This document shows, piece by piece, positions 1 through 64,000 of a DNA stretch of 64,000 nucleotides. Below the pieces are notes generated by a model that searched no databases, was not told the origin of the DNA, and saw nothing but the letters and a program-made list of their open reading frames with translations. The stretch lies in assembly GCA_002441305.1 (NCBI GenBank), contig DJVT01000003.1:39226-103225 (forward strand), given 5' to 3'. Position 1 is the first letter of the stretch. Every line of letters begins with the position of its first letter. The stretch comes from Candidatus Omnitrophica bacterium UBA6249 (GTDB lineage Bacteria > Omnitrophota > Gorgyraeia > Gygaellales > Profunditerraquicolaceae). The translations under genes were made by a program, and so were the position numbers.

Positions 1-490
1 AAAAAATAATATCCGGGTCCAGCGCTATAGCCCTGGCAAGTCCCGCCCTTTTTTTCATGCCGCCGCTCAACTCGACAGGATAAAAGTCCGCGTAAGCGCC
101 CAGCCCCACAAGCCCGAGTTTTAATATAGCGAGATCCTGGATCTGCGGGGCAGAAAGGCTGGAATACATCTGAAGGGGAAGCGCGACATTTTCCTGCAGG
201 GTCAAAGAGCTCCAGAGCGCCCCTCCCTGATAGAGCACCCCGAACCTGCGCATCATCTCCTGTCTCCTCTGCTCATCCGCCTTCCAAAAATCCACCCCTC
301 CGTAGAGGATCTCCCCTTTCTGCGGAGGGTTAAGCCCGATCATCGCTTTAAGCAAAGTGCTCTTTCCGCACCCGCTACCCCCCATGATAACGAACACCTC
401 TCCTTTTTTGACGCTGAAGTCTATCCCGCGCAGGACCGGAAAACCGTCATAACCCAAATCCAGGTTTTTTACCTCGATTACAGTTTCCAA
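1..490 (-). CDS. ABC transporter ATP-binding protein, MlaF-like (3' end beyond window edge)
   Basis: Not in the ORF track because it runs off the window. My minus-strand translation from TTG at 490 reads LETVIEVKNLDLGYDGFPVLRGIDFSVKKGEVFVIMGGSGCGKSTLLK...YPVELSGGMKKRAGLARAIALDPDIIF, with Walker A GGSGCGKST and ABC signature LSGGMKKR. It starts 4 nt after the stop of the upstream permease. Confidence 0.8.
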   Translation of the reverse strand, partial: METVIEVKNLDLGYDGFPVLRGIDFSVKKGEVFVIMGGSGCGKSTLLKAMIGLNPPQKGEILYGGVDFWKADEQRRQEMMRRFGVLYQGGALWSSLTLQENVALPLQMYSSLSAPQIQDLAILKLGLVGLGAYADFYPVELSGGMKKRAGLARAIALDPDIIF

Positions 491-493
491 TAA

Positions 494-1621
494 TTATACT
501 CCTATTATTTGACAAACAAAGGTAATTACCGCTGTAGCGATAACTATATAAGTTATCGCCGTGACCACCGCCGAAGTAGTGGCCTCTCCGACCCCCGCAG
601 AACTCCTCTCGCACTTTAATCCGCGGTAACATCCGGAAACCGAAATAATCAAACCAAAAACAAAGCTATGAATAAGCCCCAGCCAGAGATTGGTCAGGCT
701 CACCGCGGACAAAGTATGATTTATGTATTCCACCGGATTAAGGCCGAGGATGGCCGTACTGATCACAAAGCCCCCGATGATACCCATCAAATCCGCATAA
801 AGAGTCAAAAGCGGCATCATTACCGCCAACGCCAGTATGCGCGGCACAACCAGAAACTCCACAGGTGATACGCCCAGCGTCTTCAAAGCGTCGATCTCTT
901 CATTTGACTGCATGATCCCCAGTTCCGCGGCAAAACTTGCCCCGGTCCGTCCGGACATCAGCACGGCGGTCATTACCGCTCCCATTACGCGCACCATGGC
1001 AATACCTACTATATCGGCAATATAAATCTGGGCCCCGAACATCCTAAGCTGTATCGCTCCGATAAAAGCAAGAATTACCCCCACCAGCAAAGTAATCAAA
1101 GAAACCAGCCCCAGCGCGTCTATCCCGCACCTCTGCACAATGAGGAAAAAATCGTCCTTACGGAAAAAGGCCCTGCCGCGGAAAAGCCGGTTGAAGGAAA
1201 TCACGATCTCCCCCAGGAATTCCAACACGGACAAAAAGGCATATTTAGTCCTAAGAATACCGCCTCCCACAATATCAAAAAACGGCTCCTTCGGCCCCTC
1301 TCTATGCCCGCCATGCGCGATTTGCGGATGCTGCGCGATAAGGAACAGTTTTTGCGCATGCTCCGGCAGCCCGGTGACGGAAAGGGCAATCTTTTTTTCC
1401 TTTAAAAGATGCTCCAGCTGTATAAGAAAAGAAACAAAAGCGCTATCCCATTTAAAACCGGGGGAAACACTCAACTCGGCACCGGATATTCCGCCGCGGG
1501 AACTTATCCGGCTGAAGGCCTCTTCGGCCAAAGGGCATCCCGCCGTAATTCTCCAGTCCCCGCTTAACTCTACGCGCACCAAGCCTTCTTTAGAATAATC
1601 AAAAACGATTTTATCCGGCAT
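494..1621 (-). CDS. MlaE/YrbE-family ABC permease with N-terminal soluble (STAS-like) extension
   Basis: 375-aa ORF. The C-terminal ~260 aa are multi-pass hydrophobic in the MlaE style (LGIMQSNEEIDALKTLGVSP motif region). It sits directly upstream of the MlaF-like ATPase. Confidence 0.75.
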   Translation of the reverse strand: MPDKIVFDYSKEGLVRVELSGDWRITAGCPLAEEAFSRISSRGGISGAELSVSPGFKWDSAFVSFLIQLEHLLKEKKIALSVTGLPEHAQKLFLIAQHPQIAHGGHREGPKEPFFDIVGGGILRTKYAFLSVLEFLGEIVISFNRLFRGRAFFRKDDFFLIVQRCGIDALGLVSLITLLVGVILAFIGAIQLRMFGAQIYIADIVGIAMVRVMGAVMTAVLMSGRTGASFAAELGIMQSNEEIDALKTLGVSPVEFLVVPRILALAVMMPLLTLYADLMGIIGGFVISTAILGLNPVEYINHTLSAVSLTNLWLGLIHSFVFGLIISVSGCYRGLKCERSSAGVGEATTSAVVTAITYIVIATAVITFVCQIIGV

Positions 1622-1682
1622 ATATTATGCTTACCCCTTGTTTAACGGCAACCGCGCATGCTTGCGCCGTATCTGCGCCATC

Positions 1683-2015
1683 TTAGAAACTCGCGGCGAT
1701 GTTATTGTCGTTGATGAGCACCGCCTTAAGGCCCCCGTCCTCCAGCCTGTAATACTTCACATTCACGTTGTCGTTTGACTCGAGGTCATCAAGCATTATA
1801 TCATCCTCGCCGCGCTGGATCTTTGTCTCCGGGTCTACGGTAAACTTCATCTCCTCATTCCCGGAATCTATTACCAGTACGGAACCGATTGAATCTACCT
1901 GGGTGACGACGCCATAACTGGTGTATATTGCGACAGCGTCACTCTCCTGGCAAAACCCCGTTTTTCCGGACAATAAAAATACCGCCGTAAAAAATACGCA
2001 GAATAAAACCCTCAT
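1683..2015 (-). CDS. small secreted hypothetical protein
   Basis: The ORF has an internal Met followed by a signal-peptide-like MRVLFCVFFTAVFLLSGKTGFCQE. I recognise no family. Confidence 0.45.
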   Translation of the reverse strand: MRVLFCVFFTAVFLLSGKTGFCQESDAVAIYTSYGVVTQVDSIGSVLVIDSGNEEMKFTVDPETKIQRGEDDIMLDDLESNDNVNVKYYRLEDGGLKAVLINDNNIAASF

Positions 2016-2037
2016 CTCAACCCCCCTCCTATCTAAG

Positions 2038-2496
2038 TTATTCGCTATTTTTGCTTTTGTCAAGCGATTGCTCCTTCTCCCTGACAGCCCTTCTTACCTC
2101 GTTCATCAAAGCCTGGTCGCCGCATTTAAATCCCTGCGCCATTCCCCTGTCGATTCCCTGAAGCACTACCCCGGCCGATTCGCCTGAAGGAACGCCCGCC
2201 GCAATCAATTCATCCATATAGTTGATCGATGTATTCATTGCGCCGCCGAAAATGCCTTTCCTGTACAATTGCACGACTGCGGTTACCAGATCATCCCGGT
2301 TTGCGCCCCTGGCAAGCATAGACCGCAATGCGGCGCTATTGGAGCGGATATCCTCCGCAGGTACCCGGGAGCGCGCCAAGCCTGCCCTTAACTTCCTGAA
2401 GGAGGCAGCCGGATCCTCCTCTTGCGCGCAAACGGAAGAAACAACCAAAAAGCCGCATAAACATGATAAATACAAAATAATACCCCGCTTCCTCAT
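2038..2496 (-). CDS. secreted hypothetical protein
   Basis: 152-aa ORF with N-terminal signal peptide (MRKRGIILYLSCLCGFLVVSSVCAQE). I recognise no family. Confidence 0.45.
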   Translation of the reverse strand: MRKRGIILYLSCLCGFLVVSSVCAQEEDPAASFRKLRAGLARSRVPAEDIRSNSAALRSMLARGANRDDLVTAVVQLYRKGIFGGAMNTSINYMDELIAAGVPSGESAGVVLQGIDRGMAQGFKCGDQALMNEVRRAVREKEQSLDKSKNSE

Positions 2497-2521
2497 CCTG
2501 TTCCCTCCCTGTAGAAAATGC

Positions 2522-3649
2522 CTATGCTATCTGCCTCCTGAACCTGAGGGCGCTCATAGAAATTACAATCAGGCCTATGGCTAAAAGGGGAAGGAAATTA
2601 CCCCACAATATACCCATCCCCACCCCCTTCAGGAATATCCCCCTTACGATAACCAGGTAATAGCGCATAGGGTTTATCAAAGTAAAATACTGGATGCACT
2701 GCGGCATATTCGCTATCGGATAAGCGAACCCCGACAGCAGGAATACCGGCATATAAAACAGGAATACCGACATCATCGCTTCCTGCTGGGTGGAGGCTAC
2801 CGTTGAGATAAACAACCCTATGCCCAGGCTGGTAAATAAATATACACAAGTAGCCAGTATAAGCAATGCCAGGCTTCCCCGGAAAGGTATGTGAAACCAG
2901 ACTACCCCCAATATCGTAATCATGGCGCACTGGATAAGCGCGATTACCCCGAACGGCAGCAGCTTTCCGAAAATAAGCTCAAGCGGCCTCAAGGGGCTGA
3001 CGATGAGCTGCTCCATCGTACCGATCTCCTTCTCACGGACTATCGCCATGGCGGTCAGGAGAAGGGACATGATCGTCACGATAGACGCAACCACTCCCGG
3101 CAGGTAATAGTCGCGGGAAACCAGGTTCCCGTTGAACCAGGCGCGGTCCCTTAAATCCACGCTCGGGATCCCGGAATCTACCCCGATAGAAGCAGCCTTA
3201 TCCTTCAGCATATCATATTGATATTTGCCCATGATCGACCCGGCATAACTCATTATGATCATCGCGGTATTCGAATCCGAACCGTCGAGGGAAAGCTGCA
3301 TGCTTGTCTCCCTGCCGGACCTGATATCGCGCCCGAATCCACGGTCGATGCGCAGCACTACGCTGGCCAGCCCCTTATCAAGCATGCGGTCCTGCTCCTG
3401 CTGGCTGTCGATATAATATTTAGGTATGAAATACCCGGAATAGGTAAACCTGTGCAGAAGGTAACGGCTCTCCTTGGTATTATCCTGGTCGTAAATAGCT
3501 GTGGGGATAAAATCGATATCCCGGTTCGCCGCATAACCAAAAAGGATTATCTGCAGGATAGGAGAAATCAGAATAACGGTCCTCATGCGGGGGTCGCGCA
3601 GGACCTGCTTGAATTCCTTGATCAATATGGCCTTTATCCTCTCCAGCAT
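2522..3649 (-). CDS. ABC-2 type transporter permease (YbhS/YbhR-like)
   Basis: Start trimmed to MLERIKAILIKEFKQVLRDPRMR, whose ATG overlaps the upstream stop by 1 nt (TGATG, ATG 3649-3647). It has a large extracytoplasmic loop and then a 5-6 TM C-terminal ABC-2 domain. Confidence 0.85.
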   Translation of the reverse strand: MLERIKAILIKEFKQVLRDPRMRTVILISPILQIILFGYAANRDIDFIPTAIYDQDNTKESRYLLHRFTYSGYFIPKYYIDSQQEQDRMLDKGLASVVLRIDRGFGRDIRSGRETSMQLSLDGSDSNTAMIIMSYAGSIMGKYQYDMLKDKAASIGVDSGIPSVDLRDRAWFNGNLVSRDYYLPGVVASIVTIMSLLLTAMAIVREKEIGTMEQLIVSPLRPLELIFGKLLPFGVIALIQCAMITILGVVWFHIPFRGSLALLILATCVYLFTSLGIGLFISTVASTQQEAMMSVFLFYMPVFLLSGFAYPIANMPQCIQYFTLINPMRYYLVIVRGIFLKGVGMGILWGNFLPLLAIGLIVISMSALRFRRQIA

Positions 3650-4782
3650 CAGAACACCTTCTTCTTGAACTTCTTTATCGCCAGGGAAAACATAAGCAAG
3701 GCAAAAAGCAGCAAAAACAAAGCCTCGTCCCACATCACGTCTATCCCGTTGCCTTTCAGGAAAAGGCCACGCAGTATTGTCACATAATAACGCGCCGGGA
3801 TAAAATAAGTGACTGCCTGGACAGCCTGTGGCATATTGAATATCGGGTAGATAAAACCAGACAGGAGCATCGTCGGGATAAATGTGGTCAACATAGCCAG
3901 CTGGCTGGCCAGAAGCTGCGATCTGGCGACGGTAGAGATAAATATCCCCTGCGAAAGGGCACCGACCAGGAACAAGGAACTTAAGAATACAAGCAGGCTG
4001 TAGCTCCCCCTGAAAGGAACGCCGAAAAACAGCCTGGCCATCACCACTCCCACAAAAAGGTCAAGGAAACCGATCGTAAAATACGGGATGAATTTGCCAA
4101 TGATCAACTCCGGGGCTTTCACGGGAGTGGAAATAAGCTGTTCCATCGTCCCCCTCTCCCACTCTTTGGCTACACAGATAGAAGTAAGCAAGGCGGCGAT
4201 GATCATGATAATCATCGCGATGACCCCGGGTACAATAAACCAGGTGCTGCTCAGGCTCATGTTGTACCATATCCTCGAACGCATATCTACGGAGCCCGGC
4301 TGGCTGACGCCATGGCGGTTAAGGAAATCGACGATCAGTTTTACGTTATAACCCGTTACTACGGAACGTACGTACCCCATGGCGATGGTGGCGGTATTGG
4401 AATCGCTTCCGTCAACAAGCAGCTGCAAAGGAGAGGATTTGCCCCCTTCGATAAAATGGGAAAAATCCTTGGGGATGACCAGGGCCATGATCACGTCCCC
4501 GCTGTCAATCATGCGCTGTATATCCCGGTAGTTATCCGTATATTTCACGATCTTGAAATACTTGGAGTTCCTGAAATTGAGCAGGAAATCGCGTGACAAC
4601 TGCGAAGAGGCATCCTGGTTCCATACTACGGTCCTCACCCTGTCTATATCCAGCGACAGGCCGTAGCCGAATATAAGCAGCAATAAGACGGGGATGAACA
4701 ACGCCAGGGCCAGAGAACGCGGGTCGCGGCGTATCTGGATAAATTCCTTACTGGATATGGCCAGGACTCTCTTAAAATTCAC
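3649..4782 (-). CDS. ABC-2 type transporter permease (YbhS/YbhR-like)
   Basis: 377 aa, paralogous to the downstream permease (SSKEFIQIRRDPRSL N-terminus and the same architecture). Confidence 0.85.
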   Translation of the reverse strand: MNFKRVLAISSKEFIQIRRDPRSLALALFIPVLLLLIFGYGLSLDIDRVRTVVWNQDASSQLSRDFLLNFRNSKYFKIVKYTDNYRDIQRMIDSGDVIMALVIPKDFSHFIEGGKSSPLQLLVDGSDSNTATIAMGYVRSVVTGYNVKLIVDFLNRHGVSQPGSVDMRSRIWYNMSLSSTWFIVPGVIAMIIMIIAALLTSICVAKEWERGTMEQLISTPVKAPELIIGKFIPYFTIGFLDLFVGVVMARLFFGVPFRGSYSLLVFLSSLFLVGALSQGIFISTVARSQLLASQLAMLTTFIPTMLLSGFIYPIFNMPQAVQAVTYFIPARYYVTILRGLFLKGNGIDVMWDEALFLLLFALLMFSLAIKKFKKKVF

Positions 4783-5750
4783 TTTTCCTTATGCTGTGCA
4801 TCATAATTCTCGATCAAGGAGACGAAAACGTCCTCGAGAGAAGCCTTGATCTTGTTTATGGAATACCCGCTCGCCCCCCGGCTGTCAAGAACCTTCTTTA
4901 TATCCAGCGCGGCCTTTTGCGCGTCAAAAACGACAGCATGGATATTCACTCCGAAAAGAGCGGTCTCTTTGACCGATTCCAGGCCTGATATCTCATCGAT
5001 CCACATCTCCGCCTGGGGCATGGACACTTCCAGGATCTCATGCTTCATGATACCGATCTTCATCTCTTCGGGGGAGCCCATGGCGATCATCGTACCGTGG
5101 TATATCATCACCAGGCGGTCGCAGTTCTCCGCCTCATCCATATAATGCGTAGTTACAAAAATAGTCTTCCCCTTGCTTGCCATCCCCTTGATTATATCCC
5201 AGAAGTTGGCACGGGTAATCGGGTCGACCCCGGAAGTCGGCTCATCCAAGAAAATAATATTCGGCTGATGGATTATCGCGCACCCCAAAGCCAGGCGCTG
5301 CTTCCACCCTCCGGAAAGGGTGCTGGTAAGGCTGGTGCGAAAACCCTCTATGCCGGCCAGCTCTATAGTCTCGTCCCTGCGCTTCAGTCTTTCCTTTTCC
5401 GGTATATTGTATATCCGGCTGTAGAAATCTATATTCTCTTCCACAGTCAGATCATCATACAGGGAGAACTTCTGCGACATATAACCTATATGCTCCTTGA
5501 TCCTGTACTGCTCCCTGATGATATCGAATCCCCCGACGCTGCCGCTGCCGGAAGTAGGCGTGTATATACCGCAAAGCATCCTGATCGTAGTGGACTTCCC
5601 CGCCCCGTTGGGCCCCAGGAAACCAAAAATCTCCCCCTGCCTGACTTCGAAGTCTATATGATTGACCGCGACGAAATCCCCGAACCTTTTTTCCAGGCCC
5701 TTCACCATCACGGCAACCCCGTTGTTCTTATTGCCCGGATTCATATTCAT
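4779..5750 (-). CDS. ABC transporter ATP-binding protein (YbhF-like half)
   Basis: Walker A GPNGAGKST, signature LSGGWKQR, Walker B IIFLDEPTSG. Confidence 0.9.
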   Translation of the reverse strand: MNMNPGNKNNGVAVMVKGLEKRFGDFVAVNHIDFEVRQGEIFGFLGPNGAGKSTTIRMLCGIYTPTSGSGSVGGFDIIREQYRIKEHIGYMSQKFSLYDDLTVEENIDFYSRIYNIPEKERLKRRDETIELAGIEGFRTSLTSTLSGGWKQRLALGCAIIHQPNIIFLDEPTSGVDPITRANFWDIIKGMASKGKTIFVTTHYMDEAENCDRLVMIYHGTMIAMGSPEEMKIGIMKHEILEVSMPQAEMWIDEISGLESVKETALFGVNIHAVVFDAQKAALDIKKVLDSRGASGYSINKIKASLEDVFVSLIENYDAQHKEK

Positions 5751-6462
5751 TTATTATCCTGACAAAGGCCTGCTCCAGAGTCTTCACGCCTATCTCATTC
5801 TTGATGTTGCCCGGGCTGTCGCATCGCAACAGTCTACCCTTATGTATCAAGGCGACTCTACGGCAGCGCTCGGCTTCATCGAGATAAGAAGTGGAATAGA
5901 AAATGGTAACTTTTTCCTTCAACAGGTCGTAAAGGATCTTCCAGAAGTCCCTGCGTGAGACCGGGTCTACCCCGTTTGTAGGTTCATCCAGAAATAATAC
6001 CCTCGGGGTATGCACGAGGGCACAGGCGAGCCCAAGTTTTTGCTTCATCCCCCCCGAGAGTTTACCGGCGAGTCTTTGTTTAAATGGGATAAGACCGGAA
6101 AATCCGAGCAGCTTATCGATTACCTGAGAGCGGTCTTTTTTGGAAACACAGAATACATCCGCGTAAAAGTTTATGTTTTCCAGTACAGTAAGCTCTTCAT
6201 AAAGCCCGAAACGCTGGGACATATAAGCGATATTATCCTTTAAGGCTTCGGATTCCTTGACGATATGCCTGCCGTAAACCCACCCTTCCCCGGAGGTAGG
6301 CTCGAGTATCCCCGTCAAAAGGCGCATGGTAGTGCTCTTCCCTGCCCCGTCCGGGCCAACCAGGCCGAATATCTCACCCTCCTCTATTTCAAGGTCTAAA
6401 TCAGCAAGCGCGGTATTATCCCCAAACTTTCTGGTAAGATGCGAAGCCTTTATGGCGATCAT
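5728..6462 (-). CDS. ABC transporter ATP-binding protein (YbhF-like half)
   Basis: Walker A GPDGAGKST, signature LSGGMKQK, Walker B VLFLDEPTNG. Confidence 0.9.
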   Translation of the reverse strand: MIAIKASHLTRKFGDNTALADLDLEIEEGEIFGLVGPDGAGKSTTMRLLTGILEPTSGEGWVYGRHIVKESEALKDNIAYMSQRFGLYEELTVLENINFYADVFCVSKKDRSQVIDKLLGFSGLIPFKQRLAGKLSGGMKQKLGLACALVHTPRVLFLDEPTNGVDPVSRRDFWKILYDLLKEKVTIFYSTSYLDEAERCRRVALIHKGRLLRCDSPGNIKNEIGVKTLEQAFVRIINEYESGQ

Positions 6463-6465
6463 GGG

Positions 6466-7299
6466 CTAATCTATGATATAGGCGTCTGCAGGCATGCCGG
6501 GCTTAAGCTCCAGACTGGAATTATCGACCCTGACCTTTATCCTGTAAACCAACTTGACCCTTTCCTGCGTAGTTTGTATAGTCTTAGGGGTAAACTCAGC
6601 TTCACTGGAAATAAAAGATACCCACCCTTTATACTTCTTATCCAGATAGGTATCCGTGACGACATAAGCCTGCTGGTTCAATTTCACCCTGCCCAAGTCG
6701 GTTTCATTTATATAGGCGGTAACCCAAAGGTTATTCAGGTCGATTACGGTAAATACCGGCGCGCCTATCTGCACCACTTCCCCGGCAAGGGCGCTTTTCA
6801 CCAGCACGTAACCGTTGAGGGGGGAACACAGCTCGGCAAACCCGAGCCTCGTTTTGGCAAGCTCGAAGGATGCATTCAATGCCTCGATATTTGCTTTATC
6901 CGCGTCTGCGAGGGTCTTGGCCGCGTCCCTCTTTTGCATGGGGATTGCCCCGGCCTTAAAAAGGTTCTCCGCACGTTCATAATCAAGCTTATCCAGGGCA
7001 TACTGGTGTTCCGCGGCCCTTAAGGCCCCCTCTGCGTTATCGCGTATCCTGGTCAACTCATCCGTGTTCAACCGGGCCAGCGTATCGCCTTCCTTGACCA
7101 CCTGCCCTTCATCGGTAAGCAGTTCGATGATCTGCCCCTGCACGCGGAAAGACAGACGCACGTCATCCCCCTCTATATTCCCGGAAACCTTGATAAAGTC
7201 GCGGCGGTGTTCGCCGGCCCTCCAGAAATACGCCGCGGCTATGCCGCAGGCAACCAGGACAAAAACGACAAGTGCAACCGGCTTAATTTTTTTGCTCAT
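6466..7299 (-). CDS. HlyD-family periplasmic adaptor (YbhG-like)
   Basis: N-terminal TM anchor, coiled-coil middle, C-terminal barrel (LKPGMPADAYI). It sits upstream of the two ATPases and two ABC-2 permeases. Confidence 0.85.
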   Translation of the reverse strand: MSKKIKPVALVVFVLVACGIAAAYFWRAGEHRRDFIKVSGNIEGDDVRLSFRVQGQIIELLTDEGQVVKEGDTLARLNTDELTRIRDNAEGALRAAEHQYALDKLDYERAENLFKAGAIPMQKRDAAKTLADADKANIEALNASFELAKTRLGFAELCSPLNGYVLVKSALAGEVVQIGAPVFTVIDLNNLWVTAYINETDLGRVKLNQQAYVVTDTYLDKKYKGWVSFISSEAEFTPKTIQTTQERVKLVYRIKVRVDNSSLELKPGMPADAYIID

Positions 7300-8854
7300 T
7301 TATTCCTCCCGATAGGAAACTCTTTCCCATAGTCCTGTCCAACTCCGCCTGGGCCATAAGGTAATCATAAATTGCCTGGGAAAGATTCGTCTCGACCTGG
7401 CTCAATGACACCTGGGCGTCAAGCACATCCAGGTTTTTTGCCTCCCCGTTATCATAGCTTACCCGGGCTATCTCCAGGGCCTCCCTAGCCTGCGCAACGT
7501 TATCTTTTTGGGAATCGATCAACTGCTCTGCCTCTTTCAGGTCAAGACAGGCCCGGCGCACGTCCACGGCGATACGCTCAACCACGTTCTCCTTGGTCAA
7601 GAGCGCCTGGTTATAACGTACCTTTGCGGCGTCAACCTTGGCTTTGGTGGAAAATCCGTCAAAAACCGCCAACGAAAACTTCAAGCCGATATTCCAGTTA
7701 TTATGCGCCCTGTTGAACATATTGCCCCAGTCATTCGAACGGAAATCATACCCGGCTCCTGCGCTGACCTGGGGGCGCCATCCGGATTTAGCCATCTGCA
7801 CCGACCATCTGCTTATATCTATGCCCAGAGTCCTCAAAATCATCTCAGGTTTGTTAAGATAAGCCTGCTGGAGAAAGTCGTCCTCCCTGACCTCGACCAG
7901 GCTATAAGTCAATTTCTTGTCGCTCACCTCCAGGCCGCTATCCTGTTTATAGGAAAGGAGTTTTTTCAACTCCGCCTTTATGAGCTCAACGGCATTTTTC
8001 GCCTTGACCAGCTCCGGGAGCGTCAGGGAGACCTGTACGCTCGACTGCAACAGGTCGAACCTCGAGGAAAGCCCCTGGGCGTACCTGTTCTTTACGTCTT
8101 CATAATGCTCTCTTGCGTTACCGGTGAGCTCCTGGGCAATCCTTTCCGTCTCGTAAGCAAGCAGCAATCCGTAATAAAGGCGCCGTGCCTCAAACTCTAT
8201 ATCAAGCTTCTTGGCGCGTAAAGTCTCCTCCGCCGCTTTAAGGTTTAGTTTGGCCTGGCTCAGGTTGGCAGTATTGAAACCCCCGCTGTAAAGCGTCTGG
8301 TTCAGGGAAACCCCTACGGAATTATCGTTTTTGTACCCCGTAAACACTCCGGGATCCTTTTTTCCCGCAGCCGCACTCGCGGCGACTGCTGCATTGCGGG
8401 TATACCCTGCATCAAGGTCAAGCTGCGGCAGAAGCCTGCTCTTTGCCCCTCCTATATCCGCGCGGGCGATCCCCAGCTCCTGCTCCTGAATCTGTATATC
8501 TATATTATTCCTGAATGCCGTACGTATTGTCTCCTGCAGGGAAAGCCCAGGCTCCTGGGCGCACGCCTTCCCCGCAAAAACAAAAATAAGGGCGATCATG
8601 ATGCAGAGGGATTTGGAAAGGATGCTTTTGATTTCGTTGTAAATCGGGCTGCGCGTATTGACTTGGAAAAACCTGGCGTTGGCCTTATACTCGCTTGAAA
8701 GCAATCCGTTCTTGTGCAGGCTTTCCAGGGCCCTTTGGAAGGTGCCGGGTTTCTTCTTCAACAGGCGTCCTATTTCCTGTATATAGAACTGGCGCTTGGG
8801 ATGGGTATAGAATAATTTAAGCAGCTTAAGCTTATTCTTGCTTAACAGGCTCAT
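7283..8854 (-). CDS. TolC-like outer-membrane efflux protein with an in-frame N-terminal winged-helix-like domain
   Basis: The ORF runs 7283-8884, with a likely start at MSLLSKNK (8854). The first ~82 aa after that start (ORF residues 11-92) look like a wHTH regulator (YIQEIGRLLKKKPGTFQRALESLHKNGLL). Next comes a signal-peptide-like IMIALIFVFAGKACAQE, then an OEP/TolC repeat domain. An alternative internal start at 8599 has no obvious SD. Confidence 0.7.
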   Translation of the reverse strand: MSLLSKNKLKLLKLFYTHPKRQFYIQEIGRLLKKKPGTFQRALESLHKNGLLSSEYKANARFFQVNTRSPIYNEIKSILSKSLCIMIALIFVFAGKACAQEPGLSLQETIRTAFRNNIDIQIQEQELGIARADIGGAKSRLLPQLDLDAGYTRNAAVAASAAAGKKDPGVFTGYKNDNSVGVSLNQTLYSGGFNTANLSQAKLNLKAAEETLRAKKLDIEFEARRLYYGLLLAYETERIAQELTGNAREHYEDVKNRYAQGLSSRFDLLQSSVQVSLTLPELVKAKNAVELIKAELKKLLSYKQDSGLEVSDKKLTYSLVEVREDDFLQQAYLNKPEMILRTLGIDISRWSVQMAKSGWRPQVSAGAGYDFRSNDWGNMFNRAHNNWNIGLKFSLAVFDGFSTKAKVDAAKVRYNQALLTKENVVERIAVDVRRACLDLKEAEQLIDSQKDNVAQAREALEIARVSYDNGEAKNLDVLDAQVSLSQVETNLSQAIYDYLMAQAELDRTMGKSFLSGGINEQKN

Positions 8855-8876
8855 TTCCGGTCCTATTATGCATTTA

Positions 8877-8940
8877 GCATACAATTATATTATTATGCAT
8901 ACAATTATATACATTTTGCATATATTGTCAAGGACAATAT
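8877..8940 (-). promoter_or_regulatory. sigma70-like promoter with tandem 14-nt direct repeats and a palindrome over the -35
   Basis: On the minus strand, TTGACA (8926-8931) is separated by 16 nt from TATAAT (8904-8909). GCATACAATTATAT occurs twice (8877-8890, 8897-8910; 20-nt period). The palindrome ATATTGTC-aag-GACAATAT spans 8922-8940. Confidence 0.5.
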
Positions 8941-8947
8941 CCTGTTT

Positions 8948-10150
8948 TTATTCTTTGTTCTTCATTCCGGGAGGGAACTTCTGCCAGGGGTATCCCCGGG
9001 CAGCCTGGTTAAAACCTAAATCAAACAACTCGCGCATTTCTTCGGGATCAAAAAGCTCTTTGGCCTTTGAAATATGGCTTGCCGGGATATAAGCAAGGTT
9101 AAAATCCCCCTTGCTCCTGTCGGTAAATACATATAACTGGTACAGGTCCCCGATGCTTTGGGCATTTGTCATGGCGTCAATCGTCCGCTCGGCGATCGCA
9201 GGGATGTTATCCGGGACTTCTTTGTAAAAAGGATCGACATACCCGTTTCTTATCACATAGATTTCATATCTAACAGCCGATGCATCGATACCTTTTTCTT
9301 TAAGCGCCTTGTCGAGGCCCTGCAGCACATCGTAAAGGAAAAACACCTGCCTGCTTATTCCTCCATCGACATGCATTTCGTCATACGACTGATTATTGGC
9401 GGTTACTTTTAAATAAACCGGCGGGAAGGCAACGGGAATCGACGCCGACGCCAATATAATCCTGCGGAATAACGTCAAGGCTTCCTCATTGCCGAAAGAA
9501 GCGATCTTGCCCATATCCCAGATCGCGAGGCGCCCCGCATCGAGATTAGTAGTGCCCACATAAAGCCTCCGCCCCTTATCATATTCTCCGGCGATATCTC
9601 TCAACAGCCTGGCGTCTATATATTTTTCGATGAGCCGCTGCAGCGGTACGGTACTGGCGACGGAATTGCTGAACGGGATCCTTATGCGGGGCGAACGCAT
9701 GCGCACTATATCCTTGGTGGAATAACTCGTATAAAATTCCTTCAGCTTGAAGTCGTAATCGCTCCCCAGGAAAGCAAAAGGAGCGATTATCGCCCCCGTG
9801 CTTATCCCCGTGACCGCCTTAAATAACGGGCGCTTGCCTGAATACGACCAGCCGTTCAACAATCCCGCTCCGTAGGCGCCATTGGCGGCGCCTCCGGAAA
9901 TAGCAAGAGCGTAATAAGTCTGGTCGGTTCCAAAATTAAAAAAGTGCGGGCCCTTTTTACCGTTTTCTTCCAGCAGCTTTACAAAATCCCGCTTAAAAGA
10001 ATCATTGGGCAGGCCGCTAAAAGCCCGGATCTCCCGCATGCCGTTGATCCCGGCAGTCCCCAATAAATCCGGCGGCACGGCGTGCCTTATGCCCGCGCAT
10101 CCGGAAAGCATGAAAATACCCAGAATTAAATAATGAAAACCTTTCGGCAT
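8948..10150 (-). CDS. patatin-like phospholipase, probable lipoprotein
   Basis: GxSxG nucleophile GISTGA, Gly-rich oxyanion region GGAANGAYGAG, and a DGG Asp motif (HVDGGIS). Start trimmed to MPKGFHYLILGIFMLSGCAG, which carries the lipobox LSGC. Confidence 0.85.
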   Translation of the reverse strand: MPKGFHYLILGIFMLSGCAGIRHAVPPDLLGTAGINGMREIRAFSGLPNDSFKRDFVKLLEENGKKGPHFFNFGTDQTYYALAISGGAANGAYGAGLLNGWSYSGKRPLFKAVTGISTGAIIAPFAFLGSDYDFKLKEFYTSYSTKDIVRMRSPRIRIPFSNSVASTVPLQRLIEKYIDARLLRDIAGEYDKGRRLYVGTTNLDAGRLAIWDMGKIASFGNEEALTLFRRIILASASIPVAFPPVYLKVTANNQSYDEMHVDGGISRQVFFLYDVLQGLDKALKEKGIDASAVRYEIYVIRNGYVDPFYKEVPDNIPAIAERTIDAMTNAQSIGDLYQLYVFTDRSKGDFNLAYIPASHISKAKELFDPEEMRELFDLGFNQAARGYPWQKFPPGMKNKE

Positions 10151-10154
10151 AATG

Positions 10155-10730
10155 TCACGAATTCTGCGGGCGGGAACCATTTTTCTTAATCACCGTCAAG
10201 ACAGCTGCCACGACTTCCGGGTCATACAATACTCCGCCGTTCTCCTTTATTTCCCGTATGGCTTTCTCAACGCTCAAGGCGGGCTTGTACACCTGGGGGG
10301 AAATAATCGTATCTACCACATCGGCGACCGCGATTATCCTTGCCAGGGGGCTTATATCTCCCCCCTTCTTCCCAAAAGGATAGCCCGAGCCATCCAATCT
10401 TTCGTGGTGCTGGAGAGCGATCTCCGAGGCAACAGGGTCAACTCTCAAAATACGCAAAAGACGGTAACCCATTTCCGGATGCTGTTTAACCAATGCCATT
10501 TCTTCTTCGTTCAGGGCGCCCGGCTTATTAATGACCTCCTCCGGCAGCCTGATCTTTCCGATATCATGGGAGATCGCCGAAATCCTGACAAGGCTGATCT
10601 TATTGTCGCCATACTTCATTTCTTTCGCGATAGCGCAGGAGATGCGGGCAACGCGCCTGCCGTGCGCAAGTACGGGTTTATTCCGGCCCAAAAGCCTTAT
10701 TATCGCCAACAGCGGGTTTGGTTTATCCAT
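10155..10730 (-). CDS. stand-alone HD-GYP domain phosphodiesterase
   Basis: HD motif (SHDIGK) and HHERLDGSGYP. Confidence 0.85.
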   Translation of the reverse strand: MDKPNPLLAIIRLLGRNKPVLAHGRRVARISCAIAKEMKYGDNKISLVRISAISHDIGKIRLPEEVINKPGALNEEEMALVKQHPEMGYRLLRILRVDPVASEIALQHHERLDGSGYPFGKKGGDISPLARIIAVADVVDTIISPQVYKPALSVEKAIREIKENGGVLYDPEVVAAVLTVIKKNGSRPQNS

Positions 10731-10733
10731 TTT

Positions 10734-13700
10734 TTAACGCCTTGAGAATATCCTTTCAAACCGTTCCAGGTACCAGAAAACAACCGGCACAAAAATAAAG
10801 GTAAAGACTATCGAAGCGAGCATCCCGCCGGTCATAACCGCACCCATGGACTGTTTCATTTCCATGACCGACCAGAACTGCGGCAAGACGCCCAGGATGA
10901 TCGCCAGGGAAGTCATAATGATTACCCGGAATTTCTCCGAAGCTCCCAGCCAAAGCGCCTCCTTAACCGGCACCCCTTCCTTCATCTTTACCAGCGCGTA
11001 ATCCAAAAGCAGGATGGCATTATTAACCACCATGCCTACCAGCATGACTACGCCCATTAAAGAAGCGACATTTATGGAGTGCCCCGTGAGAAATAATCCT
11101 AAGATCATGCCGATAACTGAAGTGGCCACGGTCATGATTACGGTAACGGGATAAGCGATCAATGAATTCATCAGGGCGCATAACAGCATGAAAGTCAGGA
11201 TAACCGCCAAAGTAAAAGCCTTGACGAGTTCACGGTTGGACTCCTCCATATTCTCGGCGTTGCCCACGTAACGGTAGCCGTAACCATCTGGAAAGTCCAT
11301 GGACTTGAACTTCTTATCCAGCAGGCCGCTCACATAACCGAAGGCGCTTTTGCCGAGAAACCCGTCTAAATGTATAACCCTCTCCCTGTCGCGATGCCAG
11401 ATAACCGGGATAGCCTTATCGGTCTTTAGCTCGCCAAAAATACTTATCGGCACCAGCCCCTTCCTGGAACGGATAGAAACAAGCTTCAGGTCGTCAAAAT
11501 CCTGGGCGTATTTATCGCTCAATTCGATATTAACTTTATATTCTTCGCCGCTCTCCTTGTAAACATTAGAATCGTCGCCGTAAATGGAGGCCCGCAGCGT
11601 GGATCCGGTATCGACAGCGGTCAGGCCGTATTCAATAAGTTTATCCTGCTGCGGGAGAAGACGGATCTCGTTGCGGGGGACTTTATAAGAAGAAATAACG
11701 CTGCGGAAATACCCGCTCTCCTGCATTATACCCTTCATCCGGTTGGAAAGTTCGATCATCCTGTCGTAATCTATCCCGTATAAATCTATGGCGATATCCC
11801 CCGTGCCCGGCTCAAGGGCTATCCCGCGCTCAAAGCTCACCTCAAGATCCGGGATCCGGGACATGAACCTGGTAAGCTCATCCATAATCTCAGTATCCCT
11901 CCTGCGCCGGTCCTTCAAAGGAACAAGATCCAGGGTAATCTTGGCGTTCTCCACCCCGTTTTCGCCTATATCGGTAAGATAGGATTTTTTCTCCGCAAGA
12001 TTATCCAGATAGTTCTCCACCACCTTTATGGTTTCGATGGTTCGTTCGATAGTCGAGCCCTGCGGGAGGATCATATTTATCCTGATCTGGTCTTCATCCG
12101 ACTGCGGGGCAAAGTCGTTTTCGATATACGGAACGATTAAAAACGAGGCGATAAATAATAACGCCACAAAGAAAATAGTCATTTTGGGATGACGGAAGAT
12201 AAAATCAAAAATATAACGGTACTCCCTTTTCAGGAAATCCATAAAACGGTCAACCTGCGCGCGCAGCAGTTTTAAAGGCGTAAATATCCGGCTTAAGATG
12301 CTGCCCCCTTTTTTGCCTTCCTTTCCCCCTTTCTCCGGTTTGAGAATCGCCGCACAAAGCATCGGGGTAAGAGAAAAAGAAGCCAGCAGCGAAAAGAGAG
12401 TGGCGTAGACTACGGTAAGCCCGAATGATTTCATAAACAGGCCGACCAAGCCTGCCATCATGGCAATGGGCATAAAAACCACAAGGTTGGTGCCGGTAGC
12501 GGCGATGATCGGCACCACCACCTCCTTGGTGCCGTTAATCGCCGCCGCCTCAGGGCCGCTTCCCCGCTTAAGATGCACCAGCACGTTCTCGATAATTACC
12601 AGGGCATTGGAGATCAAGGTGCCTAAAACCGTGGCGATGGCCAGCAGGGTCAGGGTATTTATGGAAAAATTTGACATCCATACCGGGAAAAGCGTGGAAA
12701 CAATCGATGTCGGGATAATGACCGAGGCGATAAATGTCGTCTCCCATTTCCCCAGGAACAAATAAAGTATCAAGGCGGTAAAAATCAAACCGTACAATAT
12801 GCTGAACTGGGTGCTGTTAGTCTCGTTAATGATAAAAGTAGTGGTATCGCTGGCGATGTCCAGCTTCATCCCCTTAGGCAGCCTCGACCTGAATTCATTA
12901 AGCCGCAGGCGCATCTGCCTGGCGATGGAAACTGCGTTGCCGTCGGAGGATTTATTCACCGAGAGCCCGACTACCTCCTTGCCGTCAAAACGGGCGTGGG
13001 TCTTTATCTTTTTAAAGCTGTCCTCGACGCAAGAAATATCCTTAAGATGAAACAATTCCCCGTCGGCAGAAGTCAGCTCCATATCGGAGATCTCGTCCAC
13101 ATCCTGGAACTCCCCGATGAATCTTACATTAAGGGAGCTGAAGCCTTTCTCCAGGTCCCCGACCGGGATATTCTTGTTTTTTGCGGACATCTGGTTGATT
13201 ACCTCGCCGATGCTGATGTAATAACGTTTCATAAGCATCGGGTCAAGGCGCACGTTTATCTGGCGCTTCCTGCCGCCATAAACGTCCACCTTGGCCACCC
13301 CGGCGATGGAAGCGAATCTTGTCTTCAGCGTCTTGTCGGCATATTCGTAAAGCTCGCGCACGTCCAGGCTGTCGCTGGAGAGCACCAGGTCCACCACCGG
13401 CTGGACCAGCGGGTCATATTTCTCGATCACCGGTTTCTTGATCCCGTCCGGCAGGTCATTCAGGATAGCGTCGACCTTGTCTTTCACTTCGATGGATTTT
13501 ACGTTTACGTCCGCGGAAAGAAGGAATTCTATGGATAAAAACCCCAGGCTGTCATAAGATTTGCTTTTTATCTTCTTGATCTCGGATACCTCGGAAACCG
13601 CATCCTCCACCTTCTTGACGATAAGCGTCTCTATCTCCAGGGGGGTGGCCCCGGCGTACTCGATGGATACGGTAACGATAGGATAATCTATCTTGGGGAA

Positions 13701-13802
13701 TTTCTCCACCAGCAGGTTCGAATAGCTGTATATGCCGAGGACCACGAATACCAGCACGAACATGATAGTGGTTATCTTATGTTTTACGAAGAAGTCGATC
13801 AT
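10734..13802 (-). CDS. RND efflux transporter, AcrB/HAE1-like inner-membrane pump
   Basis: 1022 aa with the typical N-terminus (FFVKHKITTIMFVLVFVVLG...PKIDYPIVTVSIEYAGATP) and 12-TM/two-large-loop organisation. Confidence 0.95.
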   Translation of the reverse strand: MIDFFVKHKITTIMFVLVFVVLGIYSYSNLLVEKFPKIDYPIVTVSIEYAGATPLEIETLIVKKVEDAVSEVSEIKKIKSKSYDSLGFLSIEFLLSADVNVKSIEVKDKVDAILNDLPDGIKKPVIEKYDPLVQPVVDLVLSSDSLDVRELYEYADKTLKTRFASIAGVAKVDVYGGRKRQINVRLDPMLMKRYYISIGEVINQMSAKNKNIPVGDLEKGFSSLNVRFIGEFQDVDEISDMELTSADGELFHLKDISCVEDSFKKIKTHARFDGKEVVGLSVNKSSDGNAVSIARQMRLRLNEFRSRLPKGMKLDIASDTTTFIINETNSTQFSILYGLIFTALILYLFLGKWETTFIASVIIPTSIVSTLFPVWMSNFSINTLTLLAIATVLGTLISNALVIIENVLVHLKRGSGPEAAAINGTKEVVVPIIAATGTNLVVFMPIAMMAGLVGLFMKSFGLTVVYATLFSLLASFSLTPMLCAAILKPEKGGKEGKKGGSILSRIFTPLKLLRAQVDRFMDFLKREYRYIFDFIFRHPKMTIFFVALLFIASFLIVPYIENDFAPQSDEDQIRINMILPQGSTIERTIETIKVVENYLDNLAEKKSYLTDIGENGVENAKITLDLVPLKDRRRRDTEIMDELTRFMSRIPDLEVSFERGIALEPGTGDIAIDLYGIDYDRMIELSNRMKGIMQESGYFRSVISSYKVPRNEIRLLPQQDKLIEYGLTAVDTGSTLRASIYGDDSNVYKESGEEYKVNIELSDKYAQDFDDLKLVSIRSRKGLVPISIFGELKTDKAIPVIWHRDRERVIHLDGFLGKSAFGYVSGLLDKKFKSMDFPDGYGYRYVGNAENMEESNRELVKAFTLAVILTFMLLCALMNSLIAYPVTVIMTVATSVIGMILGLFLTGHSINVASLMGVVMLVGMVVNNAILLLDYALVKMKEGVPVKEALWLGASEKFRVIIMTSLAIILGVLPQFWSVMEMKQSMGAVMTGGMLASIVFTFIFVPVVFWYLERFERIFSRR

Positions 13803-13805
13803 TCT

Positions 13806-14537
13806 TTATTTTCCCGTACCTGCATTATCGCCGGATGGATCCTCGAAGCCGGTTATAGCCACTTTATCGCCTTCCTTCAAAATACTCTGCCCCGTGCTGA
13901 CCACCAGGTCCCCCGAACTTAATCCCGCTTCCACGGCCGTACCGTAACCGTCGCGCCGGCCGATCTCAATCCTGGATTTTTTAGCTCTGCCCTCTTCTAT
14001 TTTCCATAATGAATAATTGCCCCCCGATATATCGACGACGCTATTGGGGACTACGATGGTATCCTTCAATTCCCCGCTCAAAACAAATACCGGGATCATT
14101 GCCCCGGGAGAAGCAACAGGACTGCCGAATTCCACACTTACCTTATACATGCCTGTGTGCGTGTCCATATCCCGGTCCATATCCGAAACCTTACCGCAGG
14201 CAGCGGCGCCTTCCCGCAAATAAACCTCCTGGCCCTTTTTAAGCTTATCCTTGATGTCCCCGGTTACAAAACCCGCACCAACGCTGCCCTGTCCGGCAAC
14301 AAGGGTAATCTTTGTGTAAACCGGCACATCCGAGCTTTTTACCTTCCTGGCGGTCACCGGCTTCCCGTACTCCTCCCACTCTGCGACAAAACTGATTATG
14401 CGGCTGGCGCGCTTATTCTCCACCGATTTAATAGTGGAAAAAACCGCAAACGTAACGGACAGTATTATCAGCAGGTATCCTGCCTTCCTTAAATTACGGC
14501 TTCCTAACGGCATCTTCTTTCTCGTAGTGTCCGGCAA
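13806..14537 (-). CDS. RND efflux periplasmic adaptor (short MFP)
   Basis: TM anchor plus beta-rich periplasmic domain, directly upstream of the RND pump. The start is uncertain (14537 or 14513). Confidence 0.75.
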   Translation of the reverse strand: MPDTTRKKMPLGSRNLRKAGYLLIILSVTFAVFSTIKSVENKRASRIISFVAEWEEYGKPVTARKVKSSDVPVYTKITLVAGQGSVGAGFVTGDIKDKLKKGQEVYLREGAAACGKVSDMDRDMDTHTGMYKVSVEFGSPVASPGAMIPVFVLSGELKDTIVVPNSVVDISGGNYSLWKIEEGRAKKSRIEIGRRDGYGTAVEAGLSSGDLVVSTGQSILKEGDKVAITGFEDPSGDNAGTGK

Positions 14538-15825
14538 TCAGTTTCTCTATCTTCGCCATGGTTACGTTGATATTAAACAGGGTCATTTCTTTATTCAATC
14601 TTTGATTCGTCAAAAGGAGCTCTGCGTCATTCAAATCCGTCAAATCCACTTTCCCTGAAGCGAACATCTCCTGGGTCTGCTTAAAGGACTCCTCCGCCAG
14701 GCCTACCGCCTCGTTATTGGCCGCCAGGTTAGCACGGTACTGCCGGTATTCCAGGACTGCTTTTTTCAACGCAAGCAGGAGGTCTTTTTCAAGCTGCTTC
14801 TTCTGTAAAATAGCTATTTCCTTATCCATGCGCGCCTGCCTCAGCTGCGCCTGTTTTTCTCCGCCCTCCCAGATAGGTATGCTTATCTTGATCCCCGCAA
14901 AGGTATAACTCCCGGTTTCATTGCCGTTCAGCGTAGAATCGCTTGGGGCAGCAATATTATTCCAAGAAGTAAATCCCGACACCGTGGGCAGGAAACTGGC
15001 ATTTTTGCTTTTTACGTTCGCTTCCGCGGATTCCATATATTTTTCGAGGCTCTTTAAAGAAGGCTCATGGCCATACATTGCCGAGACGAGTTTCTCATAA
15101 TCAAGTTCCCCGTATTCCTCTTTGAAGTCCTCCGTAAGATCTACCCCCCGGGGAGATTCTTCACCTATTACTTTTTTAAGGGTTTCGGTAGCCGTGCCGG
15201 ACTGCGCGCGCGCCTCGTTGACCGTGGGAACCCTGGCGGCTACCTCCGTGTCCATTCTTAGTATTTCATATTTCGAACTCCGCCCGCCGTAAGAACGCTG
15301 CTCAAGCAGTTTCTTGTTCTCTAAGGCATTGCCGTAAGAGCTTTCGGTTATTGACAAAGTCTTTCTGGCAAGCAGCCCCGTAAAATAACTTAACTTGGCG
15401 GTATAAATCACCTCCTGTTTCCCCGCCTCCCTATCGTACCTTCTCGCATCGATCGCTTTACTGGCGGAATCAACCGCGTGCATTATCTTGCCGAACGACC
15501 AAATGACCTGGGATGCGGTTATCCCGGTTACGGAATCATAATCCCCAAGCTTCATGGAACTGGGATAATCCACATTATATAAATACATGTATTGCGCATC
15601 TATATGCGGCATCATGCCCGCGCGCGCCTGCCGGTAAGCCCCTTCGCTCTTATCCACCCGGCGGTCCCGTATTTTTAATTCCTCGCTGGTATCTATGGCC
15701 ATCCTTATGGCATCATCAAGCCCGATCTGCAATATCTGTTCATCCCCGCCTCCGGCAAACAAATTATCAGAGATAAAAGATATTGAAATCATTAATGTTA
15801 CGATAAAAGTCGCCAACTTATTCAT
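14494..15825 (-). CDS. TolC-like outer-membrane efflux protein
   Basis: Signal peptide and duplicated OEP helical/barrel repeats. It is the first structural gene after the TetR regulator. Confidence 0.9.
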   Translation of the reverse strand: MNKLATFIVTLMISISFISDNLFAGGGDEQILQIGLDDAIRMAIDTSEELKIRDRRVDKSEGAYRQARAGMMPHIDAQYMYLYNVDYPSSMKLGDYDSVTGITASQVIWSFGKIMHAVDSASKAIDARRYDREAGKQEVIYTAKLSYFTGLLARKTLSITESSYGNALENKKLLEQRSYGGRSSKYEILRMDTEVAARVPTVNEARAQSGTATETLKKVIGEESPRGVDLTEDFKEEYGELDYEKLVSAMYGHEPSLKSLEKYMESAEANVKSKNASFLPTVSGFTSWNNIAAPSDSTLNGNETGSYTFAGIKISIPIWEGGEKQAQLRQARMDKEIAILQKKQLEKDLLLALKKAVLEYRQYRANLAANNEAVGLAEESFKQTQEMFASGKVDLTDLNDAELLLTNQRLNKEMTLFNINVTMAKIEKLIAGHYEKEDAVRKP

Positions 15826-15828
15826 CGC

Positions 15829-16434
15829 TTACCTTCTTCTCCCTACTCCATCCACAAAATACCCAAGGATAGTATCCGAGAGATCGGTCAAAGACCCCTT
15901 GCCCAATTTAAAACATTCGATGACCACCGTTTTCAATATTGCAAAAAATATATCCCCGGTCTGGCCCGGAATAAGATCGGACCTGATTATGCGGCGCTCC
16001 TGCCCCTCTCTTACCAGTTTTATCAAATATTCTTTAAACTGCCGCCCTGGGACGCTGCCGGCTATCCTGTCTTCGGTATAAATCTGGGATCCCTCATAGA
16101 CAAATATACGGAAAAAATCTTTGTTCTTCTCAAAAAAATCCAGGGCCTCCCTCAAGAATACCCGCAGCTTGATACGGGAATCCTCCTCACGCTCTACTCT
16201 TTCTTTCAACAACGACAGGAGCATTTTTATTTTGTTTTCAAATAGGGCAAAATAAAGATCGTCCTTATCTTTAAAATGCAGATAAACCGTACCGGTAGCA
16301 TATTGCGCCTCCCTGGCGATATCCCTTATCGTCGCTTTATGATAACCCCGTAAAGCAAAAACATGCTCTGCGGCCCTGAGGATATCCGAACGGCGAAGCT
16401 TCTTGTCCCTCTCTTTCCTGTTAAACGCGACCAT
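15829..16434 (-). CDS. TetR-family transcriptional regulator
   Basis: Start trimmed to MVAFNRKERDKK. TetR HTH: ILRAAEHVFALRGYHKATIRDIAREAQYATGTVYLHFKDKDDLY. Confidence 0.9.
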   Translation of the reverse strand: MVAFNRKERDKKLRRSDILRAAEHVFALRGYHKATIRDIAREAQYATGTVYLHFKDKDDLYFALFENKIKMLLSLLKERVEREEDSRIKLRVFLREALDFFEKNKDFFRIFVYEGSQIYTEDRIAGSVPGRQFKEYLIKLVREGQERRIIRSDLIPGQTGDIFFAILKTVVIECFKLGKGSLTDLSDTILGYFVDGVGRRR

Positions 16435-16462
16435 GCTGCCTCCATGCACATGCTGTTCGTTC

Positions 16463-16514
16463 TGTGAACAACTGTTCACAAATAAAATATACCATTCATA
16501 GAAGATATTGTCAA
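16463..16514 (-). promoter_or_regulatory. near-consensus promoter plus palindromic operator for the TetR/RND operon
   Basis: On the minus strand, TTGACA (16509-16514) is separated by 17 nt from TATATT (16486-16491). It is followed by the perfect inverted repeat TGTGAACA-ac-TGTTCACA (16463-16480), between the -10 and the TetR start. Confidence 0.6.
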
Positions 16515-16527
16515 GGTTTATTATGGC

Positions 16528-16560
16528 AAAAATAAAACCGCCGGCCAATACGGCCGGCGG
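16528..16560 (-). terminator. rho-independent terminator
   Basis: On the minus strand, CCGCCGGCC-gtatt-GGCCGGCGG (9-bp GC stem) is followed by TTTTATTTTT. It lies 36 nt after the stop of the 16596-17012 gene. Confidence 0.7.
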
Positions 16561-16595
16561 CTGAGTATTTTACTACAACATATTTTATTCCTGCA

Positions 16596-17012
16596 TCACT
16601 CAGAATCTTTCCCGTTTTCCGGAAAGGGCGTCATTTCCGGACCTTCCCGGATAGGCTGCTGCCCCTCCCTATTCTTCCATTGCTCCATCTGATTTCCTGT
16701 CAGATACTGCGAAAGCTTTGACTCCGTATCCTGCCGCAAGGCATCCATCTTAATCCTGGCAGAATCGAGGTCTGCAGCTGAACTCATAATTTTCCCTGCC
16801 TGTTCCATTTCCTCTTCCATTATCCTGGTAACCTGTTTCACTTGTTCATCGCTTAAATCGAGCTCCTTTTCCATTTTCGAGACGATGTCCTTCGCTGAAG
16901 GCTGCGCAAGAGGCCTGCCTCCCTGCTGGGCAAAAACAACTCCCCAGGAGACAAGCAGCATGCCTGCGGCAATAAGATAAACTCCAGCAACTTTGCCGAT
17001 ACAACGCATCAT
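16596..17012 (-). CDS. periplasmic LTXXQ-motif (Spy/CpxP-like) protein
   Basis: Signal peptide and a helical, charged body with LSDEQ and LTGNQ motifs. Confidence 0.5.
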   Translation of the reverse strand: MMRCIGKVAGVYLIAAGMLLVSWGVVFAQQGGRPLAQPSAKDIVSKMEKELDLSDEQVKQVTRIMEEEMEQAGKIMSSAADLDSARIKMDALRQDTESKLSQYLTGNQMEQWKNREGQQPIREGPEMTPFPENGKDSE

Positions 17013-17024
17013 ACACCTCCTTTT

Positions 17025-17324
17025 TTATCTGCCGTACAAAACCCGAAGCTGCTCTACCGTAGGATGGCCGGGGTAATATTCCCCTTGCGGACCGAGATAG
17101 CCGTCTTTCTGTTTAAGCAGCCTGACCGGAGTATAACTGCCGTTTACATTCGGGATATTTATTGTCAAGCTCTCCTTTTCAGGTCCTGGGGTTTCCAGTT
17201 TGAAAGGCCTTTCCACGACTACGTAACCCGAAGAATAAGATGTGAAATAAACATTACCATAACAATAGTAAGTTACCCCTTCTACGATAACGGTCTTGCG
17301 GCCTGCGGGCAGGACCTTCACCAC
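17025..17324 (-). CDS. hypothetical Tyr/Gly-rich protein, 5' end unresolved
   Basis: The track ORF starts at a GTG, but the same frame stays open up to 17486 with no ATG/GTG/TTG. A strong AGGAGG-N5-ATG sits at 17464 in another frame (see findings). Confidence 0.4.
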   Translation of the reverse strand: MVKVLPAGRKTVIVEGVTYYCYGNVYFTSYSSGYVVVERPFKLETPGPEKESLTINIPNVNGSYTPVRLLKQKDGYLGPQGEYYPGHPTVEQLRVLYGR

Positions 17325-17500
17325 AGCTCCTGCCGGAGGCGTACTTACAAGAATCTCGAATAGTCCGAAGAAAACCGGCCTGTAAAAACCGCCGTCGTGG
17401 TAACGGTATGCCCTTCCCGAATGACGGCCGTCAAAATAATTTTTGAAAGAATACCCCTGCGCATTTCTGCCTCCTTGAAAAATAGTTTACCGCAGATTCG

Positions 17501-19471
17501 TTATTCGTATCTTAACGCCTCTATAGGATTGAGCCGGGAAGCCTGCTTTGCCGGCCATAAACCGAAGACTACGCCGACGACCAGAGAAAATACCGTAGAA
17601 AGAAGAATTGAAGAAGCGGATACTTTAACCGACCATCCGGAGAATAAAGTTATAAGCAGGGATACTCCTCCTCCCAATGCGACCCCGGATAGGCCCCCGA
17701 TAAAAGACATTAAGACCGCCTCGATCAAGAATTGCGTCATAATATCTTTATTGTTCGCTCCGATAGCCTTGCGCAACCCGATCTCCCTGGTGCGTTCAGT
17801 TACGGAAACAAGCATAATATTCATTATCCCTATCCCCCCTACAAGCAGGGATATGGCGGCAATCGAGCCCAGGAGTATCGACATGGTCTGGGTGGTCGCT
17901 TCCAGGGTTTTCTTGATATCGGACATATTGCGTATCTGGAAGGATTCCTTCTGGTCGCGGGTGATCAGGCGGTGCTGTTTTATGATAAGCTTGCTGATCT
18001 CCTCTTCGGCGGCGTCTATCGTATCCGGCCCTGCAGCCTCTACATAAATAGAATCCACATATTGTTTGCCAAGCACCCTGTACATGGCGGTGGTTATCGG
18101 GATAAGCACCGTATCATCCTGGTCTTGCGGACCTGCGGATCCCTTTTCCGGGAGGATGCCGATGACTTTAAAATTCATCAGGTTGATTTTTATGGTTTCT
18201 CCGATAGGGTTATCGGTGCCGAAAAGTTCTTTGACCACGGTAGTCCCGAGCAGGACAACCTTATTCCTCATCCTCACTTCTTCCGGGGTAAAGAATCTTC
18301 CTACTGTCGGTTCAGCCGACCTTAATTTGGCATAACTCACGCTTACGCCTTCAAGCTGGGTATTCCAGTTCTTGTCCGCGTAAACAAGCTGCACCCTGTC
18401 CCTGACCGAAGGGCTGGCGTCTTTTACAGCGCTCAATTTCTTTATACCCTCCACATCCTGGAAAGTAAAACGGGTCACCGTGCCGGACTGGAAAGCCACT
18501 CCTCCCGACCTATGGGCCCCTGGGCGCACCATAAGAAGGTTCGACCCTAACGAAGCCAGCTGTTTTTCTATCGATTCCTTGGCGCCCTGGCCGATAGCGA
18601 GCATGGCGATAACCGCGGCAACCCCGATAAGTATCCCGAGTATGGATAAAAATGCGCGCACTTTATGCGAAAGCATCGCGGAAACCGCCTGCTTTAAATA
18701 ATCCAAAAACTGCATGCCGCCTTTCATGGTATTCCCCGCCCTGGCAAGCACGCTTTTTACCATATCTTCCTGCACCTGCGTACCGGCGGGATTCCCCCCT
18801 CCCGGAATAGCCTGATCGGAAATAATCTGGCCGTCGCGCATCTGGATTATGCGCCTGGCATGAGCGGCAATCTCCCTCTCGTGGGTTACGATAACGACCG
18901 TCTTGCCCTGGCGGTTAAGCCTTTCGAGTATAGAGATAATCTCGTCTTTACTCTTGGAATCGAGGTTCCCGGTAGGCTCATCGGCGAAGATTACCGGTGG
19001 ATCGTTTACCAGGCTCCTGGCAATCGCCACCCTCTGCTGCTGCCCGCCGGACATCTCGTTCGGGCGGTGCGATAATCTCGCTCCCAAGCCGACCTCTTCA
19101 ATTTCTTTCCGGGCGCGCTCCTTCATATGCCTCTTTCCGGCATAGATCAAAGGGAGCTCCGCGTTCTCCAAAGCGGTCATTTTCGGAAGCAGGTGGAACT
19201 GCTGGAATACAAAACCCACCAACTGATTCCTGACCACTGCCAACTCCCTGTCGGTTAACCTGGTAATGTCTTCCCCTCCTAAGAAGTATTTTCCGGAATC
19301 CGGACGGTCCAGAAGGCCCAGGACATGCATGAGGGTAGATTTTCCCGAACCGGAAGCTCCCATAATCGCGACGAACTCTCCGGAGGAAATCTTCAGGGAG
19401 ACATCCTTCAGGGCATCAACCTTCACGCTGCCCATTTGATAAGTCTTGTACAAGTTCCTTGCTTCGATCAT
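17501..19471 (-). CDS. macB: MacB-type ABC transporter (fused ATPase-FtsX permease)
   Basis: Walker A GASGSGKST, signature MSGGQQQR, Walker B VIFADEPTGNLD, and a C-terminal 4-TM FtsX-like domain with a large periplasmic loop. Confidence 0.95.
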   Translation of the reverse strand: MIEARNLYKTYQMGSVKVDALKDVSLKISSGEFVAIMGASGSGKSTLMHVLGLLDRPDSGKYFLGGEDITRLTDRELAVVRNQLVGFVFQQFHLLPKMTALENAELPLIYAGKRHMKERARKEIEEVGLGARLSHRPNEMSGGQQQRVAIARSLVNDPPVIFADEPTGNLDSKSKDEIISILERLNRQGKTVVIVTHEREIAAHARRIIQMRDGQIISDQAIPGGGNPAGTQVQEDMVKSVLARAGNTMKGGMQFLDYLKQAVSAMLSHKVRAFLSILGILIGVAAVIAMLAIGQGAKESIEKQLASLGSNLLMVRPGAHRSGGVAFQSGTVTRFTFQDVEGIKKLSAVKDASPSVRDRVQLVYADKNWNTQLEGVSVSYAKLRSAEPTVGRFFTPEEVRMRNKVVLLGTTVVKELFGTDNPIGETIKINLMNFKVIGILPEKGSAGPQDQDDTVLIPITTAMYRVLGKQYVDSIYVEAAGPDTIDAAEEEISKLIIKQHRLITRDQKESFQIRNMSDIKKTLEATTQTMSILLGSIAAISLLVGGIGIMNIMLVSVTERTREIGLRKAIGANNKDIMTQFLIEAVLMSFIGGLSGVALGGGVSLLITLFSGWSVKVSASSILLSTVFSLVVGVVFGLWPAKQASRLNPIEALRYE

Positions 19472-19484
19472 CTTGCCCTATGAG

Positions 19485-20450
19485 TTATTTTTTGCGCGAC
19501 ATCTTCGGCATGAACGGATTACTGCCCGTATCGCTGCTGCTCGGAAATACGTATTTCTTGCTCGTAATGATTAACGTATCGTCGGCATTCAGGCCGGAAA
19601 GCACTTCATAATTCTTATCGTCGGTTATCCCCAGTTCGACGGCCTGGCTTGCCGGGTTTCCTCCGTTGCCCTCTTTCAAAAACACATAACTCCTGCCGTT
19701 TTCCTTGCGCACGGCCTCCACCGGGATCAACAGCGCATTATCCTTCCCTTCCACTTTGAAGTCTATCGTCGCATTCATCCCGGAACGGAAGAATTCGGGG
19801 ATTTTATCCGGGATAAGGTCTACCTTGTATATAGTTACATTGTTAACGGTTTCGGACTCATAATATATATGCTCCACTTTAGCGTCTATATTTATATCGG
19901 GATAGGCGTCAAGAATAATGGTGGCCTTCTGGTCCAGTTTAACCTTGCCTATGTCAGTTTCATCCACCTGGGCCCGCACGATCAATTTATCCGAAAGGAC
20001 TATTACCGCATCGGAAGTGGTCACCGTCTGCCCGGGTTGAGTGGTAGCGACAATAACCTCCCCTTTTATCGGGGAAAGCAGCGCTATCGGTTTATAAGCC
20101 TCCTGCCAGTATTTAAGCTTCTCCTCCCCCTGTCCGCGGGCGGAATCCAGCAAAGCCGCCCTCTCTGTCGAACTCATCCAGGCAAGGACCTGCCCGACAG
20201 CCACATTATCCCCCTCCTTGACCAGTACGCTCTCCACCCTGCCGCTCACGGGCGGGATTATCTCAAGACGGTTCTTGGGATAAACCGTACCGGTGGTGGA
20301 AACAATATTATAAATGCTCCCTACGTTCGGCCTTATCTCCCGGATAATCTCCGAATCGGATTTGGGGTTCCTGTACAGCGCGCGCGCAAGGAATAACGCC
20401 GCCCCCAGGATTACGACCGCCAACAAGATCTTCGTTTTCTTATTGCGCAT
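19485..20450 (-). CDS. MacA/HlyD-family periplasmic adaptor
   Basis: Start trimmed to MRNKKTKILLAVVILGAALF. Lipoyl/barrel motifs are present, and it sits upstream of macB. Confidence 0.85.
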   Translation of the reverse strand: MRNKKTKILLAVVILGAALFLARALYRNPKSDSEIIREIRPNVGSIYNIVSTTGTVYPKNRLEIIPPVSGRVESVLVKEGDNVAVGQVLAWMSSTERAALLDSARGQGEEKLKYWQEAYKPIALLSPIKGEVIVATTQPGQTVTTSDAVIVLSDKLIVRAQVDETDIGKVKLDQKATIILDAYPDINIDAKVEHIYYESETVNNVTIYKVDLIPDKIPEFFRSGMNATIDFKVEGKDNALLIPVEAVRKENGRSYVFLKEGNGGNPASQAVELGITDDKNYEVLSGLNADDTLIITSKKYVFPSSSDTGSNPFMPKMSRKK

Positions 20451-21732
20451 ATTCCAACGTCTCTCCTTTCGCGTAAACCCAATTGGCTTCGGCAAGCAAG
20501 GCGTTTGCCTGGGCGTTTAGAAAAGATTTCTTGGCTTTTACAAGGTTATCTTCGATTATTGTCCAGTTGTCGAACGTGATGAAACCGGTGGAGTACTGCG
20601 CTTCCGCTATAGTAGAACGCTCCACCGCGGCATCCAGGGCCTTGCGCTGGACATCCACCGTTTCTATTCCGTCCTGCAGTAAGGCCCATGCCTGCTCAAG
20701 GCTGACAAGCGCGCTGTCCCTGACATTTTTCTCATCCGCCTCCGCCTGCCGGTAAGCAGATTTACTCTGGGCGAGCTGGGCAAGCCTCATGCCCCCTTCG
20801 AATATAGGGATGCTCACGCTTAATCCCGCGCTCAAATTCTTATCCCTGGGAGGCCAATTCGAACCGCTCTTGTCCGCGCTCAAGCTCCCCAGGATTTGCG
20901 GTGCGAAGTCGGCGTAGGCTGATTTTATGTCGAAAGATGCAGCGTTCTTCTTGGCGGCGGCCTGGAGCAAAGAAGGGTTGTTTTCCACGATCAGTTCAAA
21001 ATCCGGCTTTTCCCTGGCGCTGTCGGCGACATCAAATCCGCCCTTGGCGTATAAAGGGGAAAAACTGCCTCTCCCCATCTCCTTGCTTAACCTCCTTTGC
21101 GCGTAATCAAGGTCTCTTTTTGCCTGGGCGACTTCAAAGTTCGCCTCTGCCACATCCGCCTCGGCGGTAAGCAAGGCCCCGCGGTGCTCTAGCCCTGACT
21201 GGTAACGCAAAGTTATCAATTCCAGGTTTTCTCTCCTTATTTTCGATATTTCCTCTGCCACATGGATCAACTCTTGGGCCTGCAAAAGATTGACAAAAGC
21301 GCCGCGCAGGCTCAACCTTACCTCGGAAGAAGTAAAACGGTACGCCTCCCGGGCAGCCCTTACTTCTTCGGATGCGGATTTTACATCATTGACGGTCTTA
21401 AGGCCGTCGAACAACAATTGCGTTCCGCTTACCCCGTAATTATATGAATCATTGGTTTTATCCGTCCTTACCCCCGTATCCGCATTGGTGGAAGTCACCT
21501 TTGCCGTAGATACGCCGGCGCTTGCGGATACCTGCGGATAAAGCGCGCTGGCAGTTATATCCTTGCCGGCGGCCTGCTGATTGACGCTCTCTACGGCAGA
21601 GATAAGCTGGGGGTTGTTCTTTCTGGCCTCGGCTATACAACCCTGCCAGTTAAGTTCCTCCTGGGCGTACGCCTGCGCCGAAAAAAACCCGCACACCAGC
21701 AAGAACGCTGTAGTTCTGACTAATAAGTTCAT
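20440..21732 (-). CDS. TolC-like outer-membrane efflux protein
   Basis: Signal peptide (AQAYAQE) and duplicated OEP repeats. It is the first gene of the MacAB-like operon. Confidence 0.9.
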   Translation of the reverse strand: MNLLVRTTAFLLVCGFFSAQAYAQEELNWQGCIAEARKNNPQLISAVESVNQQAAGKDITASALYPQVSASAGVSTAKVTSTNADTGVRTDKTNDSYNYGVSGTQLLFDGLKTVNDVKSASEEVRAAREAYRFTSSEVRLSLRGAFVNLLQAQELIHVAEEISKIRRENLELITLRYQSGLEHRGALLTAEADVAEANFEVAQAKRDLDYAQRRLSKEMGRGSFSPLYAKGGFDVADSAREKPDFELIVENNPSLLQAAAKKNAASFDIKSAYADFAPQILGSLSADKSGSNWPPRDKNLSAGLSVSIPIFEGGMRLAQLAQSKSAYRQAEADEKNVRDSALVSLEQAWALLQDGIETVDVQRKALDAAVERSTIAEAQYSTGFITFDNWTIIEDNLVKAKKSFLNAQANALLAEANWVYAKGETLEYAQ

Positions 21733-21756
21733 AAATTACCTGTAATATGCCGCTGT

Positions 21757-22257
21757 TTAATCATCCAAAGGAGGAAGTCCTTTGGGGGGACGCATGGCGC
21801 CCTCCCCCTCGTCGCATTCCTCTCCCCGCATCATTTTTATCCTCTTCCTGAACTTTGCCTGTATTTCTTTGAATTTATCCTTCTGCTCCGGGGTTAAAAC
21901 CTCCATGATCTTCTTGTCGCTCTCTTCTTTTATGCCCTTTATTACTCCCCGCAGGTCTTTGCCGGTTTTATCTATCTTTACCCGGACATCTTCCAGTATA
22001 CGCTCGACCTTAACCCTCTGTCCCTGGTCAAGATTCAGCTTGTCCGTCAGCATGTCTATTGGGCTGCCATGCCTTTTCCAGCCATGCCCGTCTTTCATGC
22101 CATACCCCATAAAACGCTCCGCCTTTTCTGCGAAATCAGGCCGGCCATGGCCATACCAGGGCAGGCAAGCCTGCCTCACTATGCTCGCCCCCAGCAATAC
22201 TCCGGCGAATACGCACAATACCCCGAATAACGAAACATATACGACATTCTTGTTCAT
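21757..22257 (-). CDS. periplasmic LTXXQ-motif (Spy/CpxP-like) protein
   Basis: N-terminal TM/signal and an LTPEQKDKFKEI motif in a charged helical protein. It lies downstream of the sigma/anti-sigma pair. Confidence 0.55.
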   Translation of the reverse strand: MNKNVVYVSLFGVLCVFAGVLLGASIVRQACLPWYGHGRPDFAEKAERFMGYGMKDGHGWKRHGSPIDMLTDKLNLDQGQRVKVERILEDVRVKIDKTGKDLRGVIKGIKEESDKKIMEVLTPEQKDKFKEIQAKFRKRIKMMRGEECDEGEGAMRPPKGLPPLDD

Positions 22258-22277
22258 CCCGCACCCCCTTTTTTATC

Positions 22278-22718
22278 TCAGCCTTCCTGCCCGAGCATCA
22301 AAACCAAAACCGCTGCGGTATTCGTACGCGAACCGCTCAATACATAATCCTCCAGCGAGTAAGTATCCGGACTGCGGCCAAAACTCGCAACCAGTAATAG
22401 GAAAGACAGGGCTATCGCGGTAACCGGCACGGGAATAAACCGGAGTGAAAAATCACCCGCGCCCGACCAGCACCATTCCCGCTTTCTCCCCCCGGTGCGC
22501 GCTATCCTGTCGCGCAAGCGGCAAAGCAGGTAATCTGCCGGCAGCGTCTTCTTTTCTCCGCAAGAAATGGTTTCCTTGATTTTTACCAACCCGGCGAGCT
22601 CCTCCCTGCATGAAGGGCAAATGTCAAGATGGCGTCTCAGGCGGAAAGCTTCGGCATCCCCGGACTCGCCGTCGGCATAACGGGACAAAAGCCTCTTTAC
22701 CCTGGAACACTCTTTCAT
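22278..22718 (-). CDS. anti-sigma factor (zf-HC2 type)
   Basis: The N-terminal segment CSRVKRLLSRYADGE...HLDICPSCREEL has the HxxxCxxC zinc motif. There is a single central TM. The start overlaps the sigma-factor stop by 4 nt. Confidence 0.75.
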   Translation of the reverse strand: MKECSRVKRLLSRYADGESGDAEAFRLRRHLDICPSCREELAGLVKIKETISCGEKKTLPADYLLCRLRDRIARTGGRKREWCWSGAGDFSLRFIPVPVTAIALSFLLLVASFGRSPDTYSLEDYVLSGSRTNTAAVLVLMLGQEG

Positions 22719-23272
22719 TTACTCTCCCCCGAAATCTTCAAGATTTCCCTTTTGAGCATCTGCCTGGCACGAAAAATCCTTGATTCTACCGTACCTATTC
22801 CGCAACGCAATACTTCCGATATCTCCGCGTAGCTTAATCCCTCTATATCCTTGAGCACAACCGCCGCGCGGAACTTGAAAGGCACAGCCGCCAGGGCCCG
22901 GGAAACGGTTCTTTCCTTTTCTTTCTCAAGCAGGCTCTCCCTCGGCCCGCTTCCGGGATAAACGCTCTCTTCCGTAAGCTGCCCGCGCAAGAACCCGCGC
23001 CTCTTGCGCAAAAAATCATATACCGTATTGACGGTAATCCTGTAAAGCCAGGTGGGAAACGCGCTGCGCCCCTTAAATGACTCCAGGCTCCGGTACACCT
23101 TCAGAAAGACCTCCTGCACAATATCCTCGCTTTCGGCATCATGCCTGATGAAAGAGTACACTATATTAAGCACCTTATCCTGGTATTTCCTTACCAGCGC
23201 CTCAAAGCCTGCTTCTTCACCGGAAAGAAACTGTATAATATACGAACTATCCTCTTCCAAGCGTTCTTCCAT
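22715..23272 (-). CDS. ECF-type RNA polymerase sigma factor
   Basis: Region 2 (DIVQEVFLKVYRSLESF) and region 4 HTH (LSYAEISEVLRCGIGTVESRIFRARQML). Confidence 0.9.
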   Translation of the reverse strand: MEERLEEDSSYIIQFLSGEEAGFEALVRKYQDKVLNIVYSFIRHDAESEDIVQEVFLKVYRSLESFKGRSAFPTWLYRITVNTVYDFLRKRRGFLRGQLTEESVYPGSGPRESLLEKEKERTVSRALAAVPFKFRAAVVLKDIEGLSYAEISEVLRCGIGTVESRIFRARQMLKREILKISGESK

Positions 23273-23314
23273 GTATTAGACGCGGGAAACCGTATTTTAT
23301 TCCCGTTTTTTTAA

Positions 23315-23584
23315 TTATTTTTCCGCCCGGGCGGAATCCTTTTTCCCTGTATGCTTAAGAAGCTCCCCTTTAAGTCCGGACATCCGGCTGAAGAATTCCA
23401 GGAACTTATTGAATTCATCCTCCGGGAATATGCTAAAGGTCCTCTTCTGGTTAGGCGGGCCGGAAATAATAATAAGATTATCCCCCGGTTTTATGCCCAT
23501 CGTCTTGCGGGCCTCGGCCGGAATTACGATTTGCCCTTTCGTGCCCACGGATACCTTCCCGAATAATTTAGGAAAATTGTTCAT
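23315..23584 (-). CDS. AbrB/MazE/SpoVT-family DNA-binding protein
   Basis: The swapped-hairpin motif KGQIVIPAEARKTMGIKPGDNL is present. No adjacent toxin-like partner is seen. Confidence 0.8.
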   Translation of the reverse strand: MNNFPKLFGKVSVGTKGQIVIPAEARKTMGIKPGDNLIIISGPPNQKRTFSIFPEDEFNKFLEFFSRMSGLKGELLKHTGKKDSARAEK

Positions 23585-23625
23585 CTCTGCCCCTTTTTAC
23601 AGTTTTAATTGAATATAATGTATGC

Positions 23626-23683
23626 CTTGTATTACAAGTATTCCTTTTCATACAAATTATACAGCGCCCTCCTGCCCTGTCAA
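23626..23683 (-). promoter_or_regulatory. near-consensus promoter and leader palindrome of the AbrB-like gene
   Basis: On the minus strand, TTGACA (23678-23683) is separated by 16 nt from TATAAT (23656-23661). The leader contains the palindrome CTTGTA-t-TACAAG (23626-23638). Confidence 0.55.
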
Positions 23684-23694
23684 CACAAATTGAC

Positions 23695-23726
23695 AAAAAA
23701 ACAGCCCCCGGTAAAACCGGGGGCTG
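23695..23726 (-). terminator. rho-independent terminator
   Basis: On the minus strand, CAGCCCCCGG-tttta-CCGGGGGCTG (10-bp stem, 23702-23726) is followed by seven T (23695-23701). It lies 33 nt after the FolE2-like stop. Confidence 0.8.
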
Positions 23727-23758
23727 CCCATAAGGAATCCGCAGTTATATGCGGATAA

Positions 23759-24544
23759 TTATATATCTTCCTCGTAAGAGCTGAAAGGAATCCACATGCT
23801 CTTTTCCGTGCTGATAGAAGTGCTGTAGGAATGCAGCATGCCGAAGTTGAAACAATCCACCTTGTAAGAATCGATGCTGCGCATATGCGCCAGCTCATCC
23901 TTTATCTCGTCCACCATCACCACGCTGCTTTTTTTCTGGGAATGCACCTTCTTTATGACGTATGCCTGGTCATCTTCGGTAAGAAAGGAATATATCGGCA
24001 TAAGGGCGTGCCTGTCCACCAGGGAAACCAGGTCTTCGGGAAATATATCGTTCTTGGACTCGGTCTCTATGGCCACCGTGCTTAACTGTCCGAACAATCC
24101 TTCGGGCTTGTCGAAAGAAACCGGATAGGTGGTTACGCAGGGAACATGGATTTTGAATATGACCCTTGCCTTGCCTCCCTCATCCGTATTTACGGAATAA
24201 CTGCATAAATAGCGGGTCAGGCATTTCTCTTTGGAAAAAGGAGTGCGTTTCTCGATGAAAAAAGGGTATTGGAATTCGATTCTCACCGTAGAGGCCTTGA
24301 GCTGCCTTACGTAATCCTTTATATTTGCCTTCAGGGTCTTTGTCCCTATGCGCTCCCGGTGGAGATGCAGCACCTGGATGAATTTATCTATCCACCCTGC
24401 TTCGAATTCGTGCATAATACGGGCGGAAATGGAAATATCGGCTACGGTAAACTGTCCGTTCTTATGCACTTTTGATACGACCTTCATGGGAAAAGGCATA
24501 TTCCTCATCCCCACATCTTCCAAATAACGCTTCTCCTGTTTCAT
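23759..24544 (-). CDS. FolE2/MptA-like (GTP cyclohydrolase I type 2 family) protein, catalytic motifs not evident
   Basis: The size and several blocks resemble FolE2 (RIEFQYPFFIEKRTPFS versus the FolE2 FPFF..K..P.S block; C-terminal FNFGMLHSYS versus ENFESIHNHS). I do not see the Cys/His metal-ligand motifs I remember for FolE2 (KGTHMSRF, CPCS, HNQRS). Confidence 0.45.
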   Translation of the reverse strand: MKQEKRYLEDVGMRNMPFPMKVVSKVHKNGQFTVADISISARIMHEFEAGWIDKFIQVLHLHRERIGTKTLKANIKDYVRQLKASTVRIEFQYPFFIEKRTPFSKEKCLTRYLCSYSVNTDEGGKARVIFKIHVPCVTTYPVSFDKPEGLFGQLSTVAIETESKNDIFPEDLVSLVDRHALMPIYSFLTEDDQAYVIKKVHSQKKSSVVMVDEIKDELAHMRSIDSYKVDCFNFGMLHSYSTSISTEKSMWIPFSSYEEDI

Positions 24545-25602
24545 TTCGACACCTCCTTACACCAATCTGACAAGACTCTCCATTTATTATACTTCAAATA
24601 AAATACATTCACCCGGGAGGCGCTGTGCGTCAGGTCAGCGATCTCCCCTGAACCGGAAGTAACGCTCCCGGCCTTTAAACCCAGAAAATCAAGACTCCGG
24701 CAGAACAGGCGGATAAAAGGCGAAATGCCTCTAATATCCTCTCCGATAAACATGATCGTATCGACAGACCCGAGGGCGGCGACAAAAGCGCCTACGTATT
24801 TAAGGATATTATAACAATAAATCCTGCGCAAGGCAACCGCTTTGCCCTTATTCCCTCCGCAGAGGACACAGGAAAGCTCGGTTTTCTTCCCCGCCAAAGC
24901 GGCAAACCCGCTCTCCTTTGACAGCAGCCTGTTTATCGCCTCAAAAGACATCCCCGTGGAATGCAGTTGAAAAATCACAGTCGGGTCGATATCCCCGCAG
25001 CTTGATGCGGATATTATCCCTTCCACCTGGGTGAATCCCGTGCTGGTTTCCCGGGCCTTTCCTCCGCAGATAGCGACGACATTGGTATAATTCCCCAAAT
25101 ATATGCTTATTGCCCTGGCGGGCTTTTTCTTCGTCCTGGCGCATATTTTCTTCCACGCCCACTGATGAACCAGCCCCTGGCTCCCGTATCTCCTTATGCC
25201 CCTCCTGCGCAGCTCGTAAGGCACCGCGTAAGTGCTTACCTCCTCGGGCAAATCTACGAAAAAAGCCGTATCGCACAACAAAAGATGCCTGGCACGCGGC
25301 AAGGCCCGCCTGCATTGCCGGACAGCCTTCAGGGTAAGATCGTTATATTCCGGCAGCAGCTTCACGCACCTCTCCAGCCTGCCGATAGATTCCAAAGAGG
25401 CCTCCTCCACGCTGCCCTTAATCATCTCTCCGCCGTGGTAAAGGACATACCCCACGCTGCGCACGCGTTCCAGGCCTCCTATATCGCGCCCCAGCCTGTC
25501 AAGCCAGCCGGCATCAAACAGGCACTTGCCTTCCGAAACCTTTCCATTTTCCATTGCCGCCCAGCGCAGATAAGGAAAAAACGGGTCGAGTATCAACAGC
25601 AT
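24541..25602 (-). CDS. acetate-kinase-family protein, degenerate paralogue
   Basis: It aligns by eye to the upstream acetate kinase (RRYGSQGLVHQW versus RKYGFHGLSYSY; SSCGDIDPTVIF versus STRCGDIDPMLM). It lacks the N-terminal NCGSSS loop, has Q for the catalytic His and S for the Arg, and lacks the C-terminal TEEE. Confidence 0.6.
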   Translation of the reverse strand: MLLILDPFFPYLRWAAMENGKVSEGKCLFDAGWLDRLGRDIGGLERVRSVGYVLYHGGEMIKGSVEEASLESIGRLERCVKLLPEYNDLTLKAVRQCRRALPRARHLLLCDTAFFVDLPEEVSTYAVPYELRRRGIRRYGSQGLVHQWAWKKICARTKKKPARAISIYLGNYTNVVAICGGKARETSTGFTQVEGIISASSCGDIDPTVIFQLHSTGMSFEAINRLLSKESGFAALAGKKTELSCVLCGGNKGKAVALRRIYCYNILKYVGAFVAALGSVDTIMFIGEDIRGISPFIRLFCRSLDFLGLKAGSVTSGSGEIADLTHSASRVNVFYLKYNKWRVLSDWCKEVSK

Positions 25603-25604
25603 CG

Positions 25605-26828
25605 TTACCTCAATAATAATTTAGCCCCCTCGAGGCAGATGATGAACTCCTCTTCGGTAGGCAAAAGCACTATTTTTACTTTGGAATCCTTCTTGTTCAC
25701 CGAGACGATTTCGTCACCGCTCGAAGCGCTGTTCAAATCCGTATCCAGGCGCAGGCCGGCCCATTCCATCCCGCCGCAGACCCTTTCCCTCAGGCGCCAA
25801 TTATGCACGCCTATATCATCCGTAAAAACCAGGGCATCCACGCCTCCGAGAGCGGCGACGTAACTGCCGATATATTTACGCAAGCGGTGTATATACATAT
25901 TAAAAGCCAGGCTCACCCTCCCGATATCTTTTTTCTCGTATACCTTATGGATTATATCGGTGATGTCGCTCGAGAACCCCGAAATCCCCAGAAGCCCGCT
26001 CTTTTTATTGAGTAAATCCATCAGCTCGTCCGGACGGTATCCGTAAGCGGTCATCAGGTAGAGCATCAGCATGGGATCAATATCCCCGCAGCGGGTGCTC
26101 ATCACCAGCCCGGTAAGCGGGGAATAACCCATGGAACAATCTATGGAATGCCCGTATTTTATTGCGCATACGCTCGAGCCTCCGGTCCCCAGGTGGCAGG
26201 CGACGATCTTTGTATCCCCGGTCCTGCGTTTCAGGAAAACCGGTACCTCCCTGGCGACATAAGAATAAGAAAGCCCGTGAAAGCCGTATTTCCTGAACCC
26301 GAATTTCCTGGTTATCCTTTCCGGCAAGGCATAAGTATAAGCATAATCCGGTATAGTGGAATGGAATGCTGAATCAAAGGTAGCGTACTGAACCAAGCCG
26401 GGAAAGAACTTCCTCGATTCGCGTATCACCCCCATGGATATCGGATTATGGATCGGGGCAAGCGGCAGGCACAACAAAAGCTTTTTCAAATTAGGCGTAT
26501 CCAGCAAAACTGATCCCTTGAAATGGTTCCCCCCGTGCACGAAACGGTGCCCCACGCAATCTACCTTGATACGCTCTTTTTCTATGTATTTAAGGATCAG
26601 CCTGGCGGCTGCCTGGTGGCTGGCTATGGGGACAACGACCTTCTCGGACTTGCCGTCAAAACGGTGCTCCACGAAGGAGGAAACGGCACCTTTAACCCCT
26701 ACCCTATGCGCCTTACCGTGGGCAACTACAGCAATATCCGATAAACTTTTTACCCGGAATATCTTATATGTCAGCGAAGAGCTGCCGCAGTTAAAAACCA
26801 GGATATTAAGAGGCTCCTTATGCGCCAT
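25605..26828 (-). CDS. ackA: acetate (propionate) kinase
   Basis: ILVFNCGSSSLTYKIF, GHRFVHGG, RKYGFHGLSY, STRCGDIDP and a C-terminal PTEEEF. Confidence 0.9.
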   Translation of the reverse strand: MAHKEPLNILVFNCGSSSLTYKIFRVKSLSDIAVVAHGKAHRVGVKGAVSSFVEHRFDGKSEKVVVPIASHQAAARLILKYIEKERIKVDCVGHRFVHGGNHFKGSVLLDTPNLKKLLLCLPLAPIHNPISMGVIRESRKFFPGLVQYATFDSAFHSTIPDYAYTYALPERITRKFGFRKYGFHGLSYSYVAREVPVFLKRRTGDTKIVACHLGTGGSSVCAIKYGHSIDCSMGYSPLTGLVMSTRCGDIDPMLMLYLMTAYGYRPDELMDLLNKKSGLLGISGFSSDITDIIHKVYEKKDIGRVSLAFNMYIHRLRKYIGSYVAALGGVDALVFTDDIGVHNWRLRERVCGGMEWAGLRLDTDLNSASSGDEIVSVNKKDSKVKIVLLPTEEEFIICLEGAKLLLR

Positions 26829-28224
26829 GGTGCATCCCCTGCCGCCCTGACCGCCTGTTTTTTCTGAAAGAAATATATTTTTTCAACTTATTATCGACCC
26901 TGTCGATAAAGACAAACAGCCAGCCGAGAGGGCCTTTATCAAGAGAATGGAAACGCGTCTTCACATTCTCTATCTCCTCCCCCGTCTCCACGACCAAAAG
27001 AGGCGACTTCTTTACCGAAAGCACCTGGGACGGATAAACACTGCGGTGCCCCGTCATCAGATAGCTTATTACGCATGCTATAGTCGCGTAAGAAGCCACT
27101 TTGGGCCCGAACAATTCTACGGCCATAATACTTGCGGCTATCGGGGTATTTGCCGTGCCTGCCAGGACCGCCACCAGGCCTATGGCCGCGAAAGTAGCCG
27201 GGTCAAGGCCCAGCAATACGGCAAACAGGCTTCCCGCCGTGGCGCCGATGAAGAAGATCGGGGTGACAATCCCGCCGCTCCCCCCGAAATTCAAAGTAAT
27301 GCTTGTAAATACCATCTTCAGTATAAAAGCATACCAGACTATCTTTGCCCCTTGCAGCGAGGCCTGTATCGTATCCAGGCCAAGCCCCAAATACTGCTGC
27401 GAGAAAATGAATACCAATACGATAAGCGCAAGGCCGCCTACCGCGCCCTTCAAAGGCTTGGATATCTTTAAGCGCAAGGCCGCCTTCTCGCCGAGCTTGA
27501 GCATCTCTATTACCATCGCCGAACAGAGCCCGAAAAATATCCCGGCGAGGGTGACTTTTATGAAGAACGTGCCGCTGAAAACGGGTATGAAATTCAAATG
27601 ATGGTGAAAATAAGTGATCCCGAAAGAAGATGATATATGATAGCTGATGATGCCGGCGATAAAAGAAGGAAGCAGGACGTCATAAAGTATGCTCCCGATA
27701 AAAAGCACCTCCACCCCGAAGACGGCTCCCGCGATAGGGGTGCCGAAGACGGAAGCAAAACCCGCGCTTATGCCGCAGATTACCAGTTTCTTGCGGTCCC
27801 TGTTGCCGAATTTGAACAAGTCAGCGAAAATGGAAGACAGGCCGCCGCCTATCTGCGCGCACGGCCCTTCCTTGCCCACCGAGCCTCCTGCGGCGAGGGT
27901 AATAAGGGTAGCGACAAGCTTTACCGGGACCACCGCCGGCTTGATCTTGCCGAAATGCTTATGGATAGCCTCGATGACCTTCTCGGTACCATGCCCCTCC
28001 GCGTCGGGGGCCAGGTATTTCACCGCCGCAGCGCTCAGGAAGAGGGCTGGCGGCAGCAGGAGAAAATAGTAAATATGATTCTTCCCGAACAGGCTGCTCC
28101 AATCCAGGAGTTTCAGGAAAAAAGTGGTGGCAAGCCCGACGATTATCCCGACTATCGTGGCCAGGAAAACCCATTTGACCACGCTAATAAGCAAAATTGT
28201 CTCTTCGGTAAGGCCTCTCTTCAT
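26818..28224 (-). CDS. ClC-family chloride channel / H+-Cl- antiporter
   Basis: Selectivity-filter motifs GSVGKEGP and GFASVFGTPIAG in a multi-TM protein. Confidence 0.9.
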   Translation of the reverse strand: MKRGLTEETILLISVVKWVFLATIVGIIVGLATTFFLKLLDWSSLFGKNHIYYFLLLPPALFLSAAAVKYLAPDAEGHGTEKVIEAIHKHFGKIKPAVVPVKLVATLITLAAGGSVGKEGPCAQIGGGLSSIFADLFKFGNRDRKKLVICGISAGFASVFGTPIAGAVFGVEVLFIGSILYDVLLPSFIAGIISYHISSSFGITYFHHHLNFIPVFSGTFFIKVTLAGIFFGLCSAMVIEMLKLGEKAALRLKISKPLKGAVGGLALIVLVFIFSQQYLGLGLDTIQASLQGAKIVWYAFILKMVFTSITLNFGGSGGIVTPIFFIGATAGSLFAVLLGLDPATFAAIGLVAVLAGTANTPIAASIMAVELFGPKVASYATIACVISYLMTGHRSVYPSQVLSVKKSPLLVVETGEEIENVKTRFHSLDKGPLGWLFVFIDRVDNKLKKYISFRKNRRSGRQGMHHGA

Positions 28225-28296
28225 CTTTTACCAATTCCCGCATCCCCCCCGCTCCGTATCCTGCAGGGCGGGGTGCGCGGATTTCATAAAAAAGTT

Positions 28297-29508
28297 TTAC
28301 AGGTTGACGACATCTTCAGGATGGTACAAGGAAAGGAACAACAGCATATAATCCCTTAAATGACGCGTAATCAAAAAGTTGTTCTTTACATGCTCCCGTC
28401 CGTTTTCGCCCAGTTTCCTGGCGTACTCCGGGCTGCTCAAAAGCTGTTTTACGGCGAAACTCGCCCCTTCCACCGAGTGGCAAAGCAATCCGGAATATTT
28501 ATGCTTTATCTGCAGCGGGATGCCTCCCACATTGGAAGCGACCACCGGCTTTGCTTTCCATAGCGCTTCGGAAACGGTTAAACCAAACCCCTCCTTTATC
28601 GATTTCTGCAGGATCACGTCCGAAGCCCTCTGCAGGGCGTTTACTTCTATATCATTCTGGGGAAGCAGCAAGATATGTATATCCGGGTCATTCTTTGCCT
28701 TTTCCCTCACCTCGCTCAAGACCTGGAAACCCTCCGGGTCGTCATTAGCCGCCCCTCCGGCAAGTATCAACTGGCAGTCTATATATTTTTTTACCTGCAG
28801 GTATGAGTCGATCACCCCCACGGGGTCCTTCAGGCGGTCGAAACGCGATATCTGGGTGATGATCGGCTTATTCTTTTCTATCCCGTATTTCCTTAACACA
28901 AAATCTATCTTCTCCTGCGGCAGCTCCTTGTTCTTATCGCTCAACGGGTCTATGGAGGGGGATATGAGAAACTGCCTGATGGGAATCTTGCGGGAAAAAG
29001 AAGGGGCGGAAAATACCGCCGAATCGTACTGCACGATAAAATTCATGAGAAAATTCCATACCTTTTCGTTGGGATTGGATACATCCACGTGACAGCGCCA
29101 AAGCCATTTGTTGGAGTCCTTCTTCTGAACCAGGGCTATCGGCTGGGGGTCGTGGACAAAGACTATATCTCCGTAAGTATTCACATCCTTTATGTTCTCA
29201 CGGCTGGTATCCATGAATATATCGAAATCCCTCTGGCTGACCTCGCCGGGCCTGCCGTGGAGGGAATTATGGAACTTTTTGGTCACTTCAAAAAACTGCT
29301 CTCCCCCCTTTATCACGTCCCACTTGGTATCCACCTGGAGCTCCCTTAAAAGAGGAACCATGCGGTTGAGTATCTCCGCCACGCCTCCCCCCACGGGCGT
29401 GGAATTTATATGCTGGATAACCTTGCCTTTGAGGCGTTCTCCCAAAAGCCTCAAATCATCCATTACCGCCTGCCCCACTAAAGGTGTATATTCTTCTATC
29501 TTCGCCAT
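28297..29508 (-). CDS. treT: trehalose glycosyltransferring synthase (TreT-like GT4)
   Basis: Blocks recalled from archaeal TreT: NSTPVGGGVAEIL, WLWRCHVD, SPSIDPLSDKN, KPIITQISRFD, DDPEG, NALQRASDVILQKSIKEGFGLTVSEALWKAKPV. Confidence 0.8.
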   Translation of the reverse strand: MAKIEEYTPLVGQAVMDDLRLLGERLKGKVIQHINSTPVGGGVAEILNRMVPLLRELQVDTKWDVIKGGEQFFEVTKKFHNSLHGRPGEVSQRDFDIFMDTSRENIKDVNTYGDIVFVHDPQPIALVQKKDSNKWLWRCHVDVSNPNEKVWNFLMNFIVQYDSAVFSAPSFSRKIPIRQFLISPSIDPLSDKNKELPQEKIDFVLRKYGIEKNKPIITQISRFDRLKDPVGVIDSYLQVKKYIDCQLILAGGAANDDPEGFQVLSEVREKAKNDPDIHILLLPQNDIEVNALQRASDVILQKSIKEGFGLTVSEALWKAKPVVASNVGGIPLQIKHKYSGLLCHSVEGASFAVKQLLSSPEYARKLGENGREHVKNNFLITRHLRDYMLLFLSLYHPEDVVNL

Positions 29509-30180
29509 TTAAACCGAGATCCTCTTTTCCACTATCCTTATAATCATATTCCTTAGGTCCTCAAGAGTCCGGGTATAAGGGTCAAAACCTGAAATCCTGT
29601 CCGCCAGCTCTTTATCCCCCAGGGAATTCTCTATCCAATAGGAGAAATCGTTGGTCGGTTTTTCAAGGCGCAGGCGCGCCTCGAAGATATGAAAATATAT
29701 GGACTCGATAGTGATTTTTTTCAATACCTGCGAGAATTCCTTAAGGTCGTAAACCACGTAGCTGGTGGGAATTATGAAACTCACCGATTTTATGAAATGG
29801 AACTCTTCGCCCGTCCCCGCGAACCTCATCTTGGCCAAAGGGTTATCCTTCAGGTAATTCTCTATAGTCGAGGCGATCTTATCGCGCAGCTGGCGTATAG
29901 TCGAATACTGCATGATATCTATGCTTACCAGCCTTTCCCCAAGCTCATCCTCCCCGAGGACCCCGGTTATCCAATAGGCAAAATCATTTGGGGGCTCGGG
30001 AGAGAGGAACTGGTGCTGCTGAAGGAACCTGTGCGTATGGTGATAGATACATGCCCCCGGGACCTCCTTGATAAGGTCAAGCAGCTGCCCCAGGGTAGTG
30101 GCGCGCAATCCGGTAAGCTCGGAAAGATGAAGCCTGGTGGAAAACCTGAAAGGCTGGCTGGCTTTTGTCAATTCACTCAT
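29509..30180 (-). CDS. hypothetical protein made of two homologous ~110-aa repeats
   Basis: Internal duplication seen by eye: CIYHHTHRFL...PNDFAYWITGVLGEDELGERL...IRQLRDKIASTIENYL versus SIYFHIFEARL...PTNDFSYWIENSLGDKELADRI...LEDLRNMIIRIVEKRI. Confidence 0.5.
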   Translation of the reverse strand: MSELTKASQPFRFSTRLHLSELTGLRATTLGQLLDLIKEVPGACIYHHTHRFLQQHQFLSPEPPNDFAYWITGVLGEDELGERLVSIDIMQYSTIRQLRDKIASTIENYLKDNPLAKMRFAGTGEEFHFIKSVSFIIPTSYVVYDLKEFSQVLKKITIESIYFHIFEARLRLEKPTNDFSYWIENSLGDKELADRISGFDPYTRTLEDLRNMIIRIVEKRISV

Positions 30181-30986
30181 CGCAACTCCCCGTAAATCCT
30201 CCTTAAGAATTCAACAACCTCGCTCTGGTTCTTCAGGTAATAATCGGCGCAGAGCCTCTTATTCCTTCCCACGGAAACAGTGATCCCCTTTCCTTTCAAC
30301 GCCCTGAAAGCGTCCCTGTCGGTCACATCATCCCCCAGGTAAAAAGGAAAGATATTCCTGCCTCCCGGCAGGCGCGTCTGCCTGCGCAGGATCCAGGATA
30401 CCGCGCTGCCCTTATCCCAATCAACCGCCGGCCTTAACTCCAGGACCATCTTCCCCGGCCTGACCCTGACCTTTCTGCAGGACAAAAAAGAAGCCACCGC
30501 GGCGTAAAAAGCGGACCTCAGGCCCGGCACGCTTTTCTTATCCGCCAGGCGGTAATGCAGGCTGAGAGAAAGCCCCTTGTCCTCGACAAATGCCCCCGGG
30601 ACGGAAGAAGCCTTCCTTTTCAGGATATTGCTTATCTTCTTTACCGCCTCATGATACCCCAACGGCAGGGAAACGGTAAAATTTATCCTCTTGCCGCGTA
30701 TCTCCAGGCCATGGTTACCGGAATAAACCACGCCTCTTAGCCCCACCCTCCTGCGCACGTCCTTCAACGATCTGCCGCTGATAAAAGCCACATCCGCCTG
30801 CGGGCTGCGCGCCAGCTTGCTTAACAAGGCCGCGCTTTCATCCGGCAAGACGACCTTATCCGGGGTCCTGGCGATAGGCACGACCGTGCCGTCAAAATCC
30901 AAGAACAGCAGCAGGCGCCTGCCCTTAAACTTTTTCCTAACGGTCTCCCACTCTTTAAAAAGATATTTCATGCGCGAACCGCTCAA
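30177..30986 (-). CDS. otsB: trehalose-6-phosphate phosphatase
   Basis: HAD motif I FLDFDGTVVPI and motif IV YLGDDVTDRDAF. Its stop and start overlap the neighbouring genes. Confidence 0.85.
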   Translation of the reverse strand: MSGSRMKYLFKEWETVRKKFKGRRLLLFLDFDGTVVPIARTPDKVVLPDESAALLSKLARSPQADVAFISGRSLKDVRRRVGLRGVVYSGNHGLEIRGKRINFTVSLPLGYHEAVKKISNILKRKASSVPGAFVEDKGLSLSLHYRLADKKSVPGLRSAFYAAVASFLSCRKVRVRPGKMVLELRPAVDWDKGSAVSWILRRQTRLPGGRNIFPFYLGDDVTDRDAFRALKGKGITVSVGRNKRLCADYYLKNQSEVVEFLRRIYGELR

Positions 30987-33223
30987 GTCTTTTTCAAGGC
31001 GGTCAGCTCCGTAATGATATTCCCCGCCCAGCGGTAAACGTTGTTTTCCGCGATAATCCTGCGCATATTCTCCATCCGCTTCTTTTTCTCCTCGATAGGC
31101 ATCTCTATGGCCATCTTGATTGCGTCGGAGAACTCCTCGATGGAATAAGGATTGACCAGTACGGCATCCTCGGAGAACTCGCGTGAGGCCCCGGTAAACT
31201 GGCTGAGCACAAGGCTGCCGGACAAATTGCTCTTTTCCACCACATATTCCTTGGCTACAAGGTTCATGCCGTCATGCAGAGAACTGACGATGCAGATGTC
31301 GGCCAGCCTGTAATACGGGTATATATCATTCTGCGAGAAGTGTTTTCTGAGGTAAACCACCGGTTTCCAGTTCCCGTCCACGTGCTTCCAGTTTATCTTC
31401 TCGACCAATTCATCTATCTCTCCGATCAGGTCATGGTAACGCTTGATATGCGTGCGGCTCGGCGCGGCAAGCTGGATAAAAACGAATTTTTTCTTGTACT
31501 CCGGGTATTTCTCCAGGAACCTGTCTATGGCCAGCAACCTTTCGGCTATCCCCTTGGTATAATCTATCCTGTCCACCCCCACGCCGACTATCTTGCCTTC
31601 CAGGCTGAACTCTTTCTTGAGTTTTTCCATCCTGCCCGGCAGGTCCTCCTTCGCAGGGTTATCCTTCCTATGCGCGTCTATACTTATAGGAAAAGACCGG
31701 ACAAAGGTCTCTTTGCCCGAACGCACCACGCTGAATTTCTCCGTATCCACGCGCGACTCAAGCAGCCTGTTTGCGGTATCCAGGAAATTATTGCAGTGGT
31801 TCTGCACATGAAAACCGATCAAATCGCACCCCAGCATGCCCTCGAGTATTTCGTTCTGGTAAGGGCAGATCATGAAAGCCTCGGGGGTCGGCCAGGGAAT
31901 ATGCCAAAACAAGGCTATTTTCGCGTCGGGGCGTTTATCCTTGATCATCTTGGGGAGGAGGGTAAAATGATAATCCTGCACGAATATGAACGGGCTGCTC
32001 GCCGGGAGCTCTTCCAGCACGCTGTCGGCGAACTTCTGGTTTACCTCCTTATACATAAGCCAATCCGATTCTTTAAATACCGGACGGGTGTGCGTATTAT
32101 GGCATAACGCCCACAGGCCTTCATTCGAAAATCCGTAATAATACCCCTCCTGCTCATCCTTGTTCAACCATACCCTTTTAAGTATATAACGGTTGTCTTC
32201 CGGGGGGACGCCGAGTTTGTCCTTGGAATTGACGAATTGCCTGTCCAGGTCGCCGCTGCCATTGGCAATCCAGGTCCCTCCGCAGGCCGCCAGGATCGGA
32301 TGTATCGCGGTAACCACCCCGCTGGCCGGCCTTATGCATACCGCGTTCCCGGAATCTTCATCGAGGACATGCATATACGGCTCCCTGTTGGAAACCACGA
32401 ACAGCGAATTATCCCCCAGCTTGGCATGGATAAGATCTTTTAATTTCGCCTCAGTCCATATCTCGGCTTTTTGCATCCGCGCATGCGCCTCGTCAGATAT
32501 GGTACGGCGGGCAACCCTGATACTCAAAGCAACCTGCTCCACTTCGCTGATCAGCTTTCCGAATTCCCCTTTTTCCACGAACGGCCGCAGCTTGTCTATC
32601 TCCCCTCTCTGGAAATGTTTGAACCACTGGGTCAGCCTGCGCACAGGCATAACGAATATCTGCCTTTGAATAAGCAGCGCGACCATCAGTATGAGGAGAA
32701 TAAGGCTTACCGAGATAACGCTTATCCTTTTCCAAAGCTCCGCCAGGGTGGTAAACATATACGAAGTATCATAAGCAACCTCCACCATGCCCAAGATTTC
32801 TCCGTTATCGTCCAAAACAGGAAGTATATAACTGTAAACGGAGTATTCATTGAGCTTCTCCAATACGCCCAGCGGCTGTTTTGACTTCAGGATATCATTG
32901 AGGTAAGGCCTGCTCCTGTCTTTTAAATCGGAAAGTCTCTCGGTAATAGCCAGGATTTTGCCGTCCTTGTCGTAAATAACGCATCCCTGCAGCCTCTCTC
33001 TTTTTTGGAAACTGTCCACAAGGCGGTTGGCCTGTTTCAGGTCCCCGTTTACAAGGATATATTTGGCAGACAGCTCCATGCTTTCGTCCACCGCCCTGGC
33101 CTTCCTTTTCAGGTCATCCATGAGCTTGTCTTCCGTAAAACGGGCCTGCATAATGCCGAAAAAGGCAAGGCCTAAGGTGACTATAATCAAGATAGGCAGA
33201 ATAAATAACAGGACCCTCTTCAT
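30983..33223 (-). CDS. otsA: trehalose-6-phosphate synthase (GT20) fused to an N-terminal TM-periplasmic-TM-HAMP-like sensor module
   Basis: The C-terminal ~480 aa are GT20 (FVVSNREPY, VQDYHFTLLP, LSQFTGASREF). The N-terminus has TM1 (LLFILPILIIVTLGLAFFGI), a ~140-aa extracytoplasmic segment, TM2 (VISVSLILLILMVALLI) and a HAMP-like linker. Confidence 0.85.
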   Translation of the reverse strand: MKRVLLFILPILIIVTLGLAFFGIMQARFTEDKLMDDLKRKARAVDESMELSAKYILVNGDLKQANRLVDSFQKRERLQGCVIYDKDGKILAITERLSDLKDRSRPYLNDILKSKQPLGVLEKLNEYSVYSYILPVLDDNGEILGMVEVAYDTSYMFTTLAELWKRISVISVSLILLILMVALLIQRQIFVMPVRRLTQWFKHFQRGEIDKLRPFVEKGEFGKLISEVEQVALSIRVARRTISDEAHARMQKAEIWTEAKLKDLIHAKLGDNSLFVVSNREPYMHVLDEDSGNAVCIRPASGVVTAIHPILAACGGTWIANGSGDLDRQFVNSKDKLGVPPEDNRYILKRVWLNKDEQEGYYYGFSNEGLWALCHNTHTRPVFKESDWLMYKEVNQKFADSVLEELPASSPFIFVQDYHFTLLPKMIKDKRPDAKIALFWHIPWPTPEAFMICPYQNEILEGMLGCDLIGFHVQNHCNNFLDTANRLLESRVDTEKFSVVRSGKETFVRSFPISIDAHRKDNPAKEDLPGRMEKLKKEFSLEGKIVGVGVDRIDYTKGIAERLLAIDRFLEKYPEYKKKFVFIQLAAPSRTHIKRYHDLIGEIDELVEKINWKHVDGNWKPVVYLRKHFSQNDIYPYYRLADICIVSSLHDGMNLVAKEYVVEKSNLSGSLVLSQFTGASREFSEDAVLVNPYSIEEFSDAIKMAIEMPIEEKKKRMENMRRIIAENNVYRWAGNIITELTALKKT

Positions 33224-34260
33224 CCCTGTTTCTCCTGTTCGTAATTTATCGCCCGGATTGGATAGGGAATAACGATACCTTCGCGGGCGTAACGTTTGTG
33301 CAGCCTTTTAATGAATTCGTGTTTTATCAAATACTGGTCTACGAACTCTTTGACTCTGAGAATAACCGAAAAGTTTATACTGGAGTCGCTGAAAGAACCG
33401 TAGCGGATAAAAGGTTCGAATTCCGCCACTCCCCCGGGCACCTGGCTCAGGGTCTCCTTGGCCGTCTCGCAAGTCACTTTCTCCACCTTCTCCAGGTCGC
33501 TGCCGTAGTGCACCCCGAGATCGACTAAAACCGACATCTCCTTCTCCGGAAGATGATAATTAGTCACTATCGCCTTGGTCAATTTCTCGTTGGGGACCAG
33601 GATGATATTATTCGACAGCATCCTTATCTTGGTGGTGCGCCAAGTAATATCCCTGACATACCCCTCTTCCCCGCTGTCCAGCCTCACGTACTCCCCTACC
33701 TTAATCTGCTTTGTGGCGATAATGTAGAACCCGGAGAAGATATTGGATAGGGTATCCTGCAAGGCCAGGGCCACGGCAATGCCGCCGATGCCCAGGGTAG
33801 CCATAACCGGGGCTATGGAAATACCCAGGCTGTTAAAGATCACCAGGATACCGATTGTGAATATGATTATCTTGCTGATATTCTGGGTAAGCGACGTTAC
33901 CGGAAGGGCGGTCTCTACCTTGCTGGAATATACCTTGATCAGTTTAACCGATATGTTAGCCAATGCCACAGTAACGGAAAATATGCCCAGGACAAGGAGC
34001 AGCTTCCCGGTTATGCGCGAAACATCGTCCGGTACCCTCAAATACCGGAGCACCAGATAAATACCCAGCATCAAAGACCAGATTATGAACGGCCCGCCTA
34101 AGGATTCGGCAATTACATCGTCAATATGCGTCTTTGTGTTCTTTGACCAGCGGGCGGCCCCGGCAAAGATGATTTTCCGTATCAACAGGCCGCACAACAG
34201 GCTCAAAAGGAGTATCCCTGCGGGTATTACAAAAACACCTAAGTTGTTGATATTCAACAT
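33220..34260 (-). CDS. MscS-family mechanosensitive channel
   Basis: TM helices followed by the MscS beta domain (VGEYVRLDSGEEGYVRDITWRTTKIRMLSNNIILVPN). Start set at the ATG with AGGTGG upstream; the track ORF begins at a TTG at 34293. Confidence 0.85.
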   Translation of the reverse strand: MLNINNLGVFVIPAGILLLSLLCGLLIRKIIFAGAARWSKNTKTHIDDVIAESLGGPFIIWSLMLGIYLVLRYLRVPDDVSRITGKLLLVLGIFSVTVALANISVKLIKVYSSKVETALPVTSLTQNISKIIIFTIGILVIFNSLGISIAPVMATLGIGGIAVALALQDTLSNIFSGFYIIATKQIKVGEYVRLDSGEEGYVRDITWRTTKIRMLSNNIILVPNEKLTKAIVTNYHLPEKEMSVLVDLGVHYGSDLEKVEKVTCETAKETLSQVPGGVAEFEPFIRYGSFSDSSINFSVILRVKEFVDQYLIKHEFIKRLHKRYAREGIVIPYPIRAINYEQEKQG

Positions 34261-34307
34261 GGAATAGCCGTCCACCTTGCCCCCTTTTCTCAAACCACTG
34301 ACTTTTT

Positions 34308-34335
34308 ATTATACTACTTTCGGCTGATTGCTCAA
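34308..34335 (-). promoter_or_regulatory. candidate promoter of the MscS-trehalose operon
   Basis: On the minus strand, TTGAGC (34330-34335) is separated by 16 nt from TATAAT (34308-34313). Confidence 0.4.
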
Positions 34336-34346
34336 GAGGTATCTTT

Positions 34347-35579
34347 TCAGCGGGAGAAGAATCTGAAATTAGTCCAATACTCCACCCCGGGTTTGAATCT
34401 GGAAAGACCGGCTTCCTGGCGGACTTTGAAGAATAATATGGCAAGAAATAAAACAAGCACCGGGATAATCAGGAAGAATTTCTTAAACAAAGGGCCTCTT
34501 TTTTTCAGGCCGATCACGCACGGGAAAACCCCAAACAGGATCACCACCCCCACCCCTCCCACGAAATCAAGCGCGTTCAGGAATATATTCGGATAAACCA
34601 GGGCGATAACAAGCGGGGGGAGGAAAGAAAGAGCAATAACCATCCATCTGTTCTTTACCTTAAAATGATTGGTCATTATATCGTTTACAAAGTCTATAGT
34701 AGTGTTCCCGAAGGAAATGTACGAAGTGACAATCGCCACGAGCGCGAAGACGATCGAGACCGGGGTAAACAAATGGATATTTATCGCCTTGGCAAGCGGG
34801 ACGGTAGCCGGGAGGTTGTTATCCAGCGCATAGGTTATACTGCCCTCCCCCGACAGGGGAAGGACGCCGATGCCCGTCTGGATCCATATCGAATTCATGA
34901 TAAGACCCACGACCGTACCGGCAAGGATGGATACGGTTATCTCCCTGAAATTCCAGTTCAACTGCTTGCATACCGTGGGTATAATGCTGTGGAAATTGGC
35001 TGCCATCACGATTATCGGCAGGGCAGCCGGCAGCATGGGCCAATCTGCCCGCACGAGCCTCTGCGGAAGCACGCACCTCTCCCCCATGGCCACCAGCCCG
35101 ACGAAAGCAACCAGCAGCAAAAGCACAAAGAAAGTATTGAACTTAAGAAGCGACCTGGGGTTGATTATGGTCAGCGCGGTAACCGGGATAAAAAACAACA
35201 ATATCACTATCTCCCTCGAAAGGGGAATGCGGGAGAAATCCAGGATGATCGCGGTAGCCCCGGTAACATAAACCAGCAGGGAGCCGTAAAGTATAACCAG
35301 GTTGGCCACGGTCGCCGCCCATTTTCCGAAAGGTCCGAAATACTGCCGGTACATGCTCGGATAATGGAATACCTCCTGGTGCGTGGAGACCGATTCCCCG
35401 GCAAGCACCATCGCAGTAAAGAACATGGCGCAGCCCACCAAAACTATTCCCGTGACCGAGGGGATAAAACCCGCCAAACCCGTCTTTATGGGAAGGCCGA
35501 GTATGCCGGCCCCGATGAGGTTGCCGGTGATAAAACAGGTCACCATAAGAATAAGCGAAAAAGGCGATTTCTTATTCAT
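34347..35579 (-). CDS. aromatic amino-acid (Trp/Tyr) permease family transporter
   Basis: The N-terminus FITGNLIGAGILGLPIKTGLAGF is typical of the Trp/Tyr permease (HAAAP) family, with ~11 TM. Confidence 0.75.
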   Translation of the reverse strand: MNKKSPFSLILMVTCFITGNLIGAGILGLPIKTGLAGFIPSVTGIVLVGCAMFFTAMVLAGESVSTHQEVFHYPSMYRQYFGPFGKWAATVANLVILYGSLLVYVTGATAIILDFSRIPLSREIVILLFFIPVTALTIINPRSLLKFNTFFVLLLLVAFVGLVAMGERCVLPQRLVRADWPMLPAALPIIVMAANFHSIIPTVCKQLNWNFREITVSILAGTVVGLIMNSIWIQTGIGVLPLSGEGSITYALDNNLPATVPLAKAINIHLFTPVSIVFALVAIVTSYISFGNTTIDFVNDIMTNHFKVKNRWMVIALSFLPPLVIALVYPNIFLNALDFVGGVGVVILFGVFPCVIGLKKRGPLFKKFFLIIPVLVLFLAILFFKVRQEAGLSRFKPGVEYWTNFRFFSR

Positions 35580-35602
35580 TCAAGTATTTCCGCAATGCAG
35601 CT

Positions 35603-36400
35603 CTATCCGCGTAGAGCGTAATAATAACCGTCTTTTTTCTTGATCTCCACCGGAGTGTTAAAAAGACGGCTGATATTGTTTTTTGTCAGGATAAGGCCTT
35701 TGGATCCGTCCCGGTATATCCTGCCAGATTTCATCAGGATGACCCTGTTTATCTCGGGTATGATATCCGGAAGGTTCTGGGTGACCAGTATTATGCTGAT
35801 CCCTGACTTGGCTATCTTGCGCATGATATTGGTGAATTTATAAAAGGAGTGCAAATCGAGGCTGACAGTAGGTTCATCGAGGATCAGGGCCTTGGGGTCA
35901 TGCACCAGGGCGCGGCCGATAAGGAAACGCCTGGCTTCCCCCGAAGACATCTCGTTCATCTTCCTGTCCTTGAGATGGCCTACCTCGAGGAAATCGATGA
36001 CCTCCCCGGCCTTCTTTTTCATCCTGGCGCCGATACGTTCATTATACAAGCCTATGCTGCTGAAAAACCCGGAAAGCACCATCTCCATGCCGGTTATCTC
36101 CCTCGTGCAGTTATACTGCAGGTCATTGGAGACCACGCCGAGCAGGAAGCGCAGGTCGAAAATATTCCATCTCTCGCGGCCCCATATCCTGAATAAACAA
36201 TCCTTCCCGGGAAAAGGATAATACTCCCTGGTAATGGACTTGATAAAAGACGATTTCCCCGCGCCGTTCGGGCCCAATATGGCCACGTTCTCGCCTTCCC
36301 AGATATTGACCGACAGGCGGTCGAGGATCTTCTTGTTCCGCCCTTTCACGACGGTAAGATTCTTGAATTCCAAAAGAGGAAAAAGCGCTTTGTTCTTCAT
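35603..36400 (-). CDS. orphan ABC ATPase (ModF/YlmA-like)
   Basis: Start trimmed to MKNKALFPLLEF. Walker A GPNGAGKSS, signature MSSGEARR, Walker B LILDEPTVSLD. No cognate permease is adjacent. Confidence 0.8.
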   Translation of the reverse strand: MKNKALFPLLEFKNLTVVKGRNKKILDRLSVNIWEGENVAILGPNGAGKSSFIKSITREYYPFPGKDCLFRIWGRERWNIFDLRFLLGVVSNDLQYNCTREITGMEMVLSGFFSSIGLYNERIGARMKKKAGEVIDFLEVGHLKDRKMNEMSSGEARRFLIGRALVHDPKALILDEPTVSLDLHSFYKFTNIMRKIAKSGISIILVTQNLPDIIPEINRVILMKSGRIYRDGSKGLILTKNNISRLFNTPVEIKKKDGYYYALRG

Positions 36401-36401
36401 T

Positions 36402-36782
36402 CTACTTAAAATAAGCCAGCGACTGGACGCGGGCAACCTCCTCGCCGCTGCGGTTGGTCACATCTATTTGGTAAGTGCCGAGTTTCCGGCTGCGCGAAAC
36501 CAGGCCCGCCTCCGCAAATAATTCCTCCCCCGCTGCGCAGGCCTTGATGAAATTTATGCTCGAGTTTACCGCGAGCCCGGAATCCTCCCCGGCGTTGGAA
36601 GCCAGGGCAAAGGCGTAATCCGCCAGGGAAAACAATATGCCCCCATGCACAAGACCCGCACCGTTCAAAAAGTGGGGCTGGACAACAAGCTTCACCTTCG
36701 CATGCCCTTCCGAACAGGAAAGCACCTCGATCCCGAGATGCTGTGCAAACTTATCTTTCAACGCGGAATTTTCAGAAGACAT
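36402..36782 (-). CDS. PaaI-type hotdog-fold thioesterase
   Basis: 126 aa with GLVHGGILFSLADYAFA. Confidence 0.8.
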   Translation of the reverse strand: MSSENSALKDKFAQHLGIEVLSCSEGHAKVKLVVQPHFLNGAGLVHGGILFSLADYAFALASNAGEDSGLAVNSSINFIKACAAGEELFAEAGLVSRSRKLGTYQIDVTNRSGEEVARVQSLAYFK

Positions 36783-36798
36783 CTCCCCTCCTTAACGG

Positions 36799-37230
36799 CT
36801 AAAGCCCCTGGATCTCCTTCTTGCCCAATACGCGGATGCCGTTCTCTTTCAACATGGTAATCGCCTGGTCGGGGTCATCGAAACGAAAAACCACGATGGC
36901 GTTATCTGCGGTCTTTTCCACAAAGGCGTACATATACTCCAGGTTGATCTGGTTGTCGCTGAGCACTTTGAGGATCGCCGCCAGGCCTCCCGGCCTGTCG
37001 CTTACCTCGGCCGCCACGATATCGGTTATCGATGCGACAAAACCTTTTTCTTTAAGCGCATCCAGGGCAGTATCGGGCTTATCCACGACTATCCTTAAAA
37101 CCCCGAACTCTTCGCTTTCGGCGATGGTAAGGGCCTTTATATCTATACCGGCGTCCCCGAGTACCTGCGCCGCCTCGTAAAGCCTGCCTTTCTTATTCTC
37201 CAGGAAAACTGAAAGCTGGGTAATCTTCAT
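36799..37230 (-). CDS. tandem ACT-domain protein
   Basis: 143 aa. Two ACT-like repeats (QLSVFLENKKGRL... and AEVSDRPGGLAAI...) of the kind commonly found next to phenylacetate-CoA ligase genes. Confidence 0.8.
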   Translation of the reverse strand: MKITQLSVFLENKKGRLYEAAQVLGDAGIDIKALTIAESEEFGVLRIVVDKPDTALDALKEKGFVASITDIVAAEVSDRPGGLAAILKVLSDNQINLEYMYAFVEKTADNAIVVFRFDDPDQAITMLKENGIRVLGKKEIQGL

Positions 37231-37241
37231 CTGCCCTCTCC

Positions 37242-38543
37242 TTATAAAGACCTCTTGTCTATGATCCGCTTGGCCTTCCCCTCGCTTCTCTCTATCGTTT
37301 TCGGTTCGACCAGCCTGACTTTAACCCCTATGCCCAGCACCGACTCGATCTCCCTGGATATGCGCTGTTCGAAATTCTGCAGGTACTTGATCTCATCCGA
37401 AAAAAACGACTCCTTCAACTCTACAAGCACCTCGAGGGTATCCAGGCCGCCCTTCCCCCTCTCTACCACCAGCTGGTAATGCGGTTCCGTTCCCTCAACC
37501 GCCAGGAGCACCTCCTCTATCTGCGAGGGGAACACATTGATCCCGCGTACGATGATCATATCATCCGTCCTGCCCAGTATCTTGCTGATGCGCGGGGATG
37601 TGCGCCCGCAGGCGCAGGGAGTATAATCTATGTTCACGATATCCCGGGTGCGGTACCTGATCAAGGGCATCCCCGTTTTTGTAAGCGGGGTAAGCACCAG
37701 CTCCCCCGGGCATGAAGCGGGGACCTGTTTTAATGTCTTGGGGTCGATTACTTCAGGGTAAAAAACATCGGCGGCTATATGCAGCCCTTTCTTGCAATGG
37801 CACTCGCAAGCCACCCCCGGCCCGATTATCTCCGATAAACCGTAAATATCGATCGCGCTCATCCCCCACTGTTGTTCTATCTCCTTGCGCATCGCTTCGC
37901 TCCACGGCTCGGCACCGAAGATCCCGATCTTCCATCCGAGTTCTTGCGCCGGAAATCCCGTCTCCCTGGCGACCTCGGCCATATACAAAGCATAGGACGG
38001 CGTGCAGGCCAGCACGCGAGGCTTAAAATCCTGCAGAATCCTTAACTGGCGTTTTGTCTGGCCGGAGGAGCACGGTATTACCGTAAGGCCCAGCTTCAAA
38101 CTTCCGTAATGCAGCCCCAGCCCTCCCGTAAACAACCCGTAACCGTAAGCGACCTGGATCATGTCTCCCGGCAAGGCCCCGGCGCAACAGAGAGAACGCG
38201 CAATTACCTCTGACCAAAGATCGATATCCTCCTGCGAATACCCCACGACAATGGGGTTCCCGGTCGTGCCGCTGGTTACATGCAGCTCCCGGATGTCCCG
38301 CAGCGGACGGGCAAAAAGATCGAAAGGATAATGCTCCCTCAAATCATCCTTTACCGTAAAAGGAAGTTTGACGATATCCTCGATCGAACGGATATCGCCG
38401 CAAGAAACACCCATCCCGTTCAGTTTACCGCGGTAAAAAGGAGACTGCTCCCATACCGTCTTTACGGTACGTTTCAGGCGTTCGCTTTGTACATCCGCCA
38501 GGGAGGATACATCCATGCATTCGGCTTTTTCGTTAAAGATCAT
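37242..38543 (-). CDS. paaK: phenylacetate-CoA ligase family adenylating enzyme
   Basis: AMP-binding core HVTSGTTGNPIVVGY and a PaaK-like size of 433 aa. Confidence 0.85.
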   Translation of the reverse strand: MIFNEKAECMDVSSLADVQSERLKRTVKTVWEQSPFYRGKLNGMGVSCGDIRSIEDIVKLPFTVKDDLREHYPFDLFARPLRDIRELHVTSGTTGNPIVVGYSQEDIDLWSEVIARSLCCAGALPGDMIQVAYGYGLFTGGLGLHYGSLKLGLTVIPCSSGQTKRQLRILQDFKPRVLACTPSYALYMAEVARETGFPAQELGWKIGIFGAEPWSEAMRKEIEQQWGMSAIDIYGLSEIIGPGVACECHCKKGLHIAADVFYPEVIDPKTLKQVPASCPGELVLTPLTKTGMPLIRYRTRDIVNIDYTPCACGRTSPRISKILGRTDDMIIVRGINVFPSQIEEVLLAVEGTEPHYQLVVERGKGGLDTLEVLVELKESFFSDEIKYLQNFEQRISREIESVLGIGVKVRLVEPKTIERSEGKAKRIIDKRSL

Positions 38544-39043
38544 TTCTCTGCGCCTTCCTTGCGCCCAAGCAGGAAAAAATCCCTGTTTTCCTGACCGCTT
38601 TTCTTCAGCTTGCTCTCCAATACCCCAAGCCAGCTCTTTTCTTTAATCGGCAGAAAAGAAGACAACACGCCAAGCATATAAGTATTCAGGAATATCTTGT
38701 TTTTCCCCACCGCGTAATGCGCTTTCTCCAGGTAAGGAAAAAGGTCCGTCCCGCCGGGCCTCAGCTCATCTTTCAGGCGCGGGTACTCCTGCGCGTACAG
38801 GCAGACCATCAAGTCTATGTCCTTGTCCATGGGAAGCGGGGATTGTACTTTCCTGCCAAAACGCACATAGGACTCTACCGAGCCGCCGCGCTGGGCCATC
38901 CCTTTCACTTCGGATTTCTTCACATGGTAACCGTCGGCCATCGCGGCAAGGGCGCAAAGCTCGGCTGCGGTAAGCACCCCCTGGCCTCCCACGCCGTAAA
39001 ACAATATGTTCAAAGGCTCTTTTTCCGGGTCTTTTCTCTTCAC
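38540..39043 (-). CDS. iorB: indolepyruvate:ferredoxin oxidoreductase beta subunit
   Basis: NILFYGVGGQGVLTAAEL N-terminus, small size, directly after iorA with overlapping stop and start. Confidence 0.85.
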   Translation of the reverse strand: MKRKDPEKEPLNILFYGVGGQGVLTAAELCALAAMADGYHVKKSEVKGMAQRGGSVESYVRFGRKVQSPLPMDKDIDLMVCLYAQEYPRLKDELRPGGTDLFPYLEKAHYAVGKNKIFLNTYMLGVLSSFLPIKEKSWLGVLESKLKKSGQENRDFFLLGRKEGAEK

Positions 39044-40779
39044 TGTTTGCGCCTTTCGCGGATCGCTTCGAATTTACACACATTCTTGCACAGGCCGCAG
39101 CCCGTACACAGGAGTTCGTTGATCTTGAAACAAAAATCCTCCTCGTAAATCGCCGGGCAGTCCAAAGCCAGGCACTGGCGGCATTTCTTGCACTTTTCCG
39201 GGTCGATATACAACAACGGCCCCTTGGAGCGGTCAATCATCTTGCAGGGATAACGCGAGATGATCACGGACAGCGCATCCTGCTGCATACGCAGCTTGAC
39301 CAGATCCTCCATCTTCTCGATATCGTAAGGATTAACCACGTCCACGGAATCCGCTCCCGCGGCAACGCAGATCTTTTCAAGGGACAGCTTCTTGAAAGAC
39401 TTGCCCTGCAGGGTCAGGCCGGTGGCAGGATTCTGCTGTCCTCCCGTCATGGCGGTAATCGAGTTATCCATGATTATGATCAGGCCTTTTGTCCCGTTAT
39501 AGGCGGCGCTCACCAGGCCGCTGATGCCTGTGTGTATAAAAGTCGAATCCCCGATCACCGCAGCCACCTTCTCGCCTTTGCGCATCTTGCTGATCCCTTC
39601 GAAAAACGGGATGCTCGAGCCCATGCAAGTCTGCGTATGCAGGGCGGCCAGCGGCTGGAGCGCGCCCAGGGTATAACATCCGATATCCCCGGTAACATAA
39701 AGGCCCAGTTTTTTCAATACGTAAAAGGCCGGGCGGTGCGGGCATCCCGGGCAAAGCAGCGGGCGGCGCGATTTCCTGGACTGCGGGCTGCGTTCCTTGC
39801 GCGAGACGATCTCTTTGACCGCAGAAGGGCTCAGCTCGCCGCAACGCCATGAAGACTTCCTGCCGCATGCGTCGATACCTTCCTGCTTGAGCATCTCTTC
39901 CAGGAAAGGGTCAAGCTCCTCGATCACATACAGCTTCCTGACCTTGCGCCTGAACTCCTTTACCTTTTTTACCGGAAAAGGAAAAGGCATCCCGAGAGTC
40001 AGGAAAGACGCCTGCGGATAAGCCTCTTTGGCATACAGCGCAGATACGCCGCTGGAGATAAAACCTATGGAACGGTCATTGATCTGGGCAAGGTTCAGGT
40101 CGCTCTGCTCGGAAAAGTCCTTCAGGGCCAAAATGCGTTTTTCCAGGTCCACGTGCCTGGGCCGGGCGTGAGCGGGTATCATTACGTATTTCCTGGGGTT
40201 CTTATCGAGCTTTTTATCGACGCAGCTGCGCCTGAAATCTATCTCGAAAGATTCCTTGGTATGCGAAACCCTGGTGGTCAGGCGCAGCAAAACAGGGATG
40301 TCGAACTGCTCGCTGATCTTGAAGGCCTCCTGCACGTAATAATACGCCTGCGCGGGGGAAGACGGTTCGATTAAAGGGATCTTGGCGTAAGGGGCGACGC
40401 GGCGGGTATCCTGTTCGTTCTGCGAAGAGAACATCCCCGGGTCATCCGCGACTATCGCCACGAAACCCGCATTCACCCCGCTGTAGGCGGTGGTCATCAG
40501 GGGGTCCATGGCTACATTCAACCCTACCTGTTTGCAGGCGGCCAGGGCGCGCCTTCCGGCGATACAGGCGCCAAAAGCCGCTTCATACGCCACCTTCTCG
40601 TTAACCGCCCACTGCGCTTCTATTTCGGGAAACGTGCCGAGCGTCTCAAGTATTTCAGTGGAAGGAGTCCCCGGGTAGGCGGAGGCAAAACATACGCCGG
40701 CGGCCATTGCGCCGCGGGCTACCGCCTCGTTACCTGACAAAAATACCTTTTCTCTGCCCAAGATACCCTCCGGATACAA
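39040..40779 (-). CDS. iorA: indolepyruvate:ferredoxin oxidoreductase alpha subunit
   Basis: TPP-binding GDSTFIHTG and two C-terminal ferredoxin-type Cys clusters (CKKCRQCLALDCP, CTGCGLCKNVC). The start codon is TTG. Confidence 0.9.
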   Translation of the reverse strand: MYPEGILGREKVFLSGNEAVARGAMAAGVCFASAYPGTPSTEILETLGTFPEIEAQWAVNEKVAYEAAFGACIAGRRALAACKQVGLNVAMDPLMTTAYSGVNAGFVAIVADDPGMFSSQNEQDTRRVAPYAKIPLIEPSSPAQAYYYVQEAFKISEQFDIPVLLRLTTRVSHTKESFEIDFRRSCVDKKLDKNPRKYVMIPAHARPRHVDLEKRILALKDFSEQSDLNLAQINDRSIGFISSGVSALYAKEAYPQASFLTLGMPFPFPVKKVKEFRRKVRKLYVIEELDPFLEEMLKQEGIDACGRKSSWRCGELSPSAVKEIVSRKERSPQSRKSRRPLLCPGCPHRPAFYVLKKLGLYVTGDIGCYTLGALQPLAALHTQTCMGSSIPFFEGISKMRKGEKVAAVIGDSTFIHTGISGLVSAAYNGTKGLIIIMDNSITAMTGGQQNPATGLTLQGKSFKKLSLEKICVAAGADSVDVVNPYDIEKMEDLVKLRMQQDALSVIISRYPCKMIDRSKGPLLYIDPEKCKKCRQCLALDCPAIYEEDFCFKINELLCTGCGLCKNVCKFEAIRERRKQ

Positions 40780-40850
40780 TTTATCCTAAAAATATATTTT
40801 ACATCTCTTGCCGGGTTTTTACAACCAAAGAATCGGAAACGGGGAAAAAC

Positions 40851-42983
40851 TTAGACGATCGCGTTTTCCTGGCGCGATTCCCTGAGGAAGATAACTGAAG
40901 TGTTTGCCTTGTCGGATATATCTCTCATAAAAGAAGAACCCTGTTCTTCGGGTATCCCGAAGATATTGATGTCCGCGGCCGGGGCGTCCTGGATACTCTG
41001 CATAAAATCGCCTGAAAATACCATAGTCTCCGTCTCCCTGTCCAGCCTCATCAGCTTTTTCAGCCTCACAAGGTAAGCCAGGGCCTCGGATTTCTCTTTT
41101 TCTCCCCCGATGACCTGGATAAGGCGCAGCCGCCCGTCCCAATTCCTGGCCAGCTGCAAACCGATAAGCACCGCCAAGTGCATATTGGGGCTGCCTTTTC
41201 TTATCCATAAGTTGATCACCTGCCTCTGGCCGAAAGCCAGTTTCGGATGCAGCCTGAATACGATGATCCCCAGCCCGAGGGATTCGGCCCGCCGGATAAA
41301 TTCCTCTATCTGCATATCTTTATCGCTGTTCACGCCGAGCCTGACGAACAGGACATTCGGCGGCAGGGGCATCCCCATCAAAGTCTGGGCTACGGTTGTC
41401 GCGCCCTGGAGGAACCCGCTCGCCTCGGCGGAAAAAGCGGAGACAAAAACCCCTTCTTCCTTCAGCGGCTCGACCAAAGACACGAGCTCCTCGGAAACCT
41501 TTTGCCTGCGCTCCCCTCCCACGCTCCCCGGGCTGTTATCGAAAATGTTGAAAAATATACCCCTCCCCCGCGGATAAATTATAGCCCTTACGAAATCCAC
41601 CATCCCGTACCAGTCGCGCGGGTCCTCCACGGGGACCAGCAGATTAGGTTTCCATATCTTGGGGTGATAAGGAAGCTGGGAGGATATCCTCGCCGCCTGT
41701 TCGGCGATAAATATGAACAGCCCCTTACGGATATCCGGGGAATTATGCTGCATATGCCTGCGTACGAGAATTATGTAGATCAATACCGTAACGGCCACGA
41801 CGACCACGCTGGAGAATTGGTTAATCAGGAACATCGCGTACAAACACCCCGCCCCTCCTACCAGGGATATTAACGCAGGGATCTTGAGCGTGGGACGGAA
41901 ACTCGCAATACCGGTTATCCTCTCCACGAACACAGTGAGGTTGATCGTTCCGTAAGTGATCAGGAAAAACATGGTCAATACGCCCGCTATCAGGTTCAGG
42001 GTACCCAATGAAATAGTAAGCAGGGCAAACAAAGCCGTAAGCAGGATCGCCGGGGTAGGCTCGCCCTGTTTATTCAGGTAATTGAAAGCCGGGGAAAAAG
42101 GAACCACCCTGTTCTTGCTTAAGGCCAGGAGGGTCCTGGGAGAGGCGACGAACATGCTCAAAGCCGAAGAAAGAGTCGCCCCCATTATCCCGGCTATGAC
42201 CAAAAGCGGCCAGCGGGAGAGCTTTATTATTATGGAGGTATCGCTGGCCAATTCAGAGGGCGGGGCGGCGAAGGAAAACCAGTAAGCCAGAGAAAGGTAG
42301 ATAACAAAACTCACCACGATAGCCAGGAGCGTACCTACGGGAATACTGCGTTCAGGCTCCTTCAACTCCCCCGACATACTCACTCCCGCCAGTATCCCGG
42401 TTACCGCGGGAAAAAACACCGCAAACACCTTCCAGAATTCGATCTCTCCGGTTCCGTGCCAGAAGGCAACGGCCTGGCCCGCCTTGACGGGGCTTAAAAA
42501 TATGGAAAGGAGGGAAAACGCTATAATCCCCATGATCACGTACTGGATACGGAAGGCGAATTTGGCGCTGATATAAGAGATAACCAGCAATAACAACCAG
42601 GTAGCTGAGGAAACCAGAATAAAATCATGGTGCGGAAAGATCGACACCCAGCATTCGGTAAAACCGGTAATATAAAAAGCTATGGATATCGCCTGGCACA
42701 AGTACAAGGGAATGCCGATCGCTCCCCCCGCCTCCAGGCCGAGGGATTTGGAGATTATGGAATAAGCGCCTCCCGTCCCTATCCTGATATTGGTGGTGAT
42801 GCTCGAGATGGAAAGCCCGGTGCAGAGGGTGATCACGTTGCTGATGATAATAATGCTGAGCGCGCCCGCCAGGCCGACCTGCCCCACCATCCAGCCCATA
42901 CGCAGGTACATCACCACGCCCAGTATGCTCAAAAGCGTGGGAGTAAATACCCCTTCGAATGTCCCGAACCTCTTCATCTCCAT
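40851..42983 (-). CDS. APC-superfamily transporter with large C-terminal cytoplasmic domain (cation-chloride cotransporter/SLC12-like)
   Basis: 710 aa: ~12 TM of amino-acid-permease type followed by a ~280-aa soluble tail. Confidence 0.7.
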   Translation of the reverse strand: MEMKRFGTFEGVFTPTLLSILGVVMYLRMGWMVGQVGLAGALSIIIISNVITLCTGLSISSITTNIRIGTGGAYSIISKSLGLEAGGAIGIPLYLCQAISIAFYITGFTECWVSIFPHHDFILVSSATWLLLLVISYISAKFAFRIQYVIMGIIAFSLLSIFLSPVKAGQAVAFWHGTGEIEFWKVFAVFFPAVTGILAGVSMSGELKEPERSIPVGTLLAIVVSFVIYLSLAYWFSFAAPPSELASDTSIIIKLSRWPLLVIAGIMGATLSSALSMFVASPRTLLALSKNRVVPFSPAFNYLNKQGEPTPAILLTALFALLTISLGTLNLIAGVLTMFFLITYGTINLTVFVERITGIASFRPTLKIPALISLVGGAGCLYAMFLINQFSSVVVVAVTVLIYIILVRRHMQHNSPDIRKGLFIFIAEQAARISSQLPYHPKIWKPNLLVPVEDPRDWYGMVDFVRAIIYPRGRGIFFNIFDNSPGSVGGERRQKVSEELVSLVEPLKEEGVFVSAFSAEASGFLQGATTVAQTLMGMPLPPNVLFVRLGVNSDKDMQIEEFIRRAESLGLGIIVFRLHPKLAFGQRQVINLWIRKGSPNMHLAVLIGLQLARNWDGRLRLIQVIGGEKEKSEALAYLVRLKKLMRLDRETETMVFSGDFMQSIQDAPAADINIFGIPEEQGSSFMRDISDKANTSVIFLRESRQENAIV

Positions 42984-43004
42984 AATTTGCCTTAAAAAAT
43001 ACGC

Positions 43005-43931
43005 TTATTCCCCGGAGCTCTCGACCTGCTCCCTGAACAATTCCTTTATCTTCCTGGTCAAAGCGTCCCATTCCTGTTCGCTCAATATCTCGCGCGCCAG
43101 CTTCTTGTCTTCGAGGATCTCCGTGCCCCCGTTGATACTGCGCAGGGCAAAAAGATACCTGCCGGCGTAGTTATGCTTCTTGTTCAGAGTTAACGCCAGG
43201 ACAAAATGCTTCATGGCGGAATTGCCGTACATGCTCTCTACGGTAAAACCGACAAGATAATCCTTCCTGATAAACAAGGGGATCGCCGAACTGAACTGTT
43301 GGGTGATATTATTGTCTTTCTTTTCCAGAAAATCGAGGTTGTCCATCTCCTCCAAAAAGAAATAATCCTCGAAATCCTCTATCGGGCCGTACTTATGAAA
43401 AGACGGGTCTATGATATACTCCTTCCTGGGATAAGACTTTTTGCTTACGCGCAGGACCACGTGCGATGCCTTGGGAGTGAGGAAATAACCGGATTGGCTT
43501 GCCATCACGAACTTTATCTCGTAATCATCCTTGAAAATCGGCTCGATCTTCTCATGCGTGTAGGCCGCCAGCTCGCCGCAGGTCCCGTATTTGCCTTCCT
43601 GCAGGATAAAATCCCCGTTGTCATCGAAGGAATGTATGTTATGCAATGTCCATATCCCTTTTGCAAAATCCAAAGTCAAATACACGTCCTCTGCCGTAAA
43701 CATCTGGAACCCCGAATACTGAAGCGGCTTGATTATCTTGTTCACTTCGGCAAAATAAGGAGGCTTGACGGAAACGGTGTCCTTTTCCTCCTTGAAGATC
43801 ACTCCTTGTTCCTTCATGTAAAAAACAACAGATACGGCAATTACCATGCAGGCCAGCAGCAGGAGAGAAAAAAGAACCTTTACCTTTCTTAATAAGATAT
43901 GGTTTTCCTTCCTCAACATGTCGGCATTCAT
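43005..43931 (-). CDS. membrane-anchored hypothetical protein with transglutaminase-like Cys-His-Asp arrangement
   Basis: N-terminal TM (LFSLLLLACMVIAVSVVF). Ordered YGTCGELAAY, ASHVVLRV and YIIDPSF resemble the C/H/D triad of transglutaminase-like cysteine peptidases. Confidence 0.4.
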   Translation of the reverse strand: MNADMLRKENHILLRKVKVLFSLLLLACMVIAVSVVFYMKEQGVIFKEEKDTVSVKPPYFAEVNKIIKPLQYSGFQMFTAEDVYLTLDFAKGIWTLHNIHSFDDNGDFILQEGKYGTCGELAAYTHEKIEPIFKDDYEIKFVMASQSGYFLTPKASHVVLRVSKKSYPRKEYIIDPSFHKYGPIEDFEDYFFLEEMDNLDFLEKKDNNITQQFSSAIPLFIRKDYLVGFTVESMYGNSAMKHFVLALTLNKKHNYAGRYLFALRSINGGTEILEDKKLAREILSEQEWDALTRKIKELFREQVESSGE

Positions 43932-44000
43932 CTTACCCTCCGGTTAACAATATATGCCCGTAAAAAATACAGATAATTATATGCATGATACCGCTCTATA

Positions 44001-45377
44001 TCAAGCAGATTTTGCGCCCGGCCTGGAGCCTTTGGCAACTATGCCGATTATCCTCCCCGACCAGATAACCCCTATCGCCGCGGAAAACACGTCGGTTACC
44101 AGCCTGCCCCAGAATACCCCGCGAAGGCCGAACAGCCTGGAGCCCAAATACGCCAGGGGAATCATCATGACCACTACGCGGATAGTATTGAGCAGGGCCG
44201 AAGACGCCGGCCGGTGTACCCCGATCATGCAAAAACCCGCGTAACGGTGCACCTCCAGGAATCCGTACCCGAAACAGGTGATATAAATATACTGCACCAA
44301 TATATCGATAACTCCGGGGTCGGAAGAAAACAGCCTGCCCAGAGGCCGGGAGATAAATATAAATATGCCGGCTGCGACAAAACCGAAACACAAGGCAAAA
44401 AGCATCGTCCCTTTGCGCACCGACTCGATGCGGTCAAAACGGCCCGCCCCGTAATTCTGGGCGATAAACGGGACCAGCGACATGCCTACGGTCATGGGGA
44501 CCATAAAGGCGAATGTTTCTATCCTGCTGGCCACCCCTATGGCGGCAACCGCCTCATGGCCGAACCCGGAGACTATCTTGATCACCACGGCGGCGGAGAG
44601 CGGGGTGAGCACGGAACTCAGCGTAGCGGGGATACCGATACGCAGTATCCTGCGCCAGGAGGATATTATCCTCATGCGCGAATGCGAAACGAACAGGATC
44701 AGGCCGTACTTCTTGTGCACGAAATAGAACGCCGCGCCCAAAACAAGCGTCTGGGAGATCACCGTTGCCAGAGCCGCCCCCTGTATCCCCATGCGGGGAA
44801 ACCCCAGCAGGCCGAATATCATTACCGGGTCAAGGATAAAATTCAATACTGTGCCGCCGACCATCAAAGAACTTACCGCCTTGGTGTTCCCCGTACCGAT
44901 GATTATATCGTTGAACATTATCTCCAGGATCCATATGGCCAGGCCGAAATACCAGATCATCATATACTGGCGGGTAAGCGTAAGCACCTCTCCCGTAGCA
45001 CCCAGGCGGACAAACAACGGATCCACCGTCAACATCCCGATCACGGTAAGCACGATCGAGATGCTGGTGGAGAGAAAAACCGCGTGCGTGGTTATGCGTG
45101 CGGCGGTCTTCTGCTTGCTCCTGCCCAAGGCATGCGCCACCACGGTCATCACCCCGGTGCCCAGGCCGCGCATGACAAAACCAAGAAGCATGACCACCGG
45201 AAAGGTAAAGGACATCGCCGCCAGGGCATTGGTGCCCAGACGCGACACAAACCAAGTATCGGTAAGGTTATAGGCATTCAGGGCGAAAGTCCCGGCAAGC
45301 ATGGGGACTGCCATGCGCAGCACTGTCTTTAGGACACCGTCTCTTACCAGAACAGGTTTTATCATCCGTTTATCCAT
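44001..45377 (-). CDS. MATE-family efflux transporter
   Basis: 458 aa with 12 TM and the duplicated MatE pattern (LAVPMLAGTFALNAYNLTDTWFVSRLG). Confidence 0.9.
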   Translation of the reverse strand: MDKRMIKPVLVRDGVLKTVLRMAVPMLAGTFALNAYNLTDTWFVSRLGTNALAAMSFTFPVVMLLGFVMRGLGTGVMTVVAHALGRSKQKTAARITTHAVFLSTSISIVLTVIGMLTVDPLFVRLGATGEVLTLTRQYMMIWYFGLAIWILEIMFNDIIIGTGNTKAVSSLMVGGTVLNFILDPVMIFGLLGFPRMGIQGAALATVISQTLVLGAAFYFVHKKYGLILFVSHSRMRIISSWRRILRIGIPATLSSVLTPLSAAVVIKIVSGFGHEAVAAIGVASRIETFAFMVPMTVGMSLVPFIAQNYGAGRFDRIESVRKGTMLFALCFGFVAAGIFIFISRPLGRLFSSDPGVIDILVQYIYITCFGYGFLEVHRYAGFCMIGVHRPASSALLNTIRVVVMMIPLAYLGSRLFGLRGVFWGRLVTDVFSAAIGVIWSGRIIGIVAKGSRPGAKSA

Positions 45378-45391
45378 AGGAAAATCCGTAC

Positions 45392-45431
45392 ATAAAAAAT
45401 AAACCTTCGTCCTTCACCGGGAACGAAGGTT
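45392..45431 (-). terminator. rho-independent terminator
   Basis: On the minus strand, AACCTTCGT-12 nt-ACGAAGGTT (45402-45431) is followed by TTTATTTTTTAT. Confidence 0.65.
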
Positions 45432-45451
45432 AAATATTTATAAGACAGGCC

Positions 45452-45958
45452 TCAATCTATAAGCACTATCCCGTAATAATTACCCCTGCAGTTGCTGTCC
45501 TTGAGCACTTTTATCGGATAACCGTTATTCCTTACCGTGGAATACACATCTATGCCGCAGGCCTCCAGGGAAGGCCTGGTCTTGTCCGTATGACGGCAGA
45601 ACTTGGCGCATTTGGCGCAGAGCTGGCACGGTCCGGCACCCATCCCGAATGCCTTGTGGTAACCGTCGAGGAATATCTCCTGTTCCAATACGGGGATAAT
45701 CTCATGGATATTCGCGTATGCCCCTCCGTGCACGAGAAGGGCGTTTTTATAAAACGAAAGCATGCGGCGGGTAAAATCCGGGGTGGGGGAATACGGCGGG
45801 CAGGTCAGCGACTGGCCGTACCCGTCACAGCCGAACTGGCACTTCATCCTCACCCATTCCGCGACGACTATCGACTTGGCCGGGATAATCCCGGCCTCTT
45901 TTGCGCCGAGCTCTTTGGCCCGCTTTATGTATTTCAAACGGTTCTTCATAACTGTCAT
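45452..45958 (-). CDS. Cys-rich predicted metal-binding protein (DUF2284-like)
   Basis: MKCQFGCDGYGQSLTCPPYSP plus CQLCAKCAKFC. Confidence 0.55.
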   Translation of the reverse strand: MTVMKNRLKYIKRAKELGAKEAGIIPAKSIVVAEWVRMKCQFGCDGYGQSLTCPPYSPTPDFTRRMLSFYKNALLVHGGAYANIHEIIPVLEQEIFLDGYHKAFGMGAGPCQLCAKCAKFCRHTDKTRPSLEACGIDVYSTVRNNGYPIKVLKDSNCRGNYYGIVLID

Positions 45959-46011
45959 TATAACACTTTAAGATGCGAATACAATCAAAGCCGCCGCGGA
46001 AGACAGCCGGG

Positions 46012-46941
46012 TCAAATATACACAGACCGGAAATATCCGCTCATCCTGAGATGATTGTATATCTCGTCGGCCATAACCGCATACCCCTTATCGTTAGGAT
46101 GCGAATAGGAAAACTCACCGGAAAAATATTCATCCAGGCTTTTCTCGCCGCTTTCCCTAAGCAGCCTCCTGTTGTTGTAAACCATCGCCACGCCCTTATT
46201 CCGGGCTATCTCCTCGAGGCTGGCATCCAGCATGAAACCTTTAGGATACTGGGAAAAAGCTGTCTCGATACCCCGGGAGCGCGCCAGGTCGACAAAATCA
46301 TTTATGTTCCGCTCGTATACTACGCGCACGATATCCAGGTACCTCTCCCCCATCCTGCTCCTGGCCTCCGGGTCGTCCGGATTGGCAATGCCCATCCGCG
46401 CGTCAAAACGCACATTTCTCATCGGCCCTTTATTTACGAAACAGACGGTCAGGAGTTTTACCACCTTCAGGCGGGCCAGGGCAATATAACACTTCGTGAT
46501 AAAAGGATTGAGCTTGTAGTATAAGAATATATCCCTGTTGTCGGAAACATTCCACCAGTCATTCATCCCGGTCATCAGGATAACCAGGTTCGGGTGCGGA
46601 TAAGCCGAAGAATCCAGGATATACTTGAAATAATCCAGGGTCTGCTTGGAGTTGGACCCCGGTACCCCGAAATTGACCACTCTGATCTTTTTGTCCGGGT
46701 AACGCGTTTTGAAGATACCCTGCAGTTTCTCCGGATAGCCTTCGCCGTTCTCCCCTCCTATGCCATAGGTAAAAGAGTCGCCGAAACAATAAATAAGGAA
46801 ACTGTCTTTATCGATACTCTTGGCTGAGGCAAGTTTTTTGTCGCGGAAACTCCCGGCCACCCTCAAGCAGACTTCGATAATACCAAGAGAGACGATAATA
46901 GCGCACAGACTAATAACAACCCCAATAATTACCCTCTTCAT
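46012..46941 (-). CDS. SGNH/GDSL-family hydrolase, membrane-anchored
   Basis: N-terminal TM, block I FGDSFTYG, and a later GMNDWW (block III-like). Confidence 0.75.
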   Translation of the reverse strand: MKRVIIGVVISLCAIIVSLGIIEVCLRVAGSFRDKKLASAKSIDKDSFLIYCFGDSFTYGIGGENGEGYPEKLQGIFKTRYPDKKIRVVNFGVPGSNSKQTLDYFKYILDSSAYPHPNLVILMTGMNDWWNVSDNRDIFLYYKLNPFITKCYIALARLKVVKLLTVCFVNKGPMRNVRFDARMGIANPDDPEARSRMGERYLDIVRVVYERNINDFVDLARSRGIETAFSQYPKGFMLDASLEEIARNKGVAMVYNNRRLLRESGEKSLDEYFSGEFSYSHPNDKGYAVMADEIYNHLRMSGYFRSVYI

Positions 46942-46952
46942 CCCCCTCCCCT

Positions 46953-47066
46953 CTGTAGACAGTTTACGTAAGTCTTTCTAATTAATATAGTTGTGTAAGA
47001 AATATACCACGGAATGTTTCTTTTGTAAGTTATTTAACTGTAGATAGTTGTGTAAACTGTCTACAG
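46953..47066. repeat. 15-bp perfect inverted repeat with 84-nt spacer enclosing a promoter-like sequence and a 12-nt direct repeat
   Basis: CTGTAGACAGTTTAC (46953-46967) pairs with GTAAACTGTCTACAG (47052-47066). ATAGTTGTGTAA occurs at 46987-46998 and 47044-47055. On the minus strand, TTACAA (47023-47028) is separated by 16 nt from TATATT (47001-47006). Confidence 0.8.
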
Positions 47067-47351
47067 GCGCTTATAAACCCTGGATTCCATCTCCAGCACA
47101 TACTTGAGGCCGGTTACCTTCACCCTCTTTTCCCTCATAATATACCAAATATGGCTGAGCTTATCCAATTCGCATTTTGAATAAAGGCGTGACCCGCCCT
47201 TCTTCCTGCGCGGAGAGATAATCTCCTCGCGGTCCAATTGTTTGAGCACCCAAACCGGTATATGCAGCAAGCGGCAGACCACACCGCTGGTATAAACCGG
47301 CTCATCTATTCTTACCTCAAAAATATCCCCGTATTTAATCTCTCTCTTCAT
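47061..47351 (-). CDS. MerR-family regulator, HspR-like
   Basis: MerR HTH (YTSGVVCRLLHIPVWVLKQLDREEIISPRRKKGGSRLYS). It is small (96 aa) and lies 4 nt downstream of clpB. Confidence 0.7.
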   Translation of the reverse strand: MKREIKYGDIFEVRIDEPVYTSGVVCRLLHIPVWVLKQLDREEIISPRRKKGGSRLYSKCELDKLSHIWYIMREKRVKVTGLKYVLEMESRVYKRL

Positions 47352-47355
47352 CTTT

Positions 47356-49941
47356 TCACTGCGCCTTTATCTGGAATTTATCCGCCTTCTCATCATAATC
47401 CACGGAGATATTAGCCCCCTCCTTAATTTCCCCCTTGAGCAATTTAAGGGCAATCGCATCATATATCCTCCTCTGGATCAGCCTCTTGAGGGGGCGGGCG
47501 CCGTAAGCCGGATCGAATCCCTCTGCGCAAATCTCACCCTTGGCCTTTTTGGTAATATCCACTTCGATCTTCCGTTCGGCCAGGCGTTTTTTAAGGTCAT
47601 TGACCTGCAACTCGATAATAAGCTGCACATCCTTTTCTGAAAGCTTATTGAAAACAATAATCTCGTCCAGGCGGTTGAGGAACTCCGGACGGAAATTCTG
47701 CTTGAGCAGATTGCCTATCCTCTCCCTGGCCTCCCGGGCGTCCTTTGCCTCCTGCACCATCTGTGTGCCGATATTGGAGGTCATGATAATAATCGTATTC
47801 TTGAAATTGACCACCCTGCCCTGCCCATCGGTGAGGCGTCCGTCATCCAGCACCTGGAGCAAAACATTGAAAACATCATGGTGAGCTTTCTCGATCTCAT
47901 CAAAAAGTATCACGCTGTAAGGGCGGCGGCGCACCGCTTCGGTAAGCTGTCCGCCCTCCTCGTACCCCACATACCCCGGAGGCGCACCGATCAGGCGGCT
48001 AACCGAATGTTTTTCCATATACTCGGACATATCGATACGCACCATGGATTTCTCGTCGTCAAACAAGAACTGCGCCAGGTTCTTTGCCAGGTAAGTCTTT
48101 CCGACGCCCGTTGGCCCGATGAACAAAAACGTCCCCAGCGGACGATTGGGATCCTGCAGTCCGCTGCGCGAACGGCGGATGGCGTTCGAAATCAACCCCA
48201 CCGCCTCATCCTGCCCAATGATCTTCTCCTTTAATCTGTCCTCCATCGCAACAAGCTTCTCGATCTCCCCCTGCATCAGGCGGGAGAGCGGTATGCCGGT
48301 CCACTTGGAAACGATCTCTGCGATATTCTCTTCGGTAACCTCCTCCTTGAGCATAGAACCGTCCTTCTGGAGCTTGGCCAGTTCCTTATTCTCCTCCTCG
48401 AGCGCCCGGTCGAGTTCAGGCAGCCTGCCGTAGCGTATCTCGGCGACCTTGGCAAGATCCCCCTGCCGTTCAAGCTGGGCATCCTCGAGCTTAAGACTCT
48501 CGATCTCCTCTTTGCTCTTGCGGATACGGTCGATGATCTCCTTCTCGCGCCCCCAGCGCGCCTTAAGCGCCGCGGTTTTCTCTTTAAGCGAGGCAATATC
48601 TTTTTCCAGCTTCTTGAGCCGCTCCTTGGAAACGCTATCCTTATCCTTCTTAAGCGCCTGGCTCTCGATCTCCATACGCATCAGACGCCTGTCAAGCTCG
48701 TCAACCTCGGTGGGAGAACTCTCGATCTCCATCTTAAGGCGCGAGGCCGCCTCATCTACCAGATCGATCGCCTTATCCGGAAGATTACGGTCAGTAATAT
48801 AACGGTGTGAAAGAGTCGCAGCGGCGATCAACGCGCTGTCCTTTATCCTGACCCCGTGATAAACCTCATACCTCTCCTTAAGCCCCCTCAAAATCGAAAT
48901 GGTATCCTCCACGCTCGGCTCTCCCACAAATACCGGCTGGAACCTGCGTTCAAGGGCCTTGTCTTTTTCGATATATTTGCGGTACTCATCGAGGGTGGTC
49001 GCCCCGATACAACGCAGCTCCCCGCGCGACAGGGCGGGCTTAAGCATATTGGAGGCATCCATCGCCCCCTCGGTCTTACCTGCCCCCACCAGGGTATGCA
49101 ACTCGTCTATAAACAATATGATCTTGCCGTTAGACTTCTCGATCTCACGCAGTACAGCCTTGAGGCGCTCCTCGAACTCACCGCGGAACTTAGAACCGGC
49201 AACCAGGCTCCCCAAATCCAAAGCCACGATGCGCTTATCCTTCAATGAAGAAGGCACGTCCTGGTAAGCGATCCTCCTTGCCAGCCCCTCCACGATCGCA
49301 GTCTTCCCGGTCCCCGCTTCCCCGATCAAGACAGGGTTGTTCTTCGTGCGGCGCGAGAGCACCTGGATAGTGCGGCGTATCTCGCTGTCCCTGCCGATTA
49401 CCGGATCGAGCTTTTCCCGGCGGGCAAGTTCGGTGATATCACGGGTATATTTCTCCAGGGCGCGGTATTTCTCTTCGGCATTCTGATCGGTGGCATTCTG
49501 CGAACCGCGGATCTCCTTAAGCACCGAGAGTATCGCCTGCCGGCCTGCCCCGTATTTTTTGAAAAGCGCGCTTACCTGGGCGTCCTTGGACTCGCTAAGC
49601 GCAATCCCCAGATGCTCGCTGGAGACATATTCGTCTTTAAGCGCGGCGGCCTCCTTGGAAGCGGTCTTAAAAAGCACCTGCAGTGAATTGGAAAAATAAA
49701 CCTGCATGTCATCGGAATCCACCTTCGGGACCTTCGAAAGCGCGGATACGACCTCCTCCTCCATTGCCTTGGGTGAAATACCGAGCTTCTCGAAAATCGC
49801 CTTCAATACCCCGTCCTCCTGCCTGAGAAGCGCAAGCAGCAGATGCATTTCACTCACATGCTGGTGGGAATAATCCCTGGCTATGCCTAAAGCGCCCTCA
49901 ACCGCCTCCTGGGCTTTATAAGTATAATTGTCGAATCTCAT
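47356..49941 (-). CDS. clpB: ClpB disaggregase (AAA+ chaperone)
   Basis: 861 aa with a Clp N domain, two Walker A sites ([18 protein letters not shown]), a long coiled-coil M domain and RPLKRLIQ. Confidence 0.97.
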
Positions 49942-49972
49942 ATCAAAACTCTCCTTTCCTGCTCATACACCA

Positions 49973-50038
49973 ATGTTATCATATTTCCGGACAATGTCAA
50001 GTGACTTCCGAAATATTAATTTCGCTTTCCGGAATATA
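49973..50038 (-). promoter_or_regulatory. clpB promoter region with three TCCGGAA-type motifs
   Basis: On the minus strand, TTGACA (49995-50000) is separated by 16 nt from TAACAT (49973-49978). Forward-strand motifs are ATATTTCCGGA (49981-49991), CTTCCGAAATATT (50005-50017) and CTTTCCGGAATATA (50025-50038). Confidence 0.45.
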
Positions 50039-50057
50039 CAAGGCCAAAAAAATACCT

Positions 50058-50945
50058 TCACCCTCCATTACGCCCGATAAAATCCCTCACCGCCTTAAGA
50101 TATAAGCCGCTGTCCTCGATATGATGCATATGGGAGGCGCCTTCGAAGACAATAAACTCCGACCCCGGGAGCATCTTGTGATAATACTCCGTGGAGGCGG
50201 GGGATGCCTCGTCATAACGCCCGCAGGTAAAAAGCGCCGGGGTTTTTATTTCCTTCAGGGCCTCCGCCCGCTCGTAATTCTTCAACGTACCGGTGATCGT
50301 AAACTCGCTCGGCCCCCACATATATTCATATACCCTGACCCCCATCTCATCGAAGGTCCTGGCGATGCATTCCGGCCAAGAAGGCAGGCGGCAGACATGG
50401 CGTCTGTAAAACTCCGTTATCGCCTTCTTATATTCTTCGGAAGAAAAATCGCCTTCTGCCTCGCTCCTTTTGATCGCCTCCTGCTCATCCCGGCTCATCT
50501 GCGCGATAAGATCCCGGCAGTCCCTTCCCCAAAGGGCAACGCTCAAACATGGCGAGGAAAGAACAAGGCTCATCACCCCTTCAGGCTTCCTGGAAAGCAT
50601 GTAATCTACGGCAAGCATCGTGCCCCAGGACTGGCCGAGAATATGCACCTTCTCCAGCCCCAACACCCTGCGCACCTCATCGATCTCCCCGGCAAAACGC
50701 CCGATACTCCATAAGGCATTATCCTCCGGCCGGTCGGATTTTCCGCACCCCAGTTGATCGTATAATATAACCGGCCTATCCGAAGACAAGGCAAGCAGCG
50801 ATTCAAGGTAATAATGCGGAGCCCCCGGCCCGCCATGCAGGAGGATAAGCGGAATCCCCGGCCTATCCTGCCCGCTGACAGAATACCAGATCCTTCCCCC
50901 CTCTACCTCAATATATCCTTCACTGCCGACATTTTTCATGCTCAA
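50058..50945 (-). CDS. proline iminopeptidase-family alpha/beta hydrolase
   Basis: HGGPGAPH oxyanion region, nucleophile elbow GQSWGT, and a C-terminal SHMHH. Confidence 0.8.
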   Translation of the reverse strand: MSMKNVGSEGYIEVEGGRIWYSVSGQDRPGIPLILLHGGPGAPHYYLESLLALSSDRPVILYDQLGCGKSDRPEDNALWSIGRFAGEIDEVRRVLGLEKVHILGQSWGTMLAVDYMLSRKPEGVMSLVLSSPCLSVALWGRDCRDLIAQMSRDEQEAIKRSEAEGDFSSEEYKKAITEFYRRHVCRLPSWPECIARTFDEMGVRVYEYMWGPSEFTITGTLKNYERAEALKEIKTPALFTCGRYDEASPASTEYYHKMLPGSEFIVFEGASHMHHIEDSGLYLKAVRDFIGRNGG

Positions 50946-52096
50946 CTGTCTTTTTCCTTATCCTCCTGCGTAACCTCCGGTTCTTTTACCGGGCTCTCCT
51001 GCGGCTTCAACTGCTTGGTCACATCGGTAACGCTCTGCTGTTTATCGTCAATTGCTATAGAACAAGGCGCAGCGCCCGGGGCAAGATCACACTCCTTCAA
51101 ATCAACCTTCTTCAAAAGAGTATTCTCGTATGTCTTGTAATAAAGCACCTTGTTGGTCAAATCCTTGATCACCACCCACTGCGCGTAGCCCTCGAGATTG
51201 ACAGAAGGTTCAGGATTCTCCTTGATCACTCCCTTGGGGATATCCACGACATTAAGAAGGTGCTGAGCCAAATTCACCGCCTGCTCCGCGTTCTCCACGG
51301 GCAAAGCTTGGTCAACGCACATAGCAAGGCGCACAAAACGCGACGGGGGAGTCCAATCCCCGGGCAGGCCGAGCATGCCGCTCCCCACCCCAGTAGGCTC
51401 GATCCCGATCCCGCCGATCGTCTTATCCTTCCTGTCGTGCGCATCCAGATTTATATAATTGCGCAAATTGTTGATCTGCCAGGGAAAATCCGGCCGGTTG
51501 GTCATTACGCCGAGCGGGTTATCGTAAACCTTTACCTGCCCGTCGATAAATTCGATCACCAGGTTCTTGCCGGAGGCATCGTGCACGGCGACATGCAAAT
51601 CCACATCGCCGCCCGCCTCCTTAATGTTCATACCGGAAACATTGACCTTCTTCAAAGCCTCGCGCACCTCATCGACCGTAGCAAAATTCCCCAACACCCA
51701 TGCTCCGAAATCGGCGATGGTGACGAACTTGCCGGGAAGCGGCAGCTGGTACTTGGCGCCGGTAAACATCAATGCATCATACGCCAGCCCCTCCTCATTA
51801 AACCCTTCCAGATAAACATCGGCAAAACCAAAGGCGTCTATCCCCAGGAACCCATATTTGTTCTTCCAGGTAATCCCCTTATTCTCCTTATCATCGACAC
51901 TTGTAAACTCCCTGCCGCGCGGGACAATTACGACATTAGAATGCAGGTCCACAGGATACTCCATGGAACGCCCGATCACCACCGTGCCGTCATTGGCCTT
52001 CAGTTGGAAATCGCTGCAGGCAAAAGACAAGCCGCATGCCAGCATCAAAAAAACACCCGCCATAACACAAATTGCCTTCACATGCCTTCTTAACAT
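50942..52096 (-). CDS. choloylglycine hydrolase-family Ntn hydrolase (linear amide C-N hydrolase), secreted
   Basis: The signal peptide ends in FACSDF, giving an N-terminal nucleophile Cys after cleavage. The body is CGH-like, with a low-complexity acidic tail. Confidence 0.75.
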   Translation of the reverse strand: MLRRHVKAICVMAGVFLMLACGLSFACSDFQLKANDGTVVIGRSMEYPVDLHSNVVIVPRGREFTSVDDKENKGITWKNKYGFLGIDAFGFADVYLEGFNEEGLAYDALMFTGAKYQLPLPGKFVTIADFGAWVLGNFATVDEVREALKKVNVSGMNIKEAGGDVDLHVAVHDASGKNLVIEFIDGQVKVYDNPLGVMTNRPDFPWQINNLRNYINLDAHDRKDKTIGGIGIEPTGVGSGMLGLPGDWTPPSRFVRLAMCVDQALPVENAEQAVNLAQHLLNVVDIPKGVIKENPEPSVNLEGYAQWVVIKDLTNKVLYYKTYENTLLKKVDLKECDLAPGAAPCSIAIDDKQQSVTDVTKQLKPQESPVKEPEVTQEDKEKDS

Positions 52097-52097
52097 T

Positions 52098-52871
52098 TCA
52101 GCCTCCTTGTATTATACCTTCCCATATCGCATCCAGCGCTTCTGCCGCGCGCATGCGCAGCCTGATATCCACCAGCCCGGAGATCCCGCTGTCCTCCGGG
52201 TTGATCTCAACAGTCATCCTGCCCAGACATTTTGCGGCCATGATCGGCTGGCTGATATAAGGAAAAACACTGCTCGTGCCAACCGAAAAATAAATATCGA
52301 ACCCCTGTTCAAGCTGCCGCTCAAATACGGCCAGTTTATCCTGCGGGAGTATCTCCCCGAAGAAAACCACCTCCGGCCTGACCAGGCCTGCGCACTCGGG
52401 ACACCTCGGCGGAATTTCTATACCGCCGTAATCGGCAACTTCCTTACGCCATCCGCACCCCATACAAACAAGCTTGTGCAAGTCGCCGTGGATATCGATT
52501 ACGTTGCGTGAACCCGCCGCCTGATGGAACCCGTCGATATTCTGAGTCAATACCCATACGCGCTCAAAACGCTGTTCCATCATGGCAATAACCTGATGAG
52601 CGCGGTTAAAACTTGCCTTGCGGCAGTTCTCCTCTATCTGCAAGAGGTATTTCCAGGTAACCTCCGGGCGGCTCATCAACGTCTCCCCCGCCAAAGCCGT
52701 CTCGACCGGAATACCGTCCTCGGTCAACCTGTCATTATACAGGCCGCCGATACCGCGGTAAGTCGGCAGGCCGGAATCCGCGGATATCCCCGCTCCGGTA
52801 ATAAACAAAATGCTTTTAGATTCCTTTAAAAGCCCGGCGATCCGGGATATCTCTACAGTATGGTCGCTCAT
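52098..52871 (-). CDS. Sir2-family NAD-dependent protein deacylase
   Basis: GAGISADSGLPTYRG, QNIDGFH and the zinc ribbon CMGCGW...CPEC. Confidence 0.9.
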   Translation of the reverse strand: MSDHTVEISRIAGLLKESKSILFITGAGISADSGLPTYRGIGGLYNDRLTEDGIPVETALAGETLMSRPEVTWKYLLQIEENCRKASFNRAHQVIAMMEQRFERVWVLTQNIDGFHQAAGSRNVIDIHGDLHKLVCMGCGWRKEVADYGGIEIPPRCPECAGLVRPEVVFFGEILPQDKLAVFERQLEQGFDIYFSVGTSSVFPYISQPIMAAKCLGRMTVEINPEDSGISGLVDIRLRMRAAEALDAIWEGIIQGG

Positions 52872-52884
52872 ACGGCAAAATGCG

Positions 52885-53943
52885 TCATGCCTCGGATTTA
52901 GCTACATAAACCATCTGCGTAGGATAAGCGAATTCGATATGCTCTGCCTCGAATTTCTCCTTTATGGCAAAATTGATCTTCTGCTGGATATCCATATATT
53001 TATTGTAATCGCTCCCCAGGACGTAATAGACAACCTCGAATACCAGGGAAAAATCCCCGTAAGAGAAGAAATGCGCCCGGTCAAAAACCGTATCCTCGAC
53101 TCCCCTTATAATCTCTTCGATTATTTTAGGAATAGCCTTTAGCTGGGCCGAAGTAGTCTGGTAAACGACCCCCAGGCTGAAAAGGACCCTCCTCTTATCC
53201 ATGCGCTTATAGTTGCGCACGCGGGAATTCGTAAGGTCCGTATTGGAGAATACCAGCTGCTCGCCGCTCAAACTGCGTATGCGGGTAGTCTTTATCCCCA
53301 CGTGCTCTATAGTGCCCATGTAATCCCCGATGATTATAAAATCGCCCAACTCGAACGGCCTATCGAACAGTATTGCAAAATAGCTGAACAAATCGCCCAG
53401 GAGCGCCTGCGCGGCCAAGGCCACCGCCACGCCGCCGATACCCAAACCTGCAATAAGCGCCGAGATCTTGAACCCGAGATTATCCAGGAAAAAGATAATC
53501 GCCAACCCCCAGATGATCACCTTTGCCACCCTTGATACACCGTCAAGGCTGCGCTTCAGGCTCGCGCTCTCCCCTCTGCCGGCCAAATAGACCGAAAACC
53601 CGTAATTTATCAAAGATATGACAAAACGCACGACCGAAAATGTCAAAAACCCTATAGCGATGATATTTAGCACCTTCCTCAAAAGAGGGTGCAAAAATAG
53701 CATATCCACGGGCAGGTAAAAAAACCCGAAATAGGCAAGCGGCACGCCTATCCTCTTGGTCACCCTTACTATAAAATCATCGACGGTCGTAGCGGTCATC
53801 TCCGACCATTTCTTCAGGCGCTTTAAGATTACGTGCTCAACCAGCGTGACAACCAGCAATCCCGCAAGAAATATCGCAAGAGATAGAATATAATCCCAAA
53901 GACTGTTCCCCCAGAATATACAACTTTTAAGCTGCTGAATCAT
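52885..53943 (-). CDS. MscS-family mechanosensitive channel
   Basis: TM helices and the MscS beta domain (LGDFIIIGDYMGTIEHVGIKTTRIRSLSGEQLVFSN). Confidence 0.85.
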   Translation of the reverse strand: MIQQLKSCIFWGNSLWDYILSLAIFLAGLLVVTLVEHVILKRLKKWSEMTATTVDDFIVRVTKRIGVPLAYFGFFYLPVDMLFLHPLLRKVLNIIAIGFLTFSVVRFVISLINYGFSVYLAGRGESASLKRSLDGVSRVAKVIIWGLAIIFFLDNLGFKISALIAGLGIGGVAVALAAQALLGDLFSYFAILFDRPFELGDFIIIGDYMGTIEHVGIKTTRIRSLSGEQLVFSNTDLTNSRVRNYKRMDKRRVLFSLGVVYQTTSAQLKAIPKIIEEIIRGVEDTVFDRAHFFSYGDFSLVFEVVYYVLGSDYNKYMDIQQKINFAIKEKFEAEHIEFAYPTQMVYVAKSEA

Positions 53944-54002
53944 CTTTCAACCTCCTTGAACAAATAACCTTACATCCTTAAAAGATTTATCCTGCTTATT
54001 TC

Positions 54003-54836
54003 TTAAGAAGCCTTCTCAGGCAGCAGAAGCGTTACCACCGCGCGGATACCCCATTTTGGGCCGCCGCTGGGTGATTGCGCGTAATAGATCCCGGATATCC
54101 CCGCGCTTAGGAACCTGCCGAAAAACGGCACAACCTGGCTGACCCCTCCGATTAACGGGACCGTCCACTCCCTGCTTTCCCAATTATAAGTCGATTCGGA
54201 GGAAAATGAAATAGTAAATCCACTTTTTGAAGTATGCGAGAAAAAAGGCTGAAGGTAAGTGGCGTTTATGTCTTCGCGGCTGTTACTGCCTGCGTAAGAC
54301 CAGGTATGGTTGGCAAGAATACCTGCTGTCCACGGCCCGCACTGCTTGAGCACAACCCCGTTAGGCCCGGCCCCGTATTTTTCTAAGCCGAGAGACTTGC
54401 TGGCGGCCGTGGGAAAAAGAAAAACCGGACCTATGCCCCAAATCAACCCTCCCGGGCCGGGCTCCTTGGGAGAAAAGAAAGGTTCCAGCTCCAAATCCCC
54501 GAATCCCTCTTGCGAGCTTCCGCCGATAACATTTCTTTGGGAGATATAAGGCATGATCGGCCGAAGGATAAAATTCCAGTCATCGTTCAAGGAAAACGGG
54601 ACAACCGGTTGGAGCTTAAGCGTATAGCGGAAACCCTTCTTTTCCGGGCCGAGCCCGTATTCGAAGTTATTCTGTAAAGGTATACTGATAAGAGAAGCCA
54701 CCGGGTTCTGTAATTTCTTGGCTAACTTTTCACTTGTCGCAGAGGATGGCTCTTGCTCGTTCCGAGCCCCTTCCTGGGCAAAAAGAGGCCCGGCAGGCAA
54801 CAACAGCAAGACTGCGCAGCAAATAAATCTTTTCAT
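54003..54836 (-). CDS. putative outer-membrane beta-barrel protein (MetA-pathway/phenol-degradation-like transporter family)
   Basis: Signal peptide and alternating beta-strand pattern. The family assignment rests on general resemblance only. Confidence 0.4.
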   Translation of the reverse strand: MKRFICCAVLLLLPAGPLFAQEGARNEQEPSSATSEKLAKKLQNPVASLISIPLQNNFEYGLGPEKKGFRYTLKLQPVVPFSLNDDWNFILRPIMPYISQRNVIGGSSQEGFGDLELEPFFSPKEPGPGGLIWGIGPVFLFPTAASKSLGLEKYGAGPNGVVLKQCGPWTAGILANHTWSYAGSNSREDINATYLQPFFSHTSKSGFTISFSSESTYNWESREWTVPLIGGVSQVVPFFGRFLSAGISGIYYAQSPSGGPKWGIRAVVTLLLPEKAS

Positions 54837-55426
54837 AAAGTTCTACAGGTATGATGCAACTTTAAACCCCGCGCGAATTTCTTTACCCTTCCGCGGATTC
54901 CTTTTATATCCTCAACCTCCCCCGACTCCCGCGCATCCGGCACCAGAAAAGAACTAAAATTCATCTCACTGTAATCTGCGATGAACTTAAAAGACTTCTC
55001 GACTATATCCAGCCCGATATCCTCATAGGCGCTCAAGATAAGCCCCATCGACTTCCCTCTCATCGGAGAGACGAAGGTATCCGTCTTATTATCCCATTTA
55101 TAAAGCGAGAACATCCGGTCGATGATCAGCTTAAGCTGGGCGCTCGGCCCGTAGAAATAAAGCGGGGTGGCAAAAACGATTACATCCGCCTTCTGCATCT
55201 CTTTTAAGACATCATTGACATCGTCCTTAAAGACACATTCATACTTGGCGCTCTTCTGACAGGCCCGGCAGGAAATGCACCCGTTTACCTTGGATGACAA
55301 AGACGCTGCACGCACGACCTTAACGCTTGCGCCTTCTTTCCTCGCCTCCTGAGCGAACCAAGCAACAAACTTGGCGGTATTACCGTTTTTTACGGGACTG
55401 CCGTTGAGAATGAGAATTTTCTTCAT
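54833..55426 (-). CDS. flavodoxin-like FMN reductase / iron-sulfur flavoprotein
   Basis: Start trimmed to MKKILILNGSPVKNGNT. A Cys cluster CISCRACQK is present. Confidence 0.75.
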   Translation of the reverse strand: MKKILILNGSPVKNGNTAKFVAWFAQEARKEGASVKVVRAASLSSKVNGCISCRACQKSAKYECVFKDDVNDVLKEMQKADVIVFATPLYFYGPSAQLKLIIDRMFSLYKWDNKTDTFVSPMRGKSMGLILSAYEDIGLDIVEKSFKFIADYSEMNFSSFLVPDARESGEVEDIKGIRGRVKKFARGLKLHHTCRTL

Positions 55427-55437
55427 GGTTACCGCTT

Positions 55438-55899
55438 TCATTTTACCTTCTCCATATGCACCAGCGTTACGCTGTTATCTTTTTCCTCTCCGGATACTTT
55501 ATATCCGAGCTTTTGATAAAAGTTTATGTTTTGGACGCTCTTGCTTCCGGTCCCCAGTTCGTATTTAACTGCGCCCGGGAAACAACCCTCCACCGCCTCC
55601 ATCAGCTTCCTGCCGATGCCCTGTTTTTGGTATTCCGGCAGCACGATCAACCGACCGATCCAGCAAACATTATCACAAACCCTGGCTTTTACCGAACCAA
55701 CGATCATGCCGTCATCCAGGACAGCCTTAAGGAATAGATAAACATCAAAATCCTTAACCATCTCCTCCAGGGTCTGCGTCAACGCCCCGATCTGGTAATC
55801 ATTATATAATTGCGCCTCGCTAAGGAAAGCTTTTTTCTGGATATTCAAGATGGATGGCGCGTCGGGCTTTGAGGCTTTTTCGATTTTAACATTTTTCAT
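55438..55899 (-). CDS. GNAT-family N-acetyltransferase
   Basis: Acetyl-CoA binding motif VLPEYQKQGIGRKLM. Confidence 0.85.
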   Translation of the reverse strand: MKNVKIEKASKPDAPSILNIQKKAFLSEAQLYNDYQIGALTQTLEEMVKDFDVYLFLKAVLDDGMIVGSVKARVCDNVCWIGRLIVLPEYQKQGIGRKLMEAVEGCFPGAVKYELGTGSKSVQNINFYQKLGYKVSGEEKDNSVTLVHMEKVK

Positions 55900-55914
55900 A
55901 TATATTTCTTCTGA

Positions 55915-56739
55915 TCACTTCCAGGAAATTTTAGCAGGATTGCGCAGCGGTATCCGGCTATAACGGTATTTCGGATGGCCGATCATCATTACCGCTCCGG
56001 CTGTCGCGTGTGAAGATAAACCGGTGAATTTTCTTATTTTCTCCGACATGTTGATCGCCATATTCACATAACCCGCCCAGCAAGCTCCCAGCCCCAAGCC
56101 AAATGCCGCCAGTTCCAGATAGGTTGCCGCTATCGTGCATGACTGCGGGACCAGCGGGTCATCCTTAATCCCCTGGGCAATTACAATGCAAGGCGCGTTG
56201 CGGCAGATTAAATCCTCTCCATTTTTCCAGGCGCTGGCTAAACGGTCGAAACGAAAAGATATCGCCATCTGATTTTTAGCTTCCAGAAGCTCTTCGATCC
56301 ATTCCACGATCAAGGCGCCTAATTCACGCACTTTATCTTTGCCCATCACCGCGATCCAGCTCACCGGCTGGCGGTTGATCCCGGTAGGAGCATAACGGGC
56401 GATATCCAAAAGCTTCTCAATTGTTTCTTTAGCTACCGGCTCATCTTTATAGTTACGGATCGAGCGCCGGCTTTTCAGCAGAAGTTCTGTCTGTTCGGCG
56501 TTCGGCAGCTTTGCGTAATCCAGGCGCATCGCGTCTTTAACATCCATTGTCGAAAGCTTGATCGAACCCTTCGGGCAAAAAGCAAAACATTGGCCGCAGT
56601 TAATACAAGCCTCCCCGCCTCCCGGCACAAATTCCGGCACGCGCTCCTTCTCATTCATCTTCAAGATATGCATCGGACAGATCTCAACGCATTTCCCATC
56701 CCCGACGCAGGTTTTTTTATTGACTTCAATGGTAATCAT
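55915..56739 (-). CDS. nitroreductase-family protein with N-terminal 2x[4Fe-4S] ferredoxin domain
   Basis: CVGDGKCVEICP and CINCGQCFAFCP, followed by a nitroreductase fold (RRSIRNYKDEPV). Confidence 0.8.
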   Translation of the reverse strand: MITIEVNKKTCVGDGKCVEICPMHILKMNEKERVPEFVPGGGEACINCGQCFAFCPKGSIKLSTMDVKDAMRLDYAKLPNAEQTELLLKSRRSIRNYKDEPVAKETIEKLLDIARYAPTGINRQPVSWIAVMGKDKVRELGALIVEWIEELLEAKNQMAISFRFDRLASAWKNGEDLICRNAPCIVIAQGIKDDPLVPQSCTIAATYLELAAFGLGLGACWAGYVNMAINMSEKIRKFTGLSSHATAGAVMMIGHPKYRYSRIPLRNPAKISWK

Positions 56740-56776
56740 CCCTACCTCCACAATCCAAACCGCAACATGGTAAATT

Positions 56777-56790
56777 CCGGTCGCGACCGG
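56777..56790. repeat. degenerate copy of the GGTAG..CGGTCGCGACCG..CTACC palindrome family
   Basis: The core CCGGTCGCGACCGG is intact, but the flanks (GGTAAATT / GCGCCTACT) are no longer complementary. Confidence 0.7.
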
Positions 56791-56824
56791 CGCCTACTTA
56801 GTTTAAGAAAATAGAGCCGTCCCT

Positions 56825-57988
56825 TTATTCTATTTTTTGGCCGTCACTGCCGATAAAGATATTAAGATATTCGCGATATACGTAAGACTGCCCGTATTTA
56901 ATATCCTTGTCTTTGGGCGCCAATATGCCCTTTTCTATAAACCGGTTAATAACCGTCTGCGCTCCGGCACGCGTAAACCCTGTCCAATCCTTGACAAGTT
57001 TCACATTGACAATAGGCTGCGCGTATAATCTTGGCAAAACCATCACCGCGCTCTCCGAAGCCCTTTTACCCAGCGATTGTATCTTGGCCATATCCTTATC
57101 CCGCAAAACCGTAATCTTACCGACTATCTCTATAGCCTCATTTGCTATCTCGATAACCCCTTCAAGAAAAAACTCCACCCAGCTAGAGACATCTCCGTTG
57201 TGATATCCTTCGAGCTTTTCATAATATACTTTTTGATATTTTCTAAAATACGAGGATAAAAACAAAGCCGGTTTCTCCAAAAAACCTTCTTTCCATAAAT
57301 AAAACGGAATAAGCATCCGCCCTGTCCTGCCGTTGCCATCCAGAAACGGATGGATAGTTTCAAACTGAGCATGAAGCAGCCCGGCTTTTATCACCGTATG
57401 TGTAGCATCATCATTATGCATAAAATTTTCCAGATCGCCAAGCGCGCGCGTCATATCCTCAACCGGCGGCGGCACAAAACGCGCGTTATCCGGGCGTGTC
57501 CCGCCTATCCAGTTCTGGCTTCTTCGAAATTCTCCCGGATCCGAAAAATGTGTCTTCCTGGCGCCTTTCATTAACTGCTGATGCAGCTCGCGCATAAAAC
57601 GCAAGGTTATCGGGAAATTATCGGCAGTAACTCTTTTCATCCCATAATTGAGCGCTTTAATGTAATGCAGTATATCATCAACGTCCTCAGGGATATTGGC
57701 GCTCACCTTTACCTCAGCCTCAATGGCATCTACCATAGTCGCCATAGTGCCTTCAATCTGGCTGGAAGAAGCGGCATCTTTACGCAAATACATCAGAAGA
57801 AAGAAGTCTACGTCCGGCAGCAGTTTGGTTATACCATCAAGCTTGCCCAGCAAACGCGCCGCTTCTGTAGCTTTTTTTAAAATACCAGAAGAGAAATCAA
57901 ACCCCTCTTTCGGCGGAAAAGGATGCGGCACAAAGGCTTCGAAACCTTCCTTTTGACGCCTTTTTAGCCCTATTTCGATCAGTTTCAT
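56825..57988 (-). CDS. Fic-family protein (AMPylase-type) with autoinhibitory motif
   Basis: Fic motif HPFLDGNGRTGR, N-terminal SSQIEG matching the (S/T)xxxE(G/N) inhibitory helix, and a C-terminal wHTH-like tail. Confidence 0.9.
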   Translation of the reverse strand: MKLIEIGLKRRQKEGFEAFVPHPFPPKEGFDFSSGILKKATEAARLLGKLDGITKLLPDVDFFLLMYLRKDAASSSQIEGTMATMVDAIEAEVKVSANIPEDVDDILHYIKALNYGMKRVTADNFPITLRFMRELHQQLMKGARKTHFSDPGEFRRSQNWIGGTRPDNARFVPPPVEDMTRALGDLENFMHNDDATHTVIKAGLLHAQFETIHPFLDGNGRTGRMLIPFYLWKEGFLEKPALFLSSYFRKYQKVYYEKLEGYHNGDVSSWVEFFLEGVIEIANEAIEIVGKITVLRDKDMAKIQSLGKRASESAVMVLPRLYAQPIVNVKLVKDWTGFTRAGAQTVINRFIEKGILAPKDKDIKYGQSYVYREYLNIFIGSDGQKIE

Positions 57989-58012
57989 GTTTGTAACCTT
58001 TCATAGAATAGA

Positions 58013-58050
58013 TGTATACAAACTATACCACTTTGTATACATTATGTCAA
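58013..58050 (-). promoter_or_regulatory. near-consensus promoter of fic with a 10-bp inverted repeat bracketing the -10
   Basis: On the minus strand, TTGACA (58045-58050) is separated by 17 nt from TATAGT (58022-58027). The inverted repeat TGTATACAAA (58013-58022) / TTTGTATACA (58032-58041) brackets the -10. Confidence 0.55.
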
Positions 58051-58094
58051 GGATTAGATACAAGATACCTATTATACCTAAGGGGCATTTCTAT

Positions 58095-58124
58095 GGTAGA
58101 TGCCGGTCGCGACCGGCATCTACC
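58095..58124. repeat. 30-nt perfect palindrome
   Basis: GGTAGATGCCGGTCGCGACCGGCATCTACC is its own reverse complement. Confidence 0.95.
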
Positions 58125-58153
58125 AGGTTTTCTCAACCATCCCCTTTATTTCA

Positions 58154-58899
58154 TCACCGCGCCATCAACGCAAACACACCCCAACCCAGGTACTCACGCG
58201 TGTAAGTAGCGTAGCGCTCGGGTCCCGAGGTAAGTTCGGCTCGAACCTCTTTTGCCAGCTCATCGCCTGGATTGGCTTCAAGCCAGCGGCGCATGGTGAG
58301 CCATTTGGCCGCCTCGTATCTATCCCAACCGTCTTGGTTGGCCAAAACCATTTCCACGACATCGTAACCAAGTCGGCCAAAAGACGCCAGAAGTTCCGGA
58401 AGCATAAGGAAGTCAGAGATTGAGGTGGCAAGACACCCCTTGGCAACATCTTCTGTCGGCGGTAACTGCCGCCAGTAGGGCTCGCCGATGAGGATAATCC
58501 CTCCTTTACGCAGGCTCCGCGCCAGAAGCTCGATCGTGCCGGCAACTCCCCCGCCAATCCAGGCGGCGCCGACACAGGCTGCACATCGACCTTCTCGTCA
58601 GAGACATACCCGGCAGCATCGCCATGAATAAACTTTACTTTATCTGCAACGCCGAGTTCTACAGCGCGGAGTTTCGCTTGCTCGCTGAACAACTCACTCA
58701 TATCAACGCCGGTGCCGATGATTCCGTAATCACGTGCCCAAGTGCACAACATCTCCCCCGAGCCGCTGCCAAGGTCAAGCACTCTATCTCCTTTTTTCAG
58801 ACGCAGCGCCGCGCCCAGAGTAGCGAACTTTTCCGGCGTAAACGGATTGTGAATGCGATGAGCGCTTTCAGTAATATTAAATATACGTGGAATGTCCAT
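58154..58899 (-). pseudogene. class I SAM-dependent methyltransferase interrupted by a single frameshift
   Basis: The N-terminal frame carries VLDLGSGSGEM up to ...DEKVDV. The sensible continuation AACVGAAWIGGGVAGTIELLARSLRKGGIILIGEPYWRQLPP...MLPELLASFGRLGYDVVEM... is in another frame. The switch lies near 58575-58590. Confidence 0.75.
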
Positions 58900-59049
58900 T
58901 GCAAAAATCTCCTTTTCTTAAAACTAATGGGTCTCTACTTAATCGTATTTACGCGCATAGTTCTCAAATAATGACTCATACCATTGCCTCATATTTATTC
59001 TTTTGTCCGTACTGACTAACCCCAGCAAACTACCCATATCTTATTAAAT

Positions 59050-59307
59050 CTATAAAAAAGTCTTAACTAAAAGTACAACTGTTAAGATTAACATTACCCA
59101 AGTCAATCCTTTGATCGTTTTTGTTAATTTTATCATCGCTTCATTTTGTTGCTGAGTTATTTTAGCAGATCTACAATTTAAAATAGCTTTTGCCACTTCT
59201 CTATTTCTTTCAGCTAGAGGTTCTCCAGACCCCATAAAACACTGCTTCAGAATATATTCTATTAACTCTTCATCAGTTTTTTTGTTTAATTCATCTAGAT
59301 ACGACAT
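59050..59307 (-). CDS. small tail-anchored membrane protein, unknown function
   Basis: Start chosen at the ATG preceded by GAAGGAGAGAA. The 85-aa product is MSYLDELNKK...KGLTWVMLILTVVLLVKTFL with a single C-terminal TM. The gene is AT-rich. Confidence 0.5.
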   Translation of the reverse strand: MSYLDELNKKTDEELIEYILKQCFMGSGEPLAERNREVAKAILNCRSAKITQQQNEAMIKLTKTIKGLTWVMLILTVVLLVKTFL

Positions 59308-59388
59308 TTCTCTCCTTCTCATGCAGCAATCACAAATTAGCAACAATAATCTTATAGGCGCTTCTTGGGTTTTGTTTCCTCGGAGTAA

Positions 59389-59502
59389 CATGGTAGGTGC
59401 AGATCGTAACCCGATATTTCATTGTAATCTGGTAGGTGTCGGTCGCGACCGACACCTACCAGGTGATGATTAGATCGTGAATTGCGACCTGCACCTACCA
59501 TG
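59389..59502. repeat. nested palindromes: a 30-nt perfect palindrome inside a split copy of the same family
   Basis: The inner unit is GGTAGGTGTCGGTCGCGACCGACACCTACC (59431-59460). The outer arms CATGGTAGGTGCAG (59389-59402) and CTGCACCTACCATG (59489-59502) are perfectly complementary. AGATCGT(A/G)A is repeated at 59401-59409 and 59472-59480. Confidence 0.9.
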
Positions 59503-59525
59503 GTTTTTTCTTTCCAATCGCCCCC

Positions 59526-60023
59526 TTAAAATAAATTCTCTACTACCCAACCACAATTCAAACATTCTCTATAGTCTTCTTTTTGAATAGTTTTGCAAAA
59601 CGGACAGACCCATTCTCCATTTCTAATTTCAAGCAAATCTCTTTTTTTAAATTCAAATAATGCTTTTGCAAAAACACTCTTTACAGAAAACCCCTCCTTA
59701 GACCAATGATTAACAAAATCCTTAACTTTCCTATTGTTAAAGAAAACCGACCAATAAAATTCTTCTTTTTTACTTATTCCCTTTATATATATGAAAACGA
59801 AACTCCACACAAAAATAAGGAATAATATACAAAGCAAAATATTAAAATGGCTAACGAACACTAGTATTAAAAAACTAACAATGATTGATCTGAAATAGCA
59901 CGTCATCTTTTTATCTAAGAAATTAGAAAGATCATAAAGTACACTATCCTTATAGAAAATACCAAGAGATTTTAAACTTATAATTTTGATATTTATATCC
60001 CCTTGCCAAATATCGCTTGCCAT
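59526..60023 (-). CDS. two-TM membrane protein with C-terminal zinc-ribbon, unknown function
   Basis: GGAG RBS. The hydrophobic stretch FRSIIVSFLILVFVSHFNILLCILFLIFVWSFVFIYI is followed by the C-terminal CPFC...CLNC. The gene is AT-rich. Confidence 0.55.
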   Translation of the reverse strand: MASDIWQGDINIKIISLKSLGIFYKDSVLYDLSNFLDKKMTCYFRSIIVSFLILVFVSHFNILLCILFLIFVWSFVFIYIKGISKKEEFYWSVFFNNRKVKDFVNHWSKEGFSVKSVFAKALFEFKKRDLLEIRNGEWVCPFCKTIQKEDYRECLNCGWVVENLF

Positions 60024-60076
60024 TTTCCATCTCCGAACTCACTGGTGTCCTAAATCGAATAATCTAAAAACATATA

Positions 60077-60120
60077 TATACTTTCTTCTTCCTCGACCGC
60101 ATTTACTTAAACCCCAGAGA
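60077..60120. repeat. intergenic ~44-nt direct repeat, copy A
   Basis: TATACTTTCTTCTTCCTCGACCGCATTTACTTAAACCCCAGAGA matches copy B at 32 of the first 39 positions (ungapped, counted by hand). Confidence 0.8.
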
Positions 60121-60124
60121 ACAT

Positions 60125-60159
60125 CACTTATTTTAAAAAATAGAACCGTCCCCTTTATT
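60125..60159. repeat. 35-nt direct repeat shared with 56795-56829
   Basis: CACTTATTTTAAAAAATAGAACCGTCCCCTTTATT versus TACTTAGTTTAAGAAAATAGAGCCGTCCCTTTATT. Both abut or overlap a gene stop codon. Confidence 0.75.
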
Positions 60160-60160
60160 T

Positions 60161-60832
60161 TTAATGTTCCAATAAAGGGATATAGAACTTTCCATGACGC
60201 CCTTCATGCCGAGATAATAGTCGGCAACTCTTTAACAAAGAAATAATCTTAGCGAATCGACAAGCCGTTCCGCTCATTAATGCCCTAATTTGCTGTTCTC
60301 CTTGTGGCCCATGATCTCGAATATTTTGTAAAATCAACAAACCGATTTGTCGATACCTTTCTGGCGCTCCAGTAACTTCACATTTACCATTAAATATCTG
60401 GAAATCAGCTCCATAAGGAATCTTTAACAATTCATTTCTTACATGTGTTTCTAAATCTCCGATATGTATATAATTCTTTCTAGATAAATGTCCAATATCA
60501 GTCAATAACCAACCAGGAATTTTACCTCTAGATCTTCTATTTCTAAAGGTTATAAAAATTGAACTGGATGGTTTAATCGAGAGGGCATATCCTAATTCAA
60601 GGACTACATTAGGCCTAAAACCAGTTACGTCAAAAACACAAGCTGATGAATTTTCTATGTTTTCCTTGATTAATTCCCATATATCTTCTGCAGGTTGTCC
60701 AATACGTTTATCTATTATTACACATAAAAGGGGTGTATCTTTTTCTATCCTTTTCTTAAGATTATCAAACTGCCGCTTGATCTTTTTGTCATTATAATTA
60801 CACCCTAGAAATATTCGATTACGATCAATCAT
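60161..60832 (-). CDS. unknown protein: N-terminal TIR/nucleoside-2-deoxyribosyltransferase-like Rossmannoid domain plus C-terminal wHTH-like domain
   Basis: GGAG RBS. RIFLGCNYND...SSACVFDVTGFRPNVVLELGYALS resembles the D-x-T/G...N-V..E-x-G-x-A signature of NDT/TIR-like domains. The C-terminus GEQQIRALMSGTACRFAKIISLLKSCRLLSRHEGRHGKFY is wHTH-like. The gene is AT-rich. Confidence 0.45.
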   Translation of the reverse strand: MIDRNRIFLGCNYNDKKIKRQFDNLKKRIEKDTPLLCVIIDKRIGQPAEDIWELIKENIENSSACVFDVTGFRPNVVLELGYALSIKPSSSIFITFRNRRSRGKIPGWLLTDIGHLSRKNYIHIGDLETHVRNELLKIPYGADFQIFNGKCEVTGAPERYRQIGLLILQNIRDHGPQGEQQIRALMSGTACRFAKIISLLKSCRLLSRHEGRHGKFYIPLLEH

Positions 60833-60896
60833 TTATACTCCTTTTTTTTAAAAAATCTCCACCCTTGACAAAATTCTTAAAACCTAGAGACCCTTG

Positions 60897-60940
60897 TATA
60901 GTTTCTGCTTCCTCGGCCGTAGCGACTTAAACCCCGAGAG
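60897..60940. repeat. intergenic ~44-nt direct repeat, copy B
   Basis: The sequence is TATAGTTTCTGCTTCCTCGGCCGTAGCGACTTAAACCCCGAGAG, in the same orientation as copy A and 820 nt from it. Confidence 0.8.
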
Positions 60941-60953
60941 CGTTCTTTAAGTA

Positions 60954-61781
60954 TTATAAGAATATATCAGCTATCTTTAAATCTCGTACCAATTCAACAG
61001 TTTTATTGTTATACTTAATCAAAAATCTTTGGGTATCGTTTATATCTAATGTATTTTGAGGAAAACCGAAGTAAAATGAAGATTTGATGTTATCCTTGTT
61101 ATAAAATTGCTCTCTTGAAATAGAGCATCGCACTCCGATAGCATTCCCTAAATCACTTCTCCTAAAATGCGGGACTGCTTGATGTTTTAATCGATTCGCC
61201 TGATACTTAAACCTTAAATCCTTATTCAAGTTCTGTAATCCAACATACTTCTTTATTAAATCAGAGGAGAGACTCCCATTAAGCCATTTCTTAAATTCTT
61301 CAAATTTTATTTTACTAATAATCTCTCGAAGAGCCGTTTCCCATTCCTCTTCTTTAAGTTGGAATTTATTTAACACCTCATCTATTTTTTGTTTTGGGAA
61401 ATTACCGATAAGATCACTATAACTAGAATAAGCAACCCTAATCAACAACTTCAAATAATCAAAGCTAGCGTTGTAATAAACAATCGAATTCATAAGATAA
61501 TTACTTACTAATAATTCTTTAGCATTAGAATCATCACTTGAAAAAACAGTTCGACTAATTTTCTTCACTACAGATTCGGCAGATAATATTAAATTCATGC
61601 TCGCCAATTCTAAAACTGCTTTTGTATCTGCGTATTGATTAACAATAAGCACCCTATGGTTATCGTTCACCTCTCGATTCTTAAATAGCTTAACAGTAAG
61701 AGCTTGCGTTACAGATATATCCTCAAGCTTATCTAACCGCCAATTAATGTTGTCCTTTTCCGAAGCTATAAAATCAGCCAT
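60954..61781 (-). CDS. unknown helical protein, possibly HEPN-like
   Basis: 275 aa, AT-rich. YYNASFDYLKLLI and KYQANRLKHQ are reminiscent of N-x-x-K-H type HEPN families. This is weak, motif-level evidence only. Confidence 0.35.
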   Translation of the reverse strand: MADFIASEKDNINWRLDKLEDISVTQALTVKLFKNREVNDNHRVLIVNQYADTKAVLELASMNLILSAESVVKKISRTVFSSDDSNAKELLVSNYLMNSIVYYNASFDYLKLLIRVAYSSYSDLIGNFPKQKIDEVLNKFQLKEEEWETALREIISKIKFEEFKKWLNGSLSSDLIKKYVGLQNLNKDLRFKYQANRLKHQAVPHFRRSDLGNAIGVRCSISREQFYNKDNIKSSFYFGFPQNTLDINDTQRFLIKYNNKTVELVRDLKIADIFL

Positions 61782-61805
61782 CGCCCTTTTCTCATTGACT
61801 TTACC

Positions 61806-61967
61806 TTAATTCTTCTTATATTCCAACCCCTCCACCACTGCTTTAAACTCTTCCAACGCAGATTCCAGATCTTTAACAATATCTTCAGCGATTTCATCTG
61901 GATCAGGCAAGTTCTCCAGGTCTTCAAGTGAGTACTCTTTCAACCAGAAGGTGTCTCGAGTCGACAA
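61806..61967 (-). CDS. 53-aa acidic helical small ORF (possible gene remnant or small partner protein)
   Basis: Not in the track because it is under 60 aa. A TTG start at 61967 gives LSTRDTFWLKEYSLEDLENLPDPDEIAEDIVKDLESALEEFKAVVEGLEYKKN, with the stop at 61806. Confidence 0.25.
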   Translation of the reverse strand: MSTRDTFWLKEYSLEDLENLPDPDEIAEDIVKDLESALEEFKAVVEGLEYKKN

Positions 61968-62021
61968 TTATAATAGATTTCGTGCCCTTTATTAGCAGCC
62001 ACGGCGTAGTAATATAAAATG

Positions 62022-62510
62022 TTACGATGCTGGTCCACTTAATTTTTTATCAATCCTCTCAACTCCTTTAGCAGTCAAAATCTCCCCATTGAGTTGTAAT
62101 ATGTTTCCGTTTTGATGGGGACTAAAAGGAGCATACATAGCTATCAAACAATGCGGGATTTTATACGCTTCAAGCACTGAAAACTCACTATTGAAAATAA
62201 CACCAATCAAAAAATCGAATTCCTTCTTTTTAAGATTTCGAATAACTCCCAACTGGCGGGATTTGGTTACATCGCTTAATCGTCTAGATTTAATCTGATA
62301 CCGTACCCCTTTGGCATCAATAGCATCAAACCCCGCGTTTGAGCTCGTCTGGATAGAAAGTCCCAACTTTTCCGCAACCAACCACTCCGCATAATCGGCT
62401 ACGGGATTATTCCGCGTCTTAACAACACCGCGATCCTTGAGCTCATCCAAAACAGCGCCAAACGTGATCAACAGCTGACGAACTGATAGTTTCTTAAAAT
62501 TACCGATCAT
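62022..62510 (-). CDS. PD-(D/E)xK-like protein translationally coupled to hsdR
   Basis: Start trimmed to [14 protein letters not shown], whose ATG (62510-62508) overlaps the hsdR TGA (62509-62507) as [22 protein letters not shown] fits a D...(E/Q)xK nuclease-like core. Confidence 0.45.
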
Positions 62511-64000
62511 TCTGCTTTCTCCACCCACCAATCCGCCAATACTTCCGCCTGCTTCAACACGGTATCTACGGCTTTCTGTTGCATATCGGGTGGATAACCG
62601 TATTTATTCAGCGTACGCCGCACGATAACCATCAGGCGGGCGCGGGCGCTTTCTTTCAGATTCCAGTCGATACTGGCATTCTTGCGCACTTTGTCGGCTA
62701 TTTCCCGGGCAATAGTCTTCAGCGTTTCATCACCCAGAACCTTAACTGCGCTGTCATTTATTTCCAGAGCGGTATAAAAGGCGAATTCCTCCTTAGACAG
62801 TTTCAACTTCTCTGCTAAACCGTCCACTTCGCGCACCTGCCGGGCGATCGCCAGCAATTCCTCGATAATCTCTGCGGTAGACAGAAGGTTATTCTGATAC
62901 TTCTTAATCGACGCTTCCAGCAATTCCAACAGTTTCTTGCCTTCGGTAATGTTAAAATTCAGCCGCGCTTTAATCTCGTCGTTAAGTATTTTATTCAATA
63001 ACTCGATGCCCAGATTCTTATGCTGCAAATCTTTGACTTCCTGCAAAAACTCTTCGGAAAGTAACGATATCTCCGGCTTCTTGATCCCGGCCGCATCAAA
63101 GATATCCACGACTTCGATAGACTCGACCGCCTGGTTGACGATCTGGCGGATTGCGCTCTCATAATTCTTTTCTCCGGTCCCGCCTTCTCCCTCGAATTTA
63201 AGCAACCGCGCCCGCACAGACTGGAAAAAGGCGATCTCATTGCTCAATTTCAGCGCCTCTTCATGCGGCACAGCCAAAGCGAAAAGTTTGGAAAGCGCGG
63301 TCGCTTCCTTGATAAAACGCTCCTTCACCTGCTCTTGGGAAAGGATGAACTCTTCCGCCTGCAGGATAATCGACAACCGCTCCGCTGTACCCACCTTGAA
63401 GAACCGCAGATAATCGAACCCGTGGAATATCTGACGCACCACCTCGATTTTCTCGGCCAACATACCCATGGCTTTTTCCTGGGTCTGGGCCGGATCGCCC
63501 TTTCCCCCGGAACTGGCGTAAAACGCCAACGCCTCTTTCAGCGCATTGCCGATACCGATATAATCCACCACCAACCCGCCCGGTTTATCCAGAAAAACCC
63601 GGTTCACCCGGGCGATCGCCTGCATCAGCGTGTGGCCTTTCATCAGTTTATCGATATACATCGTATGCAAACACGGCACATCGAAGCCGGTAAGCCACAT
63701 ATCCCGGACAATCACCAGCTTTAACGGATCCGCAGGTTCTTTCATCCTCTCGGCAAGCACCTGGCGGTCATTTTTATTCGTGCGATGGCATTTGGGAATA
63801 ACCAGATCATCCGGATCCTCGGGATCGAATTCCAGCTTATCCGAAGACGACGAAGTCATCACCACCTTCAATGCCCCTTCCTTCAAATCCTCGCTATGCC
63901 ACTCCGGCCGCAAAGCGATAAGCGCATCGTACAAAGCCACGGCAATCCTGCGGCTCATCACCACGATCATAGCTTTGCCGGCAAACACTTCCGCACGCTT
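62507..64000 (-). CDS. hsdR: type I restriction enzyme R subunit, C-terminal part (5' end beyond window edge)
   Basis: Helicase C-terminal motif VI ([12 protein letters not shown]) and a long helical C-terminal region typical of HsdR. The reading frame is open to position 64000. Confidence 0.9.

Follow-up and report, generated by a model that had tools for sequence, protein, structure and literature searches.

Elements of the REP type that carry a GTAG tag, and the REPINs built from them, are reportedly mobilized by RAYTs (Nunvar 2010; Bertels & Rainey 2011). Integron attC sites have R'' and R' boxes (RYYYAAC ... GTTRRRY), extrahelical bases, and a length of about 57-141 nt. To our knowledge, palindromes tied to inserted cargo modules have not been described for TIRYTs. 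By definition, a REP carries a conserved GTAG tetranucleotide, which is unpaired, at one end of its stem-loop (PMC3733652), and GTAG-tagged REPs, RAYTs, and TIRYTs with GGGGWSAS inverted repeats have all been described (Di Nocera 2013, PMC3733652). The TIRYTs correspond to subclass 2.1 of TnpA_REP (PMC6006769). REP/RAYT and TIRYT systems have usually been portrayed as cargo-less repeats, mostly in Proteobacteria; the case presented here comes from uncultured Omnitrophota. We analyzed a stretch of 64,000 nucleotides (referred to as the window) from a Candidatus Omnitrophota MAG, in which an initial annotation had pointed out a family of palindromes.

Palindromic repeats in the window

Two perfect 30-nt palindromes had been described, and we found both, at 58095-58124 (GGTAGATGCCGGTCGCGACCGGCATCTACC) and 59431-59460 (GGTAGGTGTCGGTCGCGACCGACACCTACC); the symmetry of the first runs to 32 nt (58094-58125, TGGTAGATGCCGGTCGCGACCGGCATCTACCA) and the second is perfect over 34 nt (59429-59462, CTGGTAGGTGTCGGTCGCGACCGACACCTACCAG). 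No strand is assigned to these or to the other palindromic features below. As the initial annotation held, the two differ at four positions, and these differences are confined to the symmetric pairs 6/25 and 9/22. The third copy, at 56769-56801, has the expected core (CCGGTCGCGACCGG, 56777-56790) and, as had been proposed, decayed arms: in the gene direction it reads AAGTAGGCGCCGGTCG|CGACCGGAATTTACCA, and the two arms do not match. The fourth copy is indeed split, its half arms (59392-59406 and 59485-59499) lying 78 nt apart and enclosing the 59431 copy. The palindromes are 30-34 nt long, have a G+C content of 62-71%, and are all intergenic, in keeping with REPs as 20-40-bp G+C-rich extragenic palindromes; they are headed by GTAG (GCAG in one variant).

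A degenerate 30-nt pattern occurs twice in the window and in none of 100 shuffles, and a scan of the 64 kb for loop-less palindromes with at least 16 paired bases returned only 58094-58125 and 59429-59462. Half-site scans gave no credible further copies in positions 1-56,700, in agreement with the view that the core 56 kb is free of them, and there were no copies in the 10 kb past the high-coordinate end of the window (L013). Four copies thus lie inside 2.8 kb of the window, and three to four were found in about 60 kb of DNA from a sister lineage. The RNA fold of 58094-58125 has an energy of -29.5 kcal/mol (z -6.3), and the palindrome folds as a group reach z -6 to -10 against shuffles; 56769-56801 taken by itself folds no better than shuffles. 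The resemblance to REPs and MITEs that had been suggested is borne out by the GTAG/CTAC heads and the symmetric compensatory changes but not by the copy number, which in the DNA scanned is low and local, unlike that of classical REPs. We conclude that the window palindromes are non-random, lineage-restricted, REP-like hairpin repeats.

Further, nine palindrome copies from the window genome and the sister lineage contain four compensatory double substitutions, with 95% of cells paired. Only 1-3 of 500 shuffles matched this pairing, and slid alignment registers gave no covarying pairs, with the exception of one cell at +2. The 34-nt palindrome at 59429-59462 is identical to the inner palindrome of a composite in the sister lineage (L028 1517-1550), and the palindromes have stayed perfect in both lineages, although a neighboring protein is only about 86% identical between them. 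We conclude that the symmetry of the palindromes is preserved through paired substitutions.

Outside these lineages, the strict pattern matched two species-representative genomes, a Gammaproteobacteria MAG (L001) and a Spirochaetota MAG (L002); neither match has a block-like neighbor of the kind described below, other copies, or Y1 genes, and both are probably unrelated. A few chance matches are expected in 596 Gb because only 11 specified half-positions must match. Pattern scans of viral contigs gave no match. Rfam returned only sub-threshold matches to miRNA precursors, which we rejected as those of generic long hairpins.

The Fic module, its empty site, and the composite palindrome

Two of the palindromes lie near the ends of a segment of 1,394 nt (56740-58133, minus strand) that is absent from relatives with an empty site. 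The methyltransferase-nitroreductase junction of these relatives reads ...AAATAAAGGGG(G/A)TGGTTG-(T/G)TA-ATG, without insert. One of them (L035) is 89 and 88.5% identical to the window flanks, with exactly 1,394 nt missing between GGTTG and ATG, and in another (L025) the nitroreductase gene is preceded by the same compact junction. In the gene direction, the module consists of AGAAAACC, a palindrome, a promoter/operator, the Fic gene, a 25-nt block, TTAAAC, a palindrome, and TGTTGCGGTTTGGATTGTGGAGGTAGGG. Its cargo is a gene of the Fic/DOC family (56825-57988, minus strand), whose own sigma-70-like promoter (58050-58022) overlaps an operator-like palindrome of 31 nt (58012-58042). The hairpin at 58094-58125 is subterminal, 8 nt inside the junction at the upstream end of the module (gene direction), and 56769-56801 takes the corresponding subterminal position at the downstream end, about 28 nt from the boundary. 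Directly after the methyltransferase stop codon lies a resident block-like sequence, AAATAAAGGGGATGGTTG (58134-58153, minus strand), which the empty sites also contain and which therefore belongs to the target and not to the cargo. The GGTT within it is complementary to the AACC that adjoins the hairpin foot (a GGTT/AACC mini-helix). The junction G(G/A)TT(G/A)| was seen at five sites, all of them homologous, with a weak possible target duplicate at the right end; because the junction motifs share homologous descent, the proposed target GGTYG and guide AACC are without independent support. Upstream, the palindrome array is neighbored by genes of the type I R-M, SIR2-HerA, and Mrr kinds. Overall, comparison of the filled and empty sites shows that the Fic module was inserted into an otherwise conserved gene junction within an accessory island. 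This insertion of a toxin module into a defence island is datable and has REP-like hairpins just inside its ends.

The initial annotation had suggested either a mobile, REP/MITE-like palindrome or a protein-recognition site that punctuates gene cassettes. The palindromes do separate co-oriented gene modules. As to mobility, the presence of palindromes close to both ends of DNA that is inserted relative to an empty site agrees with the suggestion. Polymorphism was seen only in the sister lineage, where palindromes differ structurally among contigs encoding an identical GNAT protein. In the window species, all contigs are 100% identical across the palindrome region and therefore give no sign of current mobility. 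Breaks of Logan contigs at the palindromes were rejected as polymorphism, as de Bruijn assembly breaks at palindromes longer than the k-mer.

The split fourth copy forms the outer part of a near-palindrome of 114 nt (59389-59502), which is 78% self-complementary. Its outer arms (59389-59406 and 59485-59502) enclose an inner module of 78 nt (59407-59484), made up of the inner palindrome and the spacers on either side (59407-59428 and 59463-59484). This L-spacer-LR-spacer-R architecture occurs in three unrelated gene contexts, including one in which the inner 78 nt are inverted and one in which the composite is truncated. The inversion is seen in L028/L030, where the inner 78 nt have the opposite orientation relative to genes and blocks: the alignment of the L028/L030 composite gives 91 of 114 identities with the inner part inverted against 86 of 114 in the direct orientation, and spacer matches of 18/20 and 16/20 between the window and sister composites were obtained only in the inverted orientation. 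The initial annotation had pointed to nesting and self-targeting. The nested copy is real but not a one-off, the same architecture recurring in the sister lineage; because the composite recurs, inverted or truncated, nesting by self-insertion is only one of two readings, the other being a heritable composite unit that undergoes inversion. When the 49-aa ORF running through the composite was used as query against a protein database, no further copies emerged, and the composite itself had no BLAST match in plasmid or phage collections.

We considered whether the hairpins are primarily RNA elements, stem-loops in 3'-UTRs with a role in terminating or insulating transcription or in protecting upstream messages. 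Such elements would be inherited with module 3' ends and spread by ordinary recombination without a dedicated enzyme. Consistent with this, all palindrome copies are found immediately 3' of the stop codons of co-oriented genes, their folds are highly stable, and REPs are known to act in this way (PMC3733652). Further, T-tracts are found on the plus strand (GGTTTTCT after 58094-58125 and GGTTTTTTC after 59502), and a terminator scan flags 58094-58125 on this strand. Mismatches in the imperfect copies, as tallied from the aligned copies, are wobble-compatible on the gene-sense strand in 9 cases and on the other strand in 4, a difference that is not significant, and 4 of the 5 mismatches of the L026 copy are G-U compatible on the gene-sense strand. 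Folding energies compared between strands were -65.7 versus -70.5 and -71.4 versus -71.5 kcal/mol. However, the coding strand lacks the U-tract of an intrinsic terminator, and the terminator geometry therefore faces the gene-less strand; the earlier statement that the palindromes are not classical terminators thus holds for the coding (minus) strand, while the plus strand looks terminator-like. The left-end palindrome of the Fic module precedes the Fic promoter and arrived with the Fic gene, and is therefore not simply the 3' end of the methyltransferase gene. In addition, the inner module of the composite is found in both orientations relative to transcription, and loop-less perfect palindromes of 30-34 nt and composites of four half-sites are atypical for terminators. 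Taken together, an RNA role as the primary one seems to us rather unlikely.

A different view is that the palindromes, with 13-nt arms flanking a TCGCGA core, are crossover sites at which an integron- or lox-like system of site-specific recombination builds up a cassette array, and that mismatched-arm copies are recombination products of different sites. This would account for the presence of one palindrome per co-oriented module in a hotspot array in two lineages, for the differing arm types at three junctions (56769-56801, the L026 type, and the outer arms of L028), and for cargo typical of cassettes (Fic, methyltransferase, nucleotidyltransferase, and small ORFs). It would also fit the L026 and L028 alleles, which match exactly as far as the palindrome centre and differ from there on. 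These alleles are not interconvertible by one clean insertion, and derivation of the L026 allele from that of L028 by a single insertion or by a single deletion between direct repeats does not fit. We nevertheless consider crossover at the palindromes quite improbable: no integrase or recombinase is annotated from about 46.8 kb to 10 kb past the high-coordinate end of the window or at the sister loci, the attC hallmarks are missing, and the variant-specific perfect symmetry favors structure or copying over sequence-specific dimer binding. Moreover, the empty site is without any palindrome, and the Fic module therefore did not enter there by site-by-site crossover. Identity with a Xer/dif-like site was likewise considered and rejected.

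Y1 transposase genes and 25-nt blocks

Each palindrome lies 8-14 nt downstream of a sequence resembling a 25-nt block, AAAGGGGACGGTTCTATTTT, of which an exact copy is present at 60126-60159 (minus strand), after the ORF at 60161-60832. The copy at 56802-56829 (AATAAAGGGACGGCTCTATTTTC, minus strand) is directly 3' of the Fic stop codon and is the repeat that flanks Y1 transposase genes in relatives. The block-like sequence TTTTAAGGGGGCGATTGGAAAGAAAAAAC (59503-59531, minus strand) precedes the composite and holds the stop codon of the ORF at 59526-60023. At 60052-60115 (minus strand) lies a remnant that resembles the internal left part of a block-bounded MITE-like element (…GGTTTAAGTAAATGCGGTCGAGGAAG…) and of which one part resembles the left palindrome arm; the remnant has a second copy at 60872-60935. 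Block doublets resemble MITEs, and MITE-like derivatives adjoin the palindromes in the sister lineage. The palindromes and the block have no common sequence, and the palindromes are thus not copies of this inverted repeat.

The initial annotation had raised a RAYT or IS200-type Y1 enzyme as a candidate partner of the palindromes. Neither the window nor the 10 kb past its high-coordinate end contains a Y1 gene, but in the sister lineage PF01797 Y1 genes lie 0.7-1.5 kb from palindromes (L024, L026, L027, and L029), and one genome, MAG GCA_041678965.1, contains both a Y1 gene (L040) and palindromes (L028). The best NCBIfam match of the Y1 proteins is the REP-associated tyrosine transposase NF047646, with scores (68.7 and 70.6 bits) below its curated cutoff of 80 bits; the IS200 score is 22 bits. 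HIH and Y...NPV motifs, corresponding to the HUH motif and catalytic Tyr of RAYT-like enzymes, are visible in the Y1 translation from the sister lineages. The Omnitrophota Y1 genes encode proteins of 225 and 195 aa and are single-copy. The flanking inverted repeats of the 195-aa gene contain GGGGACAG, which conforms to GGGGWSAS, and those of the 225-aa gene contain GGGGACGG, with one mismatch to GGGGWSAS, in all lineages. Inverted blocks flank the Y1 genes in every lineage sampled across Omnitrophota. In L024, L026, L027, L029, and L032-L042, the flanks consist of the 25-nt block or of GGGGACAGTCCC palindromes and never of GGTAG palindromes, as a REPtron would have. Because the Y1 genes are flanked by the block and not by GGTAG palindromes, the link between enzyme and palindromes rests on adjacency and on the block-like neighbor.

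That the palindromes are passive by-products is very improbable. In this view, local junction duplications became palindromic through fold-back synthesis or gene conversion between the arms, and they neither depend on a dedicated enzyme nor have a function. In its favor, the left arm resembles a sequence within the block-bounded MITE remnants (…AAGTAAATGCGGTCG…), other inverted-repeat motifs of these genomes likewise form abutting inverted pairs (GGGGACAGTCCC|GGGGACTGTCCCC in L024 and GGGACAG|CTGTCCC in L032), a copying mechanism would yield symmetric variants without selection, and the copy number is low. This view sits poorly with perfection kept in both diverged lineages, with a composite architecture conserved in three contexts, and with the consistent positions at the ends of the inserted module.

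Our main reading, to which we give a probability of roughly one in two, is that the REP-like, GTAG-headed hairpins are subterminal end structures of non-autonomous cargo modules, much as IS200/IS605 elements have hairpins at their left and right ends or RAYT genes are flanked by REPs. The modules would be moved by the Y1 enzyme, acting as a RAYT-like single-strand DNA transposase. The hairpins would form in single-stranded DNA and be recognized in trans by the Y1 transposase, which would join modules beside block-like sequences at a junction of the form G(G/A)TT(G/A)|RGRAAAACC-hairpin, the GGTT of the target presumably pairing with the AACC beside the foot of the hairpin. A secondary target could be the GGTCG in the palindrome centre, which would give rise to the nested composite. 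Once inserted, the hairpins probably act at the RNA level as well, stopping antisense transcription (the T-tract being on that strand) and buffering the 3' ends of upstream messages. Several observations weigh against our reading: the lack of a Y1 gene in the window and the adjoining 10 kb, Y1 flanks other than GGTAG palindromes, the low copy number at one hotspot, the identity of all contigs of the window species, the paired GTAG at both ends, the homologous descent of the junction motifs, the non-significant wobble bias, and the L026 and L028 alleles, which one clean insertion does not interconvert. A broader version of our reading, which strikes us as distinctly unlikely, is that palindromes and 25-nt blocks form a cassette-capture platform driven by an HUH/Y1 (TIRYT) enzyme. 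Hairpin-ended toxin and defence modules would be inserted serially beside blocks at gene 3' ends, and hairpin centres would be secondary targets; single-strand DNA transposition, and not a tyrosine recombinase, would then have built an integron-like array. If the link to the enzyme is true, Y1 transposases that have become domesticated could be a means of reshuffling the gene modules of accessory islands, and the pair of filled and empty sites would offer concrete substrates for biochemistry. If it is false, the locus still illustrates cleanly how palindromes retain symmetry by paired change.

Comparison with known systems

Like REPs and REPINs, the window palindromes are short, G+C-rich, extragenic, and GTAG-headed, and most of them follow co-oriented genes; sub-families are set apart by complementary stem variants, inverted arrangements of higher order can form hairpins of about 100 nt, and RAYT-like Y1 genes exist within the same genomes. 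In contrast to REPs, GTAG is present at both ends and is base-paired (GTAG...CTAC), the stems are 14-17 bp without a loop (6-13 bp with loops of 2-3 nt in REPs), and in the DNA scanned a handful of palindromes occupy one hotspot, whereas REPs number tens to hundreds and are dispersed. Further, it is a cargo gene that the palindromes bracket, not the Y1 genes found here, and the composite is built as L-spacer-LR-spacer-R, whereas a REPIN consists of two complete REPs in inverted orientation.

Integron attC sites and CALINs share with this locus structured palindromic sites with cassette-specific compensatory variation and one site per co-oriented, promoter-poor module in an array in an accessory region. 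Identity with attC was nonetheless rejected: there are no conserved AAC/GTT boxes (GTT is found at the 3' boundary of only two of the four window copies), the stems are perfect and have no extrahelical bases, the simple copies are too short at 30-34 nt, no integrase is nearby, and the empty site has no recombination site.

The likeness to IS200/IS605 elements and PATEs lies in hairpins placed subterminally at either end of the Fic insertion, in the lack of terminal inverted repeats beyond the hairpins and of a clear target duplication, in apparent insertion beside a short conserved sequence, and in the possible complementarity of guide and target at the hairpin foot. Unlike these elements, the Fic module carries no tnpA or tnpB, its cargo being a Fic gene with its own promoter; its hairpins are perfect palindromes, and the apparent target is a block-like sequence of 18 nt, not only 4-5 nt.

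Finally, the Omnitrophota Y1 genes resemble TIRYTs and TIRtrons in being single-copy, in matching the RAYT model best, and in having inverted-repeat flanks, and the inverted repeats with GGGGACAG or GGGGACGG form a moderately abundant family with dimers. A C-terminal HTH is reported for TIRYT subclass 2.1, and the 225-aa protein has extra C-terminal sequence past the RAYT core of roughly 146 positions. The palindromes themselves, unlike the repeats of TIRYTs, are not the inverted repeats, but a palindrome abutting a block-like repeat recalls the 'bizarre' inverted repeats of P. putida and P. fluorescens, in which degenerate GTAG units are combined with unrelated stem-loops.

Symmetry of the palindromes

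We conclude that the palindromes in the window form a family of REP/IS200-like hairpins that is low in copy number, restricted to its lineage, and headed by GTAG. They mark where gene modules inserted into an Omnitrophota accessory island begin and end, and their host genomes also encode Y1 transposases of the RAYT/TIRYT type and contain the associated repeats. On re-examination, all palindrome sequences and coordinates reported in the initial annotation were correct. The copies at 58094-58125 and 59429-59462 are perfect palindromes extending to 32 and 34 nt, respectively; a third (56769-56801; core CCGGTCGCGACCGG) has mutually non-matching arms, and a "split" copy consists of two arms 78 nt apart (59392-59406 and 59485-59499). 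The half-site of these GGTAG palindromes is TGGYAGNYGNNGRTCG. The degenerate 30-nt pattern gave no match in 100 shuffles and is not expected by chance, and no other loop-less palindrome with at least 16 paired bases was found in the 64-kb window. The view that the core lacks copies was upheld by half-site scans of the first 56.7 kb, which returned nothing credible.

Nine copies gave the arm consensus GGTAGGTGCCGGTCG, and four variants (G6A, C9T, T3C, and C10A) carried the identical change in both arms. In the alignment, 4 of the 14 pairs had changed on both sides and 95% of the cells were paired; only 1-3 of 500 shuffles matched the observed paired change, and slid registers displayed none except for one cell at +2. 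Symmetry has been maintained in the palindromes, and this paired change implies either hairpin formation or copying with one arm as the template for the other. In a tally on the aligned copies, mismatches of the imperfect copies were G-U compatible in 9 cases on the gene-sense strand and in 4 on the other, a difference that is not significant, and folding energies favour neither strand. Further, we note that different inverted-repeat motifs on two contigs of relatives (L024 7181-7223 and 7892-7918; L032 9093-9114) likewise abut as inverted pairs and so build perfect palindromes (GGGGACAGTCCC with GGGGACTGTCCCC, and GGGACAG with CTGTCCC). Palindromic end sequences appear to be a general habit of the repeat system.

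The Fic module and its empty site

All genes of the region are encoded on the minus strand and, read along that strand, start with those for type I R-M, SIR2-HerA, and Mrr (partly outside the window), followed by DUF6998, small unknown ORFs, a TIR-like ORF, and the composite at 59389-59502. Next come a small ORF, the SAM methyltransferase with its frameshift, and Fic between two palindromes; past the second palindrome lie the "core" nitroreductase-ferredoxin, GNAT, and FMN reductase genes. The G+C content falls to 34-42% in the palindrome stretch. The entire window contains no tRNA gene, no integrase domain is found among annotated genes from ~46.8 kb to 10 kb past the high-coordinate end, and no Y1 transposase is encoded in the window or in those 10 kb. 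Identical proteins assign the window to Candidatus Omnitrophota MAGs, among them GCA_028711535.1 and GCA_028716205.1; metagenomes containing the locus include SRR5323233, SRR13427965, and JGI 3300001592.

A contig of a related lineage, L035, aligns collinearly with the window on either side of Fic, with 89% identity over the methyltransferase region (58996-58134) and 88.5% over the nitroreductase gene (56739-55907), and lacks the 1,394 nt between these stretches. Its empty junction reads ...GGTGATGAAATAAAGGGGGTGGTTG-TTA-ATGATTAC..., and a compact junction of the same form, AAATAAAGGGGATGGTTG-GTA-ATG, precedes the nitroreductase gene of L025, from the sister lineage. The insert of the window consists, in order, of AGAAAACC, the 58125-58094 palindrome, the Fic promoter/operator, and Fic, and continues with a block (a 25-nt repeat described below), TTAAAC, the 56801-56769 palindrome, and TGTTGCGGTTTGGATTGTGGAGGTAGGG. 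An insertion has therefore occurred here, and the comparison with the two empty sites shows that these two palindromes are subterminal structures of the inserted Fic-carrying module and that the block-like sequence upstream of the left one belongs to the resident DNA rather than to the cargo. Every site has a junction of the form G(G/A)TT(G/A) followed by RGRAAAACC-hairpin, and the AACC at the hairpin foot is complementary to the GGTT of the junction.

A near-consensus promoter of its own (TTGACA-17-TATAGT) precedes the Fic gene and overlaps a 31-nt palindrome, ATGTATACAAAGTGGTATAGTTTGTATACAT, that resembles an autoregulatory operator; together they lie within 58012-58050 (minus strand). The adjoining methyltransferase (58154-58899, minus strand) is broken into two frames that overlap (58165-58899 and 58154-58405), and its L035 orthologue (4199-4945; 89% nucleotide identity) is intact at 248 aa. 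Because the frameshift is the same in all contigs of the species, the gene has probably become fixed as a pseudogene.

The array of palindromes borders a defence island (60161-63988 and, past the high-coordinate end, L013 1-10000), in which type I R-M genes (HsdS and HsdR) are interrupted by SIR2-HerA genes and which also encodes an Mrr-like nuclease and DUF6998. One further ORF of the island matches the CAP12/Pycsar TIR domain weakly, below threshold (E 8e-4). A related Omnitrophota island, L020, has a 53-aa ORF (MAEGGFVVKFDGKVVERCFAVAFDYDEWQYTINEKEKKELP...) three times within 6 kb (1288-1449, 2486-2647, and 6492-6653), each heading a different defence-like operon (unknown gene, SNF2 helicase, and PLD nuclease); the second and third copies have the junction GGGACGCTTCTGGRGTTTCTAAGTAGGAGG in common on their 5' side.

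Relatives, Y1 transposases, and the composite

The strict palindrome pattern is almost absent elsewhere: among 185,579 species-representative genomes it had two matches, which we regard as chance palindromes, lying in other phyla and without any accompanying feature. A metagenome scan yielded one contig, identical to L028 of MAG GCA_041678965.1, from a sister lineage; the GNAT proteins of this lineage and of the window share 86% identity. Look-ups of the sister-lineage GNAT retrieved L024-L030, and contigs with the identical GNAT protein differ in structure directly upstream of it. L024, L026, L027, and L029 have a Y1 transposase, a nucleotidyltransferase, and a palindrome with non-matching arms before GNAT; L028 and L030 have a palindrome, DUF6036, a 223-aa gene, and a 114-nt composite; and L025 combines a truncated composite (L R spacer R; ~4390-4466) with a Y1 gene (5334-5660) that carries an internal deletion. 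Contigs of the window's own species are 100% identical across 56700-62100. Several Logan contigs end exactly at perfect palindromes (L007, L008, L010-L012, L015, and L016), and L012 (1,353 nt) covers exactly one palindrome-to-palindrome module; rather than circular cassettes, this reflects assembly, the palindromes being longer than the k-mer.

The 25-nt block, AAAGGGGACGGTTCTATTTT, is found after many stop codons (in the window at 56802-56829 and 60126-60159); in the sister lineage, as in more distant Omnitrophota, it brackets a 225-aa PF01797 protein as inverted copies. Block doublets of ~90-100 nt occur in both orientations and resemble MITE derivatives. Elements of ~90-120 nt with an inverted block copy at each end (L025 885-980; L026 65-156 and 4894-4982; L035 7029-7147 and 8489-8606) also occur in both orientations and have the look of MITEs derived from the Y1 (TIRYT) element. 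A 195-aa paralogue is flanked by the GGGGACAGTCCC-GGGGACTGTCCCC palindromes. For both proteins the best NCBIfam model is the REP-associated tyrosine transposase, with scores of 68.7 and 70.6 bits that stay under the curated cutoff of 80, against just 22 bits for IS200. Y1 homologues are abundant in Omnitrophota, mostly on one contig each, and the L035 lineage encodes the same Y1 protein as L040, a contig of the sister MAG. Palindrome and block are associated, as a block-like AAAGGGG-N-Y-GGTT lies 8-14 nt before every GGTAG palindrome.

The composite is overall a 114-nt near-palindrome (folding energy -66 to -74 kcal/mol, varying with strand and flank; z about -10). The window and L028 composites are built alike, the half-sites on either side being 39 nt apart, and have the inner palindrome in common; their outer arms are different family variants and their flanking genes are unrelated. 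With the inner 78 nt inverted, 91 of 114 positions are identical, compared with 86 of 114 in direct orientation, and the spacers match (18/20 and 16/20) only when inverted. The nested architecture described in the initial annotation was borne out, with insertion as one of two readings of its origin: a cargo-less 78-nt element may have inserted after GGTCG at two different palindrome centres in either orientation, or a single ancestral composite may have had its inner part inverted between the outer arms. The truncated L025 form is the expected product of deletion between two directly repeated left half-sites.

In IS200/IS605 elements, cleavage sites are read through a short guide beside the hairpin foot. 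We propose that a Y1 enzyme would mobilise the palindrome-ended modules, with the GGTT side of the junction as putative target and the AACC at the hairpin foot as putative guide; palindrome centres could serve as self-targets.

Comparison with known systems

Of the suggested REP/MITE-like mobile palindrome, the REP/IS200-like hairpins at insert ends survive. Classical REP/REPIN membership is excluded by the REPtron criterion, and copy number leaves it unproven; we therefore describe the palindromes as working like REP/IS200-type hairpin ends, not as members of these families. The statement that they are not classical terminators holds for the genes present, as a T-tract occurs only on the opposite strand; on that strand it does not, 58094-58125 being flagged by a terminator scan. 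REP and IS200 hairpins can stop antisense or incoming transcription, which by analogy is a plausible side function here. Integron attC sites are rejected: AAC/GTT boxes, extrahelical bases, and a nearby integrase are absent, simple copies do not reach the length of attC, and a recombination site is missing from the empty site.

The layout of the Fic module resembles the ends of IS200/IS605 elements, in which the Y1 transposase recognises subterminal hairpins (PMC6006769). The Omnitrophota Y1 genes and their flanking repeats match the published TIRYT/TIRtron class, that is, RAYT-like genes with flanking inverted repeats carrying GGGGWSAS (PMC3733652), assigned to TnpA_REP subclass 2.1 (PMC6006769).

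Follow-up and report, generated by a model that had tools for sequence, protein, structure and literature searches.

Enzymes of the IS200/IS605 and RAYT groups act on single-stranded DNA with paired arms, and Y1 transposition has a known strand bias. Classical MITEs are derived from insertion sequences with DDE transposases and make target-site duplications. At the gene junctions of T4-type phages, Arbiol, Comeau and Krisch reportedly described in 2010 a set of promoter/stem-loop cassettes (PeSLs) for which modular shuffling was proposed.

Among the closest described systems are the TIR repeat families and TIRtrons (TIRYT) of Di Nocera et al. 2013 (PMC3733652), in which long terminal inverted repeats enclose a RAYT-like Y1 transposase gene, and which correspond to subclass 2.1 of Quentin et al. 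2018 (PMC6006769). The inverted repeats that flank TIRYT carry the motif GGGGWSAS, and in such elements the right repeat and the 3' end of the transposase gene overlap (PMC3733652, PMC6006769). Correia/NEMIS, RUP and ERIC serve as examples of bacterial MITEs in the background section of PMC3733652.

Here we describe a repeat found at two gene junctions of the window, i.e. the whole 64-kb stretch of Omnitrophota DNA that was analysed. The two repeats are probably truncated, and probably immobile, copies of a non-coding MITE-like or REPIN-like element of ~125 nt that belongs to a narrow clade of Omnitrophota.

The repeats and their setting in the window

The repeats lie in an AT-rich block whose genes are all on the minus strand. 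The low G+C content already remarked on for this block is evident between 59000 and 62000, where it amounts to 32–35% vs ~50% elsewhere in the window. The first complete gene encodes 275 aa (60954..61781, minus strand). It has no assigned function and no match in Pfam or PADLOC, and its sole distant homologue (59% identity) lies within another type I restriction-modification operon. Upstream of it, the imported block ends at a 53-aa ORF (61806..61967, minus strand), a 3' piece of a type I methylase gene (hsdM) that shares 80% identity across 122 nt with the corresponding end of hsdM in the related metagenomic locus L020. The next gene encodes a 223-aa TIR-like or nucleoside 2-deoxyribosyltransferase-like protein (60161..60832, minus strand), which matches Pfam CAP12-PCTIR_TIR at E = 8e-4, under the curated cutoff, and the PADLOC TIR effector with a score of 2e-6. 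Its homologue in L020 (P0001) is 96% identical at the protein level, and the gene with its flanks forms a module common to the window and L020. Judged by eye, the product of the 165-aa gene (59526..60023, minus strand) may have a hydrophobic segment and, at its C-terminus, a CxxC...CxxC motif. The 85-aa gene (59050..59307, minus strand) closes the block and is annotated as a gene in public records. Family searches in Pfam and PADLOC were empty for both. Between these two genes there is a nested GTAG-type palindrome of REP-like appearance (59389..59502), which belongs to a separate family from the junction repeat, occurs also as a single copy at 58094-58128, and is restricted to loci of the same species as the window.

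A repeat-pair search aligned 60052-60115 with 60872-60935 at 72% identity over 64 nt. The initial annotation had reported direct repeats of ~44 nt; these strings are present in the same orientation and agree at 32 of the first 39 positions, and the similarity reaches well past them to the full 64 nt. The search pattern proposed with them has two matches in the window and none in 100 dinucleotide-preserving shuffles. Using a core profile HMM trained without the window copies, and thus on copies from other genomes alone, nhmmer recovered both repeats, hereafter copy A (E = 1.4e-13) and copy B (E = 4.1e-9), and a profile search of the window's remaining 58 kb found no core copy. Their placement in gene sense is much as originally described, each repeat following one stop codon and ending 53–64 nt before the next start.

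The core of copy A occupies the junction of the 275-aa and 223-aa genes, at 60892..60955 on the minus strand (60872-60935 in the repeat-pair alignment). Its sequence in gene sense is ...CTCTCGGGGTTTAAGT-CGCTA-CGGCCGAGGAAGCAGAAACTATA, and neither side carries a hairpin arm. The core of copy B (60072..60135, minus strand; 60052-60115 in the repeat-pair alignment) lies between the 223-aa and 165-aa genes and reads ...TTCTCTGGGGTTTAAGT-AAATG-CGGTCGAGGAAGAAGAAAGTATA. It is abutted by a left inverted-repeat arm, AAATAAAGGGGACGGTTCTATTTTT (60135..60160, minus strand), which immediately follows the 223-aa gene's stop codon and is recognized by an arm profile at E = 8e-9. No right arm matching it is present. 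This arm equals the two arms that flank a Y1 transposase gene in locus L032 at 26/26 and 28/28 positions, and copy B and the arm together share 85% identity with L032 2791-2877 across 89 nt (E = 2e-19).

A weaker third match had been suggested after the 85-aa gene. A candidate degenerate copy, GCTGGGGTTAGTCAGTACGG, is indeed found there (59005..59038, minus strand), at a gene junction and on the right strand, and it is the next-best match of the profile in the window after copies A and B. However, because its E-value is only 0.23, which is not significant, a third copy is not established. Homology to the backbone of locus L159 starts at ~58986, ~20 nt downstream of this candidate in gene sense. 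A marginal second arm, TAAAGGGACGGCTCTATTT (56805..56830, minus strand), overlaps the stop codon of the Fic gene, has three mismatches to the arm 19-mer and reaches an arm-profile E of 0.08; it is followed by the first core bases, TTAAACTAAGTA, and then by a degenerate GTAG-type palindrome. Degenerate arms seen by eye at 58138-58150, at 61981-61993 and after the 165-aa gene received no statistical support from the arm profile.

Copies in related genomes

A metagenome scan and profile searches identified at least ten further copies across five related Omnitrophota loci. They lie at 3655, 8655 and 9380 in L029, at 9236 and 11204 in L031, at 139 (partial), 1363 and 2822 in L032, at 1625 in L159 and at 5878 in L020. 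In total there are 12–13 copies at six loci, 2–3 per island, beside differing genes and at non-homologous sites. All are intergenic, oriented with the gene strand, and situated on the G-rich strand. This placement fits the strand bias of Y1 transposition, and equally plain co-orientation with the genes. Stop codons occur in every frame across the copies, and the element of ~125 nt is non-coding. Most copies fall between defence genes and adjoin the same backbone genes, the defence island occupying the same chromosomal position in several relatives.

These copies also bear on an account of the window repeats which the initial annotation had itself named as the alternative, i.e. a trivial local duplication of one intergenic spacer. 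The window alone would suit it, with two clear copies only, 820 nt apart. However, the further copies in related genomes lie beside unrelated genes, and the repeats are therefore not a local duplication. The condition that the initial annotation had set for its own refutation thus fails, which counts in its favour. Copy A is moreover 83–87% identical to copies in L029 and L031, nearer than it is to copy B (72%). The duplication account is already refuted, and we give it hardly any credence.

The distribution of the core is narrow. It does not occur in 120 arm-bearing segments from other species, in the loci of more distant homologues of the 223-aa gene (L023, L153-L158) or in those of the 275-aa gene homologues (L021, L022). 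A strict core pattern has no match among 185,579 species representatives, a set to which the source species apparently does not belong. The motif was considered as a general companion of the 223-aa gene family, and was rejected as such on its absence from the loci of the distant homologues. Three further metagenome matches (L026-L028) were treated as chance; two of the contigs look eukaryotic and the third is rich in G+C. A phage origin was likewise rejected: a loose core pattern gave four matches in IMG/VR, all in coding-looking sequence with dissimilar flanks, and neither the exact 23-mer of the core nor the arm 19-mer occurs in IMG/VR. The repeat family is chromosomal and is not in the viral collection. 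The arm sequence has a far wider range, being found across many bacterial phyla and some archaea, always in hairpins with unrelated loops.

Anatomy of the intact element and its probable transposase

The best-preserved copies, those of L032, consist of a ~65-nt core inside a perfect hairpin of 24–25 bp with arms AATAAAGGGGACGGTTCTATTTTT. The L032 fold, with a perfect stem of ~25 bp and a loop of ~75 nt, has a predicted energy of -49 kcal/mol (z = -7.0), and 0 of 200 shuffles were as good. The intact element comprises two inverted arms of 24–25 nt (AATAAAGGGGACGGTTCTATTTTT and its complement) around a conserved, unstructured interior of ~75 nt, and the 44-mer of the initial annotation represents the middle of that interior. 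Only the right arm is kept in copies of L031, L029 and L159. In roughly half of the copies the right arm is missing and the core is kept, 32–64 nt before a start codon. Core plus right arm are 76–91% identical over 75–104 nt among L029, L031 and L032, and arm and core have been copied together as one unit.

In L032 the same arms (4238-4262 and 4979-5008) flank an ORF of 225 aa (4238-5008). This ORF matches Pfam Y1_Tnp at 2e-15, its best NCBIfam match is the REP-associated tyrosine transposase (9e-17), and it carries HVH and KYIELNP motifs. It scores 61 bits with the REP_Tyr_transpos model, the cutoff of which is 80, and only 20 bits with the IS200 model; the protein has no sequence match to a solved structure. 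On these family matches, the best explanation of the gene is a putative RAYT-like or TIRYT-type Y1/HUH transposase ("TIRtron"). Since the same arms flank this gene, the repeats would be the interior of a MITE-like element. The transposase would copy such elements in trans, on single-stranded DNA with paired arms, by analogy with related enzymes.

At its inner right end the element shares 88% identity with the transposase gene's 3' end across 42 nt. The core as a whole was considered as a decayed 3' end of such a gene, and this was rejected because the homology is limited to the last 42 nt beside the right arm; alignments of the core with seven such genes were no better than shuffles (p > 0.05). 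A purine-rich stretch of the core can be read as RPRK, resembling the GRP(K/R)K tails of these transposases.

Comparison of L032 and L159 shows that homology in the PIF1 helicase region starts and stops exactly at the outer ends of the arms (between L032 positions 1461 and 1462 and between 2795 and 2796), as expected for a discrete inserted unit. The inserted segments contain genes too, besides the element; no pair of filled and empty sites differing by the element alone was found in this comparison, and no target-site duplication was seen.

Within the window, copy B retains the left arm and the interior, copy A only the interior, and tblastn with the Y1 transposase gave no match; the two copies would therefore be fossils. 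Several observations run against reading them as element remnants. With at most one arm each, the window copies cannot form the hairpin, and their folds are not superior to those of shuffles. The copy number is low and local, whereas typical MITE or REPIN families reach much higher copy numbers. A clean filled/empty pair for the element alone is missing from the L032/L159 comparison, and the 65-nt core has no significant similarity to the seven transposase genes compared. Moreover, both boundaries of the module that the window has in common with L020 fall at one point within the core, which a simple element model does not predict. We nevertheless consider an element of this kind the probable source of the repeats. 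The family, its anatomy, the arms in common with the transposase gene and the module breakpoints are demonstrated here, whereas we infer that the transposase mobilises the element and that recombination takes place at its copies. The present role of the copies, if any, may be that of passive patches of common sequence for the recombinational exchange of defence-gene modules.

Possible regulatory function

The persistence of the core where the arms have decayed could indicate alternative functionality, namely a selected cis-acting signal such as a site for a regulator or nucleoid protein, a promoter other than sigma-70, an unstructured 5'-UTR or an RNase site, which the element may have delivered originally. 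Every copy is oriented with the downstream gene, the 23-mer CGGCCGAGGAAGCAGAAACTATA recurs without change in three genomes besides the window, and copies without the right arm end 32–64 nt before the start codon, so that selection may act on the core itself. However, the genes downstream are functionally unrelated (TIR-like, probable membrane protein, nitroreductase, MFS transporter and PIF1 helicase) and no regulator gene travels along. Between the window and L020, the core is 83% identical, compared with 92% for the adjoining gene and 73% for the spacer; it is about as diverged as gene and spacer, and therefore shows no extra constraint.

The absence of a conserved hairpin and of a sigma70 fit was noted at the outset and holds: as DNA and as RNA, both strands of the window copies fold no better than shuffles (z from -0.4 to +1.8), copy B worse than almost all of them, and the repeats carry neither sigma-70-like -35/-10 hexamers spaced by 16–18 nt nor a terminator-like G+C-rich stem with a T run behind it. 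The 12 promoter-like sites and the single terminator-like site predicted all fall elsewhere, and their counts equal the shuffle expectation. In an informal look by eye, sigma-54, sigma-28, Bacteroidetes-type and phage-RNAP-type motifs gave no convincing fit. RNAalifold on 11 copies yielded -5.0 kcal/mol with a covariation term of -0.09 kcal/mol, and Rfam gave no match at either gathering or E-value thresholds. The suggestion of a shared regulatory or RNA-processing site thus finds no conserved RNA structure, covariation, Rfam family, or promoter or terminator consensus behind it, and we regard a selected cis-acting signal as distinctly improbable. An isolated CRISPR-like repeat was considered on account of the core ends, GTTTCC...AGAAAC, and rejected; no array is present in the window.

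Module boundaries within the repeat

In L020 the 223-aa module has different neighbouring genes, and in its comparison with the window both homology breakpoints of the module lie inside the repeat, within ~5 nt of the junction between GGGG and TTTAAGT. At the 5' boundary identity is 48% before this junction and 83% after it; at the 3' boundary it is 84% before and 44% after. The genes upstream of the two modules are unrelated. The repeat could accordingly be read as a cassette junction, i.e. a site of site-specific recombination or cleavage. Each module would begin with the right part of a core, followed by one or more genes, the left arm and a left core part, and modules would be joined head to tail at GGGG/TTTAAGT. 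A Y1/HUH enzyme would perhaps act in the loop of the arm hairpin, with a putative cut between GGGGTTTAAG and T and a putative box GGGGTTTAAGT, and the defence island would be an integrase-free analogue of an integron array. Defence modules are set apart by copies of the repeat in the window as well as in L029, L031 and L159, and in L159 the region upstream of the nitroreductase gene apparently has the left core without ~49 nt that are present in L029 (by eye).

However, the window and L020 supply one independent pair of breakpoints only, and the breakpoints between L032 and L159 are at the outer arm ends, outside the core. The PIF1 gene occurs in the same place without the repeat in L159 and in the contig of P0098. 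Among the called genes of the records covering this part of the window there is no recombinase or transposase, the tblastn search of the window with the Y1 transposase was empty, and the window copies offer no hairpin to a single-strand enzyme. We therefore consider a cassette junction unlikely. The more specific proposal that GGGG/TTTAAGT in the hairpin loop is the crossover or cleavage point, at which a Y1/HUH enzyme drives the excision and head-to-tail joining of mostly anti-phage modules at one chromosomal hotspot in these Omnitrophota, is about as unlikely. If true, it would amount to a cassette system that resembles integrons but is mechanistically new, with a Y1/HUH single-strand enzyme in place of the integron integrase.

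A true integron affiliation, with the repeats as attC sites of an integrase-less cluster (CALIN), is suggested by same-strand genes each followed by a similar sequence of 60–130 nt and by AT-rich cassettes of unassigned function. The defining features disagree. Neither strand of the window copies contains an R''-L''/L'-R' imperfect hairpin (57–141 nt), and there is no RYYYAAC...GTTRRRY pair; GTTTAAG fits GTTRRRY at 5/7 positions, with no inverse core at attC distance. The perfect 25-bp stem and 75-nt loop of L032 differ from attC, and the associated enzyme is a Y1/HUH transposase. The initial annotation had advised a search for a nearby site-specific recombinase; none was found up to 10 kb to either side of these two genes of 223 and 275 aa, which takes the search past the right end of the window, and no called gene within that range has a Phage_integrase domain. 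The attC reading is refuted on these features and has a negligible probability, and the dedicated recombination site that the annotation had also entertained is not the favoured reading. Its idea of modular assembly fares better in one respect, in that the repeats do lie at module boundaries (the 223-aa module and L020), while the better-preserved copies show the repeat as the interior of a small element bounded by inverted repeats, with the arms of the Y1 transposase gene. The annotation's interpretation is thus supported in part.

Significance

Under the preferred explanation, the relic of a small mobile element accounts for an odd-looking junction repeat, which thereby drops out as what had seemed a candidate for a novel system of regulation or recombination. 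The repeat is fairly ordinary in kind and happens to sit between anti-phage defence genes. The family was previously undescribed, comes from the uncultivated phylum Omnitrophota, and is tied to a transposase that is probably RAYT-like or of TIRYT type. Its copies occupy the seams of a variable defence island and may help to reshuffle defence genes. The widespread arm sequence may be the more interesting lead for research on HUH transposases.

Comparison with known systems

Integron cassettes also carry similar short sequences between same-strand genes, defence genes included, and here at least one module recurs elsewhere with breakpoints inside the repeat. However, there is no attC fold, core site or integron integrase, and the interior is conserved in sequence and not in structure. 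The PeSLs of T4-type phages similarly are short conserved intergenic repeats between unrelated small genes, proposed to provide homology for module exchange. In contrast to the window copies, which show neither feature, PeSLs reportedly have an early promoter and a terminator-like stem-loop, and the Omnitrophota family is chromosomal and was not found in the viral collection.

Bacterial MITEs resemble the element in being non-coding sequences of 70–300 bp with terminal inverted repeats of 15–30 bp that match those of a transposase-bearing element, inserted beside coding regions and forming a strong hairpin if transcribed. The partner here is, however, a putative Y1/HUH enzyme, for which no target-site duplication is expected, and none was seen. 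As in the REPIN/RAYT system of Bertels and Rainey 2011 (PMC3116915), a long hairpin arises from two short inverted repeats with a spacer of tens of bases between them, the units are intergenic and non-autonomous, and these repeats also border a single Y1 transposase gene. Unlike those of REPINs, the Omnitrophota arms are not palindromic themselves and lack the GTAG tag, the copies are few as opposed to hundreds, and the arm sequence is common across phyla instead of being lineage-specific.

The element also resembles the TIRtrons. It differs from these in that one dimer has a conserved interior of ~75 nt which is itself copied and often outlives the arms, a feature not described in the available portions of PMC3733652 or PMC6006769, and in that the Omnitrophota transposase scores under the NCBI RAYT cutoff. 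As in TIRtrons, the same arms are found elsewhere as single units and dimers, with moderate or low copy numbers, and the arms contain GGGGACGG, which differs from the motif GGGGWSAS (PMC3733652) by a single base. As in TIRtrons, too, the Y1/HUH gene lies between inverted repeats of ~25 nt, the right one of which overlaps the 3' end of the gene.

Repeats at the gene junctions

Two copies of a repeat lie in the AT-rich block. The explanation that fits them best is a lineage-specific MITE-like or TIR-dimer element, associated with a RAYT-like Y1 transposase, of which they would be relics. Copy A lies between the genes encoding proteins of 275 and 223 amino acids (aa), and copy B between the 223-aa and 165-aa genes. 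The 44-nt strings of the initial annotation (60077–60120 and 60897–60940) are present, with 32 of the first 39 positions identical, and a repeat search lengthens the pair to 64 nt at 72% identity (60052–60115 and 60872–60935). The window holds two matches to the pattern drawn from them, and 100 dinucleotide-preserving shuffles yield none. The genes of the region are all on the minus strand, so the repeats are read here in gene sense, as the reverse complement. In this orientation the copies share the sequence ...TCTC(T/C)GGGGTTTAAGT - 5 nt - CGG(C/T)CGAGGAAG(C/A)AGAAA(C/G)TATA.... Each follows a stop codon and ends 53–64 nt upstream of the next start, in agreement with the junction placement first proposed. 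A profile trained on other genomes alone, with the window copies left out, recovers both (E = 1.4e-13 for copy A and 4.1e-9 for copy B), and the pair is real, not a local accident. The next-best match to this profile in the window (59005–59038) is on the correct strand and at a gene junction; with E = 0.23, the weaker third copy suggested there is not established.

The reported lack of a shared hairpin holds on either strand, with copies A and B folded as RNA or as DNA. Likewise, no sigma-70-like site falls on the repeats, nor does any terminator-like site, and a sigma-70 promoter or a terminator was rejected. A structured RNA was also rejected, as the proposed covariation check gave an RNAalifold covariation term of -0.09 and the repeats have no Rfam match. 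The integron attC reading was rejected too: the repeats have neither its fold nor its core sites, and the look for a nearby recombinase that had been advised turned up no integrase up to 10 kb from the 223-aa and 275-aa genes. A CRISPR-like repeat was dismissed on the absence of an array.

Genomic setting

Family and PADLOC searches place the block (32–35% G+C at 59000–62000, compared with about 50% in the rest of the window) inside a dense defence island. The window itself was assigned to a Candidatus Omnitrophota metagenome-assembled genome (GCA_028711535.1, contig JAQTRZ010000003.1). Listed in gene order, the members of the island begin with HsdR, a type I restriction subunit; hsdS, SIR2_2 with a HerA-like ATPase and an Mrr-like gene lie just past the right end of the window (1–9275 of L011, the record stretch that continues there). 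There follow a DUF6998 protein (62022–62531), a methyl-directed restriction enzyme according to PADLOC (5.5e-57), the AT-rich block, an apparently frameshifted methyltransferase gene, a SoFic-type Fic protein (56825–57988; PADLOC 6.8e-108) and, last, housekeeping-like genes (nitroreductase, GNAT, FMN reductase and others). The SAM-methyltransferase region (58154–58899) has no NCBI gene call. The N-terminal half is in an ORF at 58165–58899, with a plausible C-terminus in an ORF of another frame (58154–58405), and the orthologue in the related Omnitrophota metagenomic locus L159 is intact (248 aa).

A 53-aa ORF (61806–61967) opens the block, and four genes, encoding 275, 223 (TIR-like), 165 and 85 aa, come after it. 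The 53-aa ORF is the 3' end of hsdM, a type I methylase gene (80% identity over 122 nt with the hsdM of L020, another related locus). With this fragment at its head, the block looks like part of another, lower-G+C type I restriction-modification operon, which seems to have recombined in downstream of this genome's hsdR. The block is base-for-base identical in about twenty contigs from independent samples, which rules out an assembly artefact; these contigs contribute no sequence variation. Homologues of the 275-aa and 223-aa genes elsewhere (L021/L022 and L020) lie within type I restriction-modification operons, between hsdM/hsdS and hsdR. This arrangement suggests that they are accessory genes habitually riding in such operons.

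A second, unrelated repeat family consists of GTAG-tagged palindromes (TGGTAG.TG.CGGTCGCGACCG.CA.CTACCA) located after the methyltransferase gene (single, 58094–58128), the 165-aa gene (nested pair, 59389–59502) and the Fic gene (degenerate, about 56775–56800). Matches to it came solely from loci of the same species, with none in the loci of relatives, and Rfam microRNA matches to it are spurious.

Copies in related loci

The strict core pattern has no match among 185,579 species-representative genomes, and only chance coding matches in viral contigs. A three-copy consensus (CGGNCGAGGNAGNAGAAANTATA) used as query against metagenome collections retrieved real copies, and profile searches of those loci, together with loci fetched through nitroreductase orthologues, supplied more. 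The family totals twelve or thirteen copies, found in the window (two) and in the related loci L020 (one), L029 (three), L031 (two), L032 (two and one partial) and L159 (one). These further copies, sought among relatives as the initial annotation had advised, refute a trivial local duplication. L020 has the motif on the 5' side of a gene homologous to the 223-aa gene (96% identity), where the upstream neighbour is a different one. All copies are intergenic, on the strand of the flanking genes and on the G-rich strand. The loci that carry them are low-G+C runs of mostly defence genes (Schlafen-type helicase with S24 peptidase domain, HNH, DEAD helicase, SMC-like ATPase, DNA methylases, AlbA_2/HATPase and restriction endonuclease) and adjoin backbone genes that they share with the window (nitroreductase, FMN reductase and CBAH). 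Relatives with a nitroreductase about 85–86% identical have no copies within 20 kb, and the family is small and local for a transposable element.

An exact 23-mer (CGGCCGAGGAAGCAGAAACTATA) also occurs in a eukaryotic-looking metagenome contig with few ORFs (L028, 2218–2240), and its bases at the four free positions are all those of the family consensus. About three chance matches are expected from a rough estimate of collection size, so this one is probably due to chance.

An intact element and an associated transposase gene

In L032 the core stands between perfectly complementary arms, AATAAAGGGGACGGTTCTATTTTT and its reverse complement, which pair into a 25-bp stem closing a loop of some 75 nt (-49 kcal/mol, z = -7.0). 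Two complete arm-core-arm units flank a PIF1 helicase gene, and about 1.3 kb further along the same two arms bracket a 225-aa ORF. This ORF is a Y1 transposase (Pfam Y1_Tnp, 2e-15) with visible HVH and KYIELNP motifs; its closest NCBIfam model is the REP-associated tyrosine transposase (9e-17, below cutoff), the IS200 model being far weaker. The gene terminates within the right arm, which contains its stop codon, and the small elements repeat the 17 nt preceding that arm (88% over 42 nt). Over 89 nt, window copy B and its arm share 85% identity with L032 (E = 2e-19), and core plus right arm are 76–91% identical over 75–104 nt among L029, L031 and L032. From these alignments, arm and core have been copied together as one composite, whose anatomy is that of a miniature, non-autonomous element derived from one that carries a transposase. 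Any relation between the core and the Y1 transposase genes compared is undetectable. By analogy with what is established for IS200/IS605 and RAYT enzymes, the arms here would pair as single strands at the replication fork, with the element moved in trans.

Copy B retains its left arm (E = 8e-9; 26–28 of 26–28 positions matching the L032 arms) and core, with the right arm missing, while copy A has nothing but the core. At the Fic gene, a second, marginal arm overlaps the stop codon. Neither window copy is able to form the hairpin, a tblastn search of the window with the L032 transposase finds no homologue, and the copies are taken to be fossils. Across the family the right arm is lost in about half of the copies, and the left arm in several.

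An arm 19-mer (AAAGGGGACGGTTCTATTT, 60138–60156) occurs exactly in at least 120 species-representative stretches. Hosts among the matches listed include Omnitrophota, Aminicenantes, Nitrospirae, Smithella, Planctomycetia, Bacteroidales, Clostridia and Coriobacteriia, as well as a Levybacteria (CPR) genome and an Aenigmatarchaeota genome. Among these listed matches the 19-mer is usually in inverted pairs 23–96 nt apart, forming hairpins whose loops are all different and unrelated, even within one genome, and a Y1 transposase homologue lies beside the arm in about nine loci. A TAG stop falls inside the right arm in five of the seven Y1 loci with an examined 3' end. IMG/VR holds no exact match to the 19-mer; on this count, and with the viral-contig matches to the core being chance coding, a phage-borne element was rejected. 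The arm sequence deserves follow-up.

Breakpoints and possible role

Around PIF1, the limits of homology between L032 and L159 coincide exactly with the outer ends of the arms. This fits a discrete inserted unit, although the inserted segments also carry genes. L159 lacks a 1.36-kb insertion (MFS gene and elements) of L032, at whose left edge a 38-nt duplicate of the PIF1 helicase 5' coding region (102–139) lies directly after the nitroreductase stop.

The 223-aa module breaks differently between the window and L020. The gene is 92% identical and the upstream genes are unrelated, with both breakpoints within about 5 nt of GGGG|TTTAAGT, a box inside the core (the bar marks the break). Identity across the 5' junction rises from 48% to 83% at this point; at the 3' junction it falls from 84% (arm and left part of the core) to 44%. 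The box might be a preferred crossover or cleavage point, a reading of low probability. Also bearing on it is the region upstream of the nitroreductase, where, read by eye, L159 seems to have retained the left part of the core without about 49 nt present in L029. The tail of copies without a right arm (TCT.GGTTTTAAG) resembles the GGGGTTTAAG box, so that about 45 nt of core is flanked by a loose direct repeat, a further feature behind this reading. However, a single module comparison is too little to establish this, and the L032/L159 comparison points the opposite way.

With the copies regarded as relics of the MITE-like or TIR-dimer element, a possible role as seams for swapping defence modules deserves follow-up. 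Of the modular-assembly, regulatory or recombination functions first suggested, none is favoured over this element, although both breaks of the 223-aa module fall inside the core; no sigma-70 promoter, conserved RNA structure or attC features were found.

Comparison with known systems

The element is similar to REPINs, but its arms are without the GTAG tag and are not themselves palindromic. TIRtrons or TIRYTs (Di Nocera et al.) are RAYT-like genes that lie between long inverted repeats. These repeats have GGGGWSAS in common, sometimes overlap the 3' end of the gene, and form moderately abundant families of singles or dimers (PMC3733652; PMC6006769). The L032 Y1 gene and its arms match this description, with GGGGACGG as the counterpart of GGGGWSAS.
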